A DNA stretch of 56,679 nucleotides, filler included, from Sphacelaria rigidula (lineage: Eukaryota), in NCBI GenBank assembly GCA_964200075.2. It is 7 parts of 7 records of this genome, joined end to end, with 100 filler letters (N's around TTAATTAATTAA, not from the genome) between each part and the next. Parts side by side here need not be neighbours in the genome. Positions count along the whole stretch, not along the records: positions 24,337 to 32,347 come from CAXNAA020012649.1; 6 more parts are not named here. The stretch is one strand, 5' to 3'. A model generated the notes under the pieces. The model worked only from the letters and a program-made list of their open reading frames with translations, did not search any database and had not been told where the DNA came from. A program made the translations under genes and the position numbers. Positions 1 to 56,679 of this stretch are shown here, one piece after another (position 1 is the first letter of the stretch; each line of letters begins with the position of its first letter).

Positions 1-44
1 GGGGGGGTCGCGGGGCGCGCCGGGGGGCGCGGCGGCGCGGGGGG

Positions 45-88
<44 letters not shown>

Positions 89-383
89 TCCCGCTGACCC
101 GAGTCACTTTCGACGAACGAACGCAGTCGATTTTTTTTGCTGGGGATTTGTGCCACTTGGTTGCAACCCATCTTGCACTTTTATTCGTGTTCAAAGGCGC
201 AAGCAGCAAGCATGTTTCGCGACATTTGTGTGACAGTTTTCTTGCGCTGACCTCCGTGAAGGTTGCGGTTGCTGCAACCAGGTCGAAACTCGTCTGAACA
301 GCGGTCACTTTCGAATATATTAATCGAACTCGACACTGGTACGAGCTGGGCCAGCCGAGAAGCGATTCTGTAGTTTGCAGGTC

Positions 384-643
384 CATTATACGGCCAATAC
401 TTGGAGTTGGACCCTGAAATCTGGTATGGACAATGAGTAGGGCATAATGAAAAACAAAAACACTAGTGCAAACAAGTTTTTTTTTCCCCCATGAGTTAGG
501 GGCATTTCACCGATACCTAGAAACTGATTGTTGCCCTTAACTCATGAAAAAAACTTGTGTGCACTAGTGATTCTTTTTACTATGCCCTACTCATTGGCCA
601 AACCAAATTTCAGGGTCCAACTCCAACTATTAGCCGTATAATG
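384..643. mobile_element. Foldback/MITE-like palindromic element
   Basis: Arms of about 120 bp (CATTATACGG...GAGTTAGGGGCA and TGCCCTTAACTC...CCGTATAATG) are imperfect reverse complements around a short loop; no coding capacity. Confidence 0.75.
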
Positions 644-1924
644 AGCTGTTTAGTGACAGGGTCAGAAATAATTCGGAACAGTATTTTGCAGGCCATATAC
701 CGGCCTACGTTCGGTGTTTGTGTATTGAAACTTTGTGTGGGGCGTGGCTAGGGCATAATCAACGAAACAAAGTGGATGAGGTCGTTTATTTTATTTTATT
801 CATTGGTTTAAGGCGATAAAGTCTGGTGAAAACCATTTTTTCACGACAACGCCTGAACCTCTCTCCCCCCCAAAACAAAATGAAGGTCCATTTATTTTTT
901 ATTTTTTGCCTACATCTGTGATCCTCCATGCTGAGTTTCAAATTACAATTCTGAAAATTGAACTAAAAAAATGAGATAAGGCACGAAAGCAGTGTTCATT
1001 TCTCCTCAAAACCGCCCCAAAAACCCGAAGAAAATGAAAAAAAAATGGGAAAAGCTGTGCTTACAAGCTTCATTATGCACTAGCGGTTCTCCCTACGAGA
1101 TTTCATAGCATAACTCTCAAAAACTGACACGCAATATCCAGGTTTAGCTAATCTAGCGCATCTGCTCGTAATATACTGATTTTAGTATGGAAACTCATGT
1201 GCGCCATATCTCGGGATAGATCACGAATTAGGTAAAGGTGAGGATATCTATCGTCTCCCCGTGCTCCAGGGACTGTCCACATCAAAATTCGTCATCCGCT
1301 GAATGCATCGATCGGGGGTTCCATAGAGAGTTCAGTATGGACGCTATCTCCCTGAGGTATACCGTAGGAATTACCAGACATGGGATTTAATCAACAAGAA
1401 AATATGGGCCCAAGATTTTGAGTAGATGGGCACCTTCCCCTTGGTTAGACAACTAATACAATATGCGGATCATGGCCCAACTCGTCCGTGTCGACGAGAT
1501 ATTGCTTTGAGAGCTTAAACCCGTGTCTAGGCTGGCCCAGCTCGTATGGAGCTTGCGGGCTTTGGTGTAAACTGCAGCACAATCGTGTTAGCCATAGGAA
1601 GACGCTCATGGGCAAGCAGAAAGACTACTCCGCGAGCAATATCCAAACACTGCTGTGCACTGTCCATTCGTGAACAAGCTAAGCTGTTATCGTTTGACCT
1701 TGCTCCAGTGCCTATGCGATCATCAAATGTTCATCATACTGTACATTCAAATTAAGTAGTGTACTACCACACTAAAGTCAAGTAGTAGTTTACTACTACA
1801 CTAAGTTCAAGTGATAAGCACAGACCTGCCACCCGGCGCCCAACCTCCCCGAGCCCTCTCTTTCACGATTTTTCCAACGTTTGGGGGTTATGTTCCTTGA
1901 AAAGTAAAAATGGTGTACGCCTGG

Positions 1925-2080
1925 CTCGCCCTAATATTTTTTCCGCGACGAGCAATGACTCGAGTGCTCGCCCTATTATTTTTTTCCACAACGAGCAACG
2001 ACTCGAGTACTCGCCCTACTTTTACGGCCAACTAGCATCTCAACGAGTGTGAGTGCCACGAGTCACACTCGTGTTCGTAC
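1925..2080. repeat. Partial copy of the left arm of the 2690-3052 foldback element
   Basis: Shares the ~40-bp subrepeat TTTTTCCACGACGAGCAATGACTCGAGTGCTCGCCCTA and CAACGAGTG..GTGCCACGAGTCACACTCGTG with 2690-2870. Confidence 0.7.
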
Positions 2081-2170
2081 CGTTGCCGGTTCGACAGCAT
2101 CTTTACTCGTAGAAGGGGGGTTGCTCATCGTTGGGCACCAAACGGCACTGCTATCAGATGTGAATTTAAA

Positions 2171-2470
2171 TAACAAAGTTTTCGTGAGATCGAGAGTAGA
2201 AGATACAATTGAGAGTGAAAAGCGGTCAATTCGTGAATGACCCGTTTCAGTTCCGAAATGCCCCTCCACGAGGCCCTATACCTTTTCTGTAGTAGCTTGC
2301 CACTGAGACCCTTGATATCCCTGAGAAAGATATCGACCTGTAGCTGTAAGCACACGCCGGTGGTGGAGGGGAAAAAAAGGACACGGAATGAAAAGGTCCC
2401 GAAGTTGAAGCAAATGGAAGAAGCCACTCTCAATTAGCGCTCTACTCTCAATCTCACGAAAACATTGTTA
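2171..2470. mobile_element. Inverted-repeat-bounded element (MITE-like)
   Basis: TAACAAAGTTTTCGTGAGATCGAGAGTAGA..AATTGAGAGTG (2171-2217) is the imperfect reverse complement of CACTCTCAATT..CTACTCTCAATCTCACGAAAACATTGTTA (2425-2470). Confidence 0.6.
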
Positions 2471-2689
2471 AATGTACTACTCGAGAGATACTCCGCCGCT
2501 TTGGTAGAACTCTGATCTCAATGTGGGGGGGGCGGGGGGCTTGGATAAAATGAAAACGAGCTTTGGAGCTTGACGCTTGTACATGTGCAGATGTGCATAT
2601 GAACTTGAAAATTCTAGTTTCAAAAACGTCGAAGAGCTATTTTAGATATTTGCTCGTCGGATTGCTGACTCCTCCACTCAAGTCGTTCA

Positions 2690-3052
2690 TCACGAGCAGT
2701 AACTCGAGTAGTCGCCCTATTGTTTTTTTCCACGACGAGCAATGACTCGAGTGCTCGCCCTACTAATTTTCTCCAACGAACAATGACTTGAGTGCTCGCC
2801 CTATTCATTTTTACGGCCAACGAACAGCCCAACGAGTGCGCGTGCCACGAGTCACACTCGTGCTCGTCCGACGGGTGCGACTTTGCTTGTGAATTCTCGC
2901 GTGCGACTACGCGTTCCATCATGAAATCTTGCACACGACGGACGAACACGTGTGTAACTCGTGGCACACGCACTCGTTGGGCTGCTCATTGACCGTAAAA
3001 ATTGTTGAGAGGAGCACTCGAATAATTGCTCGTTGTGGAAAAAAATAATATA
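2690..3052. mobile_element. Foldback MITE with tandem ~40-bp subrepeats in its arms
   Basis: Three subrepeats followed by CAGCCCAACGAGTGCGCGTGCCACGAGT; mirrored by ACTCGTGGCACACGCACTCGTTGGGCTG...TTGCTCGTTGTGGAAAAAAA. Confidence 0.7.
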
Positions 3053-3129
3053 GTCAGCATCAGAAGTTTTCAGAGTTAGTATTTGTTGTAGTTCTTGAGT
3101 TTTTCTCGAGTATGATTCTTCACAACTAC

Positions 3130-3630
3130 TTGAAAATGCTAGCGCCGGTAGATTTAGGGGAAAGCGTAGGCCGCGCTCAAACCGCAGTGCCCGAGCTGGT
3201 GTTTTTGGGGCGATACGGACTAGATACCCCGTTTATCAGGAGGGTATTATTGACCGTTTTTGGTCCAATTAAAACAGTTTTCCGGCTCTTCCGCAGCGAA
3301 ACACTGGATATTCAGAAAAATGGATACGTATACAATTCCTCACACTAATAATCGAGATCGTCTTCCCCTCCTATACTGCACAGACATGTCTAGCATTTTC
3401 TGCCAATGACCTCTTTTCGCTTTTTTTCGCAGAACATTTTCCATGAGCATTCAAAAGTTCTAGCGTCGATAGTTTCGGCAAAACAAGCAGACCGTGCTCA
3501 AATCACAATGCCCAAGTTGGTGCTCTTGGGGCGATACGGAGTAAAGACCCTGTTTATCAGGAGGGGTGTAATCGACCGTGAGCTGTCTAAGAAATATAGT
3601 TTTCCAGCTTAAGCGCAGTGAAGAGGTAAA
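3130..3630. repeat. Diverged direct repeat pair (~3130-3300 and ~3450-3630)
   Basis: Both copies contain GCTCAAA..GCCC.AG.TGGTG..TTGGGGCGATACGGA.TA.A.ACCC.GTTTATCAGGAGGG. Confidence 0.6.
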
Positions 3631-4138
3631 ATTTCCAAAAGAGAAATCATTTTCGAGTCTTCACTCATATGGTAGGCATTGATTCGGTCCAACGAAAATA
3701 CCGAAAACCTATAACCTGGGGTTGCATTTTCGCAAGACCCCCCAAGATCGGTCAAGCCCGTAAGTCACTAAATATTGATCGCCGATATTTCTTCCTTCAA
3801 CAGATGTCAACAAGACAATAATATCTGATACAAACAGGATAGTGTTGGTCATAGTGGTCGTCCACATGCATGTCTCTACTGTACAAGTCGAGTTCTAGAG
3901 CGAAGCACCAACAGGATTTCGGTCATGCAGGTTACGAGGTTTTTGCTAACTCATGCAACTATTACTTTTACTATTACATATGGTTACACATTTCACCATT
4001 CCATTTGGCACAGTTCGATTTTACTATCATGTCAACCTTCTAGCATCTGCTCGCTGCTGGAATCAAACATCTTACTGTCTCACCGTTACTCTTGAAACAA
4101 TCGTAAGCTCACAGCATGTGGGTAAGTCCAACGTAGAA

Positions 4139-4475
4139 TGACACAGGACGAACGTCACGATATGCTTGGTCACAGATTAAGGCCGATTTATTTTCCCTTT
4201 CTCTCATTGGTGGTGTCGAGACTTCGCACTTCCGAAAAGGAGTGGACACCAGGGTGCACCCGATTGGGTCGGTCCTCGGAAAGAACCGGATCCAACCAGA
4301 TGTAAAGAGGCATGTTTATGTATTCCGTCTCTCGACGGATTTACATAACGCCTCACCCCTGACTGCGGTACTAGCCAGTTCCCGCAATCAGCCCTCCGGG
4401 CGCGTAAGTCGTTTTGAATCGACGGCCCATCATCGTACTACCCTTATCCACCACGCCACGCCGCGATCCGTAACA
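4139..4475 (-). mobile_element. Putative 3' LTR of Gypsy element A
   Basis: On the minus strand a polypurine tract (GAGGGGGGG, 4476-4484) directly precedes TGTTACGG; the far end ...GTGTCA near 4139 is tentative. Confidence 0.55.
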
Positions 4476-7400
4476 CCCCCCCTCAGTCCTAGGGTTGAAA
4501 AACCCTGGGACTGAACGTGGTTCACACGATGGATCGCCGCGTTACCATGTCCCTCTTCCCGAGTACTCGGCGTCTTGGTGTAACCGTCGATCTTGAAAAT
4601 CGTTCTGCTGGGTTATACCGCATAGGGCATTTCAACACCGCGCAAGAACGATTCTATCCCGCCCAGGGGTGGGGTCCTTTATCTTGTTGACCGCTCTGCC
4701 GGGTTAGACCACGTAGGGCATTTCAACACCATACAGAAACGATCCCATCCAGTCCGGAGAGTCCTTAATCTTGTTGATCGCTCTGTCGGGTTAGACCACG
4801 TAAGGAATTTAAACACCGTACAGAAACGATCCCATCCAGTCCTTGATCTTGTTGACCGCTCTGCCGGGTTAGACCACGTAGGGAATTCAAACACCGTACA
4901 GAAACGATCCCATCCAATCCGGAGAAGTCCCTGATCTTATTGACCGCTCTGGGCTGTCCGTAAACCGTTTGCGGATCTTGGTACATCGGGGAATCTACCG
5001 CGCAATTGAGCCCCTCTCTGCTCGAGATGGTGTATCGGATGAACGGGGCCTGGTCTGCGGTTGATATAATTGCCACAAGACATGAAACACGTCCAACTGT
5101 AACTCAGTGAAACTGTCCAAATCCTCTCCTCTGAAAGCCAGTGTGGTTCAGCTCCGTCGTGAAACAACCGTTGATGTTCTCACACTCACGACGATCCTGG
5201 GCTCAGCACTGCTTTCCCATCCGTCAGAGTATATAGTAGAGGTGTGGACGTGATGTCCTCAGCCAACCTTAAATGTGCCCCCCCAAGCTAGCTAACAGAC
5301 CTCGCCTGGACTTGAATGCTGCAGTTGTTCTGGGTGCACATGAAATTTCTCCACGTTGGCCGCGAACACCGTTCGCTCTTGTACTCTATGCACCTGCATT
5401 TTGACCTCAAGATTGAGACCTGGTATCACCCCCTGCTGCACCGTCCCCGGCCCAGTCTACAAGTCATGTACAAATTTGGCCGGTACATCTTCGTTCAGAA
5501 GGGAGCTGTCGAACTCTTTGAGTAGCATCATATCTTATACCTCTTCCCTACGCCGGTGGCGTTGGGTTAACAGCTCATGAAAGTCCTTCAATGTTTGTCG
5601 CTGTTGCTCTACCGTGTTATTCAACAGTAGGGATTCTGCTTCAGGTGACACAGAGTCGACTTGGGTGCGAGGCTCGCGCTCAAAAGCAGCATTAATCGCG
5701 TTTGAGCTATGCGACAGTGACTGGTCGGAAGTAGTATGATGAATTCATACCGCAGGATACACATACTCGTCCCCCCATTATAGATACGGCGCACATAGCT
5801 CGGCTAAAACTAACTCCCCCCCAGCGTCACTCTAAAGGAAATAGGGCGTTTCGAGCGTCAAGAACAGTTCCAGCAGACCATTAACTACGTGCTCAGTAAC
5901 CTTGGGCTGCTGGTGAAAGAGCAAAGAGAACTTGGTGGCTCGATCCATAACAACAATTAAGTACTTATTACCAGAAGTAAAAGTCTGCTTTATGTCCGAT
6001 ATGTCCATCTACATCATCTCCCAGAACTAAAAGCAGCGGACGGGTCGCACCATTATGGTGCGACTATTAGTACGTTTGCGTCGGCGACATCCACAAGACA
6101 GCACGTGTATGCGAGTATCGGCGAAAAGACCGGGACACTCATAGCGTGCGTTGACCACTACAGTCGTTTTCATCACTCCGGCGTACCCATGCGTAGTGTG
6201 CACCAACGCGAGCAGCCCAGGCCCTAGACTGCGTGGAATAGCCAACTTACTTGGTGTCCAACTTACCTGGCGCCCTAGGTGAGGTATACCATAGGAGATC
6301 ATCATTTTGGAACGTAAGCTTTCTGCCTCTTACATGTACCTTCGTCCTTTTCTCCAACATGAACCTTTCTCTAATGAGCTCAAGCCGGGAGTCCCGCTCT
6401 TGCAGCAAAACTAGTCGCGGCTTCTTCATCAGAATCGCTCTCGCCTGCTCGAGAACGGTCTGAGGTCTACCTTTACCTGGTATCCATGGCTCCTCAGGTG
6501 GAGCCTCCCCACCACCAGGGTCTTGGTCTGACTCCCGCTCTGCCTCTTGCACCGACGAACGAGTTACAGTGGCTCCCCAAACCTCTGGTAACTCTGCTTC
6601 GTCACGAGGCCACATCGTAGCGAGCGTGCTCAAATCCTCGTCCTCACCCTGGATATGAGTCAGGCTAAACAAACCTTCCGCTTCCACTTGATAGAACCGC
6701 CTTCAGCATCCACGGGTGAACGAAATTTGCCATAATCTATGGCATGGCGTTGTTATTTACCGACGTGATGTCTCGTAACAGTCAAGAGCAGTCGCAACTT
6801 TCACGAATTCATCTCTTTCCAGCTCGACTGCTTCTTCCTATCCACCTGCGTCCGCTCCATGGGGTCTGGATTCCTCGCGCCTTGGTTTCCCCTTCGTCAA
6901 CTGAGAACGAAATAATATGGGCATCGGATTCTCGGAAGTGTGAATCGCCTCCCCCTGTCCTGTCGGCACCAGAAAAATAAACACCTGTCCGCCCTAATCG
7001 CTAACCCAACGTGGGGCAGGCGACGATGTACGTTTTCACTCGCTGCTTCCACGCTCACAGTTGTCCTTCCCTCCGACGATCAGCTTTCAAGGCGACCACA
7101 TAAGTCCGTCTCTTCCGATACGGTGCGCCCACCTACACGGCTGAGACTGAGGCCTGCTCAGTGAGACCCCAACTCCGCTCAACACGGAGCAACGAGCTGG
7201 TTCCCACCAGGAGAGCGCACCATCACAACAAAACTCTCCAAGATCAGCGTTGTTACAGAGGTTGGTGAGAGGAATGACTCGACCAACTTTTTTGACGAAA
7301 CTGGCTGATGCTGACTCCGGCTCGACCCATTCGGATGGTGCAACCCGACTTGTATACCCTACCAACACTTGTTGTTGTACTTCTTCCACAAGGTTGTGGA

Positions 7401-8012
7401 AAGAACCGCGCCCCGGACTCGTATGTACCAGCCTGACTCCCTTTCCAATTTGATATACTCCAACACAATCCAACGCCTTCCAGCCCGCATCAGCGTATCA
7501 CTTCTACGAACTATGTGGCTGCCAAAATACTTCCTCTACCTCCAACTGGAAAAACCCATTCGCTGAATCAACACTCCTAGAGTACTTGGATTCTGCTAGC
7601 CCACTATACATGGTCTGCATATCCCTCCAGCTGCCGCTGTACGACTCAAGAAGTTTGTTCAGTCCACGATAACCTTGACATAGTCGTAAACTACGGTCCG
7701 TCTTTCTTTCGAACCCTGACGTAGGCGGCTGCCCATGCTAGCGTTGATCGCACGTAGCCCGGGACTAGCTTGCAAGCCAAACCTTCTGAGCTTACGTCCT
7801 CCGTTGGATGCAGCAGCCACTGCAGCGTAGTATCGTCCTCCACGTCACTCGAAGGCTTTTTTACACCAAATTCGATGCTGCTAGGTCGCTCCGACCAGAC
7901 AACCTTACTGTCGAGTCGTCACCAAGCGCGCTTGGCTTGACAGCACGGAAGAGGTTCAAAGTTGCTGAATCTCCTTGGCTGGTGAGGTGGTCGGTGTCAA
8001 CAGCTCCGAGTT
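4476..8012 (-). mobile_element. Decayed Ty3/Gypsy element A (gag-like remnant, integrase, chromo-like tail; no recognisable RT/RNase H)
   Basis: Integrase zinc-finger region LAIPRSL..LLALVHTTHGYAGV..HVLSCGCRRRK (6027-6305); rve start DISDIKQTFTSGNKYLIVVMDRATKF (~5930-6010); LDSFTELQLDVFHVLW (~5070-5120); many stops and frameshifts. Confidence 0.8.
4589..4950. repeat. Tandem repeat, about 4.2 copies of a 78-92 bp unit at the 3' end of Gypsy A
   Basis: Unit ATCTTGTTGACCGCTCTGCCGGGTTAGACCACGTAGGG.ATT..AACACC.TACAGAAACGATCCCATCCAGTCC at ~4590 (diverged), 4681, 4768, 4846 and a stub at 4934. Confidence 0.9.
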
Positions 8013-8112
8013 NNNNNNNNNNNNNNNNNNNNNNNNNNNNNNNNNNNNNNNNNNNNTTAATTAATTAANNNNNNNNNNNNNNNNNNNNNNNNNNNNNNNN
8101 NNNNNNNNNNNN
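8013..8112. other. Artificial contig linker N44-TTAATTAATTAA-N44
   Basis: Identical 100-bp linker with stop codons in all six frames, recurring every 8111-8112 bp. Confidence 0.98.
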
Positions 8113-9442
8113 GAAAGTGTGGAGAAAGTACTGTTTTGGGCTCGAACCTTATTTCATTGGTGAACCTCATTTCATAGACTCCTCTGTGAGAAGTCTTTTC
8201 AGCCCTAAGGGCCTCAAAGGAACTAAACGAAGTCAGTATTTCACCAACAATGTGCATCCTCTGCGAGCTCTCCAGTTTGCTACTCCCTCGGAGCACCAAC
8301 TGAAGGTAGGGAGCCTGTGATAACCCTCTACAGTGTACAGAACCCTCTCACGACCATCTGGTGACCGTTTACGAGGTAAAAAATCCCGTGTGACGACCCT
8401 CTACATGCCCTCAACAATGTGTCGCCTTCATCGACCCTGCGGTGATAGCAACATGCCCACCTGTGGGGTTCACGAGTTCAACAGTTGTTTCTGTCTCTCG
8501 ACAGTTGAACACTGTGCTGCATACTTTTGTATGCAGACAAGCCACAGCCACACTGCCAATATGTATATAGTTCTCTTCTCATTTTGTTTTGTTTTCAAAG
8601 AGCTTCTAGCACTGCGGTATCAAATCAGGAAGATGTTCCTGTGTTCAGATACAGTCTCTAGAATCTCCATAGATCAAGGCGATCGAGGTCACGTATGAGG
8701 CTTGAATATGTACGAACGAGGGAGAGTACCTACTGTAGTTGGGGAATCGCTGAGCTCCCCATCTTAACCATTCAGGTATAAACCACCTACTCTAGCCTGC
8801 GTCACCGAATAGCCAACAACCGTCCTCCCCCACCCTTTCCCCAGGCCCCCGCGACAATTGCTTCCCGAAGTAGAGGAAACGAGTGGACGAACACACCAAA
8901 GTCACTTTGCGAAACCTAATAACGTACATCACCCGTCTTGAATCCCTTTCATCGCGAACAAGAACGTTCGATTGTTGCGCAGCGAAAAGTGTTACTGCAC
9001 CCAGGAAACAACATAACGGGGTACTTTCCTAAAACGTGTGCTCTTATACTAAACATATCGAACGCATTGTGCGGGTTAACAATTCAAAGTCATATACCTC
9101 AACCCAGGCTGAGCGATTCACCCAAACGATAACGTTTTTCAAGTACAAAAAAGCTGGACGGATTGAACCCCGTGCGTCTCGCTCAATTCTCCAATACAGC
9201 TGTGTAAATTACAACCAATAGTATGTAGTATACAACTAATAATGTTTTTGTCCACCATCGTATACCCTGGATTTATTGCGACATATTTGAGGGACGCATT
9301 GTGCGTTGACTCTCGGGGCCTATCGGCTAAACTAATAGGACGATAAATAACTCGTAAACTTGAAACTCTACCCTCGTACTCTCATCGTGCCTAATGTAGT
9401 TCCGAAAGCACTTCACTCGTATTCGTACGTAGTTGTACGGAA

Positions 9443-9884
9443 TTAATCATCACTGTCATCATCTTCATCGCTGTCATCGCTGTCATCGCTGTCACCGCTG
9501 TCACCGCTGTCATCGCTGTCATCGCTGTCATCATCTTCATCACTGTCATCATCATCACTGCCATCATCGTTGTCACCATCTTTTTTACCATCGTCATCAT
9601 TGTCGTCACCATCTTTTTTACGGTCGTCATCATCTTCGTCACCATCTTTTTTACCATCGTTATCATCTTCGTCCCCATCGTCATCCTTTTCATCATCACC
9701 ACCGTCGTCATCACCATGATCATCGCCATCACCATCACGACCGTCATCATCGTCCTCCCCTCCATCACTGCCATCATCTCCATGACTGTTAACACTCGCT
9801 CTACCAAAGCTGCTATCATAACCAGCCGATGTGGCAGTTGACGAATCACATGATCGGTCCCACATTGTCAACATGGAGTCTGAC
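9443..9884 (-). CDS. Terminal exon encoding a Ser/Asp-rich acidic tail
   Basis: Acceptor TATTTCCAG|G (AG at 9886-9885); frame (G)SDSMLTMWDRSCDSS...DDSDEDDDSDD-TAA; phase 2 matches the upstream exon 10373-10494. Confidence 0.7.
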
Positions 9885-10372
9885 CTGGAAATAGTCGTAG
9901 CGTTGATCGGTTGACCAATCGGGAGAAGGGGGATGGGGGATAGGGGATAGGAGATGGGGGATAGGAGAAGTTGTACAAGGACAGGGTACCTCCAATCTTC
10001 AAGGGCGTGTAGTTTATGCCAATTCAAAAATATTTGAGGGCAGCAAGGGTTTGAAGAGGGGGTATCACAAGTGGGTGGGAACAAGCAGCATGAGCCCGCC
10101 GAGGAAGCAACAGGGAGAACAACATACACCAGTTCTGCATGACTCTGCTATCCTGTCGGTGCCGATACGACTCAAGATGTTTGATTCCCTTTCACATCAC
10201 AATGATCATCCTGATCCCAAACATCATTAAGCTTCCCTCTTTGCGTGGAACAGCCGTGCAACAAACCCGCCGAGCTTCGGTGCAAACAATTGTCCTAATA
10301 GATGGTGCCTAGCTCTTTTGTCGCCACGGCATGTTGTCGAGTGCCTACTGCCCAAGATGCGCCTCGACTCAC

Positions 10373-10494
10373 CCGTCTTCACTTTCTGCGGTACACTCGC
10401 CGTCCTCGCACGTGTTCCCGCACACCATACCCTGAGGAGTTTGGCGAGCCACGACGGAGCCACTTTTCGTCGAGGTGAAATAGTTGTCATACAC
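10373..10494 (-). CDS. Internal exon VYDNYFTSTKSGSVVARQTPQGMVCGNTCEDGECTAESED; possibly the C-terminus of a right-handed beta-helix protein (EsV-1-166/FirrV-1-B30-like)
   Basis: CAG| acceptor and GG|GTGAGT donor; 122 nt open; joins in frame to the 9884 exon. Family assignment comes from recalled motif similarity (VYDN.F...PQG.VCGN.C...WD..C), not from a search. Confidence 0.65.
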
Positions 10495-11229
10495 CTGGTG
10501 AACGGCGCAGGAGAAATAATATGCACGACGCGAGTACAAGTAGTTACGTATATATATGCTGTGAAAACAAGCAAGTGTGCGGTGGATTTGGCCTATGATT
10601 CGATTCCTCTGTCAACAAAAGCAGACGTTCAACAAACTTGATGTTCGGGGTGAGGACGATGATTCTCATCAAAACGAAGCGGGGAAGATGCTCAATAGTG
10701 CTGACCGACGAAGGGAAGCTAGCAAGTATGAGGGGGAAATTGCGAGATATTAAGGTCCTCTAGGAATGTAGTGTTCTACGAATGTTTTCGTCAAATATTG
10801 ACATATCGTCGGGTGATCCTCGGGTACTTCCCGATTTTTGCTCGACCAAGGCTGTAGTGTGACACATCATAAGAACACGCATTGCTTAGATGTGTTCGAC
10901 GGAGAGAGCATCACAAACCGTGAACCATTAAGTAAGGTATTTGACACACAGTTCCCGAGTGCAGCTTGGCGTTCCCTGCATAATCATATCTTCTCGAGAA
11001 CCCTATCCGAAAGGTCGGCATGGGATTGCCTTTTCAACAAGAAGTTACAGACAGATAAAAATACGACGATTTTTTTGGCACGCGTAGACAAACCTGTGGG
11101 TGTACTACAATCAGTAGGGGTACATCATGCCTGTTGAACGTGCGAGCCTCAAGATAGTTGAGGTATTCGCAACGGAATACGAGTACAAGCTACACAATGT
11201 TGAACAGAGACAATATCACCCGAGTAGAG

Positions 11230-14200
11230 AATGAGACAATTGTAGGACAGAGATGCACGCTCGGGTCTAGGAGTGGTACGAACGACCGTAACATAAAGCA
11301 GGCCCTGGTTACGAGGAAGCCCACACGCCGAAATCGCAATCAAGTTGGTGCTAATGGTGGTGGGGATGGTTCTCTAGTGGTTCCGTAGCCGACGAGAACA
11401 ACCAGAACAGCAGTTTGGAAAACGTAGGCAAGAAGTACGATGACATGCGAAACAAGTGTCACCGTTGCTCACAGCAAGGACATCGATGGTTCGACTGTAC
11501 CGCACACGTTATCCCAGGCGGGAAAAAGTCACACGGTGGCTCTGGTGATATCATGGCGTGTTTGTCGACTAGAACGCCAAGCGAGAAGGATGCTGCAGGG
11601 GAGTACGACAAACGTATGGATGGCACTGAAAAGTAAATAGCGTATAGTGGTGGCACCTTTCTAGTGGATAAATAAGCTGCCTTGCTTCGTGACGTGCAAC
11701 CGTCAGGGGACAAAGCTAAGATCAGATATAACACCTGAATTAACGTTGAGCGTTAGGTATGGGCCATTTACTGTAGTTTTCCCCAGCCAGGCAGGGGATG
11801 TGGTAAGGAGCCTTGATAAGGTGGAATCCGTGCCCAATTTGGCTTTTCAAGTATTTGCTCCGCACAAACGACTAATGACTTGAATGTCAGTGAGGACCTA
11901 CTGGATGGACGTCTCAGGCTTTGGAGGAATTTATGTGGGTACTCATCCTATAGTAACATGAGCTTGATGACTACACCCCCCTTCCCCTTTTGGTTCCCGA
12001 GCCCGTCGGGAATCTAGGGCAACCTGGCTACCCTATTCCCTTGGCATTTCCTGTGTGATGGCCCCTGATAGTGCTAACTCTCGTGAGACTGCCGTAGACA
12101 TTAACGTTTTCCAACTGCGTGCAAGGACAAACTGGTGAGCTTCCAGTGGAAGACAGCCAAATCGCTAGGTACCGACTTACGTGGTGACGTGAGACGGTAT
12201 ACAGGAGGCCCCAATGGTAAGTCTGACGACGGAGGAAAGTTGTTTTGGCGGGGATTATGAAGACGTATGTAGGTACTACTGTACCAAGCAGGAATATACC
12301 AGCGCGGAGTGTCCGGAGCTGAACGGCGTTGTCGGGAGAGCTCTAGGTATCATTCGAAACGCCGTACTCGCCGCTCGCATCCAAGCCTCCATCCTCTTTC
12401 CACACGTCGAGCTGCCACCGCCGGAGACCCGCTGGGCTGGGGCAATATATTGGGCGTGTGACGCACTGAATCACACCGGGACGATGTACAACCCAGGTGG
12501 CGAGTCGGCGTGCAAGATATGGCACGGCAAGACAGCACCTGCATCACCGCACCCGTTTCTTAATCCGGGTTTTCGCCGCTTGAATCACCCGTTAAATTCG
12601 TTCACCAAGCGCAAGAGTGAAATCGGCCTAGGGCGCGGCGTCGACCAACCCCACGAGCCATTGCGGATGCTGACGCGAGTGAGCAAAGTAGTGAAGAGAG
12701 GGGAGCAACCTGGGAGGCGTCGCCGATCATGCGGGTGCTCCCGGTACAACTGCAGCAGCCAGCTTCGCCGAAGCTAGCAAGGGCGTCGGAGTTGGGAGGG
12801 ACCTCAGAGCTTCAAGGCATGTCGGAACTGGAAGAAACACCGGAGCCGGAAAGGCTAAATTTCGATTCTGCCTCATCGACTCCATTACCGCTACTGGGGA
12901 GACGGATCCCCTTTCAGCCCTTCAGCGTCGAGTGACCCTTCCTGCATGGAGTGCAGATGATGGTGGTGACGATGAGCGGGGTTACCGATAAAAATCAGTC
13001 GGCCCCCGACGACAAAACTGCTTCTTCAGGTGTTTATTTGCCATCAGTGGATAGTGAGCCGCCTGCCGATGGTGACCTCTCAGGTAATCCTTAGCCCGCG
13101 AGGCTAGTCCATCTGGATCGTGTATACTTTTCTCAAGCTAAATTGGTACCGATTCAACATACTATCGCTGCTCATGGGTTGAGCACACGACTCGTCCTCA
13201 TCGGACAAGTAATCGAGTTGGAACGGCAGGGTGGACCGCGACTCGCCAAATATACTTGGATCTGGAAATGGCGAAGAGCTGAAGCGAAGCCGAGCGCTTA
13301 CGCAAGCACTCAGTGAAACCGTAGCCAGCCTCGTATCTATGTGAGGACCTGATGAAGGGGAACAAATAATCCATGGGTTGGTAACGGTACAGGAGGCTAT
13401 CCATAAGGCGGGCGAGCTCCCTATAATTCTCGTCCGGAAACCGGGGCCGGATTCGTTGATGGAGACGATGAATATAGACTTGGATAGAGTCATGGCTGCC
13501 GAAATGTTCGCGGAGGTAACTGACATTCCGGATGAATGCAACATTTTTTATGCTAAGTGGTTGTATGGGTGGAAGAGTGATTCACATGGTATGATTGACC
13601 GGGGAAAATCTCGTATGAACAGCCGATCGTCGAAACTGAGGGTGGAGATTTTCAATGAAGATGAGAATCCGGAGGTTTAAAATCTTCGTATCCACCCAAA
13701 ATCTCCGAAGTATGGTTCCATTTCTTTACCTACTGGTAGTTATGGACGTATACTACACATAGTAAAAACCGTGATTTCGATAATCAAAATGTTGGGATCC
13801 TAGATAAAAAAACAAATTTCGAGGCATTCCGGCAACACGATCGGATCGACTAAATCTCCTATACTAAGTGTTTCTTCATCTGAGACCTCAACATTTCGAT
13901 TATCGAAATCCAAATATGTAGGGCGTGTAGCAGTTACCAAAGAGCCACCAGTAGGTGAATGAATGGAGCCACGTCTCGCAGATTTGGTGTGGATGCGAAG
14001 ATTTTAATCCTCCGGGTTCTCATCGTCAATGAAAAGGTTCACCTTTAATTTCGATGATGGGCTGCGTATGTAACCTACGGGGAGAGTCAGGTAAACGGAG
14101 TAGACTACTCTGAGACGTCAGCCCCTACGGCATCTGGTACACTCGCCAGGTTGGTGGCGGCTATGACATGTAAGCTAGAAGACTGAGATCTGAGGAACTT

Positions 14201-15090
14201 GGATGTAGACCAGGCCTTCATTCAGTCGGAGTTGAACGCCGATGTCTACGGGCGCGTACTTCCCAGCAGGGGATTAATATTCGCGAAGGTACCGCGTCTC
14301 AACGGATCGAAGCAGAGCGGTGGTGTCTCGTATCAAGCGTTGTCGTCAACCCTTGTGGAGTGTTGTTTCGAGCAATTCTTGGTAGATCCTTGTCTATTTC
14401 GAGTGAGGGTTGCTGGTGACGTTGCGGCGATGGTCTTCGACATGAACAACATCATGGTAGCAGCTACGGAGGTGACTGAAGTGATTGTCGGTGCGCTCGA
14501 TCAGAGATTTCTTGCTTAACAGAGGTTTCCCGCTTCAAATTTCGGGAGGTGGGATGACACTTCGAAGTGTACAGGGAGCGAGTACAAAGGAGATCGAGAG
14601 AGAGGTCCTTGGAAGATTTCACAAGCCCAGCTCACTCGGAGTGCGCTGAATCGTTTGGATGTCTCGAAGACCAGCCCTGTTCCCGATATACAAGCGAGGA
14701 GGAGACCGTGATGGATATCTGCCCTTGCCACGAGACTGCGGGGATCCTGATGTGGACAGTGATTCATAAGAGGCTCGATATCGAGATATGCACTTCGGGC
14801 AGTCGCTCGGGTGTGACATAACCCGAAGCCGATTCAACACGAGGCGACAAATAAGATATTCTGGACTATTTTAATGCTACGTCGGACTTAGATCTACTTT
14901 GCGAGAAGAGCAGGGACTGTGGATATCTTCAGTTGGAGTTCGACTTGGATACGTACGTTGACGCAGACTACCCCCATGAGAGAGGGGGGGGGACGACGAC
15001 GTGTCGTTTTTCGTAGCTATTCACTGGGGGGGGGGGGAGTTCAGTAGTGTCTTGGTTCTCTGGGACGCGACTGCTCCTCACACAGGTGTA
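11230..15090 (+). mobile_element. Decayed Ty1/Copia retrotransposon (gag-PR-INT-RT-RNase H)
   Basis: Zinc knuckle CHRCSQQGHRWFDC (~11457); PR remnant EK*IAYSGGTF; integrase QEYTSAECPELNGVVGRALG; RT AKWLYGWKSDSHGMIDRGKSRM, GVDYSETSAP, LDVDQAF, DPCLF; RNase H TYVDADY; Copia domain order. Confidence 0.88.
13620..14064. mobile_element. MITE with long imperfect TIRs and a near-perfect 8-bp TSD (hAT-like), inserted in the Copia RT
   Basis: Termini CAGCCGATCGTCGAAA...TTTCGATGATGGGCTG with >120-bp imperfect TIRs; flanks CGTATGAA (13612-13619) and CGTATGTA (14065-14072); RT sequence resumes after the element. Confidence 0.8.
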
Positions 15091-16124
15091 ATATTTCGTG
15101 CAGAACCCCTCAGTGCCGAGCCGTGTCTACACTCTGCATGATCACAAGGACGAAGTGTATAAGTCCACGGCAACAATTAGCGGGACCAAAATGCCACCTC
15201 ACATCGTTATCTCGGCCGTAGATGACTCCGTCTACCTCCCACCCGCCCAAACGAGCGCCAGCACCTGTGCAACTGGATCCGACATTGTACCTGAAGGAAT
15301 GAGCCACGTGAATGGGACGAAGGGAGTAGGGAGAGGTGAGATGGAACACGGTTATCACAAACACCTGTGTAAGCGATCAATACACTTATTAACATGAAGG
15401 AGTCGATTCGTGGATGAGAACTTGATTACCGAACAAAAAACCTACCATGTTTATGCAGTCCCAAACAGAAAAAGTGATAGCTGTACGCATTATTAAGGAG
15501 TTAAGCTTGGTCGCCTCCGAGAAAGCAGCCACATCACACCTTCGCCCTGTCATATTCTCCTGCACAGAGGATTGAACCGTACGTGCCCGTTGCAGGCACA
15601 ACTGTGCAGCAACAAATCAGTCCAGATTCAAACCACAGTAAGCACTTCAGTCTAGGTGTTCACATAAATGAAGTGTCCCCTAGTATTTTACAGTACGAAC
15701 CAGAGCCAATAATGATTATCCGCGGCTGTAAGGCTTACTGGTAAGGACTCACTTGAAACTCAGAGCAACGGCGGCCAGAACTGGTGGTGTCCGGTATCCT
15801 AGGAGAGTGACTACAGGAGGGACCGGGGACACCGGTACAAACTGCCTTATGCCCAGAATTATGTCTATGCCCAGTCATGATACAGGAACGAAAAGCCGAA
15901 AACTCTCAGTTCAATAAACATTCCAGCAATACTCTCTGTTGTGCACATGGGCGTTCAAATGCGCAGCCGACAAGACAATTCGACCATGCAACTTGTATAT
16001 CGTATCGACCGCTGTCAACAATTCGGAACATCGACTTGGATCTTTCAACAGCTAACAGCTGATTTTCGAAAATGGGGTTGAAAAACAAAATGAGGTTCAA
16101 CTCAAAAGCCGTGCTTTTCCTGAC

Positions 16125-16224
16125 NNNNNNNNNNNNNNNNNNNNNNNNNNNNNNNNNNNNNNNNNNNNTTAATTAATTAANNNNNNNNNNNNNNNNNNNN
16201 NNNNNNNNNNNNNNNNNNNNNNNN
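16125..16224. other. Artificial contig linker
   Basis: N44-TTAATTAATTAA-N44. Confidence 0.98.
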
Positions 16225-17954
16225 CAGAATGAGGTTTTCGGGAAATTGGGGGGGTGAACACCGTTTTCCAGTCTGTAGGGCCCCGCTGATACAGCTTCTT
16301 AAAGTTGGATACAGAGTTGTACCTGACCAGCCGCAGGCGTACGTCACTACTGACGCTTGGCCACAACATGGCGCGTCAGGCTGATTTTGTAGTATGACAG
16401 GGTTGTATGCGAGGCAGGGTAGGAGCGAGCAGCACCCCTACGTCGCCTACCGAGTTTACTCGACACATCGACCAGCCTACAGGCACCTATTGGATAAAGA
16501 GGAGCTTTTTACACATCACCTACCACCTTCGGTCTCTCCGCCTCCACGGTCGCGAGCCCACAGCCTTAACGTGAATCTTTTAGCTGTGCTGTACTTTTAC
16601 CCTCATCCACGATGGTTACCTGTATTATGGCTTGGGTTGTGTGATTTCCCCAAACAGCTGGTCGATTGAAAGAGAAAGAACCCTCAGTTTGATAAAACGA
16701 GTTGATCACAGGACGGGCTTGTCACAATCCCTTCACTGGTGAGGCGCGACTTGCTCTGCTACTGAATACCGTAGCGTTCATGGGGCTTCAGAGGTAGCTG
16801 GTTATCTCAAGCTGTACGGTTTTCTCTCTCGTCGGCTGCTGTTCGCGCATCAACCAACCGCAAGCTTCGTTTGTTTGTTTTTCCAAGCCCTTGTAATTGC
16901 AGTCCTTCATTTCACTTGATATTTGTACACACCAATTATCGGGTGATCAGCTGTTTTTTGTTTTTTCAAAGACAGCTGCCTCTTTTTCCACTTCGAGTTG
17001 ACGAACCCTCCGACTCGGGTCTAGCTTCAGGTCTTCGATGTGTCACACAGTACCCACATTGGTTTCAGGCAATGGCGACCGAACCGCAAGGTGCTTCAGG
17101 TACGAGCGCACACGCAAGACCTCTTTTGCTACACAACCAAACACCCCCCAAACGCCCCACGACCGCCCGTGCTCACAGTCCGTCGATCCTGTATCAACCG
17201 AATCGACCGATTGGTGTCCCAACACACGCCGATTCATGCTTGCAGGTAAAGAGTACGCGGGCTATTTTAATCGCCGCCCGCTGCACAGACGATTTTTCCT
17301 CCAAACACGGAACGTTGAGCCACCATGTGCACCATATTGTATCGATGCGACATGATGGACCAGGACTAAGAATGTTGTCTGTAGACGAGCATGATTGAAC
17401 ACGGCGAGGCACGAGGCTCATGCTACTTGTACACAAGCTCTCGACTCTGTACTCTTTTTACTTTCATACGGCACCAGGGTACACTAAAGTTTGATTGCCG
17501 CCCCACCAACACGCACTACAGTACATACTTGATCGTCCAGAAAGCCGCGTACCTTTCGCGTTGAAATATTGTTCCGAATTGAAGTACTGACTCCAGTACA
17601 GCACCGTCTGAATTACAAATGGTCTCGGCGGGCAATATGTTGCTGACGGTGAGGTGCCGTGCTGTAGCATACGTGGTACTGTTACATTATCTGAACAAAG
17701 TCATCTGTAGTACATTGTGGATATGATCGGCACGGGTATTGCGTTGTGTCGGGTGTTCTTCGTGTGATACGAACGAATTGACATTGGTTCTGTACCATTG
17801 ACCCGAGCCTCCGCTGCACCACGCGAAGATCGTACATACATACTTTACTATGCCACCCAACATTTACTGTCCGGTACTTTGTGCGTTGCTGTTTGTACTG
17901 CACTACATATCTATATTGCGGTTGTGCGTGTCCATCTCTTATTTGTCTACCTGT

Positions 17955-18953
17955 TGTGATGGTAAATGACTGAGTGCCTGAAATAAACTAGTTCTTTGGG
18001 ATTTGCAGATGGTCCCCAGAAACGACCTGCAGATAGATATGAAAAGGTTCTACTCGAATGTGTGCTTGTAAAGTAGATGAGTAAGCGGTGCATTTTGGAT
18101 ATTACTGCGGGATCCGAGGAATCTCTAGAATGGTCTGTGCATCCTCAACTACGCACGTTTCTACGGACGCTTTGATTGGCCACAGCATGGCACGTCAGGC
18201 TGGTTTTGTAGTCGGATTGCTTGTATCGGATTGGCCATATGGGGCATGCGCCCGCCGAAATAGGATGATGAATGGCACGCGCCACAACGAGTTGATATGA
18301 TTGCCATTGTATGCGTAGCTAGGAGCTTTTGAGGCTAAGGGTGAGCAGCACCGCCCATGAGGTAACTTGCGATCCACCGGTGAAAGAGAGGCCTACCGTA
18401 GAACAAACCACAAGAAGGACCATCAGCTTTTCATCTGCTCTGCACGAAGTCTGACTCTCTGGCCAGCAAGCTGTCTCCCAAGAAGTGAGTGATGCGTATC
18501 ATAACCCCTTTGTATCTTTTGGGTTTTTGTGGTGGCCTGATCACGAGGTGCTACTGGCGTCCCTCTCACAGAACATACCCGTTCAGGGGTGACCCCGTGG
18601 TCAGCGGCTGACCAGGGTGAATAATCGCAGTCGAGGGGAAACACCCTTGAACTCGTGGGTAACAGACCCTAGAGTCCGTCCAGCACTGTTTCATAAGGCC
18701 AAGCAGGGGCTCACTTTCACGTACAGAAGAGGTGCTCCTGACTTGCTTGCAAGCAGGATGTCTCCAAGCATGGCTGATAGCTGTTGTTATTCAGCTCGCT
18801 TGCGGTTGCTAAACACGAGTGACCAGGCTGGGGAGAAACTGCAAACCCGCCTGGAATATAACCACACTATCGCACAGCTGGAATACGACATATCGCCCAT
18901 ATCACGCACATGGGGAACGCCTTCTATACAAGTGACTGATATCCGTCGTCACA
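17955..18953 (-). mobile_element. Putative 3' LTR of Gypsy element B
   Basis: Minus-strand PPT AAGAGAGGGGGA immediately before TGTGACGACGG at 18953; the other boundary is a guess. Confidence 0.4.
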
Positions 18954-20120
18954 TCCCCCTCTCTTGCTTTGTGTGTGCTGTAATGCAAAGTAGGGCATGT
19001 CACGACTTATTTCATACCAAAAACGATCCACTCAAAGATACGCCATCAGCCTAAAATCGACGAGAAAACCGCGGAATTTCATGGCTAGCGATGACCACGG
19101 AAAAAACTCGTTATGAAATCAAAAGATGGGCCAAACCTGGTACTCAGGGGAGAAGCCTCATCGTTTGGGGGAAAACTCTCTCACGCCCTTTCGGATCATA
19201 GCGCGGGCTTTCGCATGTGCTATGTCGTCCCGGGATCCCAGTTATCCTGGAAACAGACACCACTGAGAATAGTCAAAAACTATCCTCAGGTGGTAACGGC
19301 GCTTAGACACCCGTAATCGAGCAGATCGATTCTGGATAGTGTGGGACTCGCAAAAAGCCAACCCACAAAAACAAACCAATACGTTTGCTGGCTGATGGGA
19401 GTGGGTAGGCTTTCCCCCGTCGACCAGCAACCGCCGACCTACTGGACACCGGGTGCTCTAATATCTTATATCAAGAGTTCTGTCATGATACAGTGTCCAG
19501 GCAGGTACACGGTGCCCACCCTTCTTGAAAAATGCTAATCGTACATGATGTTTTCTATAAAAGAGTGGGGCACCCTAAAGTCGGATCCGCAGTCACGGAT
19601 ACCAAAAGAGAAAGAAAAAAAACGTGAAGCGGAACTAAGACTGACCACAGAGGGAACAGCAGAAAAGAAAGAAAATTAAAATGTGCATATAAAGCAACAG
19701 TGCATAGCGCGGAAAAGGGTACGGCAACTCCGCATCCCTTCGGGACAAGAAACCAAGAAACGGAGGAGCAGCGTAGGCGCTATAGGACCCGGAAGGGCTA
19801 TAGAAAACAAGCAAAAGCGGCTATGGAACCCAGGGGAGACGTGGACAAGAAACGGCTGATACAACGAGCTCCGTTCGCCAGACTATGTGTGTTAGGAATA
19901 AAAGGGAAAAAAAGGCACGAAAAAATGGGAAAAAACAACAACTCAAGACTCGTACTTCCTCAATTACATACATATAAAAAGAAAAAGAAAGAAAAACCGG
20001 AGGCAACAGGATATAGACTGCACACTCTCAAGGTACCGTGCTGAAGGGTTGCTACTCTACGCTTTGTCCCATCTGGTGCCTCTCTCTTTTTCTTTCCCTT
20101 TTTTCCAATTGCGCCGCTTC

Positions 20121-23100
20121 CTAGTTCGTCACTGGCGGTGTTGCCGTCCCGCCGGACTGCGCTAGCTGGTGGAGTTCTCTCCGTGACAACTCTTCCCAGT
20201 CCCCGTCGTCGTATCGCACTCTCCAGAAACGCTTGCCATACTCGAACACTTGTTCTCTCTGCTTGACTCCGCCGAAATCGTTCCAGAACGTAAAACCTAC
20301 GGGGAACAAGTTCAGGGCGTCACTGCGTGACAGGGGGGTCTGGCGGATGCTCGGGCGAGATGGCGTACTTGGTGTCTTGGCCGGGTGGTGGAGACACCAC
20401 AGTGCGTGGAAGTCATCCAGTTGCAGAGGTGTGAAGCTTTCCAGGACGTTGCTCTCCGGAAGCCAATCTGACGTCGCCCCCTCCTGCGTCCTTCCTTGAT
20501 ACTCCCAACCTGCACCTTCCCCCGATTTGCACTTGCGGCGGTTCACTAGGGTAGGGAGGCGGAATGAGGAGTTAGTCGACGACGATATCTTGAAGTCTGA
20601 TCCCCATACCTGTCGTGCTGCAGCTTCCTGCCCCTGCCATCTCGATACGTAGAGCTTTCACTCTCCCTCACCATCACCAGATCTCCCTCCGTGACCGACA
20701 CGCCTGCTGCTGGTCTCGAGATGGCTGCATTGTCCTTCTCCCGCGACGCTGCTTTTGCCCCCTGCCTTTTGTCCATCGCCATCCTCACCTCACGGAGGTT
20801 CTGTCTGCTTTGTTCAACGAAGGCATCTAGTCCCTTGCTCAGTTCTGCTTCTTGTGAGAGGGGCACGAGCAAGTCTAGCGATATGCGCGGTTTGCGGCCG
20901 AACAGCAGCTCAAAAGAGGACATGTTGGAGGGGAGAGATGTGTCGGGCAATGTGCGCTTGATCCGGAGGGCGGGGGAGACATACTCATCCCACCTCTAGG
21001 GCCACAGCCTACATAGTTCCGATAGCATGTCCAACAGCCATCCCCCGAGTCGCTTGACCGCTCCCTGACCGCGTGGGTGGTCCGACGGCCCAAAGGCGAT
21101 GTCTGCTTTCAACCACCTGCAGAGATACGTGACGAGGTCGGCCCTGAACTCTTTCCCCTGTCGCAGCGGATCATTTGTGGGACACCGAAAGTTAGGCATA
21201 GCTCTGCTAGGATGCGTGCGATCTCGTCCGCTTGCTTTGATGGCAGAGGAAATCCGAACAGGAATCGGGAGGCGCGGTCAAGTACCAGCAGAATGTATTT
21301 GTTGCAAGAGTGCGACATCACATCAATGGTTAGTAAGTCGATTTCCAACTCGGTCCATGGATGTCAAGTGCGCCGCGGTCTCATCGCCATTTGGCGACTG
21401 TTTGCATTCTTGCGTCGTCTACAGCTGCACGATAGCACGCACTGTCTGGTCTAACGTGTCATGGTAGGCCAGTGGAAGCGATCGTGTATCAAAGCAAGGG
21501 TAGCGCCTACTCCAACATGTCCGTGGAGTGTATGCACGAGTGCCAACAGGTCAGCTACTATCGGCTTCGGCACATCTAGCAGCCTCTTATCGTTGGCTGC
21601 TCGCCACCACAGTATACCTTGATCGTCTACTTTGTAATCTGACCGTCTCTCACTCACCGCCTCTGATGTTTCACCGCCTGCAAGATCTGACTGCACCTAT
21701 TTGAGAAAGGGATATTTCTGTTGGTGGTGCCGGAAATTGCTCACGTTGGTGAGTACCCTTAGTGCACGCTCGATCGCCGTTGTGTCCGTCAAGTCCAGAT
21801 CCGTTAACCCTGTAGGCGTTTCTCCCCCGGCTAGGAGCACTTCACCCACTTCTACCCTTTCACCGGTTGTCGGGGGAATGGTCGGTGTCGGCACCTGCAG
21901 CGGTACTTCAATCGGCGTTGGCTCTGCGGGCGGATTCGGGTCGACTACGTGAGGGGTGAAGGGCAGAGGTGTTGTATACGCAGCATCGGGGGGCTGCAGG
22001 CGTACTGACGGTCTGCGAACACGAGTTGAACGGCGCACGCGTTGGTTATCGTTGATGACTGCGCATTCTGAGAAAGGGGGTAGACTCAGGGTGGCGATGT
22101 CCGGTGGATTGTTGGCATTCGACGATGAGTGCATACCTGTGTCTGCACTCACTGACGTTCCCGCTCCTTCTGGTTGTAGTTACGACAGTCACTGACGTAC
22201 CCACGAGTTTTGGTCCCTGTGGGCCTTCAAATTCTGTGGGCGAGCCCGACGTGAAATCGTCCGGAAAGGAGTCATCAATGTCGGGCTGCGGCTCACTCGC
22301 TTGTGGGAATCGGGGCAATGCATCTGGTAGCACATGTTCGGACCCTTCCCGCCACTGGAGATCGATGTCATACTTCATTAGCCGCAAAGCCCACCTGTGT
22401 AACTTGGGGCAGAGATCGCGGCTACGGAACAACCATATGAGTGCCGAACAGTCCGTAATCAACGTGAACCTTCTTCCAGCCAAGTATGGTCTATAGTGTT
22501 GAACAGCCCACAAGACAGCCATGCACTCTCGTGCTGTGGGTGCTCTGTGCGAGTCGTTACGAGATAATCGATGGCTGCCAAATGATACGATACGTGTTTC
22601 GCACCCCACCGGCTGCAGCAGCACCGCCCCAGCCCCTACCTCGCTCGCGTCCGTCTGCAGTATAAACGAATTGTTGGGATCGGGGAAGGCTAGTACCTTC
22701 CGCGAGGACAAGGCCGCTTTGAGGCCTTGAAACGCCTCTTTCTGCTCGGTATTCCACGGTATGGACAGCGTCCGTGCACGCTTGGATGTGAAATCTTTGT
22801 TGCGGAGCATATCGGTTAGAGGGGGCGGCTACTAGGCTGTATTTATCAACAAACTGGCGCAGGTACCCTGTGAGGCCGAGGAAAGTACGTAGTTCCTCGA
22901 CGGTGGATGGTCGGGGCATCTCGGCGATGGCGGCGAGCTTAGATGGCGCGGGTTGAAGGCCGCTGCTATCTACCAGTATGCCCAGAAACTCCTGCGACGC
23001 CGATGCAAAAATGCACTTGGCGAAGTTCACCGAGAATCCCGCGATCAACAAGCGCTTTAACACGATCACGAGTAGGGCTAGATGTTCGTCCCAGGATGTG

Positions 23101-23900
23101 GTCGCGATAAGAATATCGTCAAGCTAAGTGAACACTCCATTCAACTGTCCTACCGTTCCTTTTACCCGACGGGTGAACGCGGCGGGTAGGACTGTCAGAC
23201 CAAAGTCTGCTCGTGTAAACTCGTATAAGAGGCCATCGGCATCTCGGAACGCTGTTTGGAAGCGATCTTTCTCCGCGATGACGATTTGGTGGAAACTGGA
23301 GGCCAGACGGAGTTGGGTGAAGTAACGCTTACCTGTGAGACCGTCGAAAATGGATTGCATATCCCCGAGACCCCCGCTGTCCGACACCAAGAGTTTGTTC
23401 AGTACACGCCAATCAATGCACAAGCGCAGGGTGCCGTCTTTTTTCTTTACGCATAGGCATTGGGCTGCCCAGGGGGAGATTGAGGTTCGAATGATACCGC
23501 GATCAAGAAGCTTGTGTATCTCTTCGCGGATCATGTGACGTTCTTCCGGGGAAAATCGACGTTGCTTAGCTGCGAATGGCGTACATGACTCGTTAGTTAG
23601 GGGGGGTTCGAGCTCACCGTTGATACAAGCGTGAACCCGCTTAAGGTATGTGGGGAACAAGCCAGCTTGGATAAAGCTCAGCAGTGTGTCCACCAGCTCT
23701 CTCGTTTCCGCTGCTCCAAGCTGGCCCATGTTGGCGTCCTCTACATTAACCTTGGGATTTGGTTGGATCGAGCAACTACTGTCCGGGTGTGAGGCGCGAG
23801 GTGAGGGGTCCACGGGGGGGTCTGTCGTAGACGGATGGGGGTCAAACAGTCAGTGAAACCTGGCGGGATCGTGTACGTTTAGTGCTATCATACGCGCGAT
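20121..23900 (-). mobile_element. pol: Ty3/Gypsy element B pol (RT-RNase H-integrase-chromo/Tudor-like tail), frameshifted
   Basis: RT: SPWAAQCLCVKKKDGTLRLCIDWRVLN and GVFT*LDDILIAT (stop at the first position of the xxDD motif). RNase H: FILQTDASEVGAGAVLLQ, ECMAVLWAV, ITDCSAL. Integrase: HTLHGHVGV, EIDLLTID, IRCDRG, HPRGQGAVKRL, FELLFGRKPR. Confidence 0.93.
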
Positions 23901-24236
23901 CGCGCCAGTAGGCTTCACCGCTACCTGCTCCTTCCTTTTATTACAAGTTTACAGAACACCGGCGACCACGGCTGCCACCACGATACTCCCTTCGCAATCC
24001 CCACCTCTGCCCCCTTGTCCAGGTCGAACTTTGCTTGTGGGAGTACAAGCACAAGCTGCCTATAACAGCCTGGAATCGTTATTGAGGTTAAACATTTTTA
24101 TGAGGTTAAGCTGACCATCAAAATTCCATTTATTTTGTTCAAAATGCTCGGGTCTCGCAACCGGTTGCGCCCATGTGCCCCTAACCGAGACGTTTCTCCG
24201 CGCGGCAGCGAAAGCATGGTGATGAGCAGACACTTT

Positions 24237-24336
24237 NNNNNNNNNNNNNNNNNNNNNNNNNNNNNNNNNNNNNNNNNNNNTTAATTAATTAANNNNNNNN
24301 NNNNNNNNNNNNNNNNNNNNNNNNNNNNNNNNNNNN
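24237..24336. other. Artificial contig linker
   Basis: N44-TTAATTAATTAA-N44. Confidence 0.98.
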
Positions 24337-27300
24337 TTTCTGTGGTGTGGTGTGGTGTGGTGTGGTGTGGTGTGGTGTGGTGTGGTGTGGTGTGGTGTGG
24401 TGTGGCGTGGTGTGGTGTGCTGAGCTGTGCTGCGCTGGGCTGTGCTGTGGTGTGGTGTGGTGTGGTGTGGTGTGGTGTGCTTCGCTGTGCTGTGCTGTAC
24501 AGTACAGTACTGTATTGTACTGTACTGTACTGTACTGTACCGTAAGTGTATAATCGTGAAAGGACCCCGTGGTCGGAGGACCGCATGGGAGTTGGAACAT
24601 CCCCATGGTTTGGTCTAGGGATAGGGTAAGCGTTGGGGTTATGGTCAAGGGCGGTGTACCTGCAGGGACTCGCCCAGTTGGTCTCGGAAAACATCCATCC
24701 TGAGGTGTTTCGTACTACGGGGCGGTCCCGTGAGCACGCGGTTTTCTCACGCACTACACTGTACTGTGGTGTGGTGTGGTGTGGTGTGACGTGGTGTGAC
24801 GTGGTTTGGTGTGGTGTGTTGTGAAATGGTGTGGTGTGGTTTGGTGTGGTTTGGTGTGCTGTGCTGTGCTGTACTGTACTGCATCGTACCGTACGGTACT
24901 GTAGTGTACTGTAATGTTCTGTACTGTACTGTACTGTACTGTACTGTACTGTTCTGTACTGTACTATCCTGTAATGTACTGTGCTCTGTTGCTGTAATGC
25001 GAGAGCCGAGCTGTGCTGTCCTGTGCTGTGCTATGCTGTGGTGTGTTGTGGTGTGCTGTGGTGTGCTGTGGTGTGCTGTGCTGTGGTGTGCTGTGCTGTG
25101 CTCTGCTGTGTTGTCCTGTGCTGTGCTGTGCTGTGCTATGCTTTGCTGTTGTGTGGTGTGGTGTGGTGTGGTGTGGTGTTGTGTGAGGTGGTGGGGTGTG
25201 CTGTGGTGTGCTGTCCTATCCAGTACTGCACATCGCTGAACTGTACTGTACTGTACTGTACTGTACTGTACTGTAGTGTACTGTGCTTTCCTTTACTGTA
25301 CTGTACTGTGCTGTGCTGTATGTTTGTAATGCGTGAGTGGACCGCGTGCTCGACGGACCGGATGGGAATTGGAACGTCCCCATGATTTGGGTTAGGGATA
25401 GGGTTAGCGTTGGGGTTATGGTCAAGGGCGGGGTACCTGCGGGGACTGGCCCAGTTGGTTTCGCGAAACATTCATCATGATGTATTTTGAACTACGGCGC
25501 GGTCCTCTGAGGACGCGATCTTCTCACGCATGACAGCGCACTGTGGTGCGCTGTGGTGTGGTGTGCTGTACTGTGGTGTGCTGTGCTGAAGTGTGCTCTG
25601 CCGTGCTGTGCCTTGCTGTGGTGTGCTGTGGTGTGCCATGCTGTGCCGGGCTGTGGTGTGGTGTGGTGTGGTGTGGTGTGGTGTGGTGTGCTGTGCTGTG
25701 CTTTGGTGTGCTGTGCTGTGCTTTGGTGTGCTGTGGTGTGCTGTGGTGTACTGTGGTGTGGTGTGGTGTGGTGTGGTGTGGTGTGCTGTCCTGTCCTGTA
25801 CTGCACAGTACGGATCTGTGCTGTACTGTACTTTACTGTACTGTACTGTGCTGTATGTTTGTAATGCGTGAGAAGACCGCGTGCTCGAAGGACCGCATGG
25901 GAACTGGAACATCCCCATGATTTGGGTGAGGGATAGGGTCAGCGTTGGGGTTATGGTCATAGGCGGGGTACCTGCAAGGACTGGCCCAGTTGGTTTCGCG
26001 GAACATTCATCCTGAAGTATTTTGAACTACGGCGCGGTCGTCTGAGGACGCGATCTTCTCACGCATGACAGCGCACTGTGGTGCGCTGTGGTGTGGTGTG
26101 GTGTGCTGTGTTGTGCGGTGCTGTGGTGTGCTGTGGTGTGCTGTGCTGTGCTTTGGTGTACTGTGCTGTGCTGTCGTGTGCTGTGCTGTCGTGTGCTGTG
26201 CTGTGCTGCGGTGTGGTGTGGTGTGGTGTGCTGTGCTGTGATGTGGTGTGCTGTGCTGTGCTGTGGTGTGGTGTGGTGTGGTGTGGTGTGGTGTGGTGTG
26301 GTGTGGTGTGGTGTGGTGTGGTGTGGTGTGGTGTGGTGTGGTGTGGTGTGGTGTGGTGTGGTGTGGTGTGGTGTGGTGTGGTGTGGTGTGGTGTGGTGTG
26401 GTGTGGTGTGGTGTGGTGTGGTTTGGTGTGGTGTGGTGTTCCTTGCTGTGGTGTGCTGTGGTGTGCTGTGTTGTGCTGTGCTGAGCTGTGGTGTGCTGTG
26501 GTGTGGTGTGGTGTGGTGTGGTGTGATGTGGTGTGCTGTGCTGTGGTGTGCTGTGCTGTGCTGTGGTGTGCTGTGCTGTGGTGTGCGGTGCTGTGATGTG
26601 GTGTGCTGTGGTGTGCTGTGCTGTGGTGTACTGTGCTGTGCTGTGCTGTGCTGTGCTGTCGTGTGCTGTGTTGTGCTGCGGTGTGGTGTGGTGTGCTGTG
26701 CTGTGCTGTTATGTGGTGTGCTGTGCTCTGCTGTGCTGGGGTGTGGTGTGGTGTGGTGTGGTGTGGTGTTCCTTGCTGTGGTGTGCTGTGGTGTGCTTTG
26801 TTGTACTGTGCTGGGCTGTGCTGAGCTGTGCTGTGCTGTGGTGTGCGGTGGTGTGCTGTGGTGTGCTGTGCTGTCCTGTCCTGTACTGCACCGTACTGAA
26901 CTGTACTGTACTGTACTCTACTGTACTGTACTGTACTGTGCTGTGCTGTATGTTTGTAATGCGTGAGAGGACCGCGTGCTCGAAGAACCGCATGGGAATT
27001 GGAACATCCCCATGATTTGGCTAAGGGATAGGTAGCGTTGGGGTTATGGTCAAGGTCGGGGTACCTGCGGGGAATGGCACAAGGGGTTTCGCGAAACATT
27101 CATCCTGAAGTATTTTGAACTACGGCGCGGTCGTCTGAGGACGCGATCTTCTCACGCATGACAGCGCACTGTGGTGTGGTGTGGTGTGGTGTGGTGTGCT
27201 GTACTGTGGTGTGCCGTGCTGTGCTGTGGTGTGCCGTGCTGTGCTGTGCCGTGCTGTGCTGTGCTGTGCTGTGCCGTGCTGTGCTATGCTGTGCTGTGCT

Positions 27301-29970
27301 GTGCTGTGCTGTGCTGTACTGTGTGCTGTGTTGTGCGGTGCTGCGCTGTGCTTCGCTGTGCTTTGCTGTGCTGTGCTGTGCTGTGCTGTGCTGTGCTATG
27401 CTGTGCTATTCTGTGCTGTCCTGTACTGCACTGTACTGTACTGTACTGTACTGTACTGTACTGTACTGTACTTAATCGTAATTCTGTGATGTGTGGAAGG
27501 ACCGCGTGCTCAGAGGACGACATCAGAATTGGAACATCACAATGGTTTGGGTTAGGGATAGGGTTAGCGATGGGGTTATGGTCAAGGGCGTGGTACCTGC
27601 AGGGACTGGCCCCGTTGGTTTATCAAAACATTCATCCTGAGGTATTTCGAACTACGGCGCGGTCCTCTGAGCACGCGGTCTTCTCACGCATTACACTGCA
27701 CTCTGCATTGGTGTGCTGTGGTGTGCTGTACTGTACTGCACTGTGCTGTGCTGTGCTGTCCTCTGATGCACCGTACTGTACTGTGCTGTACTGTACTTTA
27801 CTGTAGTATTGTAATGCGTGGAAGGACCGCGTGCTCAGAGGACCGCATCGGTTATGGAACATCCCCATGGTTTGGGTGAGGGATAGGGTTAGCGTTGGGG
27901 TTATGGTCAAGGGCGGGTTACCTGCGAGGACTGGCCCAGTTGGTTTCGCAAAACATTCATCCTGAGGTATTTCGAACTACGGCGCGGTCCTCTGAGCACG
28001 CGATCTTCTCACGCATGACAGTGCACTGTGCTGTGGTGTAGTGTGCTGTGGTGTGGTGTGCTCTTCTGTGCTGTCCTGCACTGCACCGTGCTGTACTGTA
28101 CTGTACTGTACTGTACCGTACGTTACTGTAATTTTGTGATGCGTGGAAGGACCGCGTGCTCAGAGGACCACATCGGAATTGGAACACCCCCATTATATGG
28201 GTTAGGGATAGGGTGAGCGTTGGGGTTATGGTCAAGGGCGGGGTACCTGCAGGGACTGGACCAGTTGGTTTCGGAAAACATCCATCCTGAGGTATTTCGA
28301 ACTACGGCGCGGTCCTCTGAGAATGCGGTCTTCTCACGCATTACACTGCACTCTTCTGTGGTGTGCTGTGGTGTGCTGTGCTGTACTGCACTGTGCAGTG
28401 CTGTGCTGTTCTCTGATGCACCGTACTGTACTGTACGTACTGTACTGTACCGTACTTTACTGTAATTTTGTGATGCGTGGAAGGACCGCGTGCTCAGAGG
28501 ACCAAATCGGATATGGAACATCCCTATGGTTTGGGTTAGGGATTGGGTTAGCGTTGGGGTTATGGTCAAGGGCGGGTTACCTGCAGGGACTGGCCCAGTT
28601 GATTTCGGAAAACATTCATCCTCAGGTATTTCGAACTACGGCGCGGTCCTCTGAGAACGCGATCTTTTCACGCATGACAGTGCACTGTGGTGTGGTGTGT
28701 CATGGTGTGCTGTCGTGTGCTGTGCTCTGCTGTGCTATGCTGTGCTGTCCTGTACTGCACCGTACTGTACAGTACTGTACTGTACTGTACTGTACTGTAC
28801 TGTACTGTGCTGTATGTTTGTAATGCGTGAAAAGACCACGTGCTCAAAGGACCGCATCGGAATTGGAACATCCCCATGAATTGGGTTGGGGATAGGGTTG
28901 GCGTTGTTGTTATGGTCGAGGGCGTGGTACCTGCAGGGACTTGCCCAGTTGGTTTCGCAAAATATTTATCCTGAAGTATTTTGAACTACGGCGCGGTCCT
29001 CTGAGCACGCGATCTTCTCACGCAATACACTGTACTGTGGTGGGGTGTGGTTTGGAGCGGTTTGGTGTGCTGTCGTGAGCTGTGCTATGGTGTGGTATGG
29101 TGTGTTGTGGTGTGGTGTGGTGTGGTGTGTTGTGGAATGGTGTGGTGTGTTGTGGTGTGATGTGCTGTGCTGTCCTGTACTGCACCGTACTGTACAGTAC
29201 TGTACTCTACTGTAATGTACTGTACTGTACTGTACTGTACTGTACTGTACTGTACTGTGCTGTACTGTACTGTACTGTACTGTACTGTACTGTACTGTAC
29301 TGTACTGTACTTTACTGTGCTGTGCTGTGCTGTATCCTTTCAATGCGTGAGAAGACCACGTGCTCAAAGGACCGTATCGGAATTGGAACATCCCCATGAT
29401 TTGGGTTGGGAATAGGGTTAGCGTTGGGCTTATGATCGAGGGCGTGGTACCTGCAGGGACCGGCCCAGTTGGTTTCGCAAAACAATCATCCTGGGGTATT
29501 TCGAACTACGGCGCGGTCCTCTGAGCACGCGATCTTCTCACGCATTACACTGTACTGTGGTGGGGTGTGATGTGGTGTGGTGTGCTGTGGTGTGCTGTGC
29601 TGTGCTATGGTGTGGTGTGGTGTGGTGTGGTCTGGTGTGGTCTGGTGTGTTGTGGAATGGTGTGGTGTGGTGTGGTGTGATATTCTGTGCTGTCCTGTCC
29701 TGTACTGTATCGTACTGTCTGTACTGTAATGTACTGTACTGTACTTTACCGTACTGTGCTGTATGGTTGTAATGCGTGAGCTGAGCTGTGCTGTGCTGTG
29801 CTGTGCTGTGCTGTGCTGTGCTGTACTGCATCGTACCGTACTGAATTGTTCTGTACTGTACTGTACTGTACTGAACCGTACTGTACTGTACTGTATTGTT
29901 GTAATGCGTGAGCTGTGCTGTGCTGTCCTGTGCTGTGCTGTGCTGTGCTGTGCTGTGCTGTGCTGTGCTA
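24337..29970 (+). repeat. Composite satellite: ten ~211-bp TIR-bounded units separated by (GTGTG)n/(GTGCT)n/(GTACT)n microsatellite
   Basis: Units at ~24548-24758, 25325-25535, 25860-26070, 26955-27163, 27485-27695, 27810-28020, 28135-28345, 28469-28679, 28819-29029 and 29339-29549; ~37-bp TIR TGTAATGCGTGAGAAGACCGCGTGCTCAGAGGACCGC / GCGGTCCTCTGAGCACGCG(G/A)TCTTCTCACGCAT(T/G)ACA. Confidence 0.95.
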
Positions 29971-31444
29971 TTCGAAAACGGAATTCGGGTTTGCTCACCG
30001 GGGAGTAGACGCTCCAACATCTCCACTATTACCACCGACATGCTCGTGAAGTGGGCACCTGAATCCAACACCGCTTTGACCGAAATCGCTCCCCGCACCC
30101 GTTGATCGGGCAAATATAACTCGGCAGGGACATAATTGTCTTGGTCCTCGACCGGCACCTGCTCCTCCGACTGATTGTTCGTAATCCCCACTTGACGCCA
30201 CGGCTGCGCGCGCGGCGCAGGCAGAGACACCCCCGCTGGGGTCACCGACACCGCCGGCGGGTACGAAGCCCCGCCCGCAGAACCAAATTTCAGCTGTACC
30301 CCGGCCGGCGCAGCAGCGGATTCAAATTTCAGGTGAAACCCGGCCGGCTCCGCAGCCGGCGTCTCGCCCTGCTCTGCTGTCGGCGGCGCCGGCACCGAGC
30401 CCGACACTAGAGAGGTTGGTCCCACCTGCACCGCCCGTTGCGGAGCAGCAGCCCCTGCGGCTGGACCGACACCAGAACCGGACCCCTGCTGACGCCGCTG
30501 CCCCTGCTGCTGCTGCTGCTGCTGGGAAGTTGACTGTTCACCTCCACCGCTGGATGATCCACCGCTGCCGCCAACACGACTACCTGGTCTTTTCCCTTTG
30601 TGAGGGTGCGCGGCACTCGTCTTCCTAGACTCCCCCTCAGAGGGCGTTCGGCAATTTCGTGCGATGTGACCGGCCTGGCCCCACTGAAAACAAGTAAAAT
30701 TGGAGCCTGCAGATTTTGGCCCGCGGTTACGCGAGCTCAAAGACTGCGGCGCTGAAGTGGATGATTTTCCGAACACTTCGACCCGCCGCCATGCCTGAGC
30801 TTCGGCCACCACCGTTTCCATGACTAAATACGGGTCCGACTCCCAATTTGTCTCCTGCTGTAACTGTACAAGCACGGCCTGCTTAATTCCGCCGGGGCCA
30901 GACCCTCCACCATCGCTTCAGTAACCACCGCAGCGGGCCCTGAGCGAAATTTTCCATCGGACGAACGATAAATCATCTCTACGTTGGGATTTTCAGCAAA
31001 ATAAGTTGCCAACTTATCCATTATGGGCTCCACCTTCTCACGCATAGTCCTCCCCTTGTGGTTCATTGCGACAGCCTTCGCCACTGCCGCGGACGCCTGA
31101 GTAAGCTCTACCTCCGCGCCTGCCGCATGCCCTGCATGCTTCTTTATGGCTGTGGCCAACTGCAGCGGCGTGATGGTATGCTTTTCATGGAACCGCCTCG
31201 CGAAGACGCGCTGTAAGGGTGTTGGTACTAATTGCGCCATCGAAACCACCTGATGCCTCACCGCACCCCCTGCATTCGCATGCTCCACCCTCCGTTTGTA
31301 TTCCATGTATTTCGTGTAAAACGATCTAGAGGCACCCTCAGAATACAAACTCCCGTAACTGGGCGGCCGCAACTCTTCCCTTAGAACGACTGGGGTCACG
31401 GTTGTTTCCGCTGGCTCTATTGTCGGTATCTCAGTATTCGACAT
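29971..31444 (-). mobile_element. gag: Ty3/Gypsy-type element C gag and aspartic protease N-half (one frameshift near 30875), truncated by the array
   Basis: Gag ORF 31444-30824; degenerate zinc knuckle CFQWGQAGHIARNC; protease active site AVLDSGAHFTSMS; homology stops abruptly at 29971. Confidence 0.85.
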
Positions 31445-31754
31445 TTTCGAGCCGTAAATCGAAGATTTCTCAAAACCTTCTCGAACTTCAGTTCACCTGC
31501 TTACTTCGCCGCTCCAACACAGCCCTGGGGTCGTATAAACACCCACTGTGCGCAGCTCCAGCAAGTCTCCAGTCTGGATCAATCACGGGCCAGCCGCCTT
31601 TGCAGCTGCCTCAGCTTGAAGCCTCCTCACGCGTCCGTGAAGCCCTGTGCCCGAAGCTAATCACAGTTTTCCAGACTCTCCCTGCCAAAATGTTTAGCAG
31701 TGTCAAACGATAGCATCTACTAGCACGCCCAAGCACTAGCACTAATATCGATAT

Positions 31755-32347
31755 TGTGACGCTAGCAGGTTTGCTAGTACTGCAGCGTCTAAATGCTGTT
31801 GAGGGACTCCCCAGCTCTTCTGGCCTCAAGGTCTCAGTTGTCAGCCTTTACAACGCCTTATCATTATCTTGGAGTGAAAACTCTGCAACCCTGCACCATC
31901 TGGCCTGGGCTACACAGCAAGGGTCATCATCTACAGGATGCCCTTGTCCCCTGGTCATCATCCAGGATCCACTATATACTCAATCGTGACGGCGTAATTT
32001 CGCCACAGGGGGTATGTTATTATAACCTCTGTATGACCCGACCCGCTTACTAATAAACCCGGGCCAGTCAACCCGAACCGTCTTCCTGGGTATGTCACCC
32101 TGGGACTGTCATCCTCCAACCCCCAGCCTGGGATCATCATTCTCCCGTCTCGGGAGGTATCCCCGTGGGTACCTCCCCAACTCTGTCAGTTCTGTGCCTC
32201 GACCCAAACCGGCTTGCAAAGTCCGTCCTGTTCAAGTCCACGTCACGGCTCCGCACACCCCTTACCCTTTCACCGAGTGAGAAGCTACTACCCACACACA
32301 CACCGTCCGGGTAGGATAAGTCACACTCACTGTCCGACTGTGTCTTA
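31755..32347 (-). mobile_element. 5' LTR (partial) of element C
   Basis: TGTGACGCTAGCAGG...CCCCAGCTC is near-identical to 40396-40458, and the flanks diverge exactly at TGT, which defines the LTR terminus. Confidence 0.7.
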
Positions 32348-32447
32348 NNNNNNNNNNNNNNNNNNNNNNNNNNNNNNNNNNNNNNNNNNNNTTAATTAAT
32401 TAANNNNNNNNNNNNNNNNNNNNNNNNNNNNNNNNNNNNNNNNNNNN
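32348..32447. other. Artificial contig linker
   Basis: N44-TTAATTAATTAA-N44. Confidence 0.98.
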
Positions 32448-32495
32448 GCATTCGTTAGGTGCACCTAGCCACAGCTGCTTAACAGCTGCGGACAT

Positions 32496-32610
32496 TTGGG
32501 GGGGAGAGGGCTTCGCTCGGTCCTAAGTGTTTCGCGTCTTCCCTGCAAAAGAGAAATGCCACTTCAACCTCATTTTTCAGATGAACCCGATTTTCCAGGA
32601 TCTACTGTTC
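32496..32610. repeat. Dispersed repeat with a second copy at ~35211-35322
   Basis: GGGGAGAGG..TTCGCTC..TTCGCGTCTTCCCTGC.AAAGAGA..TGCCACTT.AAC.TCATTTT..CAGGATC present in both. Confidence 0.7.
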
Positions 32611-33223
32611 GTTTTGAAATCCTCACTGGAGGTTCTTGGGTATTCGCAATCCCCTTGAAGATTTTCGATGTTGGGGTCTCCTTCGAAGGTCCGTCAATCT
32701 CGAAATCATCTGAATTGGTTTCGAAGGCACTCGCGCTATGGAAATCCGGATTTTGAACAGCCGCTGCTGTTCGAGATAAATCCTGCATTCTCAATTTCTA
32801 TGAACAGCCGATTCGAATTATTGGGGTTGAACTCTGAAATGGGGCCCAAGTGGCATAATGTTCATGGAGGGATGACGCGAAACAGTTATACCGAGCGAAG
32901 TCATCCCCCCCAAAAACATTCTGCAGCAATTAAGCAGCTGTGGCTGGGTGTACCGAATGAATGCGGTGCACACGCGTGCCGATAACGATATCACCCAAGA
33001 AGGACAAGCAACAGCAGAGAGGAAGCCCCTTGCCCGTGTCCTCTGTGTGTCCTTGCGGGATTACCAATCGCTCGAGAGACTGGTATCATGCATGTACCAT
33101 TAGCATGTACCCATTTTCCCATGCGCCGGTAGGCAGGTTATATTGCTGCACGGCCCCCCAAAAAACATTGATGTGCGGAGGGATGACGTCTCTTCTTGTC
33201 TGTGGAGGTGACCAATGCAAGCA

Positions 33224-34563
33224 TCGATCTCTTTCTGCCTCTCTGTTTGGACAGGACGCGCCTCTGTGTGCTGCAGAATACGTCGTTGAAAAATAGGGCG
33301 ATGTTCCCGTCACCGCTACTGTTCTCTGTCACACGCATGCCAGCAAGGACAGAATATCTCATTTAAACTTGGGGGGTGTTATTCATCGTTGAATCTGCCT
33401 GACATGTGACCCTGTGCGTGCGTGACAAGAGCGTGCCACCCGTCAGCTGGGAGGGTGTATGAGAAATCAAACGCTTGTGGAGAACTTCTTGTCATGCGGA
33501 GTGAAAAAAGTACCTTTGGTGGTGACCTAACTGTTGCTGGCGTGGCGCATGGGGGTGCCTCCGTGCTGCAATCTTGAACACCCACTCACCCACCACGCGG
33601 TAGCTTTCGAGAATTGATTTCCACGTGAGGAGGTCATGCATTATAATCTGGGGCGAGTTTTGTTTCACCAGGAACAAGAGTGCTCTATGATCAACCACTT
33701 GTCGTTGTACTTGAGACCCACGACATCAGCCGCCGACCGCAAAGGTCTTGTGGCTTTCAAGAAACGCTGGCGGCAGTATGCCAGGTAAACTCGATCATGG
33801 CTAGCTTTCGTTGCTCGTCGTGTACACTGCACTTGAACCCCTCCAGGGCCTTGCGGCGTCATCCACGACTCTGCCAAACGGTGAAACGAGACCTCATTTT
33901 CGCTAGTTCGCAGGCACGAAAAGTGCAGCCGTATCGTGCTGCGCTTGTGTGCTATTTTTATGCAGACTTTATGTCCTTGTGAACTTCGTGTCGCATGTCG
34001 TATGTGTGTTGTATCGCTCACCATTTGTATTTGGGTAAGGTGATCCATCTATGTAGTACTGTAGCGTACTGTCACGTTCTGTACTGTACTTACTGTACTT
34101 AACTACCACAGTTGCTGCACCAAACGTGGAGGGCAATCGCCGAAAGACCGATATACCGCTTGCATTTTATTTATTTATTATGCAAATATCGATTTCTCTC
34201 TGCCTCTTCTTTTGGACAGGACGCGCCTCTGTGCGCTAAAGAAGAGGGCAATGTTCTCGTCACCGCTACTACTGTTCTGTGTCACACATATGCCAGCAAG
34301 GACGGTCCCCTGCGGCAAAAACAACAGATGATCCAATTTGAACTTGGGGGGTGTTATTCATCGTTGACTATACCCGACATGACATATCTGACCATCCAGG
34401 CGCCCGACCACAAGAGCCTGCCACAGGCCAGTTGGGGGAGGTGTGTGGGAGATCAGACATTTGTAGAGACCTCCTTGACATGCGCAGTGAAAGAAGATAC
34501 CTATGGTGGTGACCTGACTGTTGCTAGCGTGGTGCCGAGGGATGCGTCAGCTGCAATCTGGAG
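33224..34563 (+). repeat. Diverged ~360-bp direct duplication (33224-33580 and 34187-34563), exon-like
   Basis: Both copies start with a pyrimidine tract plus TTTGGACAG|GACGCGCCTCTGTG and share AACTTGGGGGGTGTTATTCATCGTTGA and TGGTGGTGACCT.ACTGTTGCT. Confidence 0.8.
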
Positions 34564-36959
34564 CGTTCGTTGCTCTACTCTACTGACTCCCGTCTGCACT
34601 GTGTCTGCCGAGAGGTCACACACGGTAATAACATGCTAATATGTACCCAAATTCGAAACAGCTATGGAAACAAAACAACTCTGTTGTCGAAACTACGTCC
34701 AGATCATTGAAATGACTCTTTTTACCTGAGGAACTGCGGCTTCCCCGTGGCTACCCAAAGTATGGAAATCCGACCCTCGTGAGTAAAGTAAGTATGGACC
34801 TGCACTGCGCATATCCTGTCCGAGGTTGGCGTACCCCGGAAACGGATATTGCCCAGGAAAAAAAGACTGCGCTGATACATCCCGGAATCTTCAGATGGCA
34901 GCAGTTGATTTTCTTCCCACAATTTTGTTCTGAACAACATTGGAGCCGACACAAAATATAAAGGAAGAGACGAAATCTCTCAGCAGCTCGATGTTCTGGC
35001 ACATGTCAAATTGGGTACATGCTGGTAACATCGATGATGCCAGTCTCTCGAGCGATTGGTAATCGCCCAGCGAGGGCAAACAAAGGACACGGGCGAGGAG
35101 CTTCCTCTCTGCCGTTGCTTCTCTCTCTGGTGATATCGTCATCGACACGCGTGTACACCGCAGTCGTTCGGTGCATTTGTATACAACTGATAATTCAATG
35201 CTGCAGAGTTTTGGGGAGAGGATGGTTTCGCTCTGTGTTACTGGTTCGCGTCTTCCCTGCGAAAGAGATGTGCCACTTGAACATCATTTTCGACGTCGGC
35301 CCCCATGTTTCAGGATCCGCTGCAATTAGCTTTCCCAGCGTGTTGTTGTTCATTGGAGTGAACCTTCGACCTCAAGGTGTGAGGATCGGCAGATACTACG
35401 CGCCCGTTCCACATTCCGAAAACAAAATGAAATATTTCCGCTTATTGTTGCAGGATTTGAACAATTTCTTCATGGCAACTAATCTGTATTTGTACAGACC
35501 TAATGATTTCGGACCGTATGCAGGCGATTTTCTCCCGTGATATGATTTTGAGAACTTAGACACCATGGGCAATGTTTTGCGACTAGCTGTGAGAAGACCG
35601 TATCAAATCTCCGGTTCTCTAGACGTTGATTTTGGGCATGCCAGGCTTATGCTGAACCCCGCACACGCCCGAATCCGTACTGATTTCGGGCACATATCTG
35701 CGTGGATTCGGAAGTGCCCCGATTTGATCGGAAAGGTAACACCCAACCTGGAGACAGTCGGAGAAATTATGTCATTTTGTCACAGGTAGCCGGAAAACAT
35801 TCCGCGAGAAAAAGTTGCTCATACAGGGGCTGAAATCCTTAATTCTGTATAACTGCAGGTGGGCTCCCAGAACAACGCTCATTATTGGCTGAATCATAAA
35901 GGGGTGTCATTGGCCATTTTTGGTCAACGACACTTACTTATTTCCAGATCTCGCGCAATTAACAGGTACAGAAAAATTACAAGAGTCTGTAACGTTTGTC
36001 ACGAGAGTGATCGGGATTGATTCACGACCCCTGAGCTGGACGGAACTCAGTTCGGAAAATATCGTCGTCGGGTATTTTCCTGAATAATCTATTGTGGCAT
36101 TCATCCCTAGCACTCGCACGTCCTGGCGTCGACAGATATTTCAAAATCAAACAAGTGGTGCTCGGGGCTCTATCCGTTGCTCCGTCTTATCGGGGTGATA
36201 TGGAGTAAGAATATCGTGTATAAGGTGCGTGTTATCGACCATCAGTGGTCCCATAAACACGATTTCCCGGCAATTAAGCGACGAACAGTAGACTTTATAG
36301 TAACACTAGGCAATATTTGCTCCACGAGAATGATAGGGTTTGTTTAAATCGAACGAAAACACCAAAATGTGAAAACCGGGGGCTGCATAGTCGCAGTACC
36401 CCCGAGGGCCGATCAGCCCACAGGCGTCCGATATTGAGTACATCGATGATCCTCATTACGGTATGTGGCGAAAATACCTGGTGTCCCCTGATCCCCAACG
36501 TTTGGGAGGAATCGTGCAGTGCGACGGACGGTCGCACGAAAGGAAAAACTATTGGAAATTGCCGACGGCGAAAATAATGAAAACAAATATTCGAATGGAA
36601 CCGACTCTGTTTCACACGATATACCGTGCGTGCAATGTCCGTCTTGAGGGTGAACGCTCATCCTCAAATACTACCGTAAGAAAGTGTGCGGGTTATTATG
36701 CACAACTTACACAAACCCGCCCCGATTCCTAGGTGATTTCTCGCGCATGACAGCTCGCCACTTGAACATCTACCGTAGGAACCAACTGCTACGAGCTACG
36801 AGATTTTTGTAGGCGAGATAGATAGCCGGTGGTTGTCATGCCACATTCAAAATGTATGAGTCACCCCCAGTGGTTACGGTGTATCCCACACGCATGCCCT
36901 ACACACACAACTATCACCAAAACTTTACAGACACACTACTTCAGCGACACGTCAGAAAA

Positions 36960-39070
36960 CGAGGCACATCATGCTAACCCCAACTACAGATGCGAATCGA
37001 GCATGGCCATGCGTACATTTGTCGCGGGTGAACCTAACATCGCCGTACTTTTCACCCTATCGAGCAGACAAGAAAAAAAGTCACCGGACATCGGCTTCCT
37101 CCACCATTACGAACCTACGTCGACACCCACGGCTTCGATGGCCGATGCTGCCCGGACGTCGTCGAGATTCTCCAGCCCTTCACTAACCTCCCCAGGGGTA
37201 ACAACCCCCGTCACCCCACCAGGAAATGAAGCTGCGCTCATAGGCGTATTTTGGGGGCCTTTCTCTGCACCTTAGGCTACCGACTACCACCTGGGTGTAG
37301 TCCCCCAACAGGCCGACTGTGAGCTTCCCGAAGGACACCTCGATCAACTTCAGCGCATGCAGAGCCGCCTTCGCGCCAGCGCGATTTCGGCAGTGCCACC
37401 CGGAGCACCACTGCCGTCTCTGTTCGCAGGCGGCGCTTCTGGCTTGGCGGTGGCGCGGGCGGCCTTCAACGTTGCACGCAGGGCCTGCCGCGTGGCTTTT
37501 TCTCTTTTAAACAGTACGGCAACCAAGCTCAGTCGCCTGCAGTAATCGGCGAATCACACGTTGTGACACATCTGCAGGAAGAAGTGACACGCTGCTTGCT
37601 CAGTCCCAGGGTCGGAGTTCCACTCCGGTGTGGCACGAACGCGCTGCTGCCACTAGAATGCACCACCTCTGCCCGCCCAGCGACCCTCTTAGGTCTCCCA
37701 GAAATGTACCCAGAAGATATGGTTTCGAAAAAGCATAGCAGTACCCGGTGTCCAAATGCTGCACCAGCCTGTAAAATTTCGCGGTTACCAGCGAGAAAGT
37801 CTTGCCCTCATACACCTCACTACGACGTACAACTTCCGTCTCTAATCCCCGTAAGTTGTCCGGCGCGCGGTGGTCGAAATCGTCTTTGTTTACATACTCT
37901 TGAGCACTCAAAGAAGGCAAGGACAGCTGACCGCTGTTGGTACTCCGGCACGTGGGTGAAGCCGCTACTGAGCAACCACCGCGACTCCATGTACAACACA
38001 GCCGCGCGATCCCCATTCGGTTCCAACGCACCCACGGGGGTACCTGAACTCGATCATGTTGACATCCTCGATGACAGTAACCAGCTTGTCGTTCGTGGCC
38101 TGGAAGACGCCAATACATGGTAAGACACGAGAGTGGGGCGGGGGTAATAGACTTGAGCTGTTAGTATTGGAGCACACAAAGACAGGTGAGGTGGACCATG
38201 AGGACAGCGCCGGCATCAGGCGGGACTTCGATCGCCAAAGAGCGAGGTTGTACGGACCCATTGCCGTCGGTCCGTGGGACGGAAAAGACAGGGAAGAAGA
38301 CACTAATTTAAACTTACCTGCTCAATGGATAGATGAAAAATCGCCAGGGCCCGCTTTGCTCTGGGGGTTGGGTGGTCAGCGCCGGAGTTATGAAAATAGG
38401 CTGACGCCGCCGCCTCTACCGTCGGCTGGATGACAAACGCCAATATCTCTTCATGACGTTCGTTTTGGCGCAACTTCGTGTACCTCGACGCTCGTGTTGA
38501 GTTGGCGGGGCCCCTCATAACGATCCGCCGTGATGCAATAAGTTCATGCCAGATACGTCGAATCTCTCAGGGCGTCGCGGCAAGGCGCAGCACGGCTGTT
38601 GGTAGGGGTGGCAGCCGCCGGACTTCCTCCGCACAACGTTTGCGCACTTTCCTCATCACTGTGTCGTACCGTGGCCTGCGACAGTGAGGTTCCGAATACT
38701 GTCGTCGATGATCCTCTTGAACTCCTAACAAGTCGTCAACAACGATGTGTGTGGGCGAGAGTTCAGTACGCCGACAAGTTCCGGTGCCGTCATGGACGAC
38801 CCCGTGGGCGACAAATGCTGTAAGCGAAAACCTGTAGGGGCGAATTTGCCGTAGGCAGGTGAACATAACAGTCAGAAGAATCTGCCGATGCACGCCGATA
38901 GCCATGGGTCCTCGTCACGGACCAAACGATCTGCACGAGTTCGGGACGTGATGCGAACTTGAAGAGGGGTTTTACGGATTTTGATGCAATAAATTATTCG
39001 ATCTTTCGTCTGGGAAACCCCATCGTTTTTCACGAGTTTTCCCGTGTCGAACAGCTCAAGAGTTGACACA
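36960..39070 (-). pseudogene. Probable decayed hAT-superfamily transposase with a spliceosomal intron (38100-38317)
   Basis: Motifs in hAT order: FSLTAFVAH, AYFHNS, LYMESRW, SEVYEGKTFSLV..YRLVQHL, WWRK...MLGSPATNV (dimerisation-like); CAG|GTAAGT donor and TTCCAG| acceptor join IEQ|ATND in frame; multiple frameshifts. Confidence 0.5.
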
Positions 39071-39789
39071 TTGATGTGAAATAACTCAGACCGTGGGAAA
39101 AGGTTAGGCTAAGTTGCACTGTATAACTCAGACAGTGGCAAATGATACAACTGCGGTGTGCGGTACAATTGAAGACGATGGGAAATGTCACTACTGAGTT
39201 GCACGGTAAAAGTCATAGATATTGGTACCGCCGGGTATACCGTAAAACGGAGAGCTGAGTTGTACCACAAGGAGTTGAATTGAATGCAGGTGATCCGACT
39301 CATTGAATGTGCAGAAAGTTTCGTTACACATTTCATCCGCCGGGGCTAGCGGCAGGAGGATCGACGGGCGTCATGACGCCGTTCATCTGCGGCGACACGA
39401 TTCATTATTCTCGCTGTGTAATCGATGTGCGTCCAACGACGCAATAACACCTTGTGATCGGTTGCACAGCCCACGCGCTCGTTTTCGAGTTTCACTACCT
39501 CACCTCGAAACGAACGGAGCCAACATCAGCGGTGGTGACTGTATGGATATCTTCAGTATTCATGGGCGAGGCCAATCGGAGTGTAGACTGATCCCTACGC
39601 CAACGGTCCAAGTTGGGGGTGCGGTGCGGGTGAATACAAACGGCAAAGTGAGCGGTGTACCGTGGTGTGTTCTTGTCGTCCATGCGGAGGAGTTGTTACA
39701 GCCGCTGGGCAGTACAGGTGCTATTGCGCGAAGTCATCGAGACTTCGGTCCCTAATTCGTGCTGTACCAGTTGTACAAGAAGACAGAAC

Positions 39790-40207
39790 AGACAATTCTA
39801 CAAAAATGAGGTTGTACACTAAAATTAGATGCAAGCCCAAAACAGTGCTTTCTTCACACTTTCAGCGACGGTGCCCGATAACGTTTTTATCGGCCTGATG
39901 CCGCTCGATCGCGCTCTGTAGATAATTGTTTAGCGCATTTTACCGATTCTGTGAGCTTACAGCGCTGACTGAAACCGTCATTTTCCCTGTTTTGTTTTCT
40001 TTTTTGGGGGGGGTTATATCAGGGAAAATGAGGGCTTCGCTCTGCGCTGTAAGCTCCCAGAGTCGGTAAAATGCGCTGAAAAAAATATCTCCGCGATCAA
40101 GTGGTATTAGGCCGACAAAATGCTCATTGGGCACTATCGCTAAAAGTGTGTGGAAAGTACTGTTTTGGGCTTGGACCTCATTTACAACCTTATTTCATAG
40201 ATTTGTC
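39790..40207. mobile_element. MITE with ~120-bp imperfect TIRs; family fragments also at contig ends 8113-8180 and 16085-16124
   Basis: AAGCCCAAAACAGTGCTTTC..CACACTTT.AGCGA..GTGCCC is mirrored by GGGCACTATCGCTAAAAGTGTG.GGAAAGTACTGTTTTGGGCTT. Confidence 0.75.
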
Positions 40208-40395
40208 CGTTACAGCACACAGCACAGTACGAGGACAGCACAGTGCAGTACCCTACACTACACCAGTACAAGAACACATCGTACGCGATACAACACACAT
40301 ACACGATATTCGACACGAAGTCTGAAAAAATAGCACAAAAGTGCAGGACGATACAGCCACACTTATCTTGTCCGCGAACAAGCTAAGATGGGATC

Positions 40396-40458
40396 TGTGA
40401 CGCTAGCAGGTCTGCTAGTACTGCAGCGTCTAAATGCTGTTGAGGGACTCCCCAGCTC
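40396..40458. mobile_element. LTR terminus of the element C family, cut by the contig end
   Basis: 63 bp with one mismatch to 31755-31817. Confidence 0.8.
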
Positions 40459-40558
40459 NNNNNNNNNNNNNNNNNNNNNNNNNNNNNNNNNNNNNNNNNN
40501 NNTTAATTAATTAANNNNNNNNNNNNNNNNNNNNNNNNNNNNNNNNNNNNNNNNNNNN
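40459..40558. other. Artificial contig linker
   Basis: N44-TTAATTAATTAA-N44. Confidence 0.98.
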
Positions 40559-40583
40559 GGTTGGGGGGGGGGGGGGGGGGGGT

Positions 40584-40619
<36 letters not shown>

Positions 40620-43307
40620 GTGGGTCGGGTGCACTCATGATCGTGCATGCCATAGTCATAAGCCCAGTGACCTCGCATCCCTACAAAGCCGGGACGGAGC
40701 ATGGAGGGGGGGAAGGCGAGGAAAGTATGTAACCCCGCTAGGCTATATATTTTTTCGTGTCAATGCAATACATTATTTGGCGCATGAGGAGCTGTGCAAG
40801 AAAGTGATCGTCACACACACTAGAGTTCGACACAGCAATCAAAAGGACGAACTGTTTGGTATGATGCTATTGCAGGGAGAACAACGTGAAATAATGAACT
40901 GTTTATTCCTTCTGTTCCAGAGGTTCAACATGACCTCCAACAGCGGGCGTCTGAGATACTTCGCCCAAATTTCAAAGGCTTGGCGCTGGACTGTTGCCCG
41001 CAGTTTCATGCATGTTCTTGAAACCGAGGGGAGGGGGAGACACAACTCACCTGCTTGCGTTGCTGTAGTAGCCCCTGTTCTTCTTGTTGCTAGTCAGGTT
41101 ACAACTCATGTTTAACGCTTGAAGGGTACAGTAGTAACATGTTTGCGCACAATAGTTCATAGCCTTATCCCCACGAGTGACCCTGTGACTTCATGACCCT
41201 CCTCCATTATGAGACAATGATTTGGACCCCACCTGCGTTGCAGTTCGTATTTGAGGACCAAGAGAGTGACATCTGAAAGGGAAACACAGAAAAACCTCGT
41301 TCGTTCGTAGAACGAGAAATTGGTAAATTTGTTGATTCTGAATCTCATGTTGACTGGAGATTTTTCGGCACATTCATATCGCTGTCTAGCCTTTTTGCTC
41401 AACTAAAAGAAGTGCCCCACAAATGCATTTCACTGGTACCGTCGTGCCGCTGAAACTTTGAGGAGTACCACGCATTCGCGTTATCCTTGAATTCGGATGG
41501 ACGCGCAAGAAGATCGAGGTTGGAGGTGTAAATTTTTCTCCCCGTTTTCGTGGGGTGGGTAAACCTTTTTTGAGCCCTCCCCTCCCGTCCCCGGGACAGG
41601 CGCCTCGTCATTTCAAGTTGTGACAAAGTAGAAAAGATGGAAACAGAGAAGACCGACGGCAACAATTTTTACTGTGCAAGACCAGAGAAGACTTTAGAAG
41701 CATACGTCACGAATGTACCGAAAATGAAACCCCGGAGCGGTCGGGTTGGGTATGTCCAATGATATCACGCGACGGGAGAAGTGTGTCCAATCCCATGCAT
41801 GGACAAAACTCTCGCAAAACAGTACAAACCCCCATATATGTGATTTTTGTCAGTGGTAATCTGTGAAATACCTCAATTAGAGTTCGGTGCGTGAATATGT
41901 CACATTGGTATATACTTGAAAGTCAAGTCGCGCATTAGTACTTGGAATTAGAGTGGTGCACCCTTTTGGTGGGCTGCATCGTCAGGAGTTGGCGAGCGTA
42001 GGAAGCCACTCTATTTGTCGACAATGATATGGCGGAGCACGTGGAAATCCCACACGTGAAAGCGCTGAAGAGCGACCCATATACAATTCACGCTCAGCTG
42101 GAAGAGGTGGCTGAGAATCACGGCCAGGACGCTACCAGGCGTTTCGCTAAAAAAGCTGCAAGAGCGGTTGGGGCAGCTCATTCCCCCCCGGCGCACACAC
42201 ACCCCCCTGCTCGCTTACCGAACGTCAGCACAGTAACCGCAGCAAGAGAAAACGCTGCCAGGCACACAGGATTATGTGGAAGACATCAGGCGGACGGGAT
42301 TGTCAGCGTTCAGACAGGGGACATACTGGCAAACGGTCTACAACCGACCGGGACAGCCTTTCGCAACCAGCCTAACCAAACTACAACTACAGTCAGTGAA
42401 CACTAATCACTACAGTCCAGTATATTGAACAACGATGTTACGATCTTCCATGCAAAAAGACAAAAGGTGTGTATCATCGCATGAAACCCCAACGCCGCCC
42501 ACGAGGAAAGACGGTCCGAACGCAATAGCGCAAGCCGGAGTAGTACACCTCACGCAACACAAAGTGGGGCTGTGAACTTTCAGGCATGCTCGACCCGCAT
42601 CACAGAGGTGGTGTCGTGGAAACGTACAGCACAAAGCGCAGGATGAGATATGCGGTAAGATCACAGCCTACGAAGTGACAGCCTGCATCGGATATGCCAA
42701 AATAACGGCCCCCGCCTACGCTGCACCAGGAGTGTGTATAACGGCGGCGTACATGGCATCCTTGTCACTGTTATGGAATGGTTAAACCGCAGTTTGGTGC
42801 CGTATAAACGCGCACGACGGAGTACAGTAACGCGCATGGCGTGAGTTTGCACTTGAAGTGAGCTGAAAATAGCATGATTACACGCAGTACAGAGGAGTAG
42901 GTGAACACATTCCCGGAGGGCCTGACGGCGACTGCGTCCGAATACAGACTGTAGACGGGGGCATCACTGAGGTAAATGTGCCGTTGGCGTCGCCTTTATT
43001 ATTGCAACTTAGGCGCAGGCTTGCTATGGTGCGTCACGAAGCATTTACTGCAGGTGCGGCGGGAAGGTTGCTTCACGAAGAGTCAGCCATGCACTCTGGG
43101 AGGGGGTTAGAAAACACCGACGGGTCAAAACAAAGTCGTCATACCCATGAAATAGATAACCTTATTTTCTTCCACGTTCCATTCGCACGGGTCTGAAGAA
43201 CACGCATTGGGCGAATCATTTGCTCAAAGACTGTAGAAAGACACATTTCTTGCCCGAAAAAACGCCAAATGTCAATCGTCAATTTTACATCAACGGTTCC
43301 AAAAGGA

Positions 43308-43621
43308 TTAAACGGCGTTGGGCTACAAAATGTTCATGGTTGACGCATTTCACAACAATTGCTACCCCCAACCGTAACCCCAACCCGAGGCATATCGAGA
43401 ATCCTCGGGCAAGGGAAGTTCATCGGGCTCCCTGGGGGAAGTGCGCCCTCGGTAGACGCCAAATCGGCGCCTGTGGCGCCGATTTCAACGAAGACGCGTT
43501 CCGCGCACGCGAGGAGCACACGGGACTGTCAGGCCCACTAAAATTCCAATTCTCGTTGTTCGCACTCGAATCAAGTACTGTAGTATCAACCATGAACATA
43601 GTTTAGCCCAACGCCGGTTAA
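43308..43621. mobile_element. TTAA-flanked MITE (piggyBac- or Kolobok-like)
   Basis: TTAA|ACGGCGTTGGGCTACAAAATGTTCATGGTTGA ... TCAACCATGAACATAGTTTAGCCCAACGCCGG|TTAA; ~32-bp imperfect TIR. Confidence 0.75.
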
Positions 43622-44964
43622 CTCTACTGGTCTTCGTCGAGCAACTTGGTGCAACTCAGATGTTTTCTTCGGTCGGGGAGAAGACAAATGAATACGGGTG
43701 CGATGTATATCGGTGGTAAAGGTCGATTGCTCCATAGCCAAGAGGCGGTGTTGACCCAACATCAGCTTGGTGGAAATATTACATCACTAGCAACTGTGCT
43801 CATCTCCGAAGAGTGCCTCGTGACTACGACGTGTAGAGCTCCGGACCCAAGCAAAATGTGCTCATGCTGTGTCGCGTGCGGAGAAAAGTCGAAAAACAAC
43901 ACACGCATGTTATGTTATGAACATGGTGAAGCCAGAAATCATATGATGTGGGCAGAAATCCCCAACCCTTGTGCAACGGCCCCAAATCTCGCCCCTGTCC
44001 AGCTGCCGACGCTACGACCTGGTTTGACTGCATTATATATAATATTTCAGGTGCTACGGCAGTTCGTGTGTGGTACTGGGACAAAGCAAGTTGCTGATTG
44101 TCGTCGATTGTATCGTGCTGACTGTATTTTCAGTCTTGTCTGTCCCGAAGTAAGTTTTACTGAAAATTCGTCTGGACGGCACGTCTGACAGAGAGCACCA
44201 TGGAGATGCTGCTGTATTTGAAGGAAGGTGCCAGCCAACCTTTCAAGTCGTTCGCGAGACAGCACAAACTGGGTTACGGCACCAACTGTTGACAACGACA
44301 AGAACCAACGCTTGTTGCATCGTTGACGAAGAGTGCGTTGTCTGGGCAGCCTGGTTGTACCTGGTGTTTGGCTGATGTGAAGGGTGCACACGTCTGACAG
44401 CTCGGTAGCGACCTAAAATAACGAATAGAAGACAACTCTCAGATCCGTTGGTCGAAAAACACAAAAAACGTGACCGCGGGGTCAGAGAAGCCAAAGCGCA
44501 GCCCTTGTGCTTCTCGGTATGCTCGGCGTCCAGAGGTGAAGAGAGAAAAAAACAGGAACAGGGGCCACATGCGCTAGCTCATGGTCCGGATTGGTGCACT
44601 AATGGTGAGTAATATTTCGGTATCTCGTGAGCTGTCCGACGTGTGGGAGGGTGGGATCGGCAGTTGTCGTCTCAATAGTACGTGTACCACGTTTCGGTCG
44701 CACTTTGAACTTGTCGATGCATTTGCTCAGCGTGTTCGTTCTTCTCCAAAACCACCCGCACACACCGCCCGCGGCTGGATTTAGGGATTGAAATTCTGCC
44801 GGCATCCAGGCCCATAGATGTAGATTTCCTGTGGCAATTAGAGTAGTGTAACTTGGCCAACCTTACTCTCGTTCGCTCATGTGGGAGAGGGGGGAAACGG
44901 TCCTTTCTAGCTCATGTATGGGACAATACCTCAGGTGGACCTGGCTTGTTTTATTACTGTCCTA

Positions 44965-45265
44965 CTTTTTTTTTCGTTCCGTCACACTCATAACCCCTTC
45001 CCTTCCTGGAAACGAGTCCATGGTCTCAAGGATTCAACTCATCTCCCCCGCGGATATTTTGGATATCGAGGACAGAATGAGCACTCTCTGCGTCGACTCT
45101 CGTCAAATAGTTGTTCCTTGCTGCTGAGGTCCTCGCTCATTCAACGACAGGGGTCAGACGATGTCAGAAAAAAACAAAAGCCTCTGTCAGGATTCGAACC
45201 CCCATTCTTCCGACCTAACTGGTCAGACAACTTTTTTTCATCTTGTAGGGGCCGGGGGGCTCAAG
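44965..45265 (-). mobile_element. Probable decayed tRNA-derived SINE
   Basis: Minus-strand B box GGTTCGAATCC (~45190-45200) and an A-rich tail near 44966; A box not recognisable. Confidence 0.45.
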
Positions 45266-45685
45266 TTGTGACCTCTCCAAACTGCCCTGACGAGACTGTG
45301 GTTTGAATCTTGGTTCGATCCACTACTCTCGTACACCACTCTTGTCCCGTGAAAGGGGTGTGAAGCTCACCCCATCTTGAAGACCATATCCATCGCATAC
45401 CGCGGGAAACGACCTTCGAAATAGGGAGCGAGTACGCTTTCTTGCCGCAGAGATACCGTGAAACAGCCGTGCCGTTCAGTAGAAAAACCACGATGTGCCC
45501 AGCCAGAGTCGGTGGCGCATGGCTCAAGGAATGAACTTGTCGCTGTCCGATGAGGAGGGGTTCAAGGTCCGAGTTCTAGGAGTGGATATTTCGGTGTCCT
45601 TCGTCAAGCGTTTTTTTCTTTTTTTTTCGTTGTTGTAATTGCGTACAGTTGTAAGTATCTGTTTTTCTATCTTCTTTTGAGCCGG

Positions 45686-45927
45686 GCTACGATAGGGGGG
45701 GGGAGGGTGTCCGATTCCACGAATAAATGTGTTTCTGGATGCGTCAAGCGACCTAAAACACTCGCGGTGCGCTTGTACTTGGGTGAAGGCGGTGTACAGC
45801 ACAATGAAGAAGCGTTATTAATCCGGAGCAAGCGCGTTCGAACTGTTGGCTGCTTTCAACGGCCACTGAAGTGGAATTTCGTGAAAGAAAACGGCCCAAA
45901 ATACCCCCCCCCCCTCCCTATCGTAGC
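45686..45927. mobile_element. MITE with GCTACGATAGGG(G)n TIRs; second, more decayed copy at ~52987-53230
   Basis: GCTACGATAGGG...CCCTATCGTAGC termini; internal CTCGCGGTGCGCTTGTA.TTGGGTGAA and GTGGAATTTCGTG shared with 53060-53200. Confidence 0.8.
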
Positions 45928-45999
45928 ATCACTTTTTTTTAGTGTTGAGTGTCTCATACTACACTTGTTCTTTGAGTGGCGACGACGCTAGAAGAGACG

Positions 46000-46460
46000 C
46001 AACTCACTGCGCAAGCTAGGCAACCAGACTATTTTTTCGCTTGCGTTGTTTTGCGGTAACCATGATGACAGTTGCCCTCAGTCACATTGTGCGAGGTGGA
46101 GAAGATCAACTCCGTACAAATGGAATGATCGTACCACGTACTCGTAGTGCTGAAATTGTGAGACACCCATGAGACAGTGTAACCCGTGACTGTGTAGGAG
46201 AGTGGTCAGACCAGAAATCGAAGCAACTCACCGCAGGCTATCATTCATATGCAAGAAAAACAAGTACGCTTTGGGCCGAACAATCCTGGTTGGATGCAGC
46301 TCACCCTTCATTCGACTCGTCGAACATATCACGGCGCTACGCGCTCAGTGAACCTGGTCCGGCGAAAACCCGGCGTACTCCGTTCGGCTTCGTCGGGATA
46401 GGTCAACGATTATATGACTACAGCATGCATAATCATGAGTACCCCTCCCTCGCCCCTCTC
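46000..46460 (+). mobile_element. LINE-like 3'-end fragment (family 1); other copies at 49540-49890 (+), 53580-54020 (-) and 40620-40705 (-)
   Basis: Shared end GGTCCGGCGAAAACCCG.CGT.CTCCGT.C.G...ATGACTA.GGCATGCA.GATCATGAGT.CACCCC with a common 3' end and variable 5' truncation. Confidence 0.65.
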
Positions 46461-47721
46461 CTCCACTCCCATGCAACAATTAAACTTATGAACCTGCAGA
46501 GACAGGAATTCGTTCGTTCAGTGGGACATGCGTCGAGCGGCGATGAAGCTACACACGCGCGATCAGGCGCCCGCGGAGGGTAAACAGGCAAATAAAGGCC
46601 CGGCGTTATCCCAGTGGCGACCAACCCGGTACGTGAGGCCAAGGCAGTCAGCTGCTTATTCGTGTTCTTTTCTCACTGCTATTTCGTTCATTTGTTTGTT
46701 GTCTCCTGACGGTTTTCTTCGTCCACGGGGGTGGTAGCAAATTCGAGTCCCCCCCTCCCCCCCTCCCCCCTGCCCCGTCTCGAAAGGGATGCGGAGTCAA
46801 TGGCCAAACGACTAAGTCGAGTAACAAATGAGTACGCCCCCTGCCCCCCCCCCGGTTTTGCGTGTGTGAAGGGGATACGCAAATCGTGTGTTGCTGTGCC
46901 TTCACTTTGCTCCTGCGAGGTTTCGTTGTGTAGTTGTGTCTGTGATGGACGCTGTCCGGTTCTTCATGTCCCATCTGATTGTGACCGGTGGATCCGGTGA
47001 CTTCTTTTCACTTGAGAATCGAGACACCGAATCCCTGACGGTGTTTCACGGTGGCGAGGTGGGCGGTGGCACCGTGGGGAAAAGGGACATACCGCACGTG
47101 TTTTGGGGGGGGGGTAGGGGGTGGGTATCAGTAGCGTAAAGTTGATTGCAGCAGCCCCGGTGGGCGGTGAGCTGCAGAAATAGGAATTGATGTGTGGTTC
47201 TGTCCATATCATCCAGCTGAAAATTTTCAGAGCTGTCCTCGGTGCGTTTTTGGTGATTGAGATAACGGGGTTTGTTGCGGTGTTTGGATATTGTTTGACA
47301 GTACCACGCGAATTTGTCATATTCAACACCCGTCAACCGTGGTACCGCGCCCGTACGGCCCACGGCTGTTCACAAAAACAATCAGCTTTGGTTCGACCAA
47401 GCGGAATTACCGCAGTTAGAACCTCGGGCTGTGTGATGCAGAACCCCCGATGATCGGTCAGCCCTTGAGTCGTTCAATATTGGTCGTAGAAATGGACGTA
47501 CTTTTCGCATTTGGAGCTGATACTGATATTTACCCATCTCCGAATTTTGGGATCAAACGTTCACCATGACAATCGATGGCAAGCGAAGAACCTTGAAAAC
47601 AATTGCTTGCTACAAAAGGTGATATTTCAGATGCGACCTATCGTAATGTACTGTCTCCGCCGTCATGAACCAGGACGACGTTTAACAATCGGGGGTTTAT
47701 TTGCGTGGCTCGCAGTACCGA

Positions 47722-48072
47722 GATTTTTTTTGTGTTTTTGCATCCCATCTATTCTGGGCGCCGGTCTACACCTTTCGATACATGCGGGCGCACCCGCCGG
47801 GGTCACGCAGGAGAAAGGCCAACAGAGATTTTTCCCCTCTGTTCTAGTCCTCCACCCCGCTTCTGCGGTGCTTGCCTTATTTTTATCGCGGGAGGGGTTC
47901 AGCGGTCCCTTTCCCCCGTCGACCGCTAGGTCAAATGTTGTGTACCCACGACATGGACGCTCTCCACTGCCGGGCATTGTGTGAGAAAAAATCCCAGATC
48001 GCTGCGAGATTCGAACCCACGACCCAACCGTCAGCAAGCTTCGAGGTTACCGACTGAGCCACCGGGGCGTCC
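47722..48072 (-). mobile_element. tRNA-derived SINE
   Basis: Head GGACGCCCCGGTGGCTCAGTCGGTAACCTCGAAG...GGTCGTGGGTTCGAATCTCGC with A box TGGCTCAGTCGG and B box GGTTCGAATC, ~270-bp body, A-rich tail. Confidence 0.8.
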
Positions 48073-48569
48073 AGCTCAGCAGTGTTTTAGATATTTGATG
48101 GGCGCAACAGCTGTGTGTGCTCTAAAACAAAACTCTAGAGTTGGTTGGTGTTGCTGAGAGAGGACAATGTGCACACTACAGGTCGTCGCCACCCATGAAC
48201 GTGTGACTTAAGGCCGCACCGTGTGTAGCAGAGTGTGCTTGGGGCGCGTTGCAAGGTCGGAGAGGGAGGTGGTTACTTGAATGACCGCTGCCACCATTCA
48301 TCATGCGTAGTACACTACAGTTCAGCGTGAGTGGGGATCTGCAGCTTGGCGTGGTATCATGTTTATAACGTCATCGTTCCAATATCGCCTCTCGTGGAAA
48401 ACAAAAAAGGGTGTTCTCGTGAAGAAATGGTCTTTACCATACTAACACGCCCTCAACCAGTAAAAAAATGAACGAAATAAAATCTGGTCCGCTGAGTTTT
48501 GGTAATTATGCCCTGGAGAGGGCCCACACAAATTTTCATTACACAAAAACCAAACGTGGGCCGGTGAGT

Positions 48570-48669
48570 NNNNNNNNNNNNNNNNNNNNNNNNNNNNNNN
48601 NNNNNNNNNNNNNTTAATTAATTAANNNNNNNNNNNNNNNNNNNNNNNNNNNNNNNNNNNNNNNNNNNN
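48570..48669. other. Artificial contig linker
   Basis: N44-TTAATTAATTAA-N44. Confidence 0.98.
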
Positions 48670-50109
48670 ACCACGCCCGTCTCCGCTCTGGTCCAACGCA
48701 AAAGGCAAGCAACAAATGAGTACCCCCCCCCCCCCCCCCATGGGGTTGGCGTCAGTTGGCAATGATGCTGTAAAACACGTCACTCACTGCGTAATCTAGG
48801 CAACCAGGTTACCGGGTTGCGTTGTTCGTGCATTTCCTTGCGGGAACATAACCATGATGGTGGTCGAGCTAGATCATATTGTGCGGCGTGGGATAACCTC
48901 AACTCCGCGCAAAGGGGATGATAATAATACGAGCTGGGACAGTAGTAAATCCCACATTTGTATGTCACGTCATCACGTATCAAGTTTACCAAATCAGCCC
49001 GACTTGACAATATCGGTGTGGCCTGCAGACCGACCTCGTAACGTACCGCACCGCCGCAGGATGAAGAAAAAATTGAAAAAAGATGTACTGCATAATGTAT
49101 AACATTACCGACAGAAGAAAAAGGAAGGAGTCCGTCGGGATTCGAACTCGTGACCTTCATAATTGGAGTCTCCTGTATCACTTGGATTAAAGGGGCGCAG
49201 TGGTGTCACACAAAAAGTCTCTGCTGCGCCCAATTCGAGGTATTGTTGGCCGAAATTGCACCAGGATCTGCACAAAAGTACGCACAACAACCCAAGGGCT
49301 GCCGACTTATTTCTTCATTTGTACGGAGTTGTAGCATCTTTGCAGTTTTTGCAGAAACTTCGAGTCGCTCCGCTCTCAACATTATGTTTTACTTTATTTT
49401 TTCGTTGCATCCCCCGGAAGGTTGTGCATATTGATGATGAAAATTTCGTGTCAAAATTTCAGCGCCTAACTTCTCAGAAACATTCAAAAATCACTGTCAG
49501 CTGGCCCAGCTCGTACTACGTGGTGGTCTTTGAATGGCGAGGCACCCATGAGGCCGTGTGGAACCCGCGGCAATGCCAGAAAATGAAGCAACTAATTGGA
49601 GGCTGTCACCCAAAGGCAAGCTAAGCAGTACGCTTCGGCCCAAACAATCTTACTATAGCAGGATGCAGCTCACCATGCAGGCGACTCGCTGAACACACCA
49701 CGGCGCTTCACGCCTGGTGATTGGTTGCAAGCCCGGTCCGGCGAAAACCCGCCGTGCTCCGTCCCGGCTTTGTAGGGCTGCGAAATCAACGGTTATATGA
49801 CTACGGCATGCAAGATCATGATGACACCCCCCTCGCGAGGTCAATGGTCTTATGACTATGGCATGCATGATCATGAGTACACCCCCCCCCCCATCCCCAT
49901 CCTCCTGTTCGACCGACCGAACATGCCATGTTCTCCATGTGAAAATGCGACACTGCGACACTTTTTGTATTTTGCCGGTCACTTTGTCCCGACTTCCATG
50001 CGTATTTCGTGTAGTACAACCCAGCTTGAATGGATGTATTATGAGACTACGCTGCAAAAATACCATTCGGGTACCGTCTGAGCTTAGAGCATTTCTGTAC
50101 GCTGGTATT

Positions 50110-50415
50110 AGGGGGGGCGTTCTCATGTGTTGCTTGCCTTAGTCGTTTGACCATTGGCCACGCATCCCTTTCGAGACGGAGCACCGTTCCTGCTCCTAGT
50201 AAAGACACCTCCAACATTCCGGCGCATATTACATTTCTGCCATACATTACACAAAAACCTCTGACATATCTTATCCCCGTCCTGTTTCGCCGTCTGTGGC
50301 CACCATCTATCTCCTAGTATAGCCATCGTTTTCTCCCTACTGTCTAATGCATCAAAGGGGGGGAGAAGACAATATCTCAAAAAACGAATCAAGCACAAAC
50401 CAGCACGAGCTACTA
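50110..50415 (-). mobile_element. LINE 3'-end fragment (family 2); short stubs also at 46775-46855, 48675-48740, 51272-51350 and 51362-51440 (+)
   Basis: Open frame LRYCLLPPFDALDSREKTMAILGDRWWPQTAKQDGD...GAPSRKGCVANGQTTKASN; common 3' end CCGTCTCGAAAGGGATGCG...ACGACTAAGGCAAGCAACA.ATGAG.ACGCCCC in all copies. Confidence 0.7.
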
Positions 50416-50428
50416 GTAGTTCACTCAC

Positions 50429-51167
50429 CAAGTATAATACTCCGTCTCACCCGCGCCCATGCTCACGACGACCACGGAGCTACCAGCCCCTCTGCCTCTC
50501 CCCCCCCCCTGACTCCAACCGGGAACTCCGGCGGGACCCCGAGAAATCCTTGCCTGAGGTGGCTGCCGCGCGCTGTATCGACTTCCTCCAGCCCTGTCAC
50601 TGACCCTGCCGAAAAAGCCAGAGTTATGGAAACGCCGACTTGCTGCTGCTTCTCCACCCGCTCCTGGAGAGAACATGCGCGCTACCGCCGCATTGTTGTT
50701 GTTTTTGTTCGAGACTTCATTTGTTGTTCTCCCCTGCCTCCGTCTTTCACTTGTTGTTGCTGCTGCTGTTATTGTTCCCCAAGACCTTGAGCTCGCTCCT
50801 TGGGCGATCTTACCGTCCCCGCCGCTGCCGCCGCTGGTGCTGCTGCTACGACCGAAAAAGCCTCTAGAAGGAACTACAAATCCTGGAATGGTAGACGACG
50901 ACGCTACCACAGGTGAGATCATGGCGGTGGTACAGTACCTTCCACGCCTCGTCCGCGGTACTTCCGCCGCTGCTATCCCTTCCTTTGTCTTCATCCACCA
51001 GCTGCTATACTGGCTGTCAACGCTCTGGAGAACTCTCCCTCGTCCCCGGTTTCCACAGTCATGGGAGGCGGTTTTTGTGAGGGTATGGCTGTGGCGGGCA
51101 GAGGCGTCGGCTGGCCACGGAGTGGCGGATAGCACGAGCGGCAACAACGCGAACGACGCCCACGCCG
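50429..51167 (-). CDS. Exon 2 of a signal-peptide protein with a long Ser/Arg/Gly-rich presequence, ending GETEYYT (possible start of a J-domain)
   Basis: Branch point GCTAAC plus pyrimidine tract plus AAAAAG| acceptor; TG|GTGAGT donor; 739 nt open; phase matches exon 1. Confidence 0.7.
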
Positions 51168-54100
51168 CTTTTTTGGAGAAATCATTTTTTTGTTGGGACA
51201 CGCACAAGGGACACACAAGAAAAACGACAACAAAAAAGAACGTTAGCATGAAGGACATAAGTAATCCCCTCCCCGTCTCGAAAGGGATGCGTGGTCAATG
51301 GTCAAACGACTAAGGCAAGCAACAAATGAGTACGCCCCTCCCCCCCCAAAAAAACAAACTGCTCCGTCTCGAAAGAGATGCGTAGTTAATGGTCAAACGA
51401 CTAAGGGGAGCAATAGATGAGAACGCCCTCCCCCCCCAAATAAAAATCAAAATAAAAGAGCAGGCGCAGGGGCAGGTAGTTGGGCTGTTATTCCCTTTGG
51501 TGAAGGTCAGGTTATAGCAGATCTTCATCTCGGGTTATTATACTCATTAGCTATTTCTTCTTTAGGTGTTTATGATATCTTAATTTCAGGTTGGTTAAGT
51601 AATTCAAAATATGCGTTTTTAGGTGGAGCAAGAAGGAAGGAGATTATTGTATTTTTTTTCACGCTGTTTTTGCACAACCCCTGTGTATCAGGCACTGGGG
51701 CTTGTAAAATAACCAAACTACACGGTGTTTTGAGAGCTCGCTATGCTGACCAGTACGTCCTCTTATGGCTTACCCAGAACGCGGGAGGATATTCCTGAGG
51801 TCGAGGCCGCTTCTAGCCCATGAAAAGCAGCCGGATCAGGAAGGGAGCTTGTCTATCATTTTAGTCGGTTAAACTCTTCTCTCGTTCGAGTAACGCTTCT
51901 AAAGGCACCGGGGCCAACAGTATGATCAATTTCTAGATATATGCGAGGGGACTCGCTGGCTGTGTCTACAATACTGTTCTGACTTCGGTTGACAATGCGG
52001 GAGGCGTGGTAGACACGGGTAGCTTTAGGCGCAACAATCCAGGAGCACCGCTAGAGAGAAGAAACAAGCGGAAAACTTGCTACAAGCACGCTTGGTTTGA
52101 TGCCATCGTAGTCTCCGTATCCACCGTATACGCCCTCGACTTTAATGGACTGCGACTATTCCGGCTTGCGGATTGTATCCGGCAGTATCATGTATCATGG
52201 CCCCTCACACGTGCCGTGGCTGTGGATGCATACCATGGATATGGATCATGACGCCAAACAAAATACTGGGGACGGACAGTCGTATGTGCGCAGCACATAA
52301 CCACCGACGAGGGAGGGAGTACTCCAAGAATATATACTTCTCTGTCTCATAAGTAAAGTTACCTAAATTTGCACGGGCCCTTAACGATGTCCGATCGTTT
52401 TTTTTTAATGAAATTGATGGTGTTTTTTGGATCAAGAAAATGTGTTTAAAATATGCAGCTCGTGCTTGGACCATGCAGCCGCGCGGCCGAGAAAAACTAG
52501 GTCGGTCCAAAACCGGCCATTTCTCGCTCGTTTTTCCACGAAAGCATGACAGACCCGGGAACTCGAAAAATCGCGAAAAATGGGCCAAAAATTGTGAAAA
52601 TCGCGAAACCACCATTGATTATGGACATGTCCGTGATATCAACCTACGCACGCCCCATCCAACATTTTGTTAGCATGTAATTGCTAGTGCTCGGCGTGAA
52701 AACGTCTAAAATCGGTCAATGATGGGGGGAAAATGGATCTAAAAGGATCAAAATGGGGTATATTTCGACATAGTTTTAGTGATGAAAACAAGTTTTTATT
52801 TTCGTTTTTTTGTCATCAGCTTCGTCTGCGCTTTGGCTTTCAAACGTACCCAACCACAACATCGTCGCCACCACTGGCATACCTAAACAATGTATCGCCG
52901 TTAGGTACCTTTACTAATGGGGCAGAGGAAAAATCGATCTTGATTCGACCATTTCAATCGAAGAATTTTTCCGTCTCAATAGTTATGCTACGATAGGGGA
53001 GGGGGGCGGGGTTGTTCCACAGTATTGGGGCGTCATAGGCGTGTTAGACGACATATCACACTCGCGGTGCGCTTGTATTTGGGTGAAAACGGTGCCAAGC
53101 AGAATAAATGAGTGTCATTTATCGGTTTTGACCACGTTCGAACAACCATTTCTATTTTCAACTTTCAACGACAGTTGAAGGTGGAATTTCGTGGAAGAAA
53201 TTGCTCAAAATACCACCCCCCTCCTCTCCAATTGGGCCATAACTCCATATTGTAGACTACATAGAAAAGAGCGACCAAGGAAGAGAATCTCGCAGTCCAA
53301 GAGACATTGGAGAATATTACCGTAGATAACGGTCCACGCGACCCTAGGGTGATCCCGAAACTTTTCTCCAACAGCTCATCATTTGAGACTCAAAAGAATA
53401 TCACCAAGAGGTGGCAGTCAGGCATGGGGGGGGGGGGGGGGTTTTCGCACATATGTGTTTTTTGGGGCCGCCCCACGGGTTATCTTTTCCTGATGCTTTA
53501 TGCAAGTCCTTCCCACGAGACTGTGATTTCAACCCTGGTGCGTTTGACTACTCCTTCATGTACCCCTTTTTCTGTGGTGGGGGTGCACTCATGATCTTGC
53601 ATGCCATAGTCATAAAAACATTGACTTCACATCCCTAAAAAGTCGGGACGGAGCACGCCGGGTTTTCGCCGGACCAGGCTCGCAATCATCACCAAGCGCG
53701 TAGCGCCGTCATGTCTTGGGCGAGTCCCATAAAAGATGAGCGGCATCCCCGCTCAGATTGTTCGGCCCGAAGCTTACTGATTATCTTGCATTTGGATGAC
53801 AGCCTCCAACGAGTTGCTTAATTTTCTGGTATCGCCACTTCCGGAGACAGCCACGGCTTATCCACTGCTTCATGGGCGTCTCACCCTATAAACACCGCAT
53901 GGTGAGATCATCCCAGTTACGCGAGGTTCGGACTCCCCAGTCCGCACAAAATGCCCTAGCTCACCCACCATCATGGTTACCGCAAAAAAACGCGAGAGAA
54001 AACCCCCCGGCAACCTGCCATTGCAAGAGTAGGTCATCTGTTGAATCAACATCAGTTTCACTTGAAAAAATTATGCATGATCCACATGAACTACCCTCGC

Positions 54101-54748
54101 GGTGGAGGGCGTAAGATCAACTTTCTACCTTTGTACGAAGATCATGACTATACTGCCCGAGAGATGCAGACAAGCGGCCAACCGTTCTCGTTGGCTTTTA
54201 AAAATTCCAGCGGTCACCACCTCGTACAGCAATAGTCACTAGCGCAGAAAGGCTGCAGTCTACTATCTGTACCGCTGCTCCTGTACATACTGGGCATACA
54301 ATGGTACAGTACAGCCCATGGACAGCGGTAACTCTCTACTGTAAATGACGGTGTATAACACCCCCTATAAGAGAGATGGGTGTTTGGACGCTGAAGTTTT
54401 TAGGGAAGTGAGACGCTACGGTCGAGAGAGAGCCCACGCACTCCCGAGAGAGCTCATTCGTGCATTCATTTGAACTTATACTTCTAGAAGACATATTCTT
54501 TGAAGACGTGCAATGAATTTCGCAAGGAGACGTGCTGCGAAATCTCAAACTGCCGCCTGTGCGGTGGTCGGCAGAGGGTGGAGGGAGAGGGGTGTTATAT
54601 GGGAAAATATGAAAATATGTCATGGGTGCGCGCGCATGAACCAGTTTTTCACCCCACCGCATACGAGCATAAACTGTCTGTTCACCCATCATGATCAGGT
54701 CACACCATGTACAGTACAATAAGCACCCGTATGTGTTCCCGGACTCAC

Positions 54749-54755
54749 CAGCCAT
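54749..54755 (-). CDS. Coding part of exon 1 (ATGGCTG) of the same gene
   Basis: ATCATGGCTG|GTGAGT; splicing to 51167 gives MAAAWASFALLPLVLSATPWPADA, a plausible signal peptide. Confidence 0.6.
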
Positions 54756-55183
54756 GATAATATAACCGGTGCGGTCAGCCCGCTCCGTGTCACCCAACAC
54801 CCCTAACAGCCCTCCGAGCAACCCTCCACACTACCCTCCACACAGCCCGTGTTACCGGGTTTTAATGATCAAGCACTAGCTCTCAGGTCACAACCGTTTT
54901 TCCCGGCCCCTCACTTGTTGTGCGCTTTCGTAGACCAGAACTCCTTGAGACTCCCGTTTCTATGGGGCTCTAGTAACTTGGATATCCGTCCCGCGTAGCA
55001 GGTCGAGGATGATTGACAAGAAACAGTGGAAGATAACTTCATGCTCACGCTTGTAATCAACCCACGGTCCGTCAGCGCTGTACATATATATGAATACGGG
55101 TCTGAGCAAAACCCTGATGTCGTGCCGTAAAACCATGTGAAAACATCTGGTTCGCCTTGCTTCGAGCATATCACAGGAGCATC
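54756..55183. promoter_or_regulatory. Putative bidirectional promoter / 5' UTR region
   Basis: 428 bp between two divergent ATGs, both in ATCATGG context; no repeats noticed, unlike the surroundings. Confidence 0.55.
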
Positions 55184-55285
55184 ATGGCTAACAAGGCAGA
55201 CTTCATCAGCCTAGCGGGGCTCAGGCCTGATGGAAGAAGATGCGGAGAGATTCGGCGCGTGAGGTGTCGCTTTGGCGTTTTCAAG
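55184..55285 (+). CDS. RRP41: Exosome complex component RRP41/EXOSC4 (RNase PH family), first coding exon
   Basis: MANKADFISLAGLRPDGRRCGEIRRVRCRFGVFK contains the GLRxDGRRxxExR N-terminal motif; AAG|GTAGGC donor; the next exon (ADGSAY) was not found in the window. Confidence 0.85.
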
Positions 55286-56679
55286 GTAGGCGCGGGATTA
55301 TCATGTACGGTTACACAGCTGCCGTCTCATATTCGACATGATATAACACCCCCCTGTCGCCGGACAATCAACCTTGATTTCTCGAGAAGTGGGGCAGTGC
55401 AATTGCCAAAAAATCACCCACATGTGTACATCTTGATGAGATTATTTTAATACCCTCGCTAGCACAAACAAAAAACGTGGAGAAAATCGCAAACCGTATC
55501 GTCGGCATTGTTTTAGGTGTGTACCCCCTCAGTACTACAGGGCAGTACAGCACGGTACAAACACACGAGATTGTCTTCGCTGCCTCTGAGATCTGATTGA
55601 GCCCTGCGAGGGCCGTTAGACCAGTCGGGGATGAATTGGCCCCGTGACTGTTCCGATGGATACAAGAATAATGGAGAAGTCGAGGCTGCCGTGTGGCGGA
55701 GTGTAGCACCCCCCTGATATCATGAAATGCCTACCTGCAACTGGTTTGACTGAGACTCACTACTATCCTCCCACGGGAGACTGGCTACCGCGAGGATGAC
55801 TGCTGTGCTTGTGGTCTAGTTGTAAGAGTCCAGGTTCGTGGATGTAGTGTGGAGCATAGACAGGTTGCTCAGTTTTGAGATTGATCTCTTTGTCAAGATG
55901 GGTCAATCACAGCAAGCTGCCCGAGGAAAGGAGGAAACCTCGCCGTGGAAGTAGCTCGGGGGACCGGAGTTATGGAATTTCAGGAACATCAGGAACGTGC
56001 TCTCGACATGATACAACGTACAATGTGACAGTCCTGGCAAAAGCTAGGAGGAACGTTTTTTGTTTTGTCCTCTCTTTCTTATTTTTGTCCTTTTACTGAC
56101 CCACTCGAACTTTCCTCGGCAAGTATTTCCGCTTTGTTTTGCCTGGAGCACATCGATATCAAAGCCACACCGCTGAGTTCGTGGCGAATCAGGTCCGGAT
56201 GTAGCACATTCTAAGCAATCAGAGCAGTGCGTGCCCAACCACATCCGCCCCTATTTTTTTCGATATTTCATGTCTCGTACACGGTTCACCACTGCGCTAG
56301 CACACCGCGCGAGGGAGATCTTGTTCATTTTTTTTTTTTTTCCATGGAAACTACGATGTGAACGATTCCCGGTGGTGTACTGTAATGGTCGAACTGACAC
56401 CGTTACGATGAAGAAGAATGCGTGTTCGATTCCCGAAGATGCTATTGAGTTTTCCGCCGTCGTTGAGAAAGCGTGAGAACGAGAGTAGCAAAAAATCTTT
56501 GTCTGATAGGGTTTGTTTGGCGAGGTTGACGTGGTGCGGGGGAGCAGAGTGCTCATGGTCATGATCCAATCCGCGAGACCGAAATGCAAAGCGTGTACTG
56601 TACCGGTTGAGAGATGAAATGGGTTGATTGACCCCTTAACCCTTTTGGGACCGGGGCTCGAGAACGACCAAGAGGCTGG

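What the first reader, a model, noticed from the sequence alone, without database searches (positions are those of the whole stretch)
24337..29970. Head-to-tail array of ten 211-bp hairpin (TIR) units embedded in pentamer microsatellite
Seen: ten co-oriented units of almost fixed length, each with ~37-bp inverted ends (TGTAATGCGTG...CACGCATTACA) that would fold into a long stem, separated by 115-885 bp low-complexity spacers. Known: TGT...ACA termini are typical of Ginger-type DNA transposons and LTR ends, and MITE-derived satellites exist. Inference: this is either a microsatellite-targeting MITE, a MITE-plus-microsatellite monomer amplified in tandem (unequal exchange or rolling circle), or a structural or small-RNA locus. 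Uniform orientation favours tandem amplification over independent insertions. I do not recognise it as a described family.
Basis: partly seen in the sequence, partly recalled or inferred. Interest (0 to 1): 0.8.

Follow-up and report, generated by a model that had tools for sequence, protein, structure and literature searches.

The report
Jumping-DNA copy amplified into local satellite
One copy of a common small jumping-DNA element landed in a simple five-letter repeat and was then duplicated head to tail about a dozen times, giving a small, decaying satellite array that is real but a mostly ordinary product of repeat turnover.

Summary
In detail: ten co-oriented units of 209-211 bp with 37-bp inverted ends lie in a (C/G)TGT(G/A) pentamer microsatellite. 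The unit is a member of a high-copy dispersed MITE family of this genome (324 exact left ends; TGTAA..TTACA ends; 4-5 bp target duplications in 48 of 69 copies). None of 82 dispersed copies sits in microsatellite, so the family does not target it. The array copies form one clade (100/99), neighbours are most alike, junctions are homologous, and 7 of 9 periods are multiples of 5. This fits one insertion with a 4-bp duplication, followed by in-register tandem duplication. The stems are eroding (55 one-sided changes, 0 compensatory), which argues against a selected hairpin RNA. An eleventh unit ends another contig, probably the array's left edge; the right edge abuts a truncated LTR-retrotransposon. 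A second, unrelated core forms a 40-copy array with the same pentamer spacers. The ends fit Ginger2/TDD hallmarks, but no autonomous partner was found. Verdict: a transposon-derived mini-satellite, a modest variant of a known kind.

The parts
24237..24336 (.). Assembly linker; the array's contig (G000:C12649) starts at 24337
24337..29970 (+). Whole array as assembled in the window: 10 full monomers and 3 stub monomers in (C/G)TGT(G/A) pentamer microsatellite; open at the left
24337..24547 (+). Leading pentamer tract (GTGTG/CTGTG, then CTGTA)
24548..24758 (+). MITE unit A1, the most diverged; 5' end altered; 6 of 211 differences from a sister unit at the end of contig C21173
24993..25005 (+). 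Left-end stub (first 13 bp of the TIR, body missing)
25325..25535 (+). MITE unit A2 (subclade A2-A4)
25860..26070 (+). MITE unit A3
26955..27163 (+). MITE unit A4 (209 bp)
27485..27695 (+). MITE unit A5
27810..28020 (+). MITE unit A6
28135..28345 (+). MITE unit A7; its right junction with the microsatellite is bridged by contigs of three sequencing runs
28469..28679 (+). MITE unit A8
28819..29029 (+). MITE unit A9 (pairs with A10)
29339..29549 (+). MITE unit A10 (5' TGT lost)
29768..29780 (+). Left-end stub
29900..29912 (+). Left-end stub
29973..31492 (-). 5' part of a multicopy LTR retrotransposon (gag, weak zinc knuckle, start of the aspartic protease), cut off at the array's right edge

Best explanation
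The array is a small transposon-derived satellite with no sign of function. Step 1 (shown): the 211-bp unit belongs to an abundant non-autonomous cut-and-paste element with TGTAA..TTACA ends and 37-bp TIRs, which inserts at varied sites with 4-5 bp target duplications. Step 2 (inferred): one copy inserted once into a (C/G)TGT(G/A) pentamer microsatellite, duplicating 4 bp. Step 3 (single origin shown, mechanism inferred): the pentamer tracts on both sides acted as direct repeats, so misaligned exchange or strand slippage in pentamer register duplicated element plus spacer again and again. Local blocks of related neighbours resulted, while slippage changed spacer length in steps of 5 and deletions left stubs. 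Step 4 (shown): the copies now drift and the stems erode. Both outer edges are breakpoints without a target duplication: a truncated LTR element on the right and, probably, a repeat patchwork on contig C21173 on the left.
For: Dispersed family: 1639 candidates, 40 scored, 30 of them on other contigs; 324 exact matches to a 40-bp left end, control 0. Target duplications of 4-5 bp in 48 of 69 full-length TGT..ACA dispersed copies (31 of 5 bp, 17 of 4 bp); mismatched-pair control 11 of 1482. Single origin: the 10 units form one side of a 100/100 branch against 44 dispersed copies; with the C21173 unit, 11 units form a 100/99 branch nested among 82 dispersed copies. Seven diagnostic substitutions are in 10 of 10 units, and six of them are in at most 2 of 44 dispersed copies. 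Neighbours are more alike than shuffled orders (88.3%, p = 0.012). Flanks are homologous from unit to unit. 7 of 9 periods are multiples of 5 and 6 of 9 spacers are 5n+4 (binomial p = 3e-4), as 211 + 4 + 5n predicts. The array-type right junction occurs 8 times on this contig and once elsewhere, in a copy without microsatellite. A spacer transition motif occurs 3 times, all here. A second, unrelated core is arrayed with the same pentamers (40 of 40 matches on 5 contigs; 20 of 37 periods are 3 mod 5).
Against: No unit keeps a literal target duplication (0 of 10), so the 4-bp duplication rests on length arithmetic. The nine periods are not independent, so the p-value is generous. The data cannot separate unequal exchange from slippage or from reinsertion of an excised circle. 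No sequencing contig spans two units, so unit order and long spacer lengths rest on the assembly. The link to C21173 is inferred from sequence likeness, not from a join. The dispersed sample is biased toward near-consensus copies because it was found by exact patterns and best scores.
Confidence: 0.83

Rival explanations
1. Microsatellite-targeting MITE: each unit is an independent insertion into the pentamer tract, as in plant SaTar and Ac-mMITE clusters.
For: Such clusters exist and often lack target duplications (PMC5907723; PMC8449440). The units differ by 7-21%.
Against: 82 dispersed copies carry 0-4 pentamers in 120 bp of flank, against 12-19 for the 10 array units. Nine other pentamer tracts examined hold no copy. 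All units are co-oriented, form one clade and share junctions. The array alleles were found on only one other contig, in the same microsatellite context.
Confidence: 0.03
2. Same single origin, but amplified by a circle: a monomer or block was excised as extrachromosomal DNA, copied by rolling circle and reinserted, or was moved as a block.
For: Both edges are abrupt breakpoints: 19 of 19 other copies of the LTR element continue past 29973, and the C21173 edge starts in mid-spacer. Orientation is uniform.
Against: One rolling-circle burst would give equally related copies with equal spacers. Instead there are nested neighbour groups of different ages (97% for A0/A1, about 92% within A2-A4, 79-84% for A1 against the rest). 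The edges show no target duplication.
Confidence: 0.08
3. The array is kept as a hairpin-RNA, small-RNA or structural (centromere-like) locus.
For: Units still fold well (z = -5.65 for A6). Telomere-like TTAGGG repeats lie inside the element. Small RNAs map to many transposons in Ectocarpus (PMC12477816).
Against: Stem positions show 55 one-sided, 1 two-sided non-compensatory and 0 compensatory changes; stems mutate as fast as the interior (0.092 against 0.070 per site). Folding is weaker than in dispersed copies (-91 against -111 kcal/mol; z = -11.4 for one dispersed copy). No Rfam family reaches its threshold, and the weak miRNA hits fall on the microsatellite.
Confidence: 0.03
4. Assembly artefact: dispersed copies and microsatellite reads were stitched together.
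For: Fragmented assembly (27,214 contigs). The array begins at a contig end. No contig of the four runs laid spans two units.
Against: Units carry private alleles absent from dispersed copies. The unit 7/microsatellite junction is bridged with 0 differences and at least 31 letters on both sides in three runs from two samples (X1, X3, X4), one of which may be the assembly's source.
Confidence: 0.03

Closest known systems
Ginger2/TDD DNA transposons and their non-autonomous derivatives (PMC2836005; PMC10045372)
   Same: TGTNR termini (TGTAA), TIRs of tens of bp, 4 or 5 bp target duplications, short non-autonomous members (Ginger2-1N1_NV is 252 bp).
   Different: The TIR is 37 bp against about 45-300 bp. 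Target sites here are varied and rather GC-rich, not RTATAY. No transposase-coding partner was found, so membership is open.
DNA5-N1_Ec32 of Ectocarpus (PMC12477816, supplementary file 1)
   Same: Unclassified non-autonomous element with TGT..ACA ends and a 5-bp TSD, annotated 'possible Ginger?'.
   Different: 502 bp, TGTTG..CAACA ends, 9-bp imperfect TIR. It is a different family; its sequence was not seen.
Transposon-derived tandem arrays and satellites (hobo 16-mer, Xstir, miDNA4; reviewed in PMC12628747 and PMC9659126)
   Same: Tandem array descended from a mobile element and expanded by unequal exchange, with decay of the termini.
   Different: The monomer is a whole MITE plus host microsatellite, not an internal repeat of the MITE or a double insertion at one site. 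The flanking microsatellite supplies the homology and sets the register.
Microsatellite-associated MITE clusters: SaTar/Micron (PMC5907723), Ac-mMITE (PMC8449440)
   Same: Non-nested TIR elements in a row, separated by microsatellite.
   Different: Those are Mutator-type, target microsatellites genome-wide and build clusters by independent insertions. This family does not target microsatellites, and the array has one origin.

Membership tests
MITE (non-autonomous TIR transposon) | Short, non-coding, with terminal inverted repeats | tested here: met
   211 bp, 37-bp TIRs
MITE (non-autonomous TIR transposon) | High copy number, dispersed | tested here: met
   324 exact left ends on both strands across many contigs
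MITE (non-autonomous TIR transposon) | Target-site duplication | tested here: met
   48 of 69 dispersed copies; 0 of 10 array units keep a literal one
Ginger2/TDD | TGTNR termini | tested here: met
   TGTAA..TTACA; definition from PMC2836005
Ginger2/TDD | 4 or 5 bp TSD | tested here: met
   31 of 5 bp, 17 of 4 bp, 21 none, of 69; definition from PMC10045372
Ginger2/TDD | Reported preference for AT-rich RTATAY sites (shown for Nematostella elements) | tested here: not met
   38 TSDs listed are varied and mostly GC-rich
Ginger2/TDD | Autonomous partner with the same TIR encoding an H2C2-DDE Gypsy-like integrase | tested here: inconclusive
   13 of 13 and 30 of 76 TIR-variant loci were MITE copies or MITEs interrupted or truncated; 0 of the 30 best rve loci (of 150 scored, 1683 candidates) carry the TIR within 1.5 kb
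Ginger1 | 4-bp CCGG or CCGT/ACGG TSD | tested here: not met
   3 of 38 TSDs are CCGG or ACGG; most are 5 bp
Microsatellite-targeting MITEs (SaTar, Ac-mMITE) | Most family members flanked by microsatellite | tested here: not met
   0 of 82 dispersed copies
Microsatellite-targeting MITEs (SaTar, Ac-mMITE) | Clusters built by independent insertions; 9-10 bp Mutator TSD | tested here: not met
   Single clade with shared junctions; TSD 4-5 bp
Transposon-derived tandem array or satellite | Head-to-tail monomers homologous to a dispersed element | tested here: met
Transposon-derived tandem array or satellite | Common ancestry, neighbours most alike | tested here: met
Transposon-derived tandem array or satellite | Copy-number variation between individuals; heterochromatic location | not testable with these tools
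   needs long reads from several strains and chromatin data
Structured RNA or miRNA cluster | Compensatory changes that keep the stem | tested here: not met
   0 compensatory against 55 one-sided changes; no Rfam hit at threshold

The most novel reading that the evidence does not exclude
In this genome the (C/G)TGT(G/A) pentamer microsatellite works as a general satellite nucleator: whatever is trapped between two tracts is amplified in pentamer register. The MITE array (11 or more units) and an unrelated 40-copy array are two independent cases, and the MITE array is a snapshot of satellite birth with a known founder and a relic 4-bp target duplication. The founder family may also mark an undescribed Ginger-like transposon lineage in algae.
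Probability: 0.4. Interest if true: 0.45.

Novelty: new variant of a known kind. Interest (0 to 1): 0.27.

Why it matters
How a dispersed transposon becomes a satellite is usually argued from old arrays whose founder is lost. Here the founder family, the single insertion and the order of duplications can be read from 6 kb, and the route (host microsatellite as the misalignment substrate) differs from double insertion, internal-repeat expansion and microsatellite targeting. It also warns that MITE clusters in microsatellites need not mean targeting. The locus is small and shows no function, so the importance is modest.

Tried and rejected
Autonomous partner: TIR-variant patterns (13 of 13 were MITE copies; 30 of 76 loci read, none a long coding element), a lone TIR end followed up (the sequence beyond it matches, by eye, a repeat that also interrupts the MITE in L057, and no transposase frame was recognised), and the rve search all led nowhere. 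TIR patterns found 0 matches in metagenome and viral contigs. Rfam gave 25 matches, none at threshold. The reverse transcriptase and RNase H frames at 22046-23849 lie on another contig and are not evidence of a continuous element across the array. The idea that the array inserted cleanly into the LTR element was rejected: the probable left flank on C21173 does not match 19 intact copies. Run X6, guessed to be RNA, covers 8 of 30 bins thinly and is no evidence of transcription. The protein atlas did not fix the host lineage. Earlier scan notes held nothing. Literature searches listed no paper on this family or on a whole-MITE-plus-pentamer monomer; only listings and the passages named were seen, and the library omits most subscription papers and Repbase.
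Full report
Setting. The window is seven contigs of 8010-8012 bp joined by N linkers, from a 244-Mb assembly in 27,214 contigs. The array fills the first 5.6 kb of contig C12649 and starts at the contig end. The host is probably an alga: an 'algae metagenome' run holds 0.41 of the sampled words. That it is a brown alga is my inference from genome size, composition and repeat content, and no call shows it.

Observation. Ten co-oriented units of 209-211 bp were found, 79-93% alike pairwise, with 37-bp inverted ends. Spacers are 566, 324, 884, 321, 114, 114, 123, 139 and 309 bp. They have a fixed inner order: GTGTG/CTGTG pentamers after a unit, CTGTA pentamers before the next. Three 13-bp left-end stubs lie at 24993, 29768 and 29900. 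Contigs of four runs were laid on 27470-29050 only. Three runs cover 27, 28 and 24 of 30 bins, mostly at 99% or better, and each bridges the unit 7/microsatellite junction without differences; none spans two units, and one sample may be the assembly's source.

The unit. A search of the genome with unit 6 gave 1639 candidates; of 40 scored full-length matches, 30 lie on other contigs. A 40-bp left end matches exactly 324 times. Dispersed copies end TGTAA..TTACA, carry the motif GAGGACCGC twice in each TIR and several TTAGGG repeats inside. Of 82 full-length dispersed copies, 69 have intact TGT..ACA ends; 31 of these have 5-bp, 17 have 4-bp and 21 have no target duplication. In an earlier subset, mismatched flank pairs gave 11 of 1482. 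The unit is therefore a MITE. TGTNR ends and 4-5 bp duplications are the hallmarks of Ginger2/TDD (PMC2836005, passages; PMC10045372, passages). The target sites are not AT-rich and no coding partner was found, so I file it as Ginger-like and unclassified. The curated Ectocarpus library lists no Ginger superfamily but one similar unclassified element, DNA5-N1_Ec32 (PMC12477816: passages, section 5 part 1, and searches of five supplements held as text). My motifs were not in those files, but the consensus sequence files may not be among them.

How the array arose. Targeting fails: dispersed copies have 0-4 pentamers in 120 bp of flank, array units 12-19, and nine other pentamer tracts hold no copy. 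One origin is supported: the units form one branch (100/100 against 44 copies; 100/99 against 82 copies, bootstrap not fully settled). Subgroups are neighbours (A2-A4, A9-A10, A6/A8), and adjacent identity exceeds shuffled orders (p = 0.012). Seven of nine periods are multiples of five, as expected if the monomer is 211 bp plus a 4-bp duplication plus whole pentamers. The two exceptions are a stub-bearing spacer (777) and a one-base loss (334); one of the seven (530) results from offsetting two-base changes. No unit keeps a literal duplication, so this step is inferred. The simplest mechanism is misalignment between the pentamer tracts on either side of the first insertion, repeated over time. 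This follows the general two-stage model of satellite growth by unequal exchange (PMC12628747, passages and section 6 part 1; PMC9659126, passages). Slippage or a circular intermediate cannot be excluded.

Edges. An array-allele pattern hit only this contig and C21173. That contig ends in (GTACT)n, a unit with 6 differences from A1, and the same following spacer, so it is probably the left edge, making at least 11 units. On the right the array abuts position 29973 of a multicopy LTR retrotransposon (384 candidates). All 19 other copies read continue through the protease, and one shows protease-like and reverse-transcriptase domains beyond. The left flank is not the missing half, so the edges are rearrangement breakpoints, not a clean insertion.

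Function. TIR match is 29.5 of 37 in the array against 34.4 in 39 dispersed copies. Stem changes are 55 one-sided, 1 two-sided non-compensatory and 0 compensatory, and stems mutate no slower than the interior. The dispersed sample is biased to near-consensus copies, so the first comparison is inflated; the compensation count is not affected. Rfam gives nothing at threshold. Eight of ten units still have TGT..ACA ends, so occasional mobilisation is not excluded.

Generality. A second composite repeat, a 223-245 bp core without inverted ends and the same pentamers, fills three contigs and reaches two more (40 of 40 matches on 5 contigs). Twenty of its 37 periods are 3 mod 5, and it holds no MITE. 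This suggests that the microsatellite, not the transposon, drives the amplification.

Comparison. Plant SaTar and Ac-mMITE clusters look alike but arise by independent, targeted insertions of Mutator-type elements (PMC5907723 and PMC8449440, passages). Whole-element tandem arrays such as the hobo 16-mer are known (PMC5932611, search listing only; described in PMC12628747). My searches listed no description of this family or of this monomer type.

Verdict. Real, explained, and a modest variant of transposon-derived satellites. Interest 0.27.

Noticed in passing
L161-L163 (G000:C9048, C16565, C20902; also ends of C3125 and C2736): A second composite satellite: 223-245 bp core in two alternating variants, separated by the same CTGTG/GTGTG pentamers; 40 copies, none dispersed. 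Origin of the core unknown.
   Followed up: partly
L134:4540-4700 (G000:C21173): An exon similar to the N-terminus of casein kinase II alpha (E = 2.7e-8) lies about 1.2 kb upstream of the probable left edge, so the array may sit in an intron of this gene or of a fragment of it.
   Followed up: partly
L134:5008-5340: Another short inverted-repeat element (80-bp arms, 84% complementary) in the same flank.
   Followed up: no
dispersed copies, e.g. L157:1310-1538, L151:1497-1713: The MITE carries an internal run of telomere-like TTAGGG repeats whose number varies between copies; it is eroded in the array.
   Followed up: no
L194:1501-1544: A 44-bp copy made of the two ends only, with a 4-bp target duplication: the minimal ends may suffice for transposition.
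   Followed up: no
L024, L149, L023, L014: Dispersed copies are often nested in or close to other copies of the same family, hinting at local hopping or shared preferred regions.
   Followed up: no
L113, L119, L130: A different dispersed repeat carries an internal GTGTG tract at a fixed position, a possible source of pentamer tracts.
   Followed up: no
window 22046-23849: Frameshifted reverse transcriptase and RNase H frames of an LTR retrotransposon on the neighbouring, unrelated contig.
   Followed up: partly
window 1924-2018, 2692-2812, 4674-4951, 9447-9749, 51273-51445: Short tandem repeats of 43, 78, 9-33 and 91 bp on other contigs of the window.
   Followed up: no
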